Shown piece by piece: positions 1-64,000 of a stretch of DNA of 64,000 nucleotides. The translations under genes and the position numbers were made by a program. Each line of letters begins with the position of its first letter. The first letter of the stretch is position 1. The notes beneath the pieces were generated by a model. That model saw only the letters and a program-made list of their open reading frames with translations. It did not search any database and was not told the origin of the DNA. The stretch is taken from assembly GCF_018350175.1 (NCBI RefSeq), contig NC_058368.1, forward strand, positions 31,126,001 to 31,190,000, written 5' to 3'. This DNA comes from Felis catus. Taxonomy: Eukaryota.

Positions 1-84
1 AATTCCCAGGCACTTTTGATTATTTATGCAGTCTCATATTTAGTACTGAAATAATGACTATGCCCACTTAAAACTGTCAGCACT

Positions 85-288
85 GGAGCACCTGCGTGGT
101 CAGTAGGTTGGGCATCTGACTTCAGCTTAGGTCATGATCTCACCGTTTGTGGTTTGGGCTCTGCATGGGGCTCTGTGCTGACAGCTCGGAGCCTGGAGCC
201 TGCTTCTGATTCTCTGTCTCCCTTTCTCTCTGTCCCTCTCTGCCCACATTCTGTCTCTTTCTCTCAAAAATAAATAAACATTTTTTTT
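85..288 (+). mobile_element. CAN-SINE (SINEC feliform type)
   Basis: GGAGCACCTGCGTGG..CAG head, GACAGCTCGGAGCCTGGAGCCTG body, (CT)-rich tract, AATAAA tail; degenerate TSD a(a/g)actgtcag.. at ~71-84 and 289-302. Confidence 0.95.
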
Positions 289-1530
289 AGACTGTCAGTC
301 CTGGTTCAGACTCACCCTCTCACCCCATGCAGACCAGTCTATGGTGGAGTGAGGAGTGCAGTCTGCTCTTTCATGCCCCCTACCCATTTTCTCTCTCATT
401 TACTATGAGGTGTGTTGGACTGGTTTGAGGGGAATAGGAAAAATAAGGCTTACATGAGTAATTCTTTCTCAACAGCTGTTTCTTTATGTAGACCAACAGC
501 CTTTGGGAGGGAGATGGCTCTCCTGTTTTGTTGGCCATCCCTGTTGACATAGCTCATTTTCAAAAGGTGTCCTGTGCATCACTGGAGGTCTTACCAGGCC
601 TTGCTGACATAGGACAGAATCCAGTCACCTTTATTTGTGGTCCCACTCTTCCATCAGCAACATTGAACTAAAGTCCTCCGATGGGATCACAAGAAACCCA
701 GAGCTCAAGTTTCATCTGCCTCATTCTCTTGTCTTTCACTGCCTCAGTCTCTCATCTTGGAAACCTTGAATTCCAAGGATTCCCTGCCTTCTCTCCTCTG
801 GTCTGACTGTAGACAATCTGTCTACAGTTCTCATTCCCATAGTCAGGCAGCATATGGACATAATGGTGTATGCTGACTGCACAGCAGAAATCCATTGGCA
901 AACAGAATTCTAAAACTTCCTCCTTCAGGGATTTGCAAATCTTCTGGCAGTTCTGTTAACAGTCCTTTACTAGTGTTTTTGAAAAACAGTAGAGTAACTT
1001 TCACAAACAATGCACTTTGCTCAAAGGCAACTTCTCACACCTGGTGCCTCTTATCTCTCTCTTTGGTAATGGCTTGCATCCCAGTTTGCCCATACAGCCC
1101 TGGGGTCTCACAAAGAAGTGAATTTCTTTCAATGCTGCCTTTTTGAATTTAGTTAACTCTTTCTGAACTGTTCAGTATCTTGCAGAGCAAGGTGTAGGGG
1201 GGTGATGCAGTGATTGGAAAGGTCTCCAATAGTTCTTCACTCTGTCTTATTACATAAGACACTGTTAGTGTCTTCACAGCATGTTCTGATGGGGAAGCCA
1301 CAGCATGTATACCCAGAGGGTTATAAATCAAATATGACAATGTACCAAAAAAGGAATAATTATTTATGAATGGGTAAGTAAGACAAGGCATCATTGAGAA
1401 AGGATATTTGAATGATGCACTCAAGAATGATGCACTTTACAGGATCGTAAAAAGTAGTTCCATAAGTTCATCTCTCCAGAAAAGGCTGTGACTCTTTAAA
1501 AATAGCATGCCAATCTTTATCTTTTCCCAC

Positions 1531-2083
1531 TATCAAAGCAAAACTTGCACTGGACAAATAGGCAAGGAAGACTTTATTGAAGACTATGATAATAAAGGAG
1601 GGAGATGAACTCAACTTTAGTGAAACCAAAATCAGGAGGGTTTTTAAGCACTGTGTTGGGGAAACATACTGGAGGACAGTGTGGGAACTTGATCAATGGG
1701 AGGTATCGAGCACATTGAGCTGTTCCTGTGTTTGCAAGTATTTTTCTCTGTGATTGGGCATCTGTGACTGCTAACTGGCACCCACCCTAAGTTAGCCTCC
1801 GATCTTAGACTTAGCCTAAAATGGGCTCCTGCCTCCCCACAGAGACAGAGCGATAGAGGTACTGTCTTCTTTGGGGCTTAGATTTTAAAAAGATGGTTTT
1901 CAGGGCATTGGGAAAAGCCTCTCTGTGTTGAAAAACCTGCAAGAGGCTGGGAGAAAGCTTATATGCTATCAAAAATGCAGAGAAAATTTACAGTTGCAAG
2001 TTTTCTGAAGTAAATGCTCCAGGGAAAGGGAAACCTGAATAAAGTGAGGCAAGGTAAGGGGAATGTTAAGATCATCTTTGTCA
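1531..2083 (-). mobile_element. Solo ERV1-class LTR (MER67/MER31-like)
   Basis: Minus strand starts TGACAAAGATGATCTTAACATTCCCC...GAGCATTTACTTCAGAAAACTTGCAACTGTAAATT and has AATAAAGTCTTCCTTGCC near its end; 4-bp near-TSD ccac/ccat; subfamily from memory. Confidence 0.7.
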
Positions 2084-2327
2084 CCATTGTTTGTGGAGAG
2101 AAAGATTGGATGTTGACAAATAAACTCTGAGGAGGAGAGGGGAGGAGACTGTAGTCACCAACTTTCCAAAAAGGAAAAAAAGAGAGACTATGGAGGTCCC
2201 TACACTTTTATGTTAAGGGCAAGGTCAAAGTAGTAGTCTTTTATATAGTTCATAGATCAGAAGTTTGTATATTTATTCAGATATATGGATAATGACTAGC
2301 TTTGAAATGGTTATGAATTCCAGTCAT

Positions 2328-2518
2328 AGAATCAGACTGATTATAGTTAAAATCCTGTTCTTGAAATTTATTTGCTGTGAAATCTGGAAAATGTAGTTAA
2401 TGTTTCTACTATGAATAGATAATTATACCTATCTCATGAGTATATTGAAAGAACTAAATGAAATGTGCTAAAGAACTTTTTCCATACAATGCTTGGCACT
2501 GGTAAATGCTCAATAAAG
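2328..2518 (+). mobile_element. MIR (ancient SINE), degenerate
   Basis: Similar to the MIR core and 3' end (TACCTATCTCATGAG...TAAATGA...TGCTTGGCAC..TAAATGCTCAATAAA). Confidence 0.7.
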
Positions 2519-3398
2519 GGCATGTACTTTATGAGTACCCAAATGTGGTATCAGCCCCTAATTGGGCTGTTGCCTACTATTTTTCTCATTTCTTCATCTC
2601 AAACCCAGCAAATAAGCACATTATGTTAAGTCCTGCTCTTGGGGGAAAGATATAGTAATCTCTTGGATCATATCATGCTAATTTAACTATTAGCATTTAT
2701 CATTATTATTCATTATACTTTACATGTAATCTATAAAATGATAGATTATCACAGGTGGAAATGATCTTAAATGGACTTACTCCAAAATATAAGAAGGTTT
2801 TTACTTCTTCTCTGGAACACTCTCATTCTTTTAGCCTTTAAAAAATATTATTTGAATAGTTATTTTCATCAAAGCTCTATATATCCTTATTACCTTATTA
2901 TTTGAATCTTTAGGGAAGCTGCATATTACATAGGCACTAAAGACTTTAGAAGGAAAAATCAGTAGAGCAAAGTCAAACTCATTGCTCAAAATAATCCCCA
3001 ACTTTCCTCAGGCCACCAGAAGAAGAAATTTTTCTTCATAATAACAAGAGTCCTGCTATTCTATGAACCATTTTTCCAAATGGAAAATTTTTTGGATTTC
3101 TAGCTTGCCTTAAATGCCAAGCTTCCTGCATGACTACTACTGATTGCCTCAGCAGGAAAGATGTCAAATAACCTCTCAGCCTAGAAAGTAAGGCCGTATG
3201 TAGCTCTTGGTCAATTACTGGAAACCAAGGTCGACTAAAATACCAGTACAAATATGATCTGGATATACTGCCTCAAATTATGTTTTCGTTTCATTAATTC
3301 TCATCGAACAAGGAAATAATTATTTTACAAATGCCTACTATGTTCTCAGTACTTTTTGATGTATTTTTATGATATCACCAAAGAGAATGGTTGATATT

Positions 3399-3759
3399 TA
3401 CTATAGATTGAATGTTTGCATCCCCATAAAATTCATATATTGAAATCCTAACCCTTAATGTATTAGGAGGTGGAACTTTTTTGGGGGGTGGGGAATGGTT
3501 AATATTAGGTCAGAGGGTGAAGACCTCAAATGGGGTTAGTTCTCTTATAAAAGAGATGTCAGAGAGCTCCCTTATCCCTTCTGCACTATGAGAACACAGG
3601 AAAAGATGGCCATTTATGATTCAGGATACAAGCCCTCACTAGACACCAAATCTGCTGGTGCCTCAATCTTGAACTTCCTAGCCTCCAGAACTATGAGAAA
3701 TGTTGTTTATAATCCACCCAATGGTATTTTTGCTACAGCAGGCCAAAAGGACTATGACA
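3399..3759 (+). mobile_element. MaLR solo LTR, MLT1A-like
   Basis: TACTATAGATTGAATGTTTG start, CACCAAATCTGCTGGTGCCT..CTAGCCTCCAGAACT, end GACTATGACA; 5-bp TSD ATATT (3394-3398, 3760-3764). Confidence 0.9.
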
Positions 3760-4190
3760 ATATTATTGTCACCATTTTTAAAGATGTGGAAAGACATTCT
3801 CAGGATTAATGTGAGATGGGAGTGTATTTGCATCCAAACCTCTTAAAGTTTCCAACAAGTGTTAAGGTAGGAAGACAAAACAGAAAATAGATGGGTAAAT
3901 CCACTACTGAGGGAAGGATTACTTTTGAAAAAGAGGAGAAACAGCATGAATATGAGTAATACATGTCAAAGAAAATTGAGAGAATCTGCGAAGGAAGAAT
4001 TGTCATCCCTTCCTTATAAAGAAAAAGCCCATTTATTGATATTCAGGGAAGATTCAGACCTTTGTTTAATGCTTTTGGGATTTAAAATAATTTTATCAGA
4101 TGTTCCTCCTCTGTAATTCAAAAACAAAAAAAAATCACTCTCAAAATTTTTAAAGAGACATTTAGTAAAATCTCAATTAAAAATAAAGAA

Positions 4191-4399
4191 GTGGCGCCTG
4201 GGTGGCTCAGTTGGATAAGCATACGACTTCGGCTCAGGTCGTGATCTCACGGTTCATGGGTTTGAGCCCTGCGTTGGGCTCTGTGCTGGCAGCTCAGAGC
4301 CTGGATCCTGCTTCCAATTCTGTGTATCCCTCTCTGTCTCTCTGTCCCTCTCCTGCTCACACTCTGTCTCTCTCTCTCAGAAATAAATAAACATTACAA

Positions 4400-4444
<45 letters not shown>
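4191..4444 (+). mobile_element. CAN-SINE with (AAT)n tail
   Basis: GGCGCCTGGGTGGCTCAG head; tail converted to (AAT)n at ~4400-4444. Confidence 0.95.
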
Positions 4445-4446
<2 letters not shown>

Positions 4447-4455
4447 AGAAGAAGA

Positions 4456-4742
4456 GGGGACGCCTGGGTGGCTCGTCAGTTAAGTATCCAACCCTTGATT
4501 TCAGCTCAGGTCATGATCTCACTATTGTGAGATGGAGCCCCACTTGGGCTCCATGCTGGGTGTGGAACCTGCTTAAGATTCTCTCTCTTTGTCTCCCTCT
4601 CCCTCTGCCCCTCCCCTGCTCTCTCTCTCTGACATGTGCACACATGCAATCTCTCTCAAAAGAAGAAGAAGAAGAAGAAGAAGAAGAAGAAGAAGAAGAA
4701 GAAGAAGAAGAAGAAGAAGAAGAAGAAGAAGAAGAAGAAGAA
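4456..4742 (+). mobile_element. CAN-SINE (older type) with (GAA)27 tail
   Basis: GGGGACGCCTGGGTGGCTC head, CCTGCTTAAGATTCTCTC body, pure GAA run 4662-4742. Confidence 0.95.
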
Positions 4743-5873
4743 AAGAAGTGGATATGTAGGCAGGAAGTAAATATTCCAACTTACTACTACTAACTAATCA
4801 AAAGCATAGTGGCTCCCTAAAAGTTAAAAAAGTAAATACATAAAACACTACCAACTACTTTAGATAAAAAAAAAGGCAAAGAATCACAATAATTAATTTG
4901 ATTAAGTATCTAGCTCCGGAGATATTGACAAATGTATTTTTTCTTCTGATAGAATTAAATACGAAAACTAAAATACTTGCTATTGATAAACTTTTTACAA
5001 TTCAAAATCTGAACCCAAGTAAGGTGTGAAAGACTTGATACATACAAATCACCAGAGTGAAAAAATCTCAGAGCATTGAAACCTTTAAATGATTTCCTTT
5101 ACAGTTCATAAAAATATGCCACAGGTAGCCATCCGGTCTAGAAGAAGTTCCAACAAGGAGAAACATGTTCACGAAACTTGTCATGAACAAGAAACCTTGC
5201 AGCTGTGAGACTTGCAAAGAGAGAATTACGATAATGCAGACTGCTGGCAATTTAGCTTAGCCAAAATCACTGAAAATTTATACATGATATTAAAATTCTG
5301 ATGACTTGTTCTTGTGTCAGAAATGACAATGACAAGGGGAAATAAAGAAACCATTGTCATGACAAAAACCATAGGACCACACAAAATGGTCACATATGCC
5401 ATCAAAATGAAGACAGTATGAGCTTATATTCCTGAAATGTTTTCTTCACACTCTAGCTAAAAGTAGTTAAAAATATGATTCTACTATATGTAAAATAGCT
5501 TTTTTTCTATCTTCATTTAGAGAAAAATCTTCTCTTTCTAGGCAAAGATTCTCCTTGTAGGAAACTGTACAACTTCATGAAGCTTTAATCTCAACAGTCA
5601 CTTTAATGGCTGAATTTAAAGTTCACAGTAACTTATTCTTTTATGTTTAGTCATCTGACCTGGATACAACTATTACTTTATTTATTGACTCACATGTGAC
5701 TGAGAGAGATCAATACTGGAAAACTCAATCACAAAAACACTGGTAATAGTGCTTTTTCTGATATAAGAAGGATTATAGAATTAAAAAAAAAGAATCAAAA
5801 AAGGGAAAAAAGTACCCTCTCTTAATTCTCTAGATTCGTATTAATGCTATACTTAATACTATATTAAATTTGT

Positions 5874-6082
5874 GGGGTGCCTGGGTGGTTCATTCAGTTA
5901 AGCATCTGACTCTTGATTTCAGCTCAGGTCAAGATCTCATGGTCATGGGATCAAACCTCACATGGGATCAAACTCCATGCTGGGCCTGGAGTCTGCTTAA
6001 GATTCTCTCTCTCTCCTTCTGCCCGTCCTCTTGCTGTCTCTCTCAAAAACAAAAAATGAAAATTAATTTTCAATAAATAAAT
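5874..6082 (+). mobile_element. CAN-SINE (older type)
   Basis: GGGGTGCCTGGGTGGTTCATTCAGTTAAGCATCTGACTCTTGATTTCAGCTCAGGTC head; A-rich tail. Confidence 0.9.
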
Positions 6083-6249
6083 AGTTTTTACTAAGATTTT
6101 CTTGCTTTGGTGGTAATATGATGTTTCATATTTATACCTTACAATGTTGCTTAATTTAGAGATTTATAATTAATATTGGCAACCTTTGATTTAGTGTCAT
6201 CATGATCACAACCTGGTTTGAGTGCAAATTAGCAAACTTTAACAGGAGT

Positions 6250-6720
6250 CCAGTTGGAATACATACCAAAATGGATGCAAAAACTCTACTTGTAAGAATA
6301 TATCCTACATATATATTCACCTGTTTTTAAAATTTCATATGTACATTGACTATTCATTGAATCATTATTTCTAAGGCAAAATATTGGAAACTATCTACAT
6401 ACGTGTAAATAGAGGATGGGTTTAAATTAATTATGGTATAATTACGAAATGGAAAATTATGTAGTCATAGAAAATAATGAGGTTGTTTATTAATGTGCTA
6501 ATATGGTCGGATCTCTAGATATTACTGCTGCAATATGGAAAGGTCTCTAGGTATTATTACTGTTGATTAGAATAAGCACCAAACATTTCATAGAAAGTTA
6601 TGTAAAAGAGGAAGATACGTACAAGTATCTGAGAAAGCACATCAGAAAACAAGATTACTTATTTTCAGAGGATGTAGATAAATGAGGAAACAGTAGGAGG
6701 AATAATTTTCAATTAATGCC
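6250..6720 (+). mobile_element. Ancient L1 (L1M) 3' fragment
   Basis: Degenerate L1 3'-end motifs (TATTCATTGAATCATTATTT..AAAATATTGGAAAC..AAATAGAGGATGG..AATTATGGTATA). Confidence 0.65.
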
Positions 6721-6757
6721 CTTAAAGATTTTAAAAATTTTCCATTATATCAATTAT

Positions 6758-7424
6758 TACTGGGCAAGACTGAGTTAACTCGATATTCTGCACATTTCCA
6801 AGAAATGTTTGTCTTCAGGACTGGCCTCTGTTAGACTCGTGGGATATAATCTCTTAGACCTTGATCTATTCTGCTTGAGAAGAATGATTTTATATGTCTG
6901 ATGCCTTCCTTAGGTCACACTATATTGATGGGAAATATCTGTTTTTGTATCCCTGAGACACTGAGTCACGCCCTACCAACTTGACCAGATAAGGTATCCT
7001 AACAGTGTGATTTATGGTGAACACCTGTTTTATGTCTGGGGAAGTGGAGTGTGGTAAGACTGGAATCTGAGTAGCTAGGGTCAGTCATGCAGGTACTACA
7101 TGCCTAGGTGGCTGATCCCTAATACAAAACTGGACACCAAGGCCCGAGTGAACTTCTGTGGTTGGCAACACTTCATATATATGTCATATTGTCATATGTG
7201 TCCAGTCTCATGTTTTTGCTGGGAGAACTTAGCAAGTACTCCTGTGACTCTGCTGGGAGGGCACCACTGAACTCTTGTGCATGGACTTGACTTTCCCTTT
7301 GGTGATTTTAAACTGTATCCTTTCCCTGTAATGTACTATAACCATGAGTACAACAGTTTTTCTGAGTCCTAGGAATCCTCATAGCAAATCAGCTAATCTT
7401 ACAATGGTATTGGGAACCCTGACA
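6758..7424 (+). mobile_element. Solo LTR, MER21-like (ERVL group)
   Basis: 3' end CTGTATCCTTTCCCTGTAAT..AACCATGAGTACAACAG..TTCTGAGTCCT..GGTATTGGGAACCCTGACA resembles MER21-type LTR ends; 5' boundary approximate. Confidence 0.7.
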
Positions 7425-8033
7425 TGGTTGCATATTCCCAAAGTCAACCTAAAACATTTTAAAGTTTAAATTGCCTCTCCTGGAGTCCAATTGATCAGTA
7501 AGTAAAGAGTTTATTGAACTCCTACTTTTAGTTCTATGCTAGACATTGTGAGCAATCTTAGTATTAGGCCCTCATCAAGTTTATCAGCTAATTGAGAGAA
7601 GACAGTGAAATTATTAATTTACAACACAAGGGGTTGTAATTATTTCATATATACAGTGGATCAGAGGCTCCTAGCTCCTGGAGTTTGAAGATTATTGTTG
7701 TTATTACCTAAAATTTCAAGCATTACACGAGAAGAATTCTCAGGCTTAGAGAGATTAGGTGACACTCAGCTAGGAAGAGCCAGACTCAACATATGAACCC
7801 CTACCTTTTTTGAATGTGAAGATCACATTTCCTCCTATGGTTTTAAAGTGCCCTATGAAGCTAAATAGTCTCTATGATAAGATTTTATGACATATCACAT
7901 TGAAAAGATTGCAAATAAATAGCAATAAACTTATGTTTGAAGTTTCACAAAAATAAAATGTTGCTGAAAATGCATCTGGTCCTAATAAGAATTTTCAGTA
8001 ATGCTATATTATCTTTAAATGTAAATTAATTGT

Positions 8034-8235
8034 GGGGCACCTGAGTGCCTCAGCTGGTTAAGCATCCGACTTCAGCTCAGGTCACGATTTCACGGTTTGT
8101 GGGTTCAGGCCCTGCATTGGGCTCTGTGCTGACAGCTCAGAGCCTGGAGCCTGCTTGGGATTCTGTGTCTCCTCTCTCTCTGCCCCTCTCCCACTTGCAC
8201 TCTGCCCCCCCCCCAAAATAAATATGTAAAAAAAT
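8034..8235 (+). mobile_element. CAN-SINE (SINEC_Fc type)
   Basis: Typical head and body; perfect 16-bp TSD AATGTAAATTAATTGT (8018-8033, 8236-8251). Confidence 0.97.
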
Positions 8236-9924
8236 AATGTAAATTAATTGTAAAGGAAGGAACAGATACAACAGTAGACTTTAAGTAGTACGAAAATATA
8301 TGCATATAAAACTAATGTTGCACAAAAATTAATATATATTTGATTTGTGTTTTACAAACAAAAGAATATGAAACAACTGTAGCATTCTCTAATTTCAACT
8401 GAAAATAAGTAAAGGATTCCAGATACATACTTCTCAGATTTTGATTCCTGTCCCTGAAATATCTATTTGTACTTTGAATTATTGCTATGTGTCACAAGTA
8501 ATCATCCAAACGGTAAAAAGTTGTCAAATTGCATTAATAGATAGTGCATATATGGCAACATCATAGTTATTAACCTAGGTATTAATTTCCAAGCAATTTC
8601 TTCAAACCTCTTAGATGGAGGCAAAATGTAGCTTTTTTGATGACCCCCGTCAACGCATTGTTATTGAGGAATCCAACAGAAATTTAGATTACTAACTAAA
8701 TTAAACACATTAAAAGCTTATCTGAAACTCCAAATTATAGCCTTTCAAGACTCAAAAAGTCAGAAACACAGACAGCTATATTTAACTGATTTAAAAGAAA
8801 AAAAAAACAACACAGCTGGAAATTTATCATAAGACACAATGCCTATAATACAGAACTGCATGTAGTTTTTACTAATGTCTCTATCCAAGCATTCTGAGCA
8901 AGTTAAAGCTGAAAGACAACACACATTTCTTTTAGGACATTACCATATTAAAAGTAAGGTGGCTCTTATTTTTAATTGGGAAGAATGAAGAACTGTTTGA
9001 ATCTTGCCATCATTTTTAAGCAATAAGCAAATATTACCCCCAATGGCCAGAGGTAAAGATTCTCTGAAGAGGAGATTAGTCAAACATGCTTCTTAGGAAA
9101 AAAAAGAAAAAAAAATGGTACTGAGGAAAATGATAAGACAACACTCTCTGAGCCATCAACATTTTCCTGAAAGATCGACCACAAATTTAGGATTACAAAT
9201 CTAGGAAATCAAGGCTGTGGTACTAAAATGATGTCACATGCTGGGATTTTACATACACTGGGTAGGACCTCTGGAAGTTTGCTGTGGAGGCTGGGTTAAT
9301 GTGTGATTATAGCCTGCCTTGAAACTTTTAGGAAAAAAATTAGCATTAATAAGGCAGGAAATATTCCTTAATCTTCCATTTAATTTCATTGGCATTTAAA
9401 CAACAAGGAAAGATGTGGATATTTTGGAAGAATAGAACAATTCAGTGGCTTCAGTGATGTGTACTCAGCATGAAGAAGGATCAAATGATGGCGTAAGAAT
9501 AACACTTATTCTTAAGAGAATCCAAAATTGGTTTAAAAAAGGAGTTTATTGATATATTTATCGTAATAGTTTTTGTCCTTTTTGTCATTTTTCTACAAAA
9601 TTTAAGACATGACACTTTTAGTTAGAATAAAGAGAAACACTTTCTCTGACTTCTTCGTAGCTGTTTTAATTGAGAAAACAAAACATTTTATTAAGTGTGT
9701 ATCAGATTCCAGCAATACTTTTCCCCCCTCAGGACATCAAAAATAAATTGGATGTCCTTTAAAAGCCCTTTTAAGTATACGATAAAGGATTTGTATCTAA
9801 AAGTTTTAGGAGTAGTCATAAAAATGTATAGCATATTTGGTCTGTGAAGTTGGATTCAAATATCAACTAAGGAGAAATTAAATTTGAGAACTAAGAAAGG
9901 GAACAGTGATGCTACACTTGGAAT

Positions 9925-10690
9925 TGGCAACCACCAGTTTATTCTTGGTATTTATGGGTCCATTTCTGCTTTTTCTTTGTTCACTTGTTTTATTTTGTTT
10001 TAGATTTCATGTACAGATCAAATCATACGGTATCTATCTCATACTTTCTCTATGGTATATTACTTTCTCTATAAGTCATTCCATGCTGCTGCAAATGGTA
10101 AAATCTCATTCTTTTTTATGTCTTGAGTAATATTACATCGTGTGTGTGTATATATATAGATAGATATAGATATAGATATAGATATAGATATAGATATAGA
10201 TATAGATAGATATTTCTTTATCCATTCATCTGTCAGTTCACATTTAGATGGCTTCAATATCTTGGCTCTTATAAATAATGCTGTAATAAACATAGGGGTG
10301 CATGTATTGTTTTGAATTAGTGTTTTCCTTTTCTTTAGGAAAATGCCCAGCAGTGGAATAAGTGGATCACATGGTCATTATATTTTTTTTTATTTTTTTG
10401 AGGAATTTCCATACTGTTTTCCAAAGTGGTTGTACCAATTTACATTGCCCCCTGACAGTACATGAGAGTTTCTTTTTCTCCATATCTTCCCTAACACTTG
10501 TTATTTCTGGTCTTTTTGATACTAACCATTCTGGCAGGTGTGAGACAGTATCTTATTGTGGTTTTGGTTTGCATTTCCTTGCTGATTAGTGATGTTAAAC
10601 ATCTTTCAATGTGTCTATTGGCCATTTGTCTGTGATTTTTGCAGAAATGTCTATTCAGGTCCTTGGACCATTTTTAACTCAGATTATTTA
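9925..10690 (-). mobile_element. L1 3' fragment (ORF2 C-terminus and 3'UTR) containing a (GATATA)n microsatellite
   Basis: Minus-strand translation MFITALFIRAK..KKNEILPFAA matches the L1 3' end; (GATATA)n at ~10159-10212. Confidence 0.9.
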
Positions 10691-11336
10691 CTCTTGGTGT
10701 TCATTCAGTTTTTATTACATAGATACATTTATTTATTTAATTTATTTATTTGACAGCTTCGCTATATTATACTCCATGAAACAGCTCTTGCTCATTATTC
10801 ATGTTTGTTGCCCGAACCTGAAGTCACTAGAAGGACTTAAAAAATATGTGTTGAATTAGTAAATATGAGTTGAATGCAGAATACAGTCAGTTAAGATTCC
10901 TTTAAGAGGTTATTATCTGACTAAGAATGGCTTTTGATTCCTGATTTACAAGCAATAATTTTTTTTAAATTGTTGCAACACAGACATTCAAACAAAGAAA
11001 GACTAGTGTGTGTGTGTGTATGTATGTATGTATGTATGCATGTATGTATGTATTTTCAGTATGATAAATGTAATCTTTACTCCTCACCCCTATTTCACCC
11101 CACCCACCTCCCCTATGGTAACCAGCAGTTTGTTCTCTATAGTTAAAAGTTTCCTGGTTTGTATCCTTTTTTTTCTCTTTGCTCCTTTGTTTTGTTTCTT
11201 AAATTCCACATATAAGTGAGATCATATGGTATTGGTCTTTCTCTGACTGACTGATTTTGCTTAGCATTATACTCTCCAGCTGTATCCATGTTGTTGCAAA
11301 TGGCAAGATTTCGTTATTTTTATGGCTGAATAATAT

Positions 11337-11374
<38 letters not shown>

Positions 11375-11460
11375 TACCACCTCTTTATCCATTCATTCTT
11401 CAGTGGACACTTGGCCTACTTCCATAGTTTGGCTATTGTAGATAATGCTGCAATAAACAT

Positions 11461-11683
11461 CCAAGTAATTCATATATTGCATACTTTTGTACTGCGCTCA
11501 CCTAGTATGTCCTCATTTATTCCACTAATTCATAACTTTGACTCATAATTGTACATTGCGTGTTCCCAAGTACTATGTATAATCGTGCATCACTGATCTT
11601 TCTCATGAATATTAAGCATGTACATATATCTATTGATGTTACATAAGACATACTATGTATAATCATGTATTACTGATCTTCCC
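11461..11683 (+). other. NUMT: nuclear copy of the mitochondrial control region (5'/ETAS domain with 80-bp RS2-type repeat)
   Basis: TAATTCATATATTGCA..TACTGCGCTCACCTAGTATGTCCTCATT and TACTATGTATAATCGTGCAT..CATGAATATTAAGCATGTACA..TTACATAAGACATACTATGTATAATC match felid/carnivore D-loop motifs as I recall them; exact 80-nt period (11571 vs 11651); interrupts colinear L1 sequence. Confidence 0.9.
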
Positions 11684-11690
11684 TCTAGTG

Positions 11691-11897
11691 TTTTTTTTAA
11701 AGTTTTTAAATTTATTTTGAGAGAAAAAGAGTGTGAGTGCGCAGGCAAGGGGCAGAGAGAGAGGGAGAGAGAGAATCCAAAGGCGGCTCCACTCAGTGCA
11801 GAGCCCAATGCAGGGCTCAAGTCCATGATTGTGAGATCATAACCTGAGCAGATAGCAAGAGTTGGACTCTTAACTGACTGAGCCACCCAGGAGACCC
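11691..11897 (-). mobile_element. CAN-SINE nested in L1, abutting the NUMT
   Basis: Reverse-complement SINE: T-rich tail, (GA) tract, ends CTGAGCCACCCAGGAGACCC. Confidence 0.95.
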
Positions 11898-13097
11898 TGT
11901 ATTAGTACTTTGTATTTGTAATGTAAATACCCAGTAGTATGATTCCTGAGTCATAGCGTAGTTCTGTTTTTATATTTTGAGGAATGACCAAAGTGTTTTT
12001 CACACTTGCTGCACCCAATTGCACTCCCACCAACCAGGCAATACTTGTTTCTTGTGTTTTTGATTTTAGCCATTCTGACAGGTGTGAAGTGCTATCTCAT
12101 TGTAGTTTTGATTTGCATTTCCCTGAGAATGAGTGATGCTGCACATCTTTCCATGCATCTGTTGGCCATATGTATGTCATCTTTGTAGAAATGTCTGTTC
12201 ATGTTTTATTTAGATTAATTACATTATTTTAATTAGGTTTTTGATTTCGGGGTATTGAGTTGTATCAGTTCTTATATATTTTCAATACTAACACTTTATT
12301 GGATATGTTGTTTGCAAATATCTTCTCCTACTCATTAGGGTGACTTTTAATTTTGTTGATTATTTCCTTAACTGTGCAGACGCTGTTTGTTTTGACATAG
12401 TCCCAATAGTTTATTTTTGCTTTTATTTCCCTTGCCTTAGGAGACATATCCAAAAATTGTTGCTCCAAACAATGTCAGAAAAATTACTTCCTGTGCTCTC
12501 TTCAAGCATTTTTATGGTTTCAGGTCTCCCATATAGGTCTTTAATCCATTTTGATCTTATTATGTGTATGGTGAAAGAAAGTCCAGTTTCATTCGTTTAC
12601 ATGTGACTATCCAGTTTTCCCAATACCATTTATTGGAGATGGTCTTTTTTCCATTGTATATTCATTCCTACTTTGTCAAATATTAATTGATCATATAATT
12701 GTGGGTTTATTTCTGGGTTTTCCTTTCTATCCCATTGATCTGTGTCTATTTTCATGACATTGCCATACTGTTTTAATTGTTATGGCTTTGTAGCATAACT
12801 TGAAATCTGGAATTATGATGTCTCCAGTTTTGTTTTTCTTTTTCAAGATTGTTGTGGCTACACAGGTCTTTTGTGATTCCATACAAATTTTAGGATTGTT
12901 TGTTCTAATCCTGTGAAAAAAGGTGTTGGCATTTTTATAGTGATTGTATTACATCTGTAGATTTCTTTGAGTAGTATAGACATTTTAACAATATTTGTTC
13001 TTCCAATTCATGAGCGCGGATATCTTTCCATTTCTTTGTGTCATCTTGAATTTCTTTCACCAGTGTTTTGTATAGAATAAGTATTAACACTTACTTA

Positions 13098-13310
13098 AAA
13101 AAATTTTTTAACGTTTATTTATTTTTGAGACAAAGAGAGACAGAGCATGAACAGGGGAGGGTCAGAGAGAGGGAGGCACAGAATCTGAAACAGGCTCCAG
13201 GCTCTGAGCTGTCAGCACAGACCGCGACGCAGGGCTCGAACCCACAGACCGCGAGATCATGACCTGAGCCGAAGTCGGCCGCTTAACCGACTGAGCCACC
13301 CAGGCGCCCC
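13098..13310 (-). mobile_element. CAN-SINE (SINEC_Fc, CpG-rich, young) nested in L1
   Basis: Ends CTGAGCCACCCAGGCGCCCC; many CpGs retained. Confidence 0.97.
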
Positions 13311-16300
13311 ATCACACTTCTTTAGATGTTTGATAGATTCACCTGTGAAGCTGTCTGATCCTGGACTTTTGTATTTTGGGATTTTTTGGTTACAGATTCA
13401 AGTTTATTGCTGGTAATTGATGTGTTAAAATTCTCTGTTTCTGCCTGCTAGTTTTGGTAAGTAATATTTTTCTAGGAATTTCTCACTTTTTTCTAAGTTG
13501 GCTAATTTGTTGGCATATAGGTTTTCATACTATTGTTACAATTGTTTGTATTTCTGTGCTGTTGGTTGTTATCCTTTTTCATTAGTGATTTTGTTTATTT
13601 GGGTTCTCTCTTTTTCTCTTTCTCTAATGAATATGGCTAAAAGTTTATCAATTTTGTTGATCTTTTCAAAGAACCAGCTCCTCATTTTATTGATCTGTTC
13701 TATTGGTTTTTTGTGTTTTTTTTAGTTTCTATATCATGTATTTCTTCTCTAATATTTATTTTTCTGCCTTTTGCTGGGGTTGGGTTTGTTTGTTCTTTTT
13801 CTAGCTCCTTTGTTTAGGTGTTTATTTGAGATTTTTTTTCTCTTCTTGATATAGGCCTGTATTACTATAACCTTTCCCCTTAGAACCACTTTTGCTATAT
13901 ACCCTAAATTTTGGATCATTCATTTTAATTTATTTCCATGTAATTTTTTAAATTTCTTCTTTGATTTCTTGGTTGATTCATTCATTCTTTAGTAGCATGT
14001 TGTTTAGCCTCCATATATTTGTGGTCTTTTCAGCTTTTTTTCATGTGGTTGATTTCTAGTTTCATAGTATTGTGGTCAGAAGATGCATGGTGTGACTTTG
14101 ATTTTTTGAATTTGTCGAGACTGACTTTGTCAGCTAATATGTGATCTATTCTGGAGAGTGTCCCGTGTACACATGAAGAGAATGTGTATTCTGTTTTAGG
14201 ATGGAATGTTCTGACTATGTCTGTTAAGTCCATCTGGCCCAGGGTGTTATTCAAAGCACTCTTTTCTTATTTATCTTCTGTTTGGATGATCCATCCATCA
14301 AAGAGGGCTATTACAGTCCCCTATTCTTATTGTATTACTATCAGTTATTTATGTTTTTTTATTAACCGTTTTCTGTATTTGGGTGTTCCACATTAGTTGC
14401 ATAAGTATTTACAATTGTTATACCCTCTTGTTGGATTGTCCCTTTTTTTAATTATTATTTAGTGTCCTTCTTTGTCTTTTCTTACAGTCTTTGTTTTAAG
14501 TTTATTTTTTCCCATATAAGTATAGCCATTCTGACTTGGGTTTCGAGGGTTTTTTTTTTGACACTCATTTGCATAATAAATATGTCTCCGTCCTCTTACT
14601 TGCAATCTGTAGGTGTCTTTCAGCCTGAAATGAGACTCTTGTAGGTGGCATATAGATGGGTCTTGTTTTTTTATCCAACTGTCACCCTATATGTCTTTTG
14701 CTTGGTATGTTTAGTCCATTTACATTCAAAGTAGTTATTGGTAAGTATTTATTTTTTGCCATTTTGTCACTTGTTTTATGGTTGTTTTGTAGTGCTTTTT
14801 TTTCTGATTCTTTTCTTGTTCTCATTCATGGTTTGTTGGCTTTCTATAATGATACATTTGGACTCTTTTCTCTTTATTCTTTGCATATCTATTATTTGCT
14901 TTTGACTGTGGTTACCATTAGGTTTGTATAGAATATCTTCTGCATATAGCAGTCAATAATAAGTTGATGGGTGCTTAAGTTTGAACCCATTTTTTATTCT
15001 CTCTCTTGCCATGTTTTAGATATATAGTATTGTATTTTACATCCTTTTATTTTATGAACCCCTTGGCTGATTTTTGCATAAACATTTCTATTTACTGCTT
15101 TTGTGTTTTTTACTTTTCATCTTATCACTTATGGTCTTTCCCTTCCCCTCAAAGAGTTCCCTTTAAGATTTCTTTTAGGACTGGTTTAGAGGTCAAGAAT
15201 TCCTTTTGTTTTGTTTTGGTTTTTGCTTTTTTGGTATGAGAAAGTCTTTGTCTCTCCTTCTATTCTGAATGATAGCCTTGCTGGATAGAGTATTCTTAGC
15301 TGCTGATGTTTCCCATTCAGCACTTTGGATATATCACGCCAGTCCTTTCTGGCTTGGAAAGTTTCTGCTGAAATATCTGTGGATAGCCTTATGGGGTTTC
15401 CCTTTTATGTAACTGTCTTCTTTTCTCTTCCTACTTTAAATTTCTTTCTTTATTGCTCTCTTTTGCTATTTTAATTACTGTGTGTCTTGATATGGACCTC
15501 CTTGTATTGAATTTTTGTGGGGGATTTCTGTGTCTCCTGTATCTAGACATCTGTTTCCTTCCCTAGATTTGAGAAATTTTAGCTATTGTTTCTCCAAATA
15601 AATGTTCTTCCCCCTTTCTTTCTCGGTTTTTTTTTTTTTGAGATCCCTATAATGGAATAATATTTCAGTTGATGGAGTCACTAAGTTCCGTAAAACTATT
15701 CTCAGCTTGCATGATTTCCATTCCTTTCCTTGGCTCAGGTTCGTTATTTTCCATTACCTTCTAGATTATTCATACCTCTAAGTTTGCTTCATTAGCCTAT
15801 TTTTCCCATCAAGTGTATTTTAAATTTCATTTATTGTGTTCTTTTCTCTGACTGGTTCTTTTTTATCTTTATCTTTTTTATCTTTGTGTTATCTTTTTTA
15901 TCTTTGTGATGTCCTCCACTCTTTTTTTTTTAAGTTAAGTGAGTTTCTTTATGATATTTCTTTAAATTCTCTATCAAGTGTATTAGTTATATCTGTTGTG
16001 CTTAGGTCTCTTGCTGTGGTTTTGTCATGTTCTTTCATTTGGGAAATATGTATCTGTGTACTCATTTTGTCTGACTTTCTGTATCTGTTTCTGTGTGTTA
16101 GGAAGGTCAGCTGCTTCTTATGCTCTTAAGGATAATAGCCTAATGAGGAAGAGGTCCTGTTGTGGCCTGCAGTGCAGTGTCACCTGTTCCCCAGAGCCTG
16201 GAGCTTCAGGGAGTGTTTCCTATGTGTGTGGCATGTGCTCTGCTGTTGAGTCTTAGCCTCTTTTGCCTTCAATACAGTTGTGTGCATAAGCTCTCTTTGC

Positions 16301-16430
16301 CTATCACAGGCAGTGTTTGGTCCCCAGCAGAGATGGGATGCATTTTAACAAGATGTGTGGTGGTCTGCTTGTGAAATGAGACCTATCCCCACTGCTGCTG
16401 GAACTGAGGCTCTGCAAAATATGCAGATCA

Positions 16431-16666
16431 GGAGCGCCTGGGTGGCTCAGGTGGTTAAGCATCTGACTTCGGCTTAGGTCATGATTTCACAGCTCAGGAG
16501 TTTGAGGCGTGAGTTAAGCTCTGTGCTCAGAGACTGGAGCCTGCTTGGGATTCTGCGTCTCCCTCTCTCTCTCTGCCCCTCCGCCACTCATTCTCATTCT
16601 CTCATTCTCTCTCTCTCTCTCTCACTCTCTCTCTCTCTCAAAAATGAACGTCAAAAATTAAAAAAA
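16431..16666 (+). mobile_element. CAN-SINE nested in L1 5'UTR
   Basis: GGAGCGCCTGGGTGGCTCAG head; near-TSD AAAA(T/C)ATGCAG(A/G)TC at 16416-16429 and 16667-16680. Confidence 0.95.
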
Positions 16667-18295
16667 AAAACATGCAGGTCGGAAGATGTGATGTTGGCAG
16701 TGTTTCCACTGGTCTTGTGGGGGAGGGGCTCATAGCAAGGGGATAAGACAAGATTGAAACTGAAGGATGGATTTCTGGAAGCTGTGGGGTGTCAGGGGCA
16801 ATGCTTAGTGCAAGCATGTTAGGTTAAGAGTGTGGACAATGCTGGTTCCTGCAGATGGCCCTTGCTTATGTTGGGCAATAGGGAGGGAAACGGTGACTGC
16901 AAGCTCCTTTCTTCCTAGAGGGGTCTCCCTGTGATTCCTGTCACTGATTTGAGTAAATCACTCTCCCTCCTGTCTGCCCCTGTTTTTCAAATTGATGGTT
17001 CTAAGCTGTATCTGCATGGGTTGTTTGTCCTGATCTCTCTAAGAGTGCAAGGATTCTGCTTCCTAATGCCCTTCAGGCTCTCCCAGAGCCAATCATGCTG
17101 ATTTTTAAATTCCAGGCTTTAAGTCCCACCAGTTATAAGAACTCATGAAATTCAGCCCCTCTTGCTTTCAAAGGCAAGTGTTATGGGGATTTGTCCTCCC
17201 TATTACTGGGGTCCTCAATGTGAAAGTCTGTTTTCACCCTTTTCTGTGCCACTGGCTCCCTCCCCACTGTGTACAGATAGGGTCTGTTTCATTCCCAGAC
17301 TGCATCTTTGCACTTCCTACCTTTTTCAATTGGCTTTTTCTCTCCCTTTAGTTCTGGAGTTTGTTCTGCCAGTCTTCATTAATTTTCTGGGCTATTTATG
17401 TTGATGTGAGTGTTATCTAGTTGTATCCTTTGAATGATGTGAGCTTAGAGTCCTCCTACTCTGCCAACTTCCCAGCCAGCCTGTGTGTATTTAAAAACAA
17501 AAATATGCTGTAAGTCATGTTTCTAATCCTTAAAGTATAATAAAAATATTTTAGTAGATGATACGTAGCATTTTGACATAAAAAAATTCAACATATTATT
17601 GGAATATGTTAGTGGTGAGGCTGCTGTTTTGATTTGTACATTGATGAGTACTGGAAGAAAATTAAGGACAATATCTCATAATATTCACTTTGTGTCTTTT
17701 TTATTAACAAACATGTTTTCTAACAAGCATGGCATGGCATTACATTGTAGAAATGACTACATTCATTGATATAATACACAATAGCACATGTAGTAGTAAA
17801 GAAGAGTTCTGAATTCATTTAATTAACCGATGAGATATATTAGATGGACATTCAACATTCTGCTCAAAATAAAAATTAAACAGATTGATTATTCATTTAC
17901 ATATATTTGTAAAATATGTAGAGAAGAGAAAATCTTTGCCCTTGGTTATTCTATTCTGGAAATTGAGCCAAATTAACTAGTTTAAAATTTGTGATATTTC
18001 AATCTGGGTTACATTCATTTTTAAATTTTCATGAAAAAATGGCTTCTGCTACAAATTCTGTTTAAATTAGTTTGCTTAAGTTACCCAATACTTGTGTTTG
18101 GACATGTTAAACTCTTGTTCTCTTTCTCCAAATCTGTAGAAATGACTTACTACTTTTTGTTAAAAATAAAGTGACAAGCTATGTGTGGGTTGAGACTTTC
18201 TTCTGCTCCATTGATCCGTGTGTTTATCCTTAGACAAACACAACACTGTTTGATGCAGTTGCTTCACAGTAATCTTGAAATCATCCAACTCTGTC

Positions 18296-18298
<3 letters not shown>

Positions 18299-18340
<42 letters not shown>
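18299..18340. repeat. (TG)21 microsatellite at the L1 tail
   Basis: Direct reading. Confidence 0.98.
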
Positions 18341-18344
<4 letters not shown>

Positions 18345-18832
18345 AATACCAATATAATTAACATACAGTGATATAGTAGTTACAGGTGTACAATGTAGTG
18401 AATGAACAATTCTATACCTTACTCAGTGCTCATCACAATAAGTGTACTCTTAATCCCCTTTGCCTATTTAACCCATTCCCTCTACCCACCTCTCCTATGC
18501 TAACCATCAGTTTGTTCTCTATATTTAAGAGTCTGGGTTTTTTGTTTGTTTTTTTTCTTTTTCTTTTGTTTCTCAAACTCCACATATGAGTGAAATAATA
18601 TGGTATTTATTTTTCTCTGACTCACTTATTTCACTTACCAGTGTACCCTCTCGATCAATCCTTCCTGTTGCAAATGGCAATATTTCATTCTTTTTTATGC
18701 CTGAGTAATATTCCATTATATATATCCTCTTCTTTATCCATTTATCTTTGGATGGACTCTTGGGTTGCTTCCATAATTTGGCTATAAATCATGCTCCAAT
18801 AAACATAGGGATAAACATGTTTTTGAATTAGT

Positions 18833-19064
18833 TTTTTTTTTTTTAAAGTTTATTTATTTATTTTGAGAGAGAGTACACATGAGCAGGGGAGGGGCAGAGA
18901 GAGGGAGAGAGAGAGAATCCCAGACAGGCTCCACAGTGTCAGCGCTATCAGCGTGGAGCTTGATGCAGGGCTCAATGCAGGCTCCAACTCACAAACCATG
19001 AGATCATGACTTGAGCCAAAATTAAAAGTCAGAAGCTTAGCCAACTGAGCCACCCAGGCACCCC
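18833..19064 (-). mobile_element. CAN-SINE nested in L1 3' end
   Basis: TSD begins TGAATTAGT (18824 and 19065); contains short internal duplications. Confidence 0.95.
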
Positions 19065-19136
19065 TGAATTAGTGTTTTCTTATTCATTGGGTAAATACCC
19101 AGTAGTGTGATTCCTGGATCATAAGGTAATTCTATT

Positions 19137-19326
19137 AATTTTTAAAAATATTTATTTATTTTTGAGGGGGGGTAGGGGTAGAGAGAGAGAGACACAGAAT
19201 CTGAAGCAGGCTCCAGGCGCTGAGCTGTCCACACAGAGCCCAACGCAGGGCTTGAACTCACAAACCATGAGATTATGACCTGAGCCGAAGTCAGTCACTC
19301 AACTGAATGAGCCACCCAGGTGCCCC
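19137..19326 (-). mobile_element. CAN-SINE nested in L1
   Basis: Perfect 14-bp TSD AAGGTAATTCTATT (19123-19136, 19327-19340). Confidence 0.97.
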
Positions 19327-22300
19327 AAGGTAATTCTATTCTTACTTTTTGAGAAACATGCATACTGTTTTCCACAGTAGCTGCACCTGCTTGCATCCCA
19401 CCTGTGGTACAATACTTGTTTTTCTTGTGTTTTTTGTTTTAGCCATTCTTACCCATGTGAGATGTTATCTCATTGTGGTTTTGTTTTCATTCCCTTGATG
19501 ATTAGTGATATTCAGCATGTTTTCACGTGTCTGTTGGCCATATGTATGATTTATTCGGAGAAATGTCTCTTCATATTTCTGACCATTTTGTTTTGTCTTC
19601 TGCCAATTTTTGATTAGATTTTTTGTGGTGTTCAGTTGTATAATTCTTACATATTGTTCAGTTATATAATTCTTTTTCAGTTGTATAATCTTTATATAAT
19701 TCTTATATATTTTTATACCTATTATTGAATATATCATTTACAAATATCTTCTCCCATTTATTATGTTGCCTCTTACTTTTATTGATTGTTTGTATGGAAG
19801 CTTTTTATTTTGTTGTAGTCCCAGTAGTCTATTTTTGCTTTTGTTTATTTTGTCTCAGGAAACATATATGTTGCTATGGCCAATGTCAGGGAGATTACTG
19901 CCTATGATCTCTTTTTAAACATTTATGGTTTCAGGTGTGACATTTAGGATTTTAATCTATTTTTGAGTTTATTTTTATATATGGTGTAAGAAAATGGTGC
20001 ATTTTCATTCTTTTGCATGTAGTTGTCCATTTTTCCCAGCACGATGTGTTGAAGAGACACTCTTTTTGCCATTGCATACTCTTGCCTCTTTAGTAATAGA
20101 CTAATTGACCACACAATCATGGATTTCTTTCTGGATTCTTCATTATGTTGATCTATTTTTCTATTTTTGTGCCAGTACCATACTGTTTTGATACTACCAC
20201 TTTGTAGTATATCTTGAAATCTAGCATTGTCATACCTCCAGTTGCTCTTCTTTTTAAGATTGTTTTGACTTTGGGAGTCTTTTGTGGTTGCATACAAATT
20301 TATGGTTATTTGTTCCAGTTCTGGGAAAAATGCTGTTGGTATTTTGATTGGGATTTCATTAAATCTGTAGATTGCTTTGGGGTAGTATGGACATTTGAAT
20401 AATATTTTTCTCCCAATCCATGAGCATGGAATATCTTTCCAATTTATTGTGTCATATTTAATTTCTGTCCTAAATGTTAAATGGTTTGCAGAATACAGGA
20501 CTTTTAATCCTTGGCTAAGGTTATCCCTAAGTATTTTATTATTTTTGGTGAAATTGTAAATGGAACACTTTTATTAATTTCTCATTCTGCTACTTCTTGA
20601 TTAGTGTATAGAAATCCAATGGATTTCTATGTATTGATTTTGTATTCTGTGATCTTTCTAAGCTCATTTATTAGTTCTAGTAGTTTTTAGGTGAAGTCCT
20701 TAGGATTTTCTATATTTAATAATATTTCATCTGCAAATAGTGACAGCTTGACTTCTTCCTTACCCATGTGGATGCTTTTTGTTGCTTTTCTTGTTTGATT
20801 GCTGTGACTAGGACTTCCAGTACTATGATGAACTAGAGTGATGAGAGTGGACATTCTTGTCTTGTTCCTGATCTTAGAGGAAGAGCTCTCAGTTTTTCAC
20901 CATTATGTATGTTAACTATGGTTTTTCATATGACCTTTAGTATGTTGAGGCATGTCCCCTCTAAGTCTACTTTGTTGAGCTTTTTTTTTTTCTTATCATG
21001 AATGGATGTACTTTGTCAAATTTTTTTCCTGAATCTATTGAAGTGATCACATAGGTTTTATCCTTTCTCTTATTGATGTGATGTATCATGTTGATTGATT
21101 TGTGAATATTGAACCCTTGGATCCCAGGAATAAATCACACTTGATTGTGGTGAATGGCTTTTTAAATGTATGGTTGGGTTCAGTTGGCTATATTTTCTAG
21201 GATTTTTGCATCTGTATTCATCAGAGATAACAGCATGTAATTCTCACTTTTTGTAATCTTTTTATCTGGTTTTGGTATCAGGGTAAATCTGGCCTCATAC
21301 AATGAATTTGGAAGCTTTCCTTCCTCTTCTAATGTTTTGAATAATTTGAGAAAAATATTTAAATATATGGTAAAATTCACCTGTGACTCCATCTATCCCT
21401 GGACTTTTGTTTCTTGAGAGTTTTTTGATTACTGATTCAGTTTTATTGCTGGTGATTATTCTGTTCAAGTTTTTTCATGTCTTCCAGATAAAGAGAAGAG
21501 TTATATGTTTCTGGGAATTTCTCCATTTCTTCTAGATTTTCCAGTTTGTTAGCATATAATTTTTCATAATATTGTATTATAATCCTTTGTATTTCTGTGA
21601 TGTCATTTTATTTCTCCTCTTTTATTTCTCATTTGTTTATTTGAGCTCTGTCTTTTCTTTTTCTTTTTGGATGTTTTGATGAGTCTGGCTAAAGTTTTAT
21701 CAGTTTTCTTTATCCTTTCAAAGAACTAGCTTCAGATTTCATCGATCTGCTCTATTACTTTCATAGTTTCTATTTCATTTATCTTTACTCTAAGTGTTAT
21801 TATTTAATTCCTTCTACTGGTTTTGTTTGTTCTTTTTCTAGCTCCTTTAGGTGTAAGGTTTTGTTATTTATTTGAGTTTTTGTTTTGTTTTGTTTGCTTG
21901 TTCAAGTAGGTCTTTATTGCTATAAACTTCCCTTTTAGAACAGCTTTGCTTTCATTCCAAAGATGGATTGTTCTATTTTCCCTTTCATTTGTCTCTATGT
22001 ATTTTTTTTTTTAATTTTCTCTTTCATTTCTTGTTTGAACCATTCATTGTTCAGTAGCATGTTATATAAAATTCATATATTTGTGTTCTTTCCAGTTTTT
22101 TTCTTGTGATTGATTTCTAGTTTATAGCATTTTGGTTGCAAAAGATGCATGGTGTGACCTTAATATTTTTAATTTGTTGAGACTTGTTTTGTGCCTTAAC
22201 ATGTGATCCATTCTGGAAAATATCCCATGTGCACTTGAAAAGAAAGTGTGTTCTGCTCTTTTAAGATGGAATGTTGTGAATATATCTGTGAGAACTATCT

Positions 22301-25300
22301 GGTCCATTGCATCATTCAAAGCCACAATTTCCTTGTTTATCTTCTATTAAGTGATCTATCCATTGATGTAAGTGGGATGTTAAAGTCCCCTACTATTTTT
22401 GTGTTACTATCAATTACTTTCTTCATGTTTGTGACTGCTTCTTTATGTATTTAGGTGCTCTAACATTAGGGGCATAAGTTTTTTACAGTTGTTATATCTT
22501 CTTTTCAGATTGTTCCCTTTATGATGATACAGAATCCTTCTTTGTCTCTTGTTCCAGTCTTTGTTTTAGTATATTTTGTCCAATGTAAGTATTGCCATCC
22601 CAGCTTTCTTTTCACTTCTTTTTGCATGATAAATCCTTTTCCATCCATTCACTTTGAATCTGCACATGTCTTTAGGTCTGATATAATTTTCCTGTAGTCA
22701 GCATATATATAGATTGGTCTTGCATTTTTATCCATTCCATTAGCCTGTGTCTTTTGATTGGAGCCATTTATAGTCAAAGTAATTATTGATAGGTACGTAC
22801 TTACTGCCATTTTGTTACTTGTTTTGTTATGTTTTTGTAGTTCCTCTCTGATCCTTTCTTTTCTTTCTCTCTTCTCTCATGGTTTTATGGCTTTATTTAG
22901 TGATATACTTGGATTCCTTTATCTTTATTTTTTTGCATATCTATTACTTGTTTTTGATTTGTGGTTACCATTTGATTTATATATAACATCTTAGGCATAT
23001 AGCAGCTTATAATAAGTTGATGGTCACATAAGGTTTAACCCATTCTAAAAGAACTAAAATTACATTCCTCTCCCTCTAGAAGCACTAATTTTTTTTTCTG
23101 CTCTACAGTTTAGATATATGGTTTCATACTTTTCATCCTTTTATTCTGCAAATCTCTTGACTGATTTTTATAAACATACTTAAATTTACTGCTTTTGTAC
23201 TTCCTACTTTTGTTATTTTTGTTTATGGTCTTTTCTTTCCACTCACAGGATCCCCTTTAAGGTTCTTTGTAAGGCTGGTTTAGTGGTGATGAACCCTTTA
23301 ACTTTTGTTTGTCTGGGAAACTCTTTGTGTCTCTTTCTATTCTGAATGATAGACTTGCTGGATAGAGTATTCTTTGTTGCACATTTTACTTTTTTACCTT
23401 TCAGCACTTTGAATATATCATGTCACTTCTTTCTAGCCTGCAAATAAATTTTCTGCTGGAAAATAAACTGATAGTCTTATGGCGTTTCCCTTGTATGTAG
23501 CTGTTTTCTTTTCCCTTGCTGCTTTTAAAATTCCCTCTTTATCACTACTTTTTGCCATTTCCATTAGTATTTGTCTTGGTGTGGACCTCCTTGGGTTGAT
23601 TTTGTAAGGGGCTCTCTGTGCCTTCTGGACCTGAATTGCTGTTTCCTTCACAACTGATGAAGTATGCAGCTTTTATTTCTTTAAATACAATTTCTGCCCC
23701 TTTTCTCTCTCTTCTCCTTCTGGAATCCCTATTATACAAATGTTGTTATTCTTGATAGTGTCACTGAGTTCCCTTAATCTATTCTAATTTTTTCGTATTC
23801 TTTTTCTTTTTCTTGGTCAGCTTGAGTGTTTGCCATTACTCTGTCCTCCAGGTTACTGCGTTGTTCTTCTTCCTCTAGTCTGCTGTTTATTCTCTTTAGT
23901 GTATTTTTAATTTTAGTTATTAAGTCCTTCATCTCTCATCAGTTCTTTTTTGTTTTCTATCTCTTTGTTGAGGGTCTTCCTGAGGTCCTCCACTGTTTTC
24001 TCAAGGCCATTGAGTATCTTTATGACCATTACTTTAAATTCTCCAGTAGGCATATTATTTACATCTGCTTTGTTTAACTCTCTTGCTGTAATATTGTCCT
24101 GTTTTTTCATTTGGGATACATTCCCTTGTATCTTCATTTTGTCTAACTCTCTGCTTCTATTTCTATGTATTAGAAAAGTCACCTACAAGTAGTGGCTTTA
24201 TGAAGAAGAGTTCCTATAGTTCCCTGCAGTACAATGTCCCTTATTCATCAGAACCTGGTGCTTCAGTGTAATCTCCTATGTGTGTTGCATTCACCCACTA
24301 TTATGTCTAAGCCACTTTTGCCTTCAGTCCTGTCATCTGCATTGGCTGTCTTGGCCTATTTTGGACAGGGTTTTGTCCCTCTGTGGTTAGTATGCCAGGT
24401 TGGGGCAGCCTTGGGCTTGAGTTGAATCAGCCCATGCATTTACTAGAATTTCAGTAGCACTGAACTGCTGGATACTCTCCCTATGTTGTACTCTGAGAAC
24501 TTTTGCTTGGTGGTTAGGTATCCTGCAGCCAGACCAATTTTCCCCAGTCCACTGCTGCAGTCAGAATGGGACTGGTGTGTGTGGTTATCTTCTCATCTCC
24601 CTGGAATAGGATTTACTTGGGAGTGGTGTTGGCCCTTGTCAAGTTTGCTTGCACACTTCCAAGCATGTGGCCTTGCTTTGGAATGACTCCTTCCATGGGT
24701 ATGTCAGAGGGTGTGTCCACAAGAGAACAGGAAGGTTGGGTGCACAGTGCCTGCAAGATCCTCACTGGTCTGTTATGGAATGGAATCTATAGTTGTCTAC
24801 ATAGTAAACTCCTGGCAAGGATGTCCAGGTTTTAGGGAGAAAATACGTTTGTGTGGGCAGGGTACTCTCTTGGCAAGTTAGGTGGAGAGTTTTGGCACTA
24901 CACTGGTTCCCTCAGGTGTCTCTGCATCTAGGCCAGGGGGCGGGGAAGGGAAATGGTATCCACCAGCTCCTTTGTTGGTGTCAGTGATCCCTGCCCCTCC
25001 AGTACATGCTCTGAGATTATTCAATAAATCTTGTATACTCCAGGCATTTTCAAACTGCTGCTTCTGTGCTGTCTCTCATGGGGCTGGTTCTTATGCTGTC
25101 TCTTTAAGGGCTGGGACTCAGTTTCTTTTTGCCCTCCAGCTCTCCCAGAGTGGAACCCACTGATTTTTAAAGTTCTGAGTGTTAAGCGACATTGCTTATA
25201 AAAACTCATGAAATTAAGCCCCTCTGGGGGTTAATCTTCTAAGTGTGTGGCCCTTGTGCCTGGAGTGCCCATTGTGGGGTTTGCTTGTCTCCCTTCTCCA

Positions 25301-25551
25301 TGTTTGCAGTGGCCCTCCCTCACATGGACATTCTCTTGAGTCAGTTTGGTTCCCAATCATGTCTCCGCCCTTCACACCATTTCCCATATGGCCTCTTTTC
25401 TATGTTTAGAGTGTCTGTTCTGCTAGTCTTCATTTCATTTTCTGGTTTATTTACACTGATGTGGATGTTATCTATTTATACCCATGTGATGAGATGAGCC
25501 CAGGATCTTCCTACTCTGCCATCTTCCCCCAAAGGTCTGTGTCTTAGTATT

Positions 25552-25788
25552 TTTTATTTTTTTAAATATTTTTAAAGCTTATTTATTTATTTATTTATTT
25601 ATTTGTTTATTTATTTAGAGCATGAGCAGGAGAGGGGCAGAGAGAGAGAGGAGACAGAGAATCCCAAGCAGGTTCCATGCTGTCAGTGCAGAGCCTGATG
25701 TGGGGGTTGAACTCACAAAATGCAAAATCATGACCTGAGCCAAAGTGAAGAGTCAGATACTTAACTGACTGAGCCACCCGGGCTCCCC
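25552..25788 (-). mobile_element. CAN-SINE with (TTTA)n tail
   Basis: Ends CTGAGCCACCCGGGCTCCCC; sits immediately beside the L1 5' end. Confidence 0.95.
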
Positions 25789-25926
25789 TCTGTCTTTGTT
25801 TTTAAATGTCAAGACAGATTCTCTAGATCCTTTGTATCTCCATATTAATATTAGGATGAGTTTACTAATTTTCATTTGGTTGTGATTACATTGAATATGT
25901 ACACAATTTAGGGAGAATACATATTA

Positions 25927-26139
25927 AATTTTTTTTTCAACGTTTATTTATTTTGGGACAGAGAGAGACAGAGCATGAATGGGGGAGGGGCAGAGAGAGA
26001 GGGAGACACAGAATCGGAAACAGGCTCCAGGCTCTGAGCCATCAGCCCAGAGCCCGACGCGGGGCTCGAACTCCGGGACTGTGAGATCGTGACCTGGCTG
26101 AAGTCGGACGCTTAACCGACTGTGCCACCCAGGCGCCCC
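25927..26139 (-). mobile_element. Young felid SINEC_Fc
   Basis: Near-consensus with intact CpGs (GGGGCGCCTGGGTGGCACAGTCGGTTAAGCGTCCGACTTCAGCCAGGTCACGATCTC); perfect 16-bp TSD GGGAGAATACATATTA (25911-25926, 26140-26155). Confidence 0.98.
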
Positions 26140-26798
26140 GGGAGAATACATATTATATAACAAGTCTTACAGGCCACAAATATGGCATATCTACTTTTAT
26201 TCACGCCTTCTTTTAGAAATGTTTTGTAGTTCTCAGAGGGAAGATATTGCACATTTTTGTTAGATTTATTCTTAATTACCTTATGTATTCTGGTGCTATA
26301 GTAAGTGCTATTATTTTAATTTTATTTTAAAGTTGATTATATACTGAAATTAAATTAATTTTATACTAATCTTGTATCATAAATATTCTCAATTTTATTT
26401 ATTATTTCTGTGTTATTTTGCATATTCCAAACGATTTTAAATATATAACTGCAGCTTTATTTTTTCTCTTCAATCTTTATTATTTTAAAAATTGTTTATA
26501 TTGCCTTATTGCATTTGTTATAATTTTAAGTACAGTGATAAATAGAAGTGAACACCTAGCAGATATACTTTTCTTTTTTATTTAAGAGGGAATGCTCAAT
26601 GTTTTCTATTAATGGTGATGTTAGCTGTGGATGTTTAATAGGTGCCCTGTTTTTTTTTTTTTTCAGAGTGACAAAGTTACCTTAATTCTAGATACTGAGA
26701 AATTTTAAAAATTTTATGTGTTGATATTTTTCATATTTTCTCTGTGTATTTTAGTTACTGTAATACTTTAGTGTGCTATATTGCAATGATTGGTTTTA

Positions 26799-27048
26799 TT
26801 TTATTGTTTTATTTTTTTACTTGAGTACAGTTGACAAACAATGTTACATTCATTTTAGGTGTAAAACATAATGATTCAACATCTCTATAAATTATGCTGT
26901 GTTCACCACAAGTGTAGCTACCTTATGTTACCATACAAAACTATTACAGCATCACTGACTATGTCCCCTATGTTGTGCCTTTTATTCCATGACATTCATT
27001 CCTTAACTGCAAGTCTGTACTGCCCACTCTCTTTCACCCATATTGCCT
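26799..27048 (-). mobile_element. Short 5'-truncated L1 3' end
   Basis: T-rich tail followed by L1 3'UTR motifs; near-TSD AATGATTG(G/A)TTTTA at ~26786 and ~27049. Confidence 0.8.
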
Positions 27049-30000
27049 AATGATTGATTTTAAAATGTCAAACCAACCTTATGTTCCTGGATTTATCCTA
27101 CTGGGTTATGATATATTACTTTTTACACCACTATATTATATTACATTATTTACTAGATGTAAGAAATAGTATGAAACTTAACATATATAAAAGCCTGAAA
27201 AGGAAATGGTGAAATTTCAATGTAAATAGCATAAAGAAAAAATCCTTAAAAATTGTGGAAAATACTAAAGTTTTTGTTTGTTTAGCCAAGGTCTGCCCCA
27301 AATCTTCCATGTTCTAGAAGACTTGGATGAGTTATTTAAGGCACTTAAAATCAGTAAGGTGTCCATTTCCAAAAAACTAAAATTTATTTTAGTGCGTTCA
27401 AATTATGTTTGTTTTGAAATAAGTAGAATTGATACACAAACTCACATTCATTGAACATATACACGAATCAGCCTTCCCAACTTAGTTCTCCATCAAACTT
27501 TTCAAATTATGTAGGTCTCACAAGTAATTTCTAATACTATATATCTCACTTAGTTAATCTGTAAGTTCATTTTACATTTGTACTTTATTGGTCTAAAGTA
27601 TTTATAAAGAGCTGAATTTTGGTATATTTGTCCATTTTTATATAAATAAATCTATAAGTGTATAGTAGTATGTTTTACTTAATGGCTATATAAGCATAAA
27701 GATATAATTAGCACATTTATGAATGCTATGTCTGTGCTCCACTTTGGCATTGTCAATGAGATTGTGCTCTGTATTATAGAATTGTAAGCCTCTGTATTTG
27801 GAACCTTCTCTAAAACAGAAGTCAAATAGTCAAATTTTCTAAATAGCAAAGAGTATTTTAATCACTAGTGTTTGTCCTTGTGTTTTTAAAAAGGACACAT
27901 TTTTAAAATATGACACATTTCCCTCAGCTCTGAAACAGAAACCTACACATAATTTACTGTCAAGGTTATAACTATAATCCTCAAAGTTTAGCCACTGCTG
28001 TATTATGCAGAAGCTGATGTTAGTGATGTTGTATACCATCTAAAAGAGATTGTGATCACATCAGTTGCCCTTAGCAAACAATCCTGACGACAGTTTATCC
28101 TTGGATCACTTGTTGCTAATTTCATAATTGATTACTCAATGAACATAGTACTTATAAAACAACTACGGTATGTCAATTACTTGTCAGTGTATTAGGGCTG
28201 TGTAGATCTTTGTTAGTCTCTGTTCTCAAAAAGCTTGCTTTCCATTTGAGCAAAACGAAAAGCCAGTGTTGGCCAACCCTGTCTATCCAAATCCAACAAT
28301 TTTGCAAGGTATTATGCTCCTATAATCTATGAGAAAATTGGAGCTCTGAAATGGTCAATAACTTGATGTATACCAATCAGTGGTGAACGGAAAAACCAAA
28401 TTCAAACTCACTGCTGACTTTCAGAATTCCATGCTTTGTTTTCAGTCCTGCCATTCCTACAATGGCTTTGATATACAGTGAAGAGTGTCTATTTCTTCAG
28501 TCTTCTCCCATTGAGAAGATCAATTTTCTGTCTTCCTTGTGGGGATGTATGCTTATCTCTGCATCTTAACTTTCTAAGGCAGCCAGTGATACCACCTTTA
28601 TTGTCATAATTGCCAATTTCTTCAAATCCTAGATCTCCAGGGTTGTGAAAGTCCTTACATGTTGTCTAATCTAGCCCCTCCCTTTTTACAATTAATGCAC
28701 TCAAGCTTAGTGAAGCAGAGGTTTCCCAAGCAGATCACTGTTAGCAGCATCAGAAACTGAGCATTTTCTGTAGAGTCCCAGGAACATCCCCCTTCCGTCA
28801 TACCTTGCCATTCTTCCTCGGATGTATTCTCTGTGTACTTCCATTTCCTATTCCTTGTTACTGCTTAGACTTCAAATAATACGGGCTTTGATACAGTCCA
28901 TTATATTTGCCATTGGTCTATTATATTATTACACTTTTCCCTTGAGGGATATAATACAGTAAGCATATTGTTCTGATTTTTCATTTTTGTTGATGTTATT
29001 GAATGCTTCTACATAGTGATTTTGGTTAACAAGGTCTGTGTGTTGTGTATGATTAAGCTAGTTGGCACCACTAAAGTAGTTATATGAGTTAACCCTTATA
29101 AAGCTAAATGTATATAGGTCTGTGCTTCTAGGGCAATAGGCTGTTTTAGTCAGCTTTCATCTCTGCCTTGAAAATGTACTCAGTTTTTACATAATTTGGA
29201 GTCATTTTTGCTTTTTTATTATAAAACTACTTTGCTTCTGCATAAGTCTTACTATGATTGACCAAAAATAACTATTACTGATATATCAACCAGAATAGCA
29301 ACTAAAAGAGACCACTGCTTTTACATAAATTACAACAACAACAAACAAACAAAAAGAGAGGGACCCTCCTTTCACTGATAAATTTAAAAGGTAAGAAACT
29401 CCTTTTTCTAGGTTGACAAGCTCCATGCCCATCACATGGGGGCTATGACTTGGAACCTAGACACAGGCTGGATTTAAGACCCCATTCCTTCCTTGGCCAG
29501 ATGTCTCTTTACAACAAAATACTGGAGCTATATTCTCAGCCATGTGAAGTAATCAGGGAATTGCTTGGTAGTAGCCAGGGCATGTCTCTTGAGATATCAG
29601 GTTTTATGTGATATGGACCCTACCTTAGTCATTAATCAGTAAAGATGTGTGTGATTTGTATATGCATATGCATTTTCAGATTTATTGGATACTGACTCCT
29701 GATTTCATATTAAATACATTTGTCATCATCTAAGATGATTCTTTCACCGTCACTATTTTGGAAGAATGTTAGGAAAACAACAAATCTGATCTCAAACAGA
29801 TTTGTGATAATAAATAGAAAATAAATCACAGTCACAATCCCATTGTATTTTTCAGAGTATTTTCAAAGGACCTGATACTTCATGAGTAGGCAAACATTTC
29901 TAAATATTTCAGTAGGAGCAGTGGGTTATATTTATGAATTCAGTTTGGATACTATCTGCTAAAAATGCACAAGTAATTTAGTACACTTGATACAGTTTCT

Positions 30001-30379
30001 AAAAGATTATAAGTGAAGATTACATTATTCATTAACATTCATGAAGTTATATTTCATATATAAACAAACACTAAAAGGGATAGGAGCTAACATTTTACAT
30101 TCTTCCAATTCTAGAGATAGTGAACATATGAAAATATGGGACACTAATCTCTTTTGTTATGTTAATGCAAAATACTTGCATCTTTGGCATTCTTAATAGC
30201 ATTACATGTGTAGATTTTTTTTAATTGCAATCCTCTATATTAGCAAGGACTAGTCGTGTCTTATCGCCTATGCACTGTAAGTGAAACTTTATGGGCCTAT
30301 GAATTGTCCCTGTATCAGACTGCTGTAGGGCTTTTTCTGTATTTCCTAAGAAGTGATATGTTTCTAAAAACTGAACTAA

Positions 30380-30560
30380 GATTTTAAAAACCTGGGAACT
30401 CATTGAAGATCTGCTATTTACCAGTCAAGTAAACTTTGAAAATTGAAAACCTTTATGAGGCTCATATTTCCACTTACAAATTGGAGTAAGAGATATTTGC
30501 TCTGGCATCCTTTCTGTGGTTAAGTTGTTCAGAGAAAATTAATATTTGAAAGTATTTTAA
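30380..30560 (+). mobile_element. MIR, degenerate
   Basis: ACCTGGG..CTGCTATTTACCAG..AACCTTTATGAGGCTCATATTTCCACTTACAAATTGGAGTAA resembles the MIR core. Confidence 0.55.
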
Positions 30561-31154
30561 ACTTGTGAATTCCTATGCAGAAATAAAATGTAATTATTTG
30601 AAGTCTATTAGGTTGTACTTTGAAAAATGGTTTCACTTCTGCTTATTGACATCATTTATCATACATGAAATGCGGTTAGCCAAAGCACTTCAGAATACCA
30701 TCTTTTGGCCAATCCACTTTTATCAAGTTTTAGCCCAATAAATCACGCACCCACATTTTCCAGTGTGTTGATTCCAAATGTGCTATACGGTCCTCCAAGG
30801 CTAGAAACGTAGAGCATCATGCTTCCTGCTGGATGAATGAATTTATCCCCTATAATACTGAGAAGATCTGAGTACAGGTGGAAAAATGTGGTAAGCCATC
30901 CATGGCATATTTTTAAAAATAACACTTCATGTTCATTAGATTGCTCTTTTCTCCTGTTCTCCTAACACAAGCTGTTTCATACCGTACTTTCAGAGAAATG
31001 TCAGTAGACTTAGCTCTTGCGTAAACTCATTCATATACAGACAGCATTCATACCTCAAGGTTTAAAAACCACTCACTGAAGTCCAAGGGAATAAACAGCA
31101 CAACAGCATCCTTACAACCGCTTTTCCATCACTGAGATCCTGCATTTGTTTGTA

Positions 31155-33100
31155 CTATTTTTATTAGTAGGCATTATATGTACATAGTGAAAAGTTCATA
31201 TAATGCAGATGGTTAACATTGAAAGTTTCCCTTCAATGCTCTCTCTCTGTATCTCTAGTCTTTTGCATAAAACAATGACCTGTGTATCATTTCAGATCTA
31301 TCTCTGAATATATAAAAGGTATCATAAGACACACACCATCTTACAGCTTGCATTTTCTTGGCTGTCACTGATACCAATTTTTTGTAGATATTTTTAATTT
31401 TTTAATGGCCACAATAACATATTAATCCATTATATGGTTATATGAAATTTATTTAATAATCCCTTGACCTATTTAGGTTGTTTTCAATATTCTACTACCA
31501 TAAATAATATTGAGATAAATATCCTTATGTAAATGTCTTGTGCTAAAGTGTGAAAACACTTGCAGGATACAATTCTAAAAATGAAATGAGTATCAAGTGT
31601 TACATGGGACTTTTATTTGCCTACTTAAAACAAATTTCCTTGCAAACAGGTTTTCATTGTGAGCCCACGTACCCTTATGCCGTCATCAATACAGTGTATA
31701 ATCAACCTTTCATACTTGGCCATTGTGATAACTGAAAAATCCTGTCTCCTATTTTCAATTTTGAGTCAATTTTACTCTAGTGGAATGTTTATGCAGCATT
31801 TTTCATTTGCTTAAAAGTCTTCTGCATTTATTTTTATATAAAGTATATTTCCATATCTTTTGCCCATTTTTCTACTGGAATTTTCACAGATTTTCATTGA
31901 TTTCTAATTGTTTATAAAAATAATTATATGGTTTTCCTGTCAAATGGCTCAATATCTTTAGTGTGTCACTGACTTTTAATTTTGATAACACTTTCATGAA
32001 AGAATTTTAAACATTTTGTGTAGGAAGTTCTCTATTTTAAGACTTAATTTTTGTATTATATTTGAAAAGTTTCATCCACTCGCACTATGAAAAAAAAATT
32101 TCTAATTTTATTATAACATTTTTGCCATTTCTTTCATTTAATTATTTTATCCACCTAATATTTATTTTGTACCAAGGAGTGATAGATTTAAATGAATTCA
32201 AATTTATTGTTTTTTTCAAGTCGTTGTCAAGTTTGTCCAATTCCATTGATACAAGAATCAATTATTTCTTCAGGAATTAAAGATTACCGTTAGTATAAAT
32301 TAAATTTCTGTTTGGGCGTCTGTTCCTGTGTTCTCTCTGCTGCTTCACTGATCTCTCTGTATTTTTGTGTATAAGTATTTAGTTGCTTTGGTTTCTAGAA
32401 CTATATACATATTGAAGTATCTAACAAAGCTAGTTTCTACACAGTATTCTTCTTTCAAAGAATCTTCCTGGCAATCCTTGATTTTTATTCCAAATATACC
32501 CTGTAATTAACTTGCTTGGTTGCAAATAAAAATCATTTTGGTGTACTTCTATTAATGCACTAAATTTGTGATTCATTTATGGAAAACTGATATCTTTATA
32601 ATGCAGAGTCAAGGAAAGTGAATGCCTTTCAAGTATTCTTTTACGTCTCCCATTTCATGTTAGCCTATATCTTCTACTTTTCCTGTTAAGGTTTTCCAAA
32701 GAAAGTTTATCTTACTATGTTACTATTGTAAATTGCCTATTTCTGTCATTATGTTTTCTACATGGTTTTATACACACACATACACACATACATACATATA
32801 CATATTCATATATATACATATACATATATGCTTACATATATTTGTTTGACTATTACTTTTTACTTGACCAATTAAAGTTATTTTATATCTCATGATAGTT
32901 TTTCAGTTTATTTACCTGTGTTTTTAAGGTATAGTTCCATCACTTCAAATATTTTTACCTTTGATTTTCTTCTCTAGTCTAAATGTGTCAAATAATTACT
33001 CCCAAAAATGTAGTATATTTTTGATATTGAAATTCCTTTAAGTATTTTTTCCTTTATAGGGAAAATTTCTAATTCTCCATTAAAAATGATACTGGCTTTT
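31155..33100 (-). mobile_element. Ancient L1ME-like 3' portion
   Basis: Long T-rich stretch with degenerate L1 3'UTR/ORF2 motifs (TATTTAGGTTGTTTTCAATATT, ATATCTTTTGCCCATTTTTCTACTGG, AAAACTGATATCTTTATAAT). Confidence 0.7.
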
Positions 33101-33234
33101 GTTCTGTCTATATATCTAGTTATACCTATAACAACATATACATACAAACGATGCAGGTTTTGTAAATGTGTAAATATATGTAAAACTGTGCTTTTTTCCT
33201 TACACCATGTGCCTTTCACAACACTTGTTATCCT

Positions 33235-33440
33235 TTTTTTTAAATCTTTTTTAATGTTTGTTTATTTTTGAGACATAGATCATGAGTGGGTAAGGGACAG
33301 AGAGAGAGGGAGACACAGAATCTGAAACTGGCTCCAGGCTGTCAGCACAGAGCCCACTGTGGGGCTCGAACTCACAAACCGTGAGATCGTGACCTGAGCC
33401 AAAGCCAGACGCTTAACCGACTGAGCCACCCAGGTGCCCC
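33235..33440 (-). mobile_element. CAN-SINE
   Basis: Ends CTGAGCCACCCAGGTGCCCC; ACTTGTTA on both flanks. Confidence 0.95.
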
Positions 33441-34309
33441 ACTTACTTGTTACTTGTAAAGCATGAAGGCAGGCAGAATCTTCTGGGGCTCAGTGAAGTC
33501 TTATTTAGAGTTTGTTATCTAATTATAAAAAAATTTAAATTCACAGGCTCTTTCCTCTAGTTTGTATGAAGTTCCTCAGGGCAGAGTCATTGTGACATCG
33601 TGGTGAAAAACAGAAAGGGTTTTTCTTAAGGAGGGACGTCAGATGATGGGAGGTGAATGTGAGGATTTTTCTGTCTAAAACAAAAGAACATGTCTCCTCA
33701 TTGACGAGGCAGAGTGAAAGAATTGTAGCCCACGTCTGTTACTCACTGTGTGACATTCAATACGTTGCTTAACCTTTTTCCCCCCCTCATTTAAAATATA
33801 TGAAAGTTAGAGTAGATAATGCCAACATATTTTTTCATATTTAACATTATTCAAATTCTGTCACTTAACACAAACTAGAAGGTGACTACATGGCAAGCTA
33901 GATTATGGGATGAGATTATAGTCTCCATTTTTGCATCTTTATCCCCTACAGGTTTAAAATTTAGAGAAATAATATACTTCAAAGCTTCTATTTCTGCTTA
34001 TTTGATCCTCATTTTCACTTGTATGAAAAATGGGAAATGCATTCAGAATATATTTCTGTTTAATTTTGTATGCTGCCAAGCTTTTTTTCTAATTTTGTTA
34101 AGAAGTTTAAATTCCTATAAGGTTAAGCTCTACTAACATGCAGATTTCTTGGAAGCTAAAACAAAGGATTGGAAAAACAGGTGTTTGTTTGACATGGAGA
34201 AGGTATGTCCTAATACTTCTAGTTTTTCTTGGAGAGCAAATCTCAAGGTTGTCATGGTTTAACATAATGTCATTCATATTGCCAGGAGATCTTTTTCTTC
34301 TGCTAAGCA

Positions 34310-34920
34310 GGTGAATTCGCCATTACCCTTGCCAAGTCATTTTAGTGTGCAGAATTTGGAATACCAGAATATCTGTATATGGCGCTTCGTGCAGGGCACA
34401 TGCTGGTCACCAGTCAGGCTCGAGCTCTAAAGAGTGGCAGCAGTGAAACGTGGGCTTGCCACACAACTCTCCGTCGAGTTTCTTGAAACTTGATTCAGTG
34501 TCACCCAAGAGCCTATGAAACATGAGCAGTAAGGAGGGATCACTAATAACAAAGCCCTGGCCAGTAGCCAATCTTTCTGCAGTGGCGCTCTGCTCACATT
34601 AATGTAGAGCCACTGGGCTGGATACAAGTGGAGGATGGATGGCAGCAGGGTGCTGAAACAGCTGCTAGGTGATAAGCTGAAGTGGGCCAATGCACGTGGG
34701 CAGGAAGGACGAGTGCAGATATTAGGACTTTTGCTAAAGGGCTGCTAACACCACGCTGCAGCATCATGGCGCTGTTCAGGCGTAGACCGACACTAAACAG
34801 TAGCATCAGAGAATCCATCTCGGCCTATAACTTTCAGAAAAGAAGCAATTTTTTTTTCTCCAAATAATAGCAGGACACCAAAGAAACAGAGGCATCGTTC
34901 CTAGTGCCGGACTGACTCTA
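34310..34920. promoter_or_regulatory. Candidate cis-regulatory island (non-repeat, raised GC/CpG, CCAAT next to CACGTG)
   Basis: GC and CpG content clearly above the flanks; GGCCAATGCACGTGGG at ~34685-34700; CAGCTG and GATAAG nearby; function is inference only. Confidence 0.35.
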
Positions 34921-35279
34921 ATTTTGACATGCACTCCCTTAAACAGTAAACAGATATCTAAACGTTTTGATTTTTCTTCTACAAAATCAGCAGGTTACAC
35001 ATTTTCAGCCTTCAGAATATGTTCTTTTAGCTTCCTTTTCAAATCCTGTAAATCAGCATGAGAAGAAAAAGAATGGCATGAGCTAGAGCAGGGTAATAAA
35101 AAACAAAAGAACAATTAAGAAGTTAAAAAAAAAAAAAAAGCCTGCAGTACTTTTCTAACAATTAAGTCCTCTCCTGGCGGGCTTTGTGTATTTTTGGAGA
35201 TTAAATTAGTCTTAAATTGGTGCTAAGGCTTCAAGTTGTCTGACAGGAAAAGCGTTATGTTCGTAGAAAAATATACTGA

Positions 35280-35332
35280 TGAGCACTGGGCGTTGTATGG
35301 AAACCAATTTAATAAATTTTATATATTCAAAA

Positions 35333-35412
<80 letters not shown>

Positions 35413-35413
35413 A
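35280..35413 (+). mobile_element. Extremely 5'-truncated felid L1 (~50 nt of 3' end) with (GAAA)20 tail
   Basis: GATGAGCACTGGGCGTTGTATGGAAACCAATTT..AATAAA is the L1 3' terminus (compare 46643-46665); TSD AAAAATATACTGA at 35267-35279 and 35414-35426. Confidence 0.88.
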
Positions 35414-35956
35414 AAAAATATACTGAAAAATGTTTATTGTTTAGAGGAAGTATGTTGTATCTAAATGCCTATTTATGTGGATACAGTTATCACCAAATAG
35501 AATGGATCATGATTTACTGGCTGATTGGCCCAGGCCCATTCCTTGACTCCAAGTTTGAAGTTGACTATATGGTTGTGTCACATATTAACGTACAGTTTAC
35601 ATATATGACTGGATTTGACTCAGTCTGTGTATTTGGGTATTGTCTTTAAAAATCAAACTTTTTCAGACATCTCCCAGACCCTGCAACCAACAGCCACCAT
35701 CCAGATTTTTTTGTTGCACATCTGCCATATATGTGACACAGTACAAAGGACTGAGTGTCCAACAATGAATAAGAAATATGTAATTCCTATACTCCCGAAA
35801 CTTGTATATTTGTTGCTTAACGCTTTATTTGGTATTGTTTAGGGATACAATGTTATACAATACATAACACCTCTTTATAAAAAACCAATAGTTTCAGTGA
35901 AGTATCAACCGTACAAAAAGAATATATGAGATCATAGGTAATCATTATGAGTTCTT

Positions 35957-36171
35957 CAGAGCATACACGCTTTTTGAATAAAGGGCCAGAGAATACTTTA
36001 TGCTTTGTGGGCCAAAAGTTCTCTGTTGCAACTACTCAACTCTGTCTTACAGCACAAAAGTGCCATAGACAATGAGCATAGTAATGGGTATGATTTTATG
36101 CCAATAAAACTTTATTCACAAAAAGAGATCATGGGCTAGATTTGGCCCATTGGTTGTAGTTGCTCAATTCT
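35957..36171 (+). mobile_element. MER58-like hAT-Charlie MITE
   Basis: TAAAGGGCCAGA..CTTTGTGGGCCA..TCTCTGTTGCAACTACTCAACTCTG..GCCATAGACAAT..CCAATAAAACTTTATT..GATTTGGCCC. Confidence 0.88.
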
Positions 36172-36530
36172 TACCTCAGAAAAGAATTTGTATAGGAGTA
36201 GGGTAAGACGGGCAATTACTACAGAAGATCAGACAGAAGGTACACTGGATGTTAAATTCTGGAGAAAAAGTGGCTTATACTCATTTAATAGTATTACAGC
36301 AAAACATTTAGAATATACTCTATATCTTCTTATTGATGGCACATGAATTCATTTATCTGGAACCAAACTCTGTTATCCACATCAAGTTTAATTCTATCTC
36401 ATCTCACCCAGCTCTTTCTGTATGAAACTGTATCTTTTGGTTTTGAACTTGGTGCCTAGAAAAGACTCCCTGGGTCGCTAAACATTTAATGGACAATCAC
36501 AAATTGACTGCATTAAGACTCAGGCCTTAG

Positions 36531-39500
36531 TTTTTTTGTTTGTTGGTTTTTGTCTTGTTTTAATTCAACTAAATAGAGTTACATTAGTTTGAGGTGTACA
36601 GTATAGTGATTCAGCAATTATATACATTATTCAGTGCTCATCCTGAGTGTACTCTTAATCCCCTTTACCGATTTCACTTATGCCCACCTACCTCCCCTCT
36701 GGTAACCAGAGGCTTGTTCTATATAGTTTTCTTGGCTTGTTTCTTTTTCCCTTTGTCTTGTGTTCTAAATTTCACATATGAGTGAAATCATATGGTCTTT
36801 GTCTTTCTCTGACTTATTTCACTTAGCATGATACCCTATAGATCTGTCCATGTTGTTGCAAATAGCAGGATTTTGTTCTTTTTTATGGCTAATATTCCAC
36901 TGTGTGTGTGTGTGTGTACAACACCTCTTCTTTATCCATTTATTTTCTGATGGACATTTGGGATGTTTCCATAATTTGGCTATTGTAAATAATGCTGCAA
37001 TAAACATAGGGGTGCATATATCCTTTTGAACTAGAGTTTTCATATCCTTGGAAAATACCCAGTAATGCAATTGCTGGATCATAGGGCAGTTCTATTTTCA
37101 ATTTTTTGAGGAGGCCCTACACTGTCTTTCATAATAGCTGCACCAGTTTGCATTCCCACCAATAGTGCACCAGGGTTTCTTTTCCTCCACATCCTCGCCA
37201 ACATTTGTTGTTTCTTGTGCTTTTGGTTATAGTCATTCTGATAGGTGTGAAGTCTATATGACTTCTTAGAAGAATTGTCAATGTCTTCTCCACATTTTTA
37301 ATGGCTGATTTTTTGGTGTTCAGTTGTATACATTTTTATACATTTTGGATACTAACCCTTTATCAGATGTGTCGTTTGGAAATATCTTCTCCCATTCAGT
37401 AGGTTCTCTTTTTGTTTTGTTGATTATTTCCTTTGCTGTGCACATTTTATTTCGATGTGGTCCCAATGGTTTATTTTTTCCTACTCTTTTCCTTGCTTCA
37501 GGAGACATATCTAGAAAAATGTTGCTTGACCGATGTCAGTGTTCTCTTTCAAGATTTTTATGGTTTCAGGTCTCAAATTGAGGTCTTTATTTTATTTTTG
37601 TGAATGGTGAAAGAAAGTGGTACAATTTCATTTTTTTGCATGTGGATGTCCACTTATCCCATCACCATTTTTTGAAGAGACACTCTTTTGCCATTGCATA
37701 TTCTTGCCTCTTTGTCATAGACTAATTGGCCATATAATCATGGGTTTGTTTCTGGGGTCTCTCTTTGTTCTATTGATATATGTGTCTATTTTTTGTGCCA
37801 GTGTGACACTGTTTTCATTAGTACAACTTTGTAATATAACCTGAAGTCTGGAATTGTGATTCCTCCAGCTTTGCTTTTCTTTTTCAAGATTTCTTTGGCT
37901 ATTTGCGGTCTTTTATGGTTCCTAAAATTTTTAGGATTGTTTGTTCTAGCTATGTGAAAAATGTTGGTTTTCAGTAGGGATTGCATTAAATGTGCAGGTT
38001 ACTTTGGGATAGTATAGATATTTTAACAATACCTTTTATTCCAATACATGAGCATGGAATGTCTCCATTTGTTTGTGTCATCTTCAATTCTTTCATCATT
38101 GTTTTATAGTTTTCAAAGTATAGTCTTTCACCTCTTTAAGTATATTCCTAGGTATTTTATTACTTTTGGTGCGATAGGACTGTCTTCTTCTCTTTCTGAT
38201 ACTTCATTAATTGTGTAAAGAAATGCAATGTATTTCTGTATATTGATTTTGTATTGATTTTATATCCTGTGACCTTACTGAACTCATAAGTTCTAATAGT
38301 TTTGGCAGGGGGCAGGAATCTTTAGGGCTTTCTATGTATAGTATCAGGTATTCTGCAATTAGTGAAAAATTTACTTCTTCCTTACCTATGTGGATGTCTT
38401 TTTTTTTTCTTGTCTGATTGGTGTGGCTTAGACTTCCAGTACTATATTTAATAAAAGTCATGAGAGTGGATATCCTTGTCTTATTCCTGATCTTAAGAAA
38501 AGTTCGCAGTTTTTCACCACTAAGTATGATGTTAGCTATGGTTTTTCTATATATGGCTTTATTATGTTGAAGAATATTCCTTCTGTACCTACTTTGTTGA
38601 GGGTTTTAATCATTAATGGATGTTGTACTTTGTCAAATATTTTTTACTATATCTATTGAAATGATTATGTGGTTTTATTCTTTTTCTTATTGATGTGATG
38701 TATCACGTGGATTGATTCAAGAATATTGAACTACACTTACATCCCAGGGATAAATCCCACTTGATCCTGGTGAATGATTTTTTTTACATGAATTGTTGGA
38801 TTCAATTTGCTAATATTTTGATGAGAATTTTTGCATCTGATGCAAATACTTGCATCCAGTATCTCTGATGATTTTGGCCTGTAGTTCTCTTTTTTTGTAG
38901 TGTCCTTATCTAGTTTTGATATTAGGATAATGTTGCTTTCATAGAATGAATTTGGAAGCTCTCCTTCCTATTTTACTTTTTAGAGGAGTTTGAGAGGGAT
39001 AGAATATTAACTATTCTTTAAATGTTTTGCCGAGTTCAGCCTATGAAGCCATCTGGTCCTAGACTTTTGATTGTTGGGCATTTTTTTTTATTATTGATTC
39101 AATTTCACGCTGGTAATTGGTCTGTTCAAATTTTCTGTTTCTTCCTGATTCCGTTTTGGAAGTTATATGTTTCTAGGAAGTCTCTACCTCTTCTAGGTTG
39201 CCCAGTTTGTTGGTATACAGTTTTTCATCATAGTCTTTTGTAATCCTTTGTATTTCTGTGGTGTCAGCTGTTGTTTCTCTTCATTTCTGATTTCATTTAG
39301 AATACTCTCCCTCCCTCTCTCTCTTTTGAGAACTGGCTAAAAGTTTATAAATTTTGTTGATCTTTTCAAAAAACAAGCTTCTGGTTTCATTGATCTCTTC
39401 TATTGTGTTTTAGTTTCTATTTCATTTATTTCTGCTCTAATCTTTATGATTTTCTCCCTTCTAATGGTTTTATTCTTCTTTTTCTAGCCCCTGTAGATGT

Positions 39501-42196
39501 GAAATTAGGTTGTTCATTTGAGATTTTCCTCTTGAGGTAGGCTTGTGTTGATACAAAATCCTTTCTTAGAACAGCTTTTGCTGCATCTCAAAGATTTTGG
39601 ACTGTTGTTTTCATTTTTATTTGTCTCCATGTATTTTTTGATTTATTATTCAATTTCTTGTTTGACTTATTGTTTAGTAGCATGTCATTTAACCTCTATG
39701 TATTTTTGTCCTTTCCAGATTTTTTCTTGTGGTTTTTAGTTTCATAGCATTGTGTTTGGAAAAAATGCATAATATGAGTTCAATCTTTTTGAATTTATCA
39801 CGACTTGTTTTGTGGCCTAATATGTGATCTATTCTGGAGAATGCTCCATGTGCACTTAAAAAGAATGTTTATTCTGCTGTTTTAAGATGAAATGTTGTGA
39901 ATATATGTGTTAGATCCATCTGGTCCAATGTGTCATTCAAAGCCACCATTTCCTGGTAATTTTCTGTTTGGATAATCTATTCATTGATTTAAGTGGGTGT
40001 TAAAGTCCCCTAGTATTATTGTATTACTATTGATTGCATCCTTTATGTTTGTTAATAGCTCTTTTATGTGCTCTCGTTAGGTGTATAAATATTTACAATT
40101 GTTATATCTTCCTATTAGATTGTTCCCTTTATGATTATGGAGTCTCCTTCTTTGTCTCTTGTTACAGGCTTTGTTTCAAAGTGCATTTTGTCTCATGTAA
40201 GTATTGCTACCCTGGCTTTCTTTTCACTTCCTTTTGCATGATAAATGCTTTCCCATTCCTTAACTTTCAACTTTGCCTGTGTCTCTCAGTCTGAAATGAG
40301 TTTCTTTCAGGCAGCTATTATTTCTTCAAATTTTCTTTCCCCTTTTCTCTCTCTTCCTTTTCTGGCTTCCCTATAATGTGAATGTTATTACACTCGATGG
40401 TGTCACTGAGTTTCCTTATTCTAGTATGATTTTTCATTTTTCTTTCTCCTGTTTAGTTCAGTTGCTTTCAGTTACCCTGTCCTCCAGGTCACTGATTGTT
40501 CTGCTTCCTCTAGTCTACTATTTATCCCTTCTAGTGTATTTTTAATTTCAGTTATTGCATTCTTCATCTCCCATTGGTTCCTTTTTTATGTTTTCTGTCT
40601 CTTTATTGATGATCTCAGTAAAATTCTCCACTCTTTGTCAAATCCAGTGAGTATTTTAATGACCATTACTTTAAATTCTTCATCAGGCATGTTACTTACC
40701 TCCATTTCTTTTAGCTCTCCTGCTGTGATTTTGTCCTGTTCTTTCATTTGGGACATCTTCCTTTGTCTTTTCATTTGTCTAACTCTCTGTGTCCATTTCT
40801 TTGTGTTAGGAAATTCAGTTACGTCTCCTGTTAAAGGCCTTATGAAGAGGAGATCCATTGGTACCCTTTTGTGTAATGCCTTTGTTCACCAGGACCTGGA
40901 ACTTCAGGGATACCTACTACGTGTGTTGTGTGTATCCGACTGTTGTGGCTTAGCCACATTAGCCTTCAGTCCAGTTGTCTGCAATGGCTTTCATCATTTG
41001 CTGCAAGCAGGGTTTGGTCCCTGTGTTGTTCATAGGCCAGTCTGGAGCTGTCTTGAGCTTGAGTTGAAGTAGACCAAGCATTTTCCAGAACTAAGGTCAC
41101 ATTTAATTGTAGAACATTCTCCCTGTGTTGTCTGCTGAGATTTTGTTGATGGGTAGGGCTTGCAGTCAGACCAGATGTCTACCTCCAGGCCACTGCTGGG
41201 GCTGCAGTGGAAAGAATGTATCTGGTTATCTTCCCTTCTCCCTGGGGCAGGAATCACTGTGGAGTGGTGCTTGCCTGTTAGGGCTGCTTGCACACTGCCA
41301 TGCTTGTTGAGCTGCTTTGTATGCAGTCCTGCAGATTTGGGTTGGAGGGGACTTAATACACTAGGACAAAGGTGTGGAGCCTGCTGTTAGCAAGGTATGT
41401 GCCAGTCTGCTGTAGGAAGAGATCTGTAACCCTTGGAGAACTGCTGAGGGCATCACATCTGCAGGAAAGGATGAAGACAGGGTACACTGTCACAAGTAAA
41501 GTGGAGAGTGTTGGAGTTGAGCTGGTTCTTACAGGTGTCCACATAGCTAGGCTGGGGGTCAGAGAGGGAAATGGTACCCATCAGCTCTTTTGTTCTTGAG
41601 AAGTCTCCTAAAGATCCTTGCCCCTACAATAGAAGTTTTGAGATTAGTAAATAAATCTCCTTTCCATATATCCCAGGTGTTTTTCAAACTGTTGCTTCTA
41701 TGTTGTATCTCAGCAGGGCTGTTTGTTTTGCTGTCTTTTTAAGGGTGGGGACTCAGTTTCCCATGGCCTTCTAGCTCTCCCAGAGCTGAGCCAGCTTATT
41801 TTTAAAGGTCTAGGTGTTAACTCCCCTACCCCGATTGTAAAAACTTGAGAAATTAAACCTGTTTTTCAAAACTCAGTATTGTGGTGATTTGTTTAACCAG
41901 TGTGTGCCCCCCATGTCAGAGTGCCTGGTGTGAGGTCTGTTTCTCTCCCTTTTTGTGCCTATGGTGTCCCTCTCTCCCATGAAGAATCTCATAGATCATT
42001 TTGGTTCCTGACCACATTTCTACCCTTCATACCCTTTTCTATGTAGCCGCTTCTCTATGCTTAGCTGTGGAGAATCTATTCTGCCAGTCTTTGATTTGTT
42101 TTCTGGTTTATTTACACTGACATAAATATTATGTAGGTTTATTCCTGGGACAAAGTGAGTTTAAAATCTTCCTATTCCTCCATATTCCCTAAAATT
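36531..42196 (-). mobile_element. Near-full-length carnivore L1, decayed, with internal deletion (~40315)
   Basis: ORF2 and ORF1 N-terminal peptides (37786-37986, 38207-38461, 40586-40858); 5'UTR similar to the 18341-25535 copy; degenerate TSD CTCAGG(C/T)CTT at 36519 and 42197. Confidence 0.93.
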
Positions 42197-42889
42197 CTCA
42201 GGTCTTGATTTTGTATTTGTTGGTAAGCATGGACTTCTGTAATTGACAGTGAATGAAAATAAGAAAAGGAATGAAGTCTAGGGTGTGTGTATATAAGAGT
42301 AGTAGAACATGGGCTGTGATGGGAAAAATAAAAAATAAAGTAAGATTCTCAGAGATTATCACTAACTCTCTTTCAAAGAAGCACATTACCCTTCTTCAGA
42401 AGGTCCAGATAACTACTATCATGGCATTCCCATGGATAGAAATGGCTTCATTAAGACTTGGATGATATTAGAATTGCATAATGCCATCTCAATGGAGAGT
42501 TCATGAAAAAATTACATATTAGTGGTGAGTTTATAAATATTTCACTAATGTGAATATATTTTCCTTTTCCATAATACTCTCTATAGTCTTCATAATTAAG
42601 CATTAATAATTTAAGTTTGTCTTTGTGGTCTTTGAGGATTTCCAATTATAGTATAAGGATTGCAGAACTTTACCATAACGATTCTTCCTTTGGTAATTTT
42701 TTGATTAAATAACCTAAAAGTGATCCATTTTTTAGATAAATGTACTTGCAAAGTGTCTCCTTCTGTATTGCTTGGGATTATCTTGGCAAGATATTTCTAA
42801 AAGATTTTAGCACGTCATGGCTTTGAATGTGTCCATGTTTTCCAAATGATGTTCCTCCTTCCAAACATTGTCCCTTGCCTTCTGCATAT

Positions 42890-43153
42890 TAACCTCCTAA
42901 TGTAACATCCTCTACCTGACTTCCATCTCATCCTTCAAAGGAATTTTTCTTGACCTTCCCAAAAAAGTTAAATATAAACCACATCTATTTACTTATAGCT
43001 TTTGTGATACTTGTCACATCGACTTCTAATTGTTTATGCTTTTCTCTCTGTTAGATTATAAGCCCCAGAACACAAACTCTTTTTCTTGTCAGTAGCCACT
43101 GCTTATGCTTGGTACATAGTAGGCACTCAATAAATATTTGGAAGGATGAATGA
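42890..43153 (+). mobile_element. L2 3' end
   Basis: TTAGATTATAAGCCCC..TGCTTGGTACATAGTAGGCACTCAATAAATATTTG..ATGAATGA. Confidence 0.75.
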
Positions 43154-43369
43154 CAAGTTTCTACCGTACTGTGTATTATGACTATATCACAGCAGCTATA
43201 AGTTAATATAACCTATTAACTTGATAGTTAATAACCTATTAACCTCACCTTCATATCTAATTTATTTATGTTTGTGTTCAACACTCAATTGGATATAATA
43301 CTTGGGAATTATAAACACAATCATCTATAGTGCTAGTATTTCTGATCTTAAAGAAAACTGGAGAGCATT

Positions 43370-43545
43370 ACCATCATCATCAGCTATGGTACTTTAGGTA
43401 GGTTACTGAGCTATTCTGAGCTTATGTTTCCACATCTATCAATAGGATGATAATAGTATTCTACATGGTTGTTGTGAAGATGGACAAGATAATTCTGATA
43501 ATGACTTTTAAATCATATCATGAAATATAAACCATCATGATTATT
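43370..43545 (+). mobile_element. MIR, degenerate
   Basis: TCTGAGCTTATGTTTCCACATCTATCAATAGGATGATAATAGTA..GGTTGTTGTGAAGAT. Confidence 0.65.
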
Positions 43546-45040
43546 ACATTTCTGTTCATATTCAACCCTAAGTATCACCAAGTAAAACATTGTTAAAAGC
43601 CTCAAGGAGCAGGACCTGCCTTGGAATTTATATGGAATATCATTCCCAATAATTACCTATTTGCCCTTGTTATCTTAACTGTTCCTATTGGATATTATAA
43701 ATGCTGCAATAGCTACACATTTCCATAGTATAATCTATTTCTGCCTTTGGTACTGAACCTCTAACAACAAATGTAGAATTAAGGTTTAAAATAATTGTCT
43801 AACTGAATAGAAGGAGACTAATCATGGTTCCTTAGTTTTTAATGAGAATGATTGGTCTTTAGATAGAGATGTGTTAAATGATCAGTTTACAAAGAACATA
43901 TTTACCAGGGATTGGATATGCACACCAGGCTCCTTTTCTAGGTATTCACTTTGCCGGCAGAATAATGATTCTGTCTTCCTCTTGCTTGAAGGAATATGGC
44001 TATGCCTCTAGCAGACTCATGCTGTTTAACTCTGCATATCTACTATCTGTGAAAGACGGTTTGGTCTCCAGAATGTTAACTTAAATTTACAATGTTTGCA
44101 GGAGCTTGCAGTGCTGGAGTGAATCTTTAAAGAGACTTACTGCCACATTTACCACCCATCCTATTTAATACAAGGGAACAGTGGAGGTGTTTTAAAAGTC
44201 ACATTTGTTCTTCAAATCAGAAGAAAAACAGCACATTTCTAAAACCAGATGGCTTAAATAGTAGAGGTAATTGCCTGGGTCATTCACATAGATCTAATGG
44301 AAAACGGTTGTACCATACTTAGGTGTGCAAAAATTTTTTCAACTAATGTTCTTAATTTTTACTGGCGACACTTGGAAAGGATATAGCAAAGAATATCTTT
44401 TTAGAGAGTGAGGCAAAATCGCATAGTAGGACAGAATTTTTCATCTCCAAATATACCAGTAATGCGGTCATAATTTAATCCTGGCTAAAAGTAACAAAAC
44501 TTTTAAATTTTTTGGTCTGGAGATGGGTCTTCTATCGATCCCTATATTGTAAATTGCAGAGGAATGGAGTTGGAATTGGGGAGAAAGTACAAGAGTAAAA
44601 AAGTATAATACATTGTTCCCAGACATAGGGATGCTTAGTTCTGAGACTAATGATAAGGCCCTTGAAAGAACACTGTCACTGGGGGCAGCCTTTCAATAGC
44701 ACAGCTTCCATGAGGAAGACTTTCTAAAAACATACTGACGCTGGGAAAAAAGGCTGATTCCAACCTTTTCTTTCCCAGTTTCCAGACAAACCTTTTAAAC
44801 TATAGTCAATTTGAATGCCTGCGTAGAGCTGCTAACAAATAAAACAGCTTTTCTTCCATCCTGAATGTTCCATAACTGGAAATGCAATGAGTAAAATACA
44901 ATAAGGCAATGATAATTCATAAACATAAAACCAGACTAAGCCATGTTCTGGAAAATCCATTTGTTTTTGTTCCTAAGAGGTGTCTTTCTGGTCCTATTTT
45001 ATTAAAATCTGTCCAGTCTATATTAAAACTTTCAGTCATA

Positions 45041-46306
45041 CAAAGAAACGGAAAGACATGCCATGCTCATGGGTTGGAAGAATAGCTATTGTTAAAATGT
45101 CTATACTACCCAAAGCAATCTACACATTTAATGCAATCCCTATCAAAATACCAATAGCATTTTTCACAGTTAGAACAAACAATCCTAAAATTTGTATGGA
45201 ACCGCAAAAGACCCTGAATAGCCAAACCAACCTTGAAAAAGAAAAGCAAAGCTGGAGGCAACACAATTCTGGACTTCAAGTTATATTTCAAAGCTGCAGT
45301 AATCAAAACAGTAGGTACTGGCACAAAAATAGACACATAGATTAATGAAACAGAATAGAAAACCCAGAAATGAATCCATAGTTATATGATCGATTAATCT
45401 TCAGTGAAGCAGGAAAGAATATCCAATGGGAAAATGACACTCTCTTCAACAAACGATGGTAGGAAAATTGGACAGCCGCATGCAAAAGAATGAAACCGGA
45501 CCACTTTCTCAGACCATCAAAATGGATTAAAGACCTAAATGTGAGGCCTAAAGTCATTCAAATCCTGAGAGAGAACACAGGCAGTAACTTCCATGACACT
45601 GGCCATAGCAACTTCTTTCTAAATATGCTTCCTGACACAAGGGAAACAAAAGCAACAATAAACTATTAGGACTAATCAAAATTAAAAACTTCTGCACAGC
45701 AAAGGAAACAATCAACAAAACTAAAAGGCAACCTACTGAATCGGAGAAGATATTTGCAGGTTACATATCTAATAGAGGGTTAGCATCTAAAACACATAAA
45801 GAACTTATAAAACTCAATACCCCCAAAATGAGTAATCCAGCTAAAAAAATGGGCAACAGACATTTCTTGAAAGAAAACATCCAGATGGCCGACACACATA
45901 TGAAAACATGATCATCAGGGAAACACAAATCAAAACTACAGTGAGCCACCACCTCACACCTGTCAGAATGGCTAAAATCAAGAACACAAGAAACAACAGG
46001 TGTTGGCAAGGATGTGGAAAAGGGGAACCCTTGTGCACTGTTGGTGGGAATGCAAACTGGGGCAGCCACTGTGGAAAACAGCATGGAGGTTTCTCAGAAA
46101 GTTAAAACTATAACTGCCCTACAGTCCAGCAATTGCAATACCTAGGTGTTTCCTAAAGAATACAAAAATACTAATCCAAAGGGATATATGCACTCTGGTG
46201 TTTATAGCAGCATCATCTACAATAGCCAAATTGTGGGAATAGCCCAAGTGTCCACTGACTGGTGAATGAATAAAGAAGAGGTGGGGGGTGTGTGTACGTG
46301 CGTGTG

Positions 46307-46354
<48 letters not shown>

Positions 46355-46760
46355 GGAATATGACTCAGCCTGAAAAAGAATGAAATCTTGCCATTTGCAA
46401 GGACATTGATAGAGCTAGAAAGTATTATGCTAAATGAAATAAGTCAGTCAGAGAAAGACAAATACCATATGATTCCACTCAAGAAACAAAACAGATGAGC
46501 AAAGGGAAAAAGGAGAGAGAGAGAGAGAGAAGCAAACCAAGAAGGAGATGCTTGACTATAGAGAACAAACTGATGGTCAGGAAAAGGGAGGTTGGTGGAA
46601 GGATGGGTGAAACAGGTGATGGGGATTCAGGAGTGCACTTGTGATGAGCACTGGTGTTGTATGGAAGTATTGAATCACTATATTGTACGCCTGAAATTAA
46701 TACTACACTGCAATTTAACTAAATAAAAGTTAAAAAAAACTATGAACTGGGAGAAAAAAA
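45041..46760 (+). mobile_element. 5'-truncated carnivore L1 (ORF2 3' part and 3'UTR) with (CA)n
   Basis: Peptides [33 protein letters not shown] and [19 protein letters not shown]-rich tail; (CA)n at ~46309-46352. Confidence 0.95.
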
Positions 46761-46879
46761 AATACTTTGTCATATATTTGAACTGCATGTTTCAAGGTTC
46801 TAGCCCTTCTTTCCCCTCAAGGCTAGGATGTTAAGAATAGAGAGGTAGGAGAGGAATAAGGACAAACGGCCTTAACTTT

Positions 46880-47440
46880 ATTGATGCACTTGGGTTTTAG
46901 GCCCCTTCCTGCCAACTCTCACTGTGTGACCTACACTGCTGGCCATCAGCCTCTGTGTGGCAGGCATTGATCTGCTGGCTCCTGCACAGCATGTGTGACA
47001 ATTCTTTGGAGGCCTTACAGGTCCTCACCACTGCCCAGGTCTCTGATCTAGGAGTTCTGAATTTCCACTCAGCTGCCTTTTCCCACCCACACTGGTCGTC
47101 TAGCTGCCAGGAGATGGGCATGCAGGCTTCTAGACTGCCAGCCTCCATCACTCTGGTTATTTTCTCTACTGAGAAAGGCGCAGAGGAAGGTCAGCAAGTT
47201 CACTGCCCAGATAAATATCCAACTGGGAAACAGAATGCCAATTTTGCTGTGTGGCAGCAACCTCAGTGATTGTCTTGCAGTCTCCCTAGCGTCTTCTCTT
47301 TGGGGAAATGGATGCCTCTCCCAGCAAGCAGAGCACTGTCCATAAGGCCAATGATATTGGCGGCCATCTTGCTTTCCTTCATTTTCTAAACATATGCGTT
47401 GGGGAAGGAATGGGGTAGTGGTGGCTGCTTCTGGCATTTC
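46880..47440. promoter_or_regulatory. Candidate regulatory island with YY1-type motif and inverted CCAAT pair
   Basis: GGCGGCCATCTTG at 47359-47371 (reverse complement CAAGATGGCCGCC) overlapping GCCAAT-GAT-ATTGGC at 47347-47361; non-repeat, GC-richer block. Confidence 0.35.
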
Positions 47441-47519
47441 ATGACTCTGACAAATCTCAAAGAATGATAAAGTTGAAATTAATATTCAATTGTATTTGTA
47501 AAATAATAGACTGACTACT

Positions 47520-47790
47520 ACAGCATAGTTGTTAGGAATGTTATGGGCTTTGGAATAATTAGCCCATGTACAAATACTAGCTGCTGGATTTGCTAGAGGT
47601 CTGCTCTTGTACAAGCTAAATTTTCAGTGCTTTAATTTCTAACTTGTAAATATGGGGAAAATAATTCTGCTTACCTTACAGGGTTATTTTTAAAAGTAGA
47701 AGGGTTATTCCCTCTAAAGCATATATAAAAGTACTGACATAATATAAGGGACTCAATGAGTCTTAGTCCTTCATGAGTATTGCTTTTATT
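47520..47790 (+). mobile_element. MIR, degenerate
   Basis: CAGCATAGTTGTTAGGA..GGGCTTTGGA..TGTAAATATGGGGA..TACCTTACAGGGTT..ACTCAAT. Confidence 0.65.
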
Positions 47791-48239
47791 AAGTATTCTA
47801 ATAATAATTTTACATGTTCACTCTACTAGTAAGGAAAACTAGACTGGACAGAGGAAAGCAGGGCAAGGATGGAAGCAGAGAGATCTTAAGCCATCAGATA
47901 GTGGAACCTTAAGTGAAATCTTGCAGGAATTGGGAGTAGAGTGGTATGGGTTGAGCTGGTGAAGTAGTCATTTTCATTATGTGTTTCTAGGTATAGCTGT
48001 CAGGACTTATTGAGGAATTTTTTATGGGGCTTGAGGAAAGGAATCAAGGATGGCTCTGATATTTTCAGCCTGAGAATCTAAGAAAGTTCTTAGGTAGTGG
48101 AGGCCATGGGGTTATGTGAATCAGAAAATAGAAACAAAAATAGAAAGATCAGAATGGAAGAAACTAAACTGTCTTTATTCACAGATGATACAATTTTCTA
48201 CATTGGATTATTCAGAGACTCTATCACAGACTATTAGAT

Positions 48240-48396
48240 TTTTTTTAATTTTTTTGATGTTTATTTTTGAGAGAGACAGAGTATGAGTGGGGGGAGGGGC
48301 AGAGAGACAGGGAGACACAGAATCTGAAGCAGGCTCCAGGTTCCGAGCTGTCAGCACAGAGCCTGATGCGGGACTCGAACTCATGAATTGTGAGAT
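48240..48396 (-). mobile_element. 5'-truncated CAN-SINE
   Basis: SINE body stops at ..TGTGAGAT, so the tRNA-like head/A-box is missing; perfect 12-bp TSD AGACTATTAGAT (48228-48239, 48397-48408). Confidence 0.93.
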
Positions 48397-48459
48397 AGAC
48401 TATTAGATCTTAAGAAATGATGTAGATTTTAAAAATCTGCATAAAGAAATAATGTTTCC

Positions 48460-49026
48460 TGTAGGCAGAATAATGGATCCTCAAATATGCCCACACCCTA
48501 ATACCTCAAACTATGAATATGTGGCCTTACATGGCAAAAGAGACTTTGAAGTTTTTGGATTAAAGTTAAGGACACTGAGATGGTGAGATCATGCTGGTGG
48601 GCCCAATCATTTGTGTCTTTATGATCTGAGAACGTTTTCTGGCTGGATCAAAGAGAGATGCACTGATTGGAGGATGGCAGCCTGAGAAGGATCTGATGCC
48701 TACTGCTGTTTCTAAGATGCAGAGGACTATGTACACGAGGCCTCTCAGAGCTAACAGTAGCCCCATAACTAACATCCAGCAAGGAAACAGAAACCTCAGT
48801 CTTATAGCTGCATGGAACTGAATTCTGGCAATACCTGTATACACAAGGAAGTAGGTTCTCCTGTAGAGCCTCCAGAAAGAAAGGAAGCCTGCCAACACCT
48901 TGATTTTAGCCTAGTGAGACCCTTATGAGACTTTAGATATACGGAATTGCAAAATAACTCATTTGGATTATTTTAAGCCATTAAGCTTTTGGTAATTTAT
49001 AACAACAGCAAGATAAAACTAATACA
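48460..49026 (+). mobile_element. MaLR solo LTR, MLT1D-like
   Basis: TGTAGGCAGAATAATGG start, TTACATGGCAAAAGAGACTTTG, GCCTGCCAACACCTTGATTTTAGCC, end AAAACTAATACA. Confidence 0.88.
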
Positions 49027-49029
49027 CAT

Positions 49030-50640
49030 ACCATAAATTCACCACATTAAGTGTATAGTTTTTGACATTTCATGAATTCATAGAGTTAGGTAACCAGAGT
49101 CTAGTTTCATAACATTTCCATCACCTCCAATAGATTCCATGTACTACTTGCAGTCATTTTCAGTGCTGACTCCAGCCCTAGGTAACCACTAGCTGCTTTC
49201 TATCTATATAAATTTGTTTTTCCTGGACATTTTACATAAATTATGTCTTTTGCATCTGACTTCTTTCACTTAGCACAATACTTCTGAGGTTCCTTCATGC
49301 TGTAGCATATATCAATATTTTGTTCCTTTCTATGACTACTCAGTCATAAGTATGTGGCCAAACTATGACTTTATCCCTTTATACATCCATATCCCTTTAT
49401 ATATACATCTATCATATTATAATTATATGTGCTTCACACATATTTGTTTCTATTGTGTGGGCAAACCATAATTTTATCCCTTTACCATTTCATGGAGATT
49501 TGGGTTGTTCAGATTTTTACTATTATGAATAAAGCTATGATCACCAGTCTGTGTGGAACTATGTTTTATTTCATACAGACACCAGGATTGTAAATGCCAG
49601 GGCATAAGATAAGTTTATGTTTAACTTTTTAAGAAATAGTTCAAAGTGGCTGTACCATTTTACATTCTCATTAACAGTATATGAAGATTGCTTTCTCCAT
49701 ATCCCTTTGCCTATACTATTGATTATCTTCTTTTTAATTATAGCTATTCCTGAGGGTATGAAGTGATATTACATATGATTTTAATTTGCATCCCCCTGAT
49801 GGCTATTGATGCTGAATATCTATTCATGTGCTTATTAACCATTCATATATCCTCTTTAGTGAAATGTCTATTCAGTTTATTTTCTCATTTTTTTATTTTC
49901 TCATTTTTAATTGGATTGTTTTTTATTATTACTTTATAAGAGTTCCTTATATATTCTGGATACAAATTATAGTGGGAAAATTGGATTTTCTCAGGAAAAT
50001 TAGACACTTCCCTTTTATCATGCATAAGCGATTAACTAAATATAGATCGTATGCCAAAGTGTAAAGGTTAAAACTATAAAACTTCTAGAAGCATATATAG
50101 GAGAAAATCTTTCTGTACCATTTTAGGCCAAGAAAAAAAAGAAAATACATGTAATTGAACACATATTTATATTATATATACATATATATCTTTATATATG
50201 TTCACACATATTTGTTCCTAATCTGTGACTTTTAATTTTCTTAGAGGTGTTTTTTTAAAGCAAAAGAGTTTTTTTTTTTTTTAATGAAGTCCAATGTATA
50301 CATTTTTTCTTTTATGTACCATTATTTTGGTGTCACATCCAAGAACCCTTGGTCTTTTGGCAAAAAAGAAAAAAAATCCCACAAAATCTGGGTTTTGATG
50401 AGGATTGTGTTAAACCTATAGACAGAGAATTATCATTTTAATGATACTGATCTTTCTCATGCTTGAATATGGAATGTTTCTCTATTTATTTTAGATCTTT
50501 TAAACTTTCTATTGGCAATGTTTTGTTTTTTTCAGAGAAGAGATCTTGAACTCTTTCTCATAAATTCATTCTCAAATATTTTATTCTTTTTGATGCTATT
50601 CTGAATGAAATTGTTTTTCTTAGTTTCATTTTCAGAAGTC
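49030..50640 (-). mobile_element. Old L1M(B/C) 3' portion, internally rearranged
   Basis: L1 3'UTR/ORF2 motifs on the minus strand with an oppositely oriented L1 piece at ~49972-50132. Confidence 0.75.
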
Positions 50641-53221
50641 ATGCATCCTTATAATTGATAATTTGTGGGGGCAGTGGGAAGAGTATAGGGTTGTTGTTAG
50701 CATCTGAGGTTATCTTTGGAAAGTTATGCCAAATTAGATTTTAAGAGACTGCATTTAAATTCAGATCTATACAGAAAAAAAGCTAAACCTGTGGTGAAGA
50801 GAAAGTAAAGCTAGAAGAAAGGAAACTGGAAAAATGAAAATCCTTAAAAAAAAAAAAGAAAAATTGGCCGAAGTGGGGTGAGTTGAAATGGACCTCAATA
50901 AAAACAGGAGTAGGGATAAATATGCATTTCAAGTACTCTTGGGCTGAATGTGTATGCCTACTGAGCCAAAAATAAGACATAATATTCAGAACCTTTCACA
51001 TATCTGGCCTATTTGAAGGGGACAAGGTGTTCTCACAAATGAATGATTTAACAACAACAAAAATTGGCATGAGGAAATATTTTTCATTTTAGCAATATTT
51101 TTGACAAATAATATTTTTTTATATTTAGAATTTTAGTAAGTGTTTCCTGTACTTCATTGAATATATAGACATTTCTAAAGGCTTGGTTTATAGCTTTACA
51201 GTGAAGTGAAACTGAATAAAGAAAAATACACATATTTATCTACTTTTGCTGAGCGTTTCCCAAATGGTATAGTGTTTCCCAAATGGTAAGCATTAAATGA
51301 GGTAATATCTAGCACAGTGCAAAAAAAAATGGCCAAAAAGCCAATAAATGTTAGTTTTGTTTCCTTCCCTCTTTCATTCATTTTTTATTGAAAGTAAAAT
51401 TATGCTTGACATTCAGAAAAGATGGTTCCCCTAGAGTTTTTTTTATATTATGAAGGCAAAATTAAGATAAAAAATACCAACAGAAATTTCACAGTACATA
51501 TCCTACAAAAAGGACAAGAAAATGAGCCTGCAATTAGATAAAACTGCATCCCTTTCAAAGAATTGTATTATTAAATATTCAAGATTATGTGCATTAGTGA
51601 GGACATAAACTCAAAGACATACCTTTTGCAGGCCTCCTGACAGTAACTAACCATTAGAGAAACATTAAATGAAACATTGAAAGGGGAAAACAATTCAAGA
51701 AATGGACCAATTTGAACAACCCCAAAGTACTGCTTTAGATGGCATATTTAGAGAACAAAAGACAAAAGAGAATCAGAAAGAAAAAATCGTTTTAAGATGA
51801 AGTGGCTACTGTCCATTGATTGAGAGGTCACACTTTAAATCATTTTGACAGCTGAAAAAGGAAGAAGAATATAGTTTTCCCAGAGGTAGTTTTAAAAAAA
51901 AATTTAAGTAACTTAATATAAAGAAAAGGACACCAAAAATGAACGAGAAATGACTAAGAGATTAGTTGCAAAAGATGCGACCAACATAGTACTAAATCCA
52001 AATAACATTTAAAAATTGGATGCAAAATAGATGAAGGGAACAATTCCCTAACTTGGCATTTTCTGACTCCTTTGGAAACTAAATCTCCCTCTAGCAATAT
52101 TCTGTCCTTCCATTTAGTTTAAGTATAATCTTCTTTTTTCCAGCATGATCTGGATTTATGACAAATTCTATTTTTTCTTAGCAGAGGCATTTATTAGATA
52201 GATTGCATATGACAAATTCTCTCAAGATTTAGACTGTAGAAACAACTACCAAAACACACTTTAAACCATTCTTCATTCCTCATTTTATAAATCCTAAATA
52301 TGCAAATAATACCTACCAAATTTGCAGTATATTTTATAAAATGTATTAAAGGTGAATCAACAAAATGAAGTATGATTTGCTTTTCATCTTACAGATTTGT
52401 GATCAAACAGGGTTGGCATTCATGTTATAGCTTGGGAGATGTTTTTCTTGGTTTCATTTTGAAATGTTCAGTGGACCTGCCATTTGGGGTTATGCCACAT
52501 ACACACAGAGAAACTTGGAGAAACCAGAGAATTATCTGGATGATTCATGCACATACCCAATTTTCATCTGAATTATACCTTCATCAATAAGCATGACTGG
52601 ACATGAGTTCAATTTATGCCACTTAACCTCATTAATATTTTATTCCATTATAAGCTGTGATAATAATAAAATTGATATAATAATAATTCCTATATAATTA
52701 AATGCAATGATGCATGGAACATCCTCAGCATAGTGCCAGAAACAGTAGTCGTTTGGCAAATGTTAGGTGATGCTATAATCATAGTAATAATAGATGTACA
52801 TTAATGCTCATAGTTACAGTGAGAGTACTAGTTATAGCAGTAGTTGCAAATTTGGCCTGGATGATCAAAAAATATATCTATTTTTTAACTTTTATTCTTG
52901 AACCCCAGACTGCATCAACTAATAAAGGAGAACCTTTATATGCAAAGTGAGGAAAATAAATCATAATAATAATAATGGCCTTGACTTACAATGCTTCTAA
53001 CCTTTGACTTATATTTTGTATCTGCTCCCTATTGAGTCCAAAAACAACCCACCAGAAGGAATATTAATAGAACTCTAGCTATAAGTGGCCAACATATCTG
53101 TACGGGGCTTCTTTGTGAAAGGGGGATTGTCCGATTTACATTGGAAGCCATGGGATCATCAGGGATGAAAATAACCTCAGAATGTCTCTTGATTCTGTCT
53201 AGGCTGCCCTTTGTTATTGCA

Positions 53222-53239
53222 GATATCTATCTATCTATC

Positions 53240-53298
<59 letters not shown>

Positions 53299-53308
53299 TG
53301 AGAGAGAT
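53222..53308. repeat. Compound (TCTA)n(TA)n(GA)n microsatellite
   Basis: Direct reading. Confidence 0.95.
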
Positions 53309-54014
53309 ATTTTATCAGGAGCTTGTCTGTAGTCAAGTCTGGGTCAATGCCTTGTAAATCTCAGACCAAAGAGAGAAGGGACACACTTTCCCTCATCACC
53401 ACTTTGAATAAAAGAGTGGAGGAAATCTGCTTGGCCCAACCTTAGTAATGTTCTCATTTCTTAGTAACAATCACTCTTTGGGGTTGGTTAGCATAGTTTA
53501 TGTGACATGACTACCTTGTGTCCAGGAGGATGGGATCTGTAATTTCAGGAATGCAGGAAGGATTGTTCGGTACCAAGAATGGTAAAAAAAAATTACAGTG
53601 TGTAATCACAACTCCTTATTTACAGGTAGGAAATTAGAGTTCTGAGATAGTGGGTAATTTTAAACCCTCAGAGTCATGGTGAAAATTCAAATTGGCATCT
53701 TTTTTACTGCAAACACATTGTCCACTGTAGCATATTGCTGTCAGAGTTTCATGGTAGTATTTATATAATGAGTTCAAGTAGTAGGTATTGAGTATCAGGT
53801 CAGGGAATCCATATGGGGTTTTGAAATGCAAGCACTAAGTAATCCCAATTCTCCTGGTAATTTGCAAACCTTCACTCAGTGCTATGAAAAATAAAGCTTC
53901 ATCAAACCCACAGTGAACTAATGTGTTTTCTTAAATTTCCTGGATTATATTCATTCAGCAATAGCCCAGTTACTATTTGTAATTCATTTTATCCATTTTA
54001 AACTGTTACAACTT

Positions 54015-54225
54015 GGGGCGCCTGGGTGGCTCAGTCGGTTAAGCCTCCTACTTCGGCTCAGGTCATGATCTCACGGTCCGTGAGTTCGAGCCCCGCGTCA
54101 GGCTCTGTGCTGACAGCTCAGAGCCTGGAGCCTGTTTCAGATTCTGTGTCTCTCTCTCTCTCTGACCCTCCTCCTGTTCATGCTGTCTCTCCCTGTCTCA
54201 AAAATAAACGTTAAAAAAAAAATTT
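54015..54225 (+). mobile_element. CAN-SINE (SINEC_Fc, young)
   Basis: Near-consensus head GGGGCGCCTGGGTGGCTCAGTCGGTTAAGC; near-TSD AAAC(T/A)GTTACAAC (54000-54012, 54226-54238). Confidence 0.97.
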
Positions 54226-56029
54226 AAACAGTTACAACATGCATAGCATATCCTCCCATTAGTAATGCCTTCCCCAAATCTGGAGAATGTCTTCATTTCC
54301 TTTCCTGTTTTTTATAAGATCTCATTGATCTTCTGAGAGCGTGTATGTACATATATATAACATAACTCAATGATAATTATCAGCTACCTCTGCATTCTTG
54401 GCCATGGTTAAATAACAATTACACATTTTTAGAGATCCTGAATGTGTTCAATGAATACAAAATAGAATTCTTTAATTCACTGAACAGTCTGTGTTCTGAA
54501 AAGTACTGAGTACTGAACAGTCTGTGAAAGATCCATTCTCCATTCTATATCTTCTATATATATCCATTCTATATCTTCTTTACCTTTTTAACTTTTGACC
54601 CTAAAGTCATTGATTTAATCAGTTTTCTTCTTCAAATCTAACCTGATTATTTGGTTTTGATATGAACCCTCAAAACATGCTCTTTTCCCATGTGCCTTTT
54701 GAGATATTACAACAAAGTCACATAGTAATACACAATCTATTATGCTTTGTGTCATGATCAATAATATAAATAATATGTGCCTTGATGTAATTTGCTTTTT
54801 GAGATGTTAGTGGTTACAATTTATTAAGCTGTTTATAAAGTAAGATTAAGTTCTGCTGTAATTACCTGACTTTTCCTCCTATGTCTACCATAATATCCTT
54901 TGTTGCTACTGTGTAAATTGGTGAACAATAATTCCTTTTATTTTACAAATCTGTATTTTATTGTGCAGACTGTGATCATCACCCTCTGGCTTAACTGCAA
55001 GCCTGCCTTAAAAAGGTATTTATTTACTGTATTTTCCAAGTAGATCAGAAGTTCAAATTTTGCATCACACAAAAAAGTCCTAGTTTTTTAAGGAATTCAA
55101 AAGTTAATGTTATCATAATCCTAAATAGATGAAGCAATGGTGAAGAAAACTGCAGAACAAATATGAAATTTAATAATGGCCTTCCAACAGCTTGCCTTTC
55201 AAATTGTTAGGAATTCATTAAACAATGGTTGAGCAGCACTGACAATTAAATTACTCTCATATGAGGTATCTAGCCATATTATGAATATTGCATACTACAT
55301 AGCTCACACTTCTAAAGGGATGTAGACAACAAATTGGATTTCAGATAATTAACAGGAGGCTTGAATTCAGTCTCCAGACACATCCTACTCTGTTTCTAAG
55401 CAAAAATAATTGGGATGTAAGTGTATAAAGAGGGTTAACATTACAAATGTTAAGGAAAAAAAAAACAGTGCTTGTAGCTACATTAGGAATTTATCACACT
55501 GTAGAATATAGTAGAAGGGAAGAAACAGTAATAGTGACCTTCCAGAGTTGCAAATATTTTTCATAAATTAAGCCTTTTAACGCTCACCCTCTATGAGGTG
55601 GCTACTCTTCTTTTACCCACGGATGGTTAAGCGATTGATAAAGTCATGCTGTTAACTGTGCTACAGCTGGGAATGAAATCTATGCAGTCTGAATTTATAA
55701 CCACCGCTGCATTGATCTTTTAAGACACACAGAGAAGTATCTTTTCCATTTTTACGACTGGACAACTTTTGCATTCATGTTTAGTGTCTGTGTTTTTCCT
55801 CGAAAACAATGAAAACATTCTATTAAGAATACTTATAAAAACCAAAACCAAAACAAAGAATACTTAGAATGAATGCTTCATGTAGAGCTATTTTATTCAC
55901 TCACTGGGTGGAACCCACAGGAAGTTGGAAAAATGAAACAAAGCGAAGACAGACCTGGACTTGGAGCAGAAGTTTCTGGAGAGCAAAGGTGGTGCCTGTT
56001 ATTCCCGTAGTATGCTTCCGTTGACTGTT

Positions 56030-56780
56030 TGTTGAAATAAACTTTTTAATTTCAGGATAGTTCTAGATTTACATAAAAATTGTGAAGAGAGTACGGAAAG
56101 TTTCCACATTCCCTACATTCAATTTCCCCTATTAGTAACATCTTTTGTTAGTATGGTACATTTGTCACACAATTAATTAATTGATATTGATGTATTAATA
56201 ATTGGTATTATTAATTAGTGTATTCCTTATTTAGACTCACATTCCTAACATCCTGTTTGCTCTTCTAGAATTCCATGTATGATATCACAATACATTTAGT
56301 TTTCATGTAGTTTTAGGCTCCTCAGATTTTCTTTGTTTTGATGATGTTGACAATTTTGAGAGCACTAGCCAGGTATTTTATGAAAATCCCTCTATTGGGA
56401 TATGTCTTGTATTTTACTTATGATTAGGCTAGGGTTAAGGGCTTTGGGGAGCAAGACCACAGAAGAAAGTGCCATTTTAACCACATCATATTGAGAGATG
56501 CATATGTAATCAACATGATTTAACAATTGTTGAGGCTGTTCTTGCTCTTGAGGTAGTTTGTCAGGTTTCTCCATTGTAATGTTACTCACCCCTACCCTCC
56601 ACTTCATTACTGTACTCCTTGGAAGGATGTCACTGTGCTTTTTCTGTTGGCTCTCATTTTCCTTTGACATACTTTCATCATGGTGGGGTTTCCTGAGTAC
56701 TTTAAAATGCTTCAGGTTCATTGTGTATATTTGATGCCCCATCAGTTGACTTTTAATGTTGCTGCATATTTTACTTTCGA
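56030..56780 (-). mobile_element. Old L1MC-like 3'UTR
   Basis: TAGATTTACATAAAAATTG..CCTATTAGTAACATCTT..TAGTATGGTACATTTGTCACA..GGGTTAAGGGCTTTGGGGAG.AAGACCACAGA motifs. Confidence 0.7.
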
Positions 56781-56945
56781 CCTTTTAAAAAACAGATTTA
56801 TTGAATCTTGTTTTCTCAAGCTCCTTTGTAATCATTGTTCTCACCTCTTCCCTCCTTCACCAAACACCAGTCTGCTTTCTGTCACTATGAATAGATAGTA
56901 GTGAATTCTATAGAAAAATTTTAAATTGAATTATATATATTTTTT

Positions 56946-57312
56946 CTTTAAACATTTTTTTTATTTTTTAAATTTACATCCCAGTTAGTTAGCATATAGT
57001 ACAACAATGATTTCAAGAGTAGATTCCTTAATACCCCTTACCCATTTACCCCATCCCCCCTACAACCCCTCCAGTAACCCTCTGTCTCCATATTTAAGAG
57101 TCTCTTATGTTTTGTCCCCCTCCCCTCCCTCTTTTTATGTTAGTTTTGCTTCCCTTCCTTTATGTTCACCTGTTTTGTATCTTAAAGTCCTCATGAGCAA
57201 AGTCGTATGATATTTGTCTTTCTCTAATTTCACTTAGCATAATACCCTCTAGTTCCATCCACATAGTTTGCAAATGGCAAGATTTCATTCTTTTTGATTG
57301 CCGAGTAATACT

Positions 57313-57362
<50 letters not shown>

Positions 57363-59084
57363 GACACTACATTGTATTTATCTATTCTTCCATTGGACGT
57401 TTGGGCTCTTTCCATACTTTGGCTATTGTTGATAGTGCTGCTATAAACATTGGGGGGCATGTGCCCCTTCGAAACAGCATACCCATATCTCTTAGATAAA
57501 TACCTAGTAGTGCAATTTCTGGGTCATAGGGTAGTTCTATTTTTAATTTTTTTGAGGAACCTCCACACTGTTTTCCAGAGTGGACGCACCAGTTTGCATT
57601 CCTACCAGCAGTGCAAAAGAGATCCTCTATCTCCGCAACCTCACCAACATCTGTTGTTGCCTGAGTTGTTACTGTTAGTCATTCTGACAGGTGTCAGGTG
57701 GTATCTCATTGTGGTTTTGATTTGTATTTCCCTGATGATGAGTGATGTTCATTGAGCATTTTTTCATGTGTCAGTTGACCATCTGGATGTCTTCTTTGGA
57801 GAAGTGTCTATTCATGTCTTTTGCCCATTTCTTCACTGGATTATTTGTTTTTTGGGTATTGAGTTTGATAAGCTCTTTATAGATTTTGGATACTGACCTT
57901 TTATCTGATATGTCATTTGCAAGTATCTTCTCCCATTCTCTCTGTTGCCTTTTAGTTTTGCGGAATGTTTCCTTCGCTGTAGAGAAGCTTTATTTTAATG
58001 AGGTCCCAATAGTTCATTTTTGCTTTTGTTTCCCTTACCTCCAGAGACGTGTTGAGTAAGAAGTTGCTGCAGCCAAAGTCAAAGAGGTTTTTGCCTGCTT
58101 TTTCCTTGAGGACTTTGATGGCTTCCTGTCTTATGTTTAGCTCTTTCATCCATTTTGAGTTTATTTTTGTGTATGGTGTAAGAAAGTGGTCCAGGTTCAT
58201 TCTTCTGCATGTTACTGTCCAGTTTTCCCAGCACCACTTGCTAAAGAGATTGTCTTTATTCCATTGGATATTCTTTCCTGCTTTGTCAAACATTTTTTGG
58301 CTATACATTTGTGGGTCCATTTCTGGGTTCTCTATTCTGTTCCATTGATCTGAGTGTCTGTTTTTGTGCTAGTACCATACTCTCTTGATAATTACAGCTT
58401 TGTAATACATCTTGAAGTCTGGGATTGTGATGCCTGCAGCTTTCTTTTTCAAGATTGCTTTGGCTATTCAGGTTCTTTTCTGGTTCCATACAAATTTGAG
58501 GATTGTTTGTTCTAGCTCTGTGAAGAATGCTGGTGTTATTTTGATAGGGATTGCATTGAATGTCTAGATTACTTTGGGTAGTATCGACATTTTAACAGTA
58601 TTTGTTCTTCCTATCCAGGAGCATGGAATCTTTTTCCATTTTTTTGTGTCTTCTTCAACTTCTTTCATAAGCTTTCTATAGTTTTCAGTGTATAGATTTT
58701 TCACCTCTTTGGTTAGATTTATTCCTAGGTATTTAATGGTTTTTGGTGCAATTACAAATGGGATCGATTCCTTGATTTCTCTTTCTGTTGCTTCATGATA
58801 TGAATAGAAACTGATATATGTGTATAGGAATGCAACTGATTTCTGTGTATTGATTTTATATCCTTAAACTTTGTTGAATTCATGGATCAGTTCTAGCATT
58901 TTTTTTTTGGTGGAATCTGTTGGGTTTTCCATATAGAGTATGATGTCATCTGCAAAGAGTGAAAATTTGACGTCCTTCTGTCCAATATGGATGCCTTTTA
59001 TTTCTTTGTGTTGTCCGATTGCTGAGGCTAAGACTTCCAATACTATGTTGAGTAACAGTGGCGAGAGTGGATATCCCTGTCTTG
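56946..59084 (-). mobile_element. 5'-truncated felid L1 (RT domain to poly-A); 3' part of a SINE-L1 chimera
   Basis: Peptides [29 protein letters not shown] and FDKAGKNIQWNKDNLFSKWCWENW; (TG)n at 57315-57359; T-rich tail. Confidence 0.96.
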
Positions 59085-59184
59085 CACAGGGCCCAACGCG
59101 GGGCTTGAACTCATGAGCTGAGCCATGAGAACCTGATCTGAGCTGAGGTCGGATGCTTAACTGACTGAGCCATCCAGGCACCCC
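59084..59184 (-). mobile_element. 5' half of a CAN-SINE fused to L1 ORF2
   Basis: Minus strand GGGGTGCCTGGATGGCTCAGTCAGTTAAGCATCCGAC..GAGTTCAAGCCCCGCGTTGGGCCCTGTGC runs directly into L1 AAGACAGGGATATCC; no CT tract or tail of its own. Confidence 0.92.
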
Positions 59185-59199
59185 TTATATATATTTTTT

Positions 59200-60240
59200 T
59201 TTCAATGCCTTATTTCACTTGGTATTGGTTGTATAGTTAATTCCCTTTTATTGCTGAGTAGTACCCCAATCAATATGAGTATATATATATGTATGTGTAT
59301 GTATATATATATACACACATACTGTTTTTTTCATCCATTCATCTGATAGACATTAGAATGGTTTCAGATTTTTGGTTTTACGAGAAAACTGTTCTAAATA
59401 TTTGTGTATAAATGCTTTTATTTCTCTTGGGAAAATACATGAAATGAGAATGGCTGCTTTACATATGATAGGTGTATGTTTAACTTTTAAATAACTGACA
59501 TACTGTTTTCAAGGTGGTGGTACCATTTTAAATTCCTAGGAGCAGTTTGTGAAAGTTGCAGCTGACCCATATTCTCACCTACATGTGGTTGTCATTTTTC
59601 ATTTTAAACATTCTAATACATGTGCAAATGTTAACTCATTGTGTCTTAATTTGTATTTTTATGATGAAAAGTGTTGTTGAGTATCTTGTCATGTGTTTAG
59701 TTTTTATCTGAACACCTTCTTTGATACAGTGTTTGGTCAACTATTTGACCTTTTGAAGTTGTGTTCTGTGCTTTCTTATTTATATATTCTGGGTATGAGC
59801 TACTTATGAGATATTGATCTGTTAATATTATCTCTCAGTCAGTGACTTGTGTCTTTTCAATTCTCTTAACAGTGACATGTAAAAATCAGATGTTCTTTTC
59901 TAATTTATCAATATTTTTCTTTTAGAGTTTGTGTTCTATTTAAAATTTTCCAATCCAGTGTCACAAAGATGTCTTGATTTGTTTTCTTCTACAAGTATAC
60001 AGTTTTAGATTCAAAATTTAGGTTTGTAATCCATTTTTCATTTACTTTCAATGAAGAATATGGTTCGAGGTTCATTTTTTGCATATGGATCTCTAATGGT
60101 TTGTTACCATTTGTTAAAAATTAATTGACTATTTGTTGGTCTGCTTCTATGCTATTCATTTTGTTCCACTGATGTATTTATCTTTATGGAAATGCCACAC
60201 TATGTAGACCATATTTTAGTAAACATAATTATCTTATATA
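59200..60240 (-). mobile_element. Old L1M 3' portion (continuation of ~56800-56930, host of the chimera)
   Basis: Degenerate L1 3'UTR/ORF2 motifs colinear across the chimeric insertion. Confidence 0.75.
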
Positions 60241-61399
60241 TTATTAGAAGAAAAACATTTCAGTGTACTTATGACATTATAGGATATACAGCATGTACCT
60301 ATTTATTCTTGACAGTTTAATATTCTATTAATAGAACTTAATATCTTTGCAAACCTTTTAATTTTTATAGAAGAAACTATAAATATGTAGTTGAAATAAC
60401 TATTTACTATAGTTAGCATTAACTATAGCATTTACTATAGTATAGCATTAGCTATAGTTTAACATTTTAATATTAAAAGGTATACATGAAGTACTTATGA
60501 TAAATTGGAAGCTTACACTATTTTTATGATATATTCTAAAGACTGGGCTCTAGAGCCATTCATTTCACTATTTTTAGTTAATTCAGCTACCACTTAGAGA
60601 ACACTATGGTATCGGTCACTGAATTATACACACACAATCACTGAGAATTTCACAGTAGACCTAAAAAGGCATATATATTTGACATACAATTATAATATTC
60701 TAACTTATGTCTGCATTTTAATTGAAAACTGTTAACCTCCTAAAGTAGAAATTTGATCATGTCATTCATAGGATAAAAATATTTCAACAATTTTCTTCCT
60801 CTATAGAGTATATTATAACTACTTACCTATCCTTTTATTCATTTCATTAGTGGCCATGAGTATATTTTTAGACTGATATGCCTCTGCATCAACCCTCCTA
60901 TATTATCTACATCGAGGCGTTTGTATTCTCTGCATTTCTCTATTCCGTATTGCTTTGTTTTATGAAATTTGTTTTATGCAAATTTAAAGTATTAAGGGCC
61001 ATCAAAAATGTGAGAAGTAGATCTAGAATCAGAAACTTTCAAATGAAAAATTAGGTATATCTCCAGAGAACTATAACTTGAAACTTACAGGCTTTGAGGT
61101 CAGTTTGTTTGTTTGTTTGTTTGTTTATATTTGTTTTTATTAAGCCAATCTAACTTTCCCTGATTGGAGTCTGGTTGCTTCCATACAGATTATACTACAC
61201 GTTACGGTTCAATTACATTAAATATAGTAATCAGTGGTCCTCTCTTGGTTTGATGAAATCAAAGGAAATGCAAAAAACCTACAAGACATGACTAAAATTC
61301 ATGTTAGTCTGAAAATGACTGTAGGTACTGCCAATTCAAATTTTATAGGAATGATAAAGCTAATATAGCAGCATTTTTACTGTTTAACAAAATTAAGTA

Positions 61400-62340
61400 A
61401 AAGGACTCAAACATTAAAATAGAGCACTATGAAAAAGACCGTCAAATATACAACACAGCTTCTAGGAATAAAACAAATAATGCATTCCTTTAAAACTAAA
61501 GAAAGGAAATACGCATTATATTAGGAAGAATTGAAGATAGGATTAGTTTGAAGATACCGCAAAAAAATTCCAAATGAAAAAGAAAGATGTTGAAAATGCA
61601 AGAGTGCTTAAGAGAAATAAGGGAAAAGTTGAGGTCCAGTTATCTTTGATAATGTTTACATAACCCATGATGAGAAAAAATGGGGGAGAGGCAATATTAA
61701 AAGAGAAACTGGCAGGGTATTTTCCAGAATTATAGAAAGTATTAAAACCTCAAAATCAGGACACAAATTGAGCACTATAGAGGCCAAATAACAGGCAATT
61801 AAGCAAGACAACATATACAAAGATAAATTCCTCAAAGCAATCAAAAACAAAGGAAAGCTTACATACAATAATCAATAACCACTGCACTACATGGACATCT
61901 AACTAGTCACAGCAATAATAAAATCCAGATGATAATGTAGTGCAAGAAAATGGCAGTCAGCTAAACCTTTTAAAACATTAATAGTGTAGGTTAAATATAG
62001 ATATATTTAGACCAGATTTGAATCTTTAACAGACCCTCAATGTAGAAGATAAAATAATACATGCTTTAGGAAAAAGAAATTTAAACTTTGAAGAGTGGAG
62101 TGAAATGCAAGAAGTAGTGATGAAAGTAGTGACTTGGGTAAATTTAAATAAGCATTGGCTAAAAATATGGTAGTAATTATAATAGAAAATGTTTGAAATA
62201 AAAGGTAGAAATATTGTATTGAGTTAACATTGGAAAAAGAGAGCATCCTTTTATTGATTAAATTTGACTATATAAAATTAAGTAGTGATAGTAAAATTTT
62301 AAGTGTAATTGTCAAAAGAACAAGAATATAATATGTAGCT
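61400..62340 (+). mobile_element. Ancient L1 ORF1-region fragment
   Basis: A-rich, with GAGAGGCAATATTAAAAGAGAAACTGGCAGGGTATTTTCCAGAATT and other ORF1-like motifs. Confidence 0.55.
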
Positions 62341-62349
62341 TTCAAGCTA

Positions 62350-62706
62350 GATGTAGAATAACAGATTTTAGAAACCTTATTATCCACGTAGGCCCAATGT
62401 AATTGCATGAGCCCTTAAGTGCAGACACCCAAACAGGTTGTACAGAAACCAAAATGGCAGTATAAAGACGACTTAACCCTCTATCACTATCATGTGCCAA
62501 GGAATGCAATTTGCTCCTGGAAACTGGAAATGACAATCAAATGCAGAATGCTCAGAAAGGAATGTGGCCCTGCTCAGACCTTGATTTTAGTCCAGGAGAA
62601 CCTCTCCAGGACTTCAGACCTCAAGGACTGTAAAATAATAAAATTGGCTGCTTTAAGCTACTAAATTTGTGGCGATTTGGTATAGTATCAATAGAAAACT
62701 AATACA
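62350..62706 (+). mobile_element. MaLR LTR fragment (MLT1D/E-like)
   Basis: GGCCCTGCTCAGACCTTGATTTTAGTCCAG..TTTAAGCTACTAAATTTGTGGCGATTTG..ATAGAAAACTAATACA. Confidence 0.8.
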
Positions 62707-62707
62707 A

Positions 62708-64000
62708 TGATGGGACAGTACCCTTTATTATTATATGGTGTCCTTTTTTTTGTCTCCTGTTACAGTCTTTGTTTTAAACTCTGTCCATTATAAGTATTGC
62801 TACCCCAGCTTTCTTTTGACATTAATTTACATGATAAATGTTTCTCTGTCCCCTCACTTTCAATCTTCTGGTGTCTTTCCATCTGAAATGAGCCTTTCTC
62901 TTGTAGGCAGCATATGGGTCTTGTTTTTGGTTTTGTTTTATATACTTTGTGACCCCTGTGACACCACCCTGTGGTTTTTGAGCATTTAGTACATTTAAAT
63001 TCAACGTAATTATTGATAGATATGTATTTATTTGCCATTTAGTTATTTGTCTTGCTGTTGTTTCTATAAATTTTCACTGATCCTCTTGCTCTCTTTCATG
63101 GTTTGTTGGCTTTCTTTAGTGATATACTTGGATTCCTTTCTCTTTATACTTTCCATATCTATTACTGATTTTTGATTTATGGTTACCCCAGGATATAAAA
63201 ATTATCAATATTTATTAATTGTTTTATTTATTTGGGTGCTCCCATGTTGGGTGAATAAACATAAAGGAAATAATCAGTAGTGATACTATATAAGTAGGAA
63301 ACATTAACACTCCACTTACATCAATGGGCAGAACATCAACAAATAGTGGCTTTGAATGACACACTGGACCAGATACCTCTAACACATATATTCAGAACAT
63401 CCCATCCTAAAACAGAACACATACTCTTTTCACATGGGATGTTCTCCAGAATATATCACACATACTGTCTCACATAACAAGTCTAAACAAATTCATTCAG
63501 AATCATATTAGGCATCTTTTCTGACCACAACACAATGAAACTAGAAATCAGCCACAAGAAAAAATCTGGAAAGATCTCAAACACATGGAGGCTAAATAAT
63601 ATGCTACTAAACAATGAAGAGGTTAACCAAGGTCAAAAGAGAAATAAAAAATTACATGGAAACACATGAAAATGAGAACACAATGATCCAAAGTGTTTGG
63701 GATATGGCAAAAATGGAAAGTTATAGCAAAACAAGCCTACCTCAAGAAGCAAGAAAGATCTTATACAACCTAGCCTTATACCAAAAGGATCTAGAAAAAA
63801 ACCAATAAAACTCAAAAGAAAGGAAATAACAAATATTAGAACAGAAATAATTGATATAGAAACTAAAGAACAAAAACAATACAACAGATCAATGAAACCT
63901 GGAGCTGGTTCTTTGAAAAGATCAAAAAAATTGATAAACTTCTGATAAACTTCTAGCCATATTAATAAAAGAGAGAGAGAGAGAGAAAGGAAGAACTCAA
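62708..64000 (+). mobile_element. Carnivore L1 with 5' inversion (inverted part ~62708-63186; sense ORF2 EN region from ~63189, running off the window)
   Basis: Minus-strand EN N-terminal peptides at 62760-63038; plus-strand EN/ORF2 sequence from 63189 (..KREIKNYMETHENENTMIQSVWD.., SWFFEKIKKIDK). Confidence 0.88.

Follow-up and report, generated by a model that had tools for sequence, protein, structure and literature searches.

At position 11460 of the analyzed stretch of cat DNA, an L1 element on the minus strand breaks off in the middle of its sequence, which raises the question of what has taken the place of its continuation, where that sequence came from and when it arrived. The stretch, called the window below, comprises 64,000 nucleotides (C1:31,126,001-31,190,000) of a 2.43-Gb Felis catus assembly with 71 contigs. 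Our answer, in which we place high confidence, is that positions 11461-11685 are an old and inert nuclear copy of mitochondrial DNA (NUMT), consisting of ~220 bp from the left (TAS/RS2) domain of the control region plus 5 nt of filler. The locus probably received first the L1, then a SINE and finally the mitochondrial fragment, by what would be end-joining capture. The features of the locus are as follows.

11061 to 11460, minus strand: 3' part of the host L1 on the left side of the insert (ORF2 end and 3' UTR remnants), aligning with sister copies as far as 11460
11461 to 11465, unstranded: 5-nt filler CCAAG at the left junction, matching neither the L1 nor the mitochondrial copies
11466 to 11530, plus strand: NUMT segment derived from the control-region 5' end, with homology to mt 16346-16398 and slightly beyond
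11531 to 11570, plus strand: NUMT segment between the control-region start and RS2 unit 1, with ambiguous alignment
11571 to 11650, plus strand: RS2 unit 1, 80 nt, start TACTATG, with 78-81% identity to three units of the mitogenome (C71) and 84-92% to the old NUMT units on C16, C18 and C41
11651 to 11685, plus strand: RS2 unit 2, partial (35 nt), NUMT end ...CTTCCCTC, with mitochondrial homology through CCCTC
11686 to 11690, unstranded: TAGTG, 5 bp of L1 left over from the SINE's left target-site duplication (...TTTTGAATTAGTG in sister L1 copies)
11691 to 11897, minus strand: tRNA-type carnivore SINE, 207 bp, with its poly-T leading on the plus strand, to which 12 other copies of the window align
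11898 to 11907, unstranded: right target-site duplication of the SINE, TGTATTAGTA, L1 sequence that aligns to L1 TGAATTAGTG
11898 to 12600, minus strand: continuation of the host L1 (upstream ORF2 remnants) right of the SINE, aligning to sister copies at 57497-58202, 19330-20014, 45516-45996 and 37053-37632

A control-region fragment within an L1

The homology to five sister L1 copies within the window ends exactly at 11460 (last bases ...GCTGCAATAAACAT), where the initial annotation had placed the stop. Past this break point the sister copies read AGGGGTGCAT..., which is absent here; the continuation is replaced by the 225-bp NUMT, followed by 5 bp of L1 (TAGTG) and the 207-bp SINE, and L1 sequence is found again from 11898. 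The flanks of the NUMT are thus nuclear on both sides, with L1 to the left of 11461 and L1 plus SINE to the right of 11685. When translated from the minus strand, 11202-11384 matched residues 1235-1274 of the 1,275 residues of human LINE-1 ORF2p (E of 1e-5), and the NUMT is located ~86 codons upstream of the ORF2 end. A reading of ORF2 on the plus strand of the host L1 was discarded as wrong, since it was the minus-strand stretch that matched human ORF2p and the plus-strand pieces had no PDB match; Pfam returned nothing meaningful for pieces of the host L1 on either strand. Several L1 copies of the window carry an (AC)n/(GT)n microsatellite at the same position (11339-11374, ~18300-18348, ~46306-46352 and ~57315-57361), so that this L1 3' region may be prone to microsatellites at that point, or the repeat may be a feature of the subfamily.

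Contig C71 is the mitogenome of the assembly, with a length of 17,009 bp, the 12S rRNA at 931-1903, the 16S rRNA at 2042-3606 and the tRNAs in vertebrate mitochondrial order. Two parts of the insert matched its control region. On the left, 11466-11518 was identical to mt 16346-16398 at 41 of 53 positions (77%; E of 4e-8 against the control region alone), a counterpart that begins ~30 nt past the control-region start, after tRNA-Pro. On the right, the 102 nt of 11571-11672 matched the RS2 repeat at 16518, 16598 and 16678, 80 bp apart, with 78-81% identity and whole-genome E values between 7e-15 and 8e-11. Together, these parts run colinear with the left domain of the C71 control region. These results bear out the identification made in the initial annotation, a NUMT of the TAS-bearing left domain with its ~80-bp RS2 repeat: the search for a significant control-region match that it had proposed found one, at three places of C71, colinear and in phase, with E values down to 7e-15. 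The right end that it gave, 11683, is correct as to the mitochondrial homology and slightly short as to the boundary, which runs to about 11685. The 223-bp insert had a single place of 100% identity in the 2.43-Gb assembly, the window itself, and is therefore single copy. The same 53 nt of the left segment were 91% identical to a NUMT on C16 (E of 2e-11, whole genome) and 89% identical to another on C47.

Between the two matching parts, 11531-11570 gave no BLAST match to C71, and neither C71 nor the old NUMTs contain a clear equivalent of it. The segment resembles partly the control-region start and partly a shortened RS2 unit, and a weak repeat with a spacing of 60 nt connects 11459-11474 with 11519-11534. 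The segment could be either a degenerate or deleted first RS2 unit or a local duplication. The Rfam family RF01853 (mtDNA_ssA, mitochondrial DNA control region secondary structure A) aligned to 11517-11618 with 24.4 bits (E of 0.56, below the threshold of 40), one of the two sole Rfam matches at E up to 1 in 11300-12100. On the control region of the assembly itself the same family was likewise below the threshold of 40, with 33.8, 31 and 28.5 bits. The match is independent of the alignments and weakly backs the mitochondrial identity.

The repeat inside the insert was equally clear. Positions 11571-11600 and 11651-11680 are identical at 27 of 30 sites with a spacing of exactly 80, in agreement with the 80-nt tandem unit in 1.4 copies described at the outset; in 1,000 shuffles of the insert, no 30-nt repeat reached 27 matches and the maximum was 23. 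Tandem Repeats Finder did not list the 80-nt repeat, as expected with 1.4 copies. A chance resemblance, by which an AT-rich, low-complexity stretch would merely look like a control region, might be suspected from the GC content of 0.32 and the many TACAT/ATGTA words; we regard its probability as negligible, given the whole-genome E values of the RS2 part against C71 and of the left part against the C16 NUMT, the match of the left part to the control region alone, the colinearity of the two parts, a period and phase identical to those of the mitogenome array and an internal repeat score that none of the shuffles attained.

The RS2 content of the insert amounts to 1.44 units, in phase with the C71 array, and is this small because the captured fragment ends there. 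The array of C71 occupies about 16507-16779, a position that fits the RS2 block of NC_001700 at 16503-16781 (PMC10655372, excerpt). As the fragment ends inside the second unit, its donor mitogenome already had RS2 in tandem, with at least 1.44 units, as had been proposed at first. This adds little, since RS2 arrays have been reported from all feliform families (PMC7886153, excerpt) and Myotis has homologous 80-82-bp repeats (PMC6477160). One 20-mer of the insert, CATGAATATTAAGCATGTAC, recurs exactly in the Asiatic lion's 80-bp RS2 motif as published (PMC3765570, excerpt) and in a control-region repeat of 81 bp from Myotis brandtii (PMC6477160). Two other motifs of the window had no match in the text of papers, and the conserved control-region 20-mer had no match in viral and metagenome contigs, collections that may omit this genome or close ones.

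Junctions, the adjoining SINE and the order of events

At the left junction, the filler CCAAG occupies a position where TTTCA or CTTTCA stands in the old-type NUMTs and the mitogenome, and AGGGG in the sister L1 copies. At the right junction, mitochondrial sequence directly abuts TAGTG. The NUMT has neither a target-site duplication nor a poly-A of its own. Compared with two sister copies (AGGGGTGCAT...TTTTGAAT or ...GAAC), 24 bp of L1 are missing, of which the last five belong to the left duplication of the SINE. The initial annotation had described ~220 bp of non-L1 sequence in place of the L1 continuation; the insert stands, and the 5 bp of L1 (TAGTG) and the adjoining 207-bp SINE had been overlooked. 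What it had said of the missing duplication and poly-A and of a small target deletion holds as well, the deletion being of 24 bp and the nearby poly-T and duplication remnant belonging to the SINE.

This SINE, which we take to be a Can-SINE, lies tail first, with its poly-T at 11691 and its head (...GAGCCACCCAGGAGACCC) ending at 11897. Of the head motif CTGAGCCACCCAGG the window has 11 occurrences, with 0 expected, and Rfam at E up to 1 gave no tRNA match for the element. Its non-CpG divergence from the window consensus, 15.9%, is the highest of the 13 copies (6-15% in the others). Of its target-site duplication, the right copy TGTATTAGTA is present and the left is reduced to TAGTG, directly preceded by mitochondrial sequence.

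In the sister L1 at 18720, another SINE (18833-19065) lies at the identical L1 position (TTTTT/GAATTAGT) and points the same way; its duplication, tgaattagt, is intact on either side. The two SINEs are 69% alike, no more than random pairs, and the shared site appears to be an L1 position that the endonuclease favors, not the product of a duplication. Just downstream of 18833-19065, a further SINE (19120-19330) is nested in the sister L1, with aaggtaattctat on both sides.

The left duplication of the SINE has been cut to 5 bp by the NUMT, and the likely order of insertions is thus L1, SINE, NUMT. The history would have begun with a minus-strand L1 at the locus, into whose ORF2 3' region a carnivore SINE would have entered at a TTTTT/GA site, with a target-site duplication of ~10 bp. 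A later double-strand break just left of the SINE would then have been repaired by non-homologous end joining that captured a fragment of mtDNA reaching from ~30 nt into the control region to the inside of the second 80-bp RS2 unit, with the loss of 24 bp of L1, among them the initial 5 bp of the left duplication of the SINE, and the gain of 5 filler bases. End joining is the accepted route by which NUMTs come to lie in double-strand breaks, whether or not microhomology is involved, and the accompanying deletions are small or absent (PMC2820518, excerpt). The filler, the 24-bp deletion and the lack of an own duplication and poly-A all fit such a process, so that the capture at a double-strand break suggested in the initial annotation appears sound as a mechanism. 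By this order the insert is probably younger than the SINE beside it. No function is expected of the NUMT.

Two other courses of events were weighed. A simultaneous capture of mtDNA during the retrotransposition of the SINE was rejected, as the NUMT lies beyond the poly-A end of the SINE and the duplication remnant and not at the 5' junction. In the other, the same NUMT would have entered the L1 first, possibly before Carnivora, and the SINE would have landed beside it later, a 5-bp deletion then trimming the left duplication. The terminal branch of the NUMT in the tree described below (0.14) is nearly as long as the non-CpG divergence of the SINE (0.159), and the core of the 80-bp unit is conserved far outside carnivores, as the Myotis 20-mer indicates (PMC6477160), so a very old copy might still be recognizable. 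This order, however, takes three events instead of two, and the CCCTC in front of TAGTG continues the mitochondrial unit, so that the NUMT abuts the trimmed duplication exactly, as would be expected if break and resection had taken place next to a SINE already there. We consider it rather unlikely, and the order L1, SINE, NUMT, for which the 5-bp remnant speaks, is the most economical.

Sequence type, possible donors and age

The insert diverges from the mitogenome of its own assembly by 19-23%, and its character states are those of an older type. At a site where the modern mitogenome has CATATACCCATACTG, the insert reads CATACTTTTGTACTG like the C47 NUMT; in the block after GTAC it reads ATATATCTATTGATGTTACA and the modern sequence AGTAGTTTATATATATTACA; and it has TATAATCG versus TATATCG in the modern mitogenome. 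These old-type states (CATACTTTTGTACTG; GTAC-ATATATCTATTGAT...; TATAATCG) are common to the insert and to the NUMTs on C16, C47, C37, C18 and C41. The other control-region NUMTs of this genome are the following.

C22 numt locus: young, 91-96% identity to the mitogenome, 4+ RS2 units
C17: young, 89% to the mitogenome, about 1.5 RS2 units
C16 (>3.1 kb): old and long, 78-79% to the mitogenome, 2 RS2 units
C37 (>3.1 kb): old and long, 71-80% to the mitogenome, 1 RS2 unit
C47: old and long, 81% to the mitogenome, ends in the first RS2 unit
C22:11.86 Mb (C22b): old and long, 79% to the mitogenome, at least 2.3 RS2 units
C18 (106 bp; C18:10937890-10937995): old and short, about 80% to the mitogenome, RS2 only
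C41 (69 bp; C41:13073753-13073821): old and short, 85-87% to the mitogenome, RS2 only
C18:39.48 Mb (~50 bp; C18:39479814-39479858): old and short, about 90% to the mitogenome, RS2 only
C46: intermediate, 87% to the mitogenome, starts in the last RS2 unit and runs into the central domain

Some of these loci have features of their own. The NUMTs at C16:58774315-58777424 and C37:24939674-24942803 contain cytb, control region and 12S and are ~80% identical to each other; the first has two RS2 units and the second one, so the copy number differed among the donor molecules. The NUMT at C47:30618047-30621164 is a composite of two non-adjacent mitochondrial fragments joined together, with a piece of mt 10088-9631 at ~60 bp from a piece of mt 16401-15838, both on the minus strand. 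The short NUMT at C18:39479814-39479858 is also located within an L1 3' region, ~100 bp of L1 away from the site seen in the window.

The best matches of the RS2 unit of the insert were among these old copies, with 92% over 52 nt on C41, 87% over 78 nt on C18 and 84% over 80 nt on C16, and 78-79% to the mitochondrial units. This could indicate a secondary copy, the break having been filled from an older nuclear NUMT like those on C16 or C47 and not directly from the mitochondrion, all the more as the nuclear matches (C41 90%, C18 86%, C16 84-91%) lie above the 78-81% to the mitogenome. Higher identity among old NUMTs is expected anyway, however, since copies in the nucleus evolve at a slower pace than the mitochondrial lineage. 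No donor is closer than 84-92% and none spans the insert (C41 covers 69 bp and C18 106 bp, and C16 is 71% identical overall), nor was any non-mitochondrial flank copied along with it. We therefore hold a nuclear donor to be highly improbable and favor capture from the mitochondrion itself.

An assembly artefact, with a chimeric read or a mis-join that put control-region sequence into the L1, also had to be considered, as mitochondrial reads are abundant in sequencing libraries and the junctions are known from the assembly alone. A chimera with present-day mtDNA would be ~100% identical to the mitogenome of the assembly and is excluded by the 19-23% divergence (77-81% identity in the matching parts). 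The old-type states common to other nuclear copies and the lack of N bases in 11000-12300 also argue against such an error, which we find extremely improbable. A 901-bp stretch, of which the NUMT makes up about one quarter, was found in 24 public runs from 11 studies and 3 coded organisms, a result that cannot be tied to the NUMT itself; at least half of 93 sampled words of this stretch were present in 20 of the 24 runs, with a best share of 0.69. A 22-mer across the left junction had no match in metagenome and prokaryote-genome contigs, collections that may omit this genome or close ones.

To place the insert among these copies, a maximum-likelihood tree was calculated from 12 rows and 132 columns, in which six of the nine inner branches were unsupported. 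The sole strong clade united the mitogenome with the C17 and C22 NUMTs (100/97), with the insert outside it and on the side of the old set in a split with 85/93 support. The terminal branch of the insert was the longest (0.14 versus 0.06-0.09 for the other old NUMTs), which could be noise, a greater age or variants of the donor lineage.

The lion RS2 unit, as printed (PMC3765570, excerpt), differs from the cat unit at one position over a 68-nt core, compared by eye, and between the insert and the cat unit 11 of 69 positions differ. As cat and lion share the modern block and the insert lacks it, the insert most likely left the mitochondrial lineage before the mitochondrial common ancestor of cat and lion. 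The donor was an ancestor of the cat mitochondrial lineage, probably older than that common ancestor and probably within Carnivora, and with ~150 alignable sites and one printed lion unit the insert probably predates crown Felidae. The 15.9% divergence of the SINE is compatible with an old SINE and a NUMT that is not much younger.

The divergence times against which this may be read are 27.4-24.7 Mya for Felidae and Prionodontidae, 29.7-27.0 Mya for Feloidea and Viverroidea, 34.4-31.1 Mya for Nandinia and the other feliforms, and 52.7-46.7 Mya for Caniformia and Feliformia (PMC7886153, excerpt). The ancestral feliform age put forward in the initial annotation is plausible as a hypothesis, and a stem felid age is likewise possible. 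An origin in the early feliform stem or before, close to the age of the SINE, is hinted at by the terminal branch of 0.14 set beside the SINE divergence of 0.159, and would make the insert, with the other old fossils, part of a dated fossil series of the RS2 minisatellite; we think this unlikely. An absolute dating was also attempted and set aside. The neutral rate is ~2.2e-9 per site per year, and with terminal branches of 0.06-0.14 it gives 30-60 million years, an estimate too noisy at ~150 sites that would make the SINE pre-Carnivora.

Meaning and comparison with known systems

Taken alone, the insert is a real but ordinary nuclear mitochondrial fossil that matters little: NUMTs abound, those of the cat have been under study ever since the word was introduced, and RS2 has already been reported from every feliform family. 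Cat NUMTs have reportedly also been catalogued, by Antunes et al. in 2007. Its interest is that of a slowly evolving snapshot of a fast-evolving control-region segment, which together with the other old copies could polarize RS2 and TAS character states in carnivores. Its presence or absence could also serve as a marker in feliform phylogeny, it may give rise to spurious signal when control regions are amplified by PCR or captured, and its junction anatomy is a clean textbook case of end-joining capture next to a retrotransposon. If the early feliform age were true, the fossil series formed by the insert, C16 (2 units), C37 (1 unit), C22b (at least 2.3 units) as well as the short C18 and C41 pieces would show the turnover and copy-number history of RS2 over roughly 30-50 million years of one lineage, read directly. 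Living mitogenomes cannot show this history because of concerted evolution.

The cat nuclear genome also contains a large tandem numt, and the insert had been suspected from the beginning to be separate from it. In this assembly the tandem numt lies on the minus strand of C22:17500083-17556600, in eight copies with a 7,945-bp period and 97% identity to the mitochondrial 12S, plus one inverted copy at 17488521 on the plus strand, also with 97%. The unit as known from the literature extends from the control-region 3' end to COII. At the outer ends of C22:17486927-17558187 we found RS2 and cytb in opposite orientations (17486927-17487547 on the plus and 17557567-17558187 on the minus strand). The published Numt was assigned to chromosome D2, with a 7.9-kb unit in 38-76 copies (Lopez et al. 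1994, cited in PMC10655372 and PMC2820518, excerpts). Both are mitochondrial DNA in the nucleus, but the D2 Numt is a tandem array on C22 with 97% identity, whereas the insert is a single copy of 220 bp on C1 with 77-81% identity and an older sequence type; the 7.9-kb array and the ~95% or higher identity to cytoplasmic mtDNA that mark members of the D2 Numt are lacking in it. The two are thus distinct, as supposed.

With the feliform RS2 array (Hoelzel et al. 1994, as cited; PMC7886153, PMC10655372 and PMC3765570, excerpts) the insert shares the 80-bp period, the position in the left domain and the conserved core CATGAATATTAAGCATGTAC ... ACATAAGACATACTATGTAT...CGTGCAT. Unlike the living arrays, it is a nuclear fossil of 1.44 units, and in the variable block after GTAC and the TATAATCG form it differs from modern cat and lion and resembles older NUMTs. 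Ancient NUMT clades from the felid, feliform and carnivoran ancestors have been defined on cox1, with Felis catus left out (PMC12491944, excerpt). Copies of such ages persist in felid genomes, which makes an old insert unremarkable, although those clades rest on cox1 and the insert contains control region only. Finally, ordinary NUMTs acquired by end joining (PMC2820518, excerpt) are, like the insert, short non-coding mitochondrial fragments with nuclear flanks, neither target-site duplication nor poly-A of their own, a small deletion, a few filler bases and no function, and from these the insert does not differ in any essential way.

Follow-up and report, generated by a model that had tools for sequence, protein, structure and literature searches.

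Structure of a SINE-L1 composite within an older L1

The window, a 64-kb stretch of the cat genome, carries on its minus strand an older L1 that is interrupted by a composite element. Read along that strand, the order is old L1, an 18-bp copy of a target-site duplication (TSD), nt 1-101 of a CAN-SINE, a truncated L1, an A-rich tail, the other TSD copy and old L1 again (Table 1). The L1 part, about 2.1 kb long, is the last portion of an L1; the SINE part covers the first 101 of about 210 nt and does not reach its natural 3' end. The repeat types by themselves suggest a feliform carnivore. The A-box and B-box regions of the SINE head are stretches that we take to be such from the Pol III box pattern.

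Table 1. Features of the composite and of the surrounding L1 (window coordinates)
Feature	Position	Strand	Remark
TSD, 5' copy, 18 bp	59185..59202	minus	59185-59199 exact; cut TTG/AAAA on the element strand
CAN-SINE 5' part, nt 1-101, feliform long type	59084..59184	minus	without CT tract or tail here
Presumed Pol III A-box region in SINE head	59161..59176	minus	box pattern as we take it
Presumed Pol III B-box region in SINE head	59101..59112	minus	box pattern as we take it
GCTCA tandem duplication in SINE head	59114..59123	minus	also in at least 9 ordinary SINE copies
SINE/L1 junction	59077..59084	minus	shared C at 59084, two L1 bases, GACAG
L1, 5'-truncated, ORF2 from within the RT domain to the 3' UTR end	56970..59084	minus	many stops and indels
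Chance open frame spanning the junction	58864..59184	minus	106 aa, stop to stop
T4 run	57615..57618	minus	conserved in the L1 family
A-rich tail, 21 nt	56949..56969	minus	ends TGTTT plus A
TSD, 3' copy	56931..56948	minus	one mismatch, at 56946
Host L1 (older), upstream part	59203..59700	minus	same strand as the composite
Host L1 (older), downstream continuation	56870..56930	minus

An earlier, sequence-only reading of this DNA had described a direct join of the SINE to L1 ORF2 with one nucleotide shared at 59084, and alignment to relatives of both parts confirmed it. Nine further window SINEs align with the head (59184-59084) as far as TGTGC, where the head departs from them. Past this point each of the 29 best head relatives that were fetched goes on as an ordinary SINE, and upstream of the junction each of the 29 best relatives fetched for the L1 side has L1 sequence where the composite has SINE. 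Neither a TSD nor a tail was found between the SINE head and the L1 in these alignments. The ORF2 remnant also carries an 18-nt insertion (window 58797-58814), missing from nearly all of 28 relatives, which looks like a local duplication.

The 15-bp duplication said to bound the whole unit was also recovered. The 15-mer core occurs exactly twice in the 64-kb window, at 56931 and 59185; since one copy abuts nt 1 of the SINE and the other lies 21 nt past the L1 end, a chance match of this low-complexity sequence is unlikely. The duplication could be extended to 18 bp with one mismatch (56931-56948 and 59185-59202), longer than the 7-bp minimum applied to chimeras of the Alu/LINE-1 type, and this extent places the cut at TTG/AAAA on the element strand, a near-consensus site of the L1-endonuclease type, within the older L1.

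Colinearity of the host L1 across the insert, also claimed earlier, was supported by a genome search: the pair of flank motifs was found in the same order at four other loci, with gaps of 132-189 nt, and the reversed-pattern control gave none. The gap inferred here before insertion, with one TSD copy, is 103 nt; the shortfall of about 30 nt sits upstream of the site, judging from one displayed match. In a local colinearity test on the fetched loci, neither of two candidate pairs had the right spacing, a result no better than that of shuffles. An exact 29-mer of the host flank had no match in metagenome contigs.

Immediately after the shared C, a normal SINE reads T-GACAG and the retained L1 reads AA-GACAG. 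A shared 5-mer this close to the junction was obtained for 15687 of 1076400 random SINE/L1 position pairs (1.5%, a post hoc figure). In the predicted fold of the relative L064 the break falls just before a 3-nt hairpin loop, and 8 of 200 shuffles fold as well. The homology fits pairing of the cDNA end with SINE RNA, as in a template switch, or with SINE DNA, as in deletion of the target or later end-joining; it argues mildly against RNA ligation.

The L1 had been described as running to its poly-A. It does reach its 3' end, but the tail is more than a plain run of A, with TGTTT and an A as the last bases before the duplication and 11 nt between the AATAAA of the L1 and the TSD. The motif A4-T[CGT]TTT within 12 nt was seen at 11 of 474 other L1 ends that share the terminal 22-mer, and the same combination of A-run and T-run in 10 of 82 local SINE tails (p 2.6e-4, about a fivefold ratio); this motif was picked with the tail already in view. 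A smaller count gave 25 of 85 SINE tails versus 2 of 31 L1 ends for a strict motif (p 0.012), and 28 of 85 versus 6 of 31 for a loose one (p 0.17), the 31 L1 rows including one duplicated locus. Exact TGTTT was present in none of the 82 SINE tails and at one of the 474 L1 ends. Terminators of the form T[CAG]TTT are described for Can tails in passages of PMC9599045. The tail may be either that of the L1 alone or an L1 tail followed by the terminal remnant of a SINE, and its T-run is the main evidence for a SINE having been there first.

Copy number, transcription and age

It had been proposed that several occurrences of the junction would indicate a chimeric source family. The junction 26-mer, allowing up to 3 mismatches, occurred once in the 2.43-Gb genome, and a gapped search for the B-box motif followed 5-35 nt on by the RT motif also gave one occurrence genome-wide. 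By BLAST, among the 40 scored of 4502 candidates, only the locus itself spanned both parts. The GCTCA-duplication motif of the head had 39 matches in the genome; none of the 22 inspected among the 38 other loci joins L1, three of these 22 being no SINEs and the rest ordinary or internally deleted SINEs. The composite is thus a one-off, single-copy element in this genome. That it might have been copied from a SINE-L1 source element transcribed by Pol III, the start of a new family comparable to SVA, accords with the A-box and B-box regions in its head; given the single junction found by both searches, the absence of L1 at the inspected GCTCA loci and the conserved T4 inside the L1, this reading is largely refuted and we consider it scarcely credible.

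A SINE on the minus strand of L052 (2328-2420) is an internally deleted copy, its nt 1-53 running directly into its own tail within one TSD.

Pol III terminates at runs of T such as T4. The T4 at 57618 is common to 36 of 40 L1 relatives, and a transcript started in the SINE head would be expected to end there, before the tail; a T4 nearer the junction, at 58965, is found in only 2 of 29 relatives. The idea that the SINE supplies the truncated L1 with a Pol III promoter, of which the presumed box regions are present, has no consequence, because the conserved T4 would stop the transcript. Since Pol III would stop before the tail, the composite could not multiply; it is dead and without function.

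The frame 58864-59184 matches Pfam RVT_1 at 33.5 bits. It lacks an in-frame ATG within its SINE portion and meets a stop at 58866-58864, beyond which many stops and indels follow. This bears out the opinion that the junction is in frame by chance, and a coding role was rejected for the missing start codon and the early stop. A Pfam GED match in the next frame, at 21.5 bits and so at threshold, was taken as a chance match to a coiled coil. ARAGORN found no tRNA gene in the 64-kb window, and Rfam gave only sub-threshold microsatellite and miRNA matches on it.

The L1 part shows 87 private differences over 1975 non-CpG sites (4.4%) when compared with 56 relatives, whose median is 4.0%, and retains 8 of 26 CpG sites. 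The SINE head differs from the SINE majority at 6 of 70 non-CpG sites and retains 3 of 13 CpGs. One of the six differences is common to all nine GCTCA-duplication copies counted and is a diagnostic base, without which five remain. These nine SINEs have a mean divergence of 5.7%, or about 4.3% minus the shared base, and keep 20% of their CpGs. The SINE sub-group and the L1 family were therefore active at the same time (about 4.3% versus 4.4% at non-CpG sites), a weakly discriminating match. Its support for arrival in one step is modest, because the head is nominally, not significantly, the older part (P 0.09 for at least 6 differences) and its divergence is matched by 21 of 71 unselected SINEs.

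The head appears to resemble CanSINE subtype IIA, to judge from its lack of the one-base deletion of young copies; feliform CanSINE subfamilies are described in parts of PMC4084570. The GCTCA duplication just before the B box is found in L064, L072, L094, L096, L102, L106, L108, L109 and L111, copies of similar ages, and may represent either a small SINE sub-group or a recurrent slip. It was considered as a stutter of the template switch and rejected, as it occurs in ordinary SINEs.

Origin of the composite

We give about an even chance to a one-off chimeric retrocopy, produced by a single L1 insertion with a template switch, and slightly under an even chance to a two-step origin as a whole; these and the following weights are judgements from rough priors and likelihoods. 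In the one-step account, L1 ORF2p would have nicked the A-rich site in the old L1, and the L1 RNA would have been copied from its tail for 2.1 kb by TPRT. Reverse transcription would then have switched templates to a CAN-SINE RNA near nt 101; the cDNA end may have paired there with the shared C..GACAG, which lies at the tip of a hairpin predicted for the SINE, and so eased the switch. Copying would have proceeded to nt 1 of the SINE, and second-strand joining would have left the 18-bp duplication. We infer both the joint arrival of the two parts and RNA as the template of the SINE part.

In favour of one step, a single duplication encloses both parts and adjoins nt 1 of the SINE, and the L1 is not followed by a SINE body as it is in L112, a sequential case; the 11 nt from AATAAA to the TSD would also leave little room for two tails. 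The agreement in age, the shared 5-mer near the junction, the break next to a predicted loop and the published Alu/LINE-1 and U5 chimeras, together with the many 3'-truncated U6 copies of cat, count on the same side. Against it stand the T-run tail, commoner in SINE tails than at L1 ends, the lack of a clear one-step chimera among the seven other SINE-L1 joints inspected, and the finding in PMC13174262 that the Alu of human chimeras is mostly full length. The one-step SINE/L1 chimera proposed in the sequence-only reading is a fair reading of the locus, but its single outer TSD is no proof, because an L1 that has landed in a SINE tail is also bracketed by the TSD of the SINE, as the nest in L059 shows. 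A nest that had lost the 3' half of its SINE would give the same picture as a one-step chimera.

Two sequential routes have to be set against the one-step account. A full SINE may have come first and made the TSD, the L1 being primed later in its A tail and the cDNA joining the SINE DNA at nt 101 by way of that short homology at the junction; about 110-130 bp of SINE would have been deleted at insertion, and TGTTT would be the surviving end of the SINE tail. This possibility, which we hold to be rather unlikely taken by itself, agrees with the enrichment of T-runs in SINE tails, with the terminators known from Can tails (passages of PMC9599045), with the L1s nested in SINE tails or bodies that are common here (L059, L112, L118) and with the 273 pairs of B box and L1 motif within 250 nt. 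It also has precedents: L1 5' ends typically join target DNA through short homologies (PMC2912911), and 50 L1 insertion-mediated deletions are reported for human and chimpanzee (PMC3543922). It requires two rare events, however, and the tail is short for that of an L1 plus a SINE remnant, the ages of the two parts agree, and exact TGTTT is as rare in the SINE tails as noted above. Alternatively, the L1 may have nested in the tail of a full SINE with its own TSD, and a microhomology-mediated deletion may later have removed the 3' half of the SINE, the inner TSD and some L1. The same evidence of tail and nesting bears on this doubtful route, the short junction homology fits an end-joining deletion as well, and the 5' end of the L1 at neither recurrent truncation site of its family is compatible with it, if weakly so. 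It requires three events, and long-type cut heads are rare: none was seen within the 80 displayed letters among the first 100 of the 273 listed joints.

Ligation of the two RNAs before reverse transcription, a route put forward for U6/L1, with the SINE RNA cut near its hairpin loop and joined to an L1 RNA fragment, is very improbable in our judgement. Sense orientation and the break at the predicted loop speak for it, and ligation of this kind has been considered for Alu/LINE-1 and for fragments of U3 (PMC11838501, PMC13174262). It needs no homology, yet homology of the kind expected in 1.5% of cases by chance is present, and the break is internal and not at the Pol III end.

Other SINE-L1 joints and comparison with known chimeras

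A SINE B box lies at most 250 nt upstream of one L1 motif at 273 loci in the genome. With gaps of up to 85 nt, two L1 motifs gave 13 and 5 matches, nearly all of them short old SINEs with tails. Five of the seven other joints inspected looked sequential (L059, L112 and L118 clearly; L114 and L116 through weak, imperfect internal repeats), and two, L033 and L113, were neither clearly sequential nor clear one-step chimeras. Nesting is the usual route to SINE-L1 adjacency. In those nests the SINE is either complete or continues beyond the L1, and the composite shows neither.

In L059 (about 290-1900) an L1 with its own TSD is nested in a SINE tail and the outer TSD of the SINE brackets both. L112 (41-911) has an L1 with a 16-bp TSD in the CT tract of a SINE, which resumes past the L1 tail. 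In L118-L119 the L1 lies in a SINE tail and a 13-bp repeat reappears about 90 nt past the L1 tail, a position that suggests a short 3' transduction. L113 (921-1, minus strand) shows a short old SINE, without its end, joined directly to an L1 of a younger type; an antisense L1 3' end breaks up the tail of that L1. L033 (780-1850, minus strand) has an older L1 that holds two tandem SINEs meeting an L1 3' end in an A-rich stretch; no outer TSD was found there.

Among the 29 fetched L1 copies, 18 were judged 5'-truncated within view, and 7 of these 18 begin at two TGG sites. The 5' ends of L040, L043, L049 and L051 lie at a TGG equivalent to window position ~58371, about 713 nt into the L1 part, three starting exactly there and the fourth one base earlier; those of L034, L046 and L061 lie at a TGG equivalent to ~57603, about 1481 nt into it. 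Several of these copies carry their own duplications. Two such triples of 5' ends arose in 8 of 200000 uniform simulations. Matches adjacent to a SINE started at exactly these TGG bases in 8 of 13 and 5 of 5 cases, in searches that favour short gaps; of the 13, three others started within a few bases, one upstream and one was unreadable. The idea that joints of a SINE tail with L1 at a TGG site are ligation chimeras found no support: the three checked all show an internal repeat, one clear and two weak, suggesting nesting.

The SINE/L1 junction of the composite lies at neither TGG site. The pile-up possibly reflects site-specific cutting of L1 RNA or release of the RT, and no L1 truncation hot spots were found in the literature listings searched. 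It is improbable, in our view, that the composite belongs to a recurrent feliform class in which the L1 machinery enters SINE RNA at the conserved hairpin loop, as part of a lineage-specific L1 behaviour that would also account for the mostly 3'-truncated U6 copies of cat and the L1 5' ends at exact UGG sites; if it did, site-specific L1 RNA cutting (for example small-RNA-guided) or RT release would be suggested as a source of both truncation and chimeras.

L1 insertion-mediated deletion was reportedly described by Han et al. in 2005, and U6/L1 chimeras are said to have been described by Buzdin and by Moldovan. Law and Burns (PMC13174262) count 452 Alu/LINE-1 chimeras in human, mostly in sense orientation and from concurrently active families; the preprint (PMC11838501) gives 113. 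The cat composite resembles these in having a SINE 5' of a 5'-truncated L1 on the same strand within one TSD, at an endonuclease-type site, with concurrently active families and as a one-off. It differs in that its SINE is a tRNA-derived carnivore element cut at nt 101, whereas most of the Alus in that account are full length, and in that co-arrival of Alu and LINE-1 is shown there by multi-species alignment, whereas for the cat composite we infer it.

Internal switching onto a 3'-truncated sense U5 is described in parts of PMC4476161, where 236 of 279 cat U6 copies are 3'-truncated and 17 of 279 repeat-associated. As in the sense 3'-truncated U5/L1 and U3/L1 chimeras (PMC4476161, PMC11838501, both in part), the 5' part of a small RNA, entered internally, adjoins an L1 3' end in sense orientation within one TSD; unlike them, the partner here is a mobile element abundant as DNA, which makes a nested origin a serious alternative, one that hardly exists for snRNAs. 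The analogy with U6-L1 drawn in the earlier reading holds for a Pol III RNA 5' part and an L1 3' end within one TSD, but is loose: the U6 partner is typically complete, with its natural 3' end forming the joint (PMC4476161), and the SINE here comprises nt 1-101. The sense 3'-truncated U3/U5 chimeras and the Alu/LINE-1 chimeras are closer parallels. L1 insertion-mediated deletion (PMC3543922) would produce the same anatomy at a SINE tail, and requires a prior full SINE. Models of the L1 5' junction and its microhomology are treated in PMC2912911; de novo Alu-Alu chimeras are without TSDs (PMC3415434).

No carnivore (CAN-SINE/L1) chimera was found in the literature searched, with most subscription papers outside its reach, and the canine review PMC13756887 has no passage on chimeras. 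SINE/L1 chimeras are catalogued in human and the cat locus adds a carnivore example; one dead locus is of little importance in itself. In settings where L1s preferentially insert into SINE tails, one outer TSD is not proof of a one-step chimera. The recurring L1 5' ends would matter more if they held genome-wide, since fixed sites make the question of why L1 copies truncate at given points testable; the pile-up at TGG may thus be a better lead than the composite itself.
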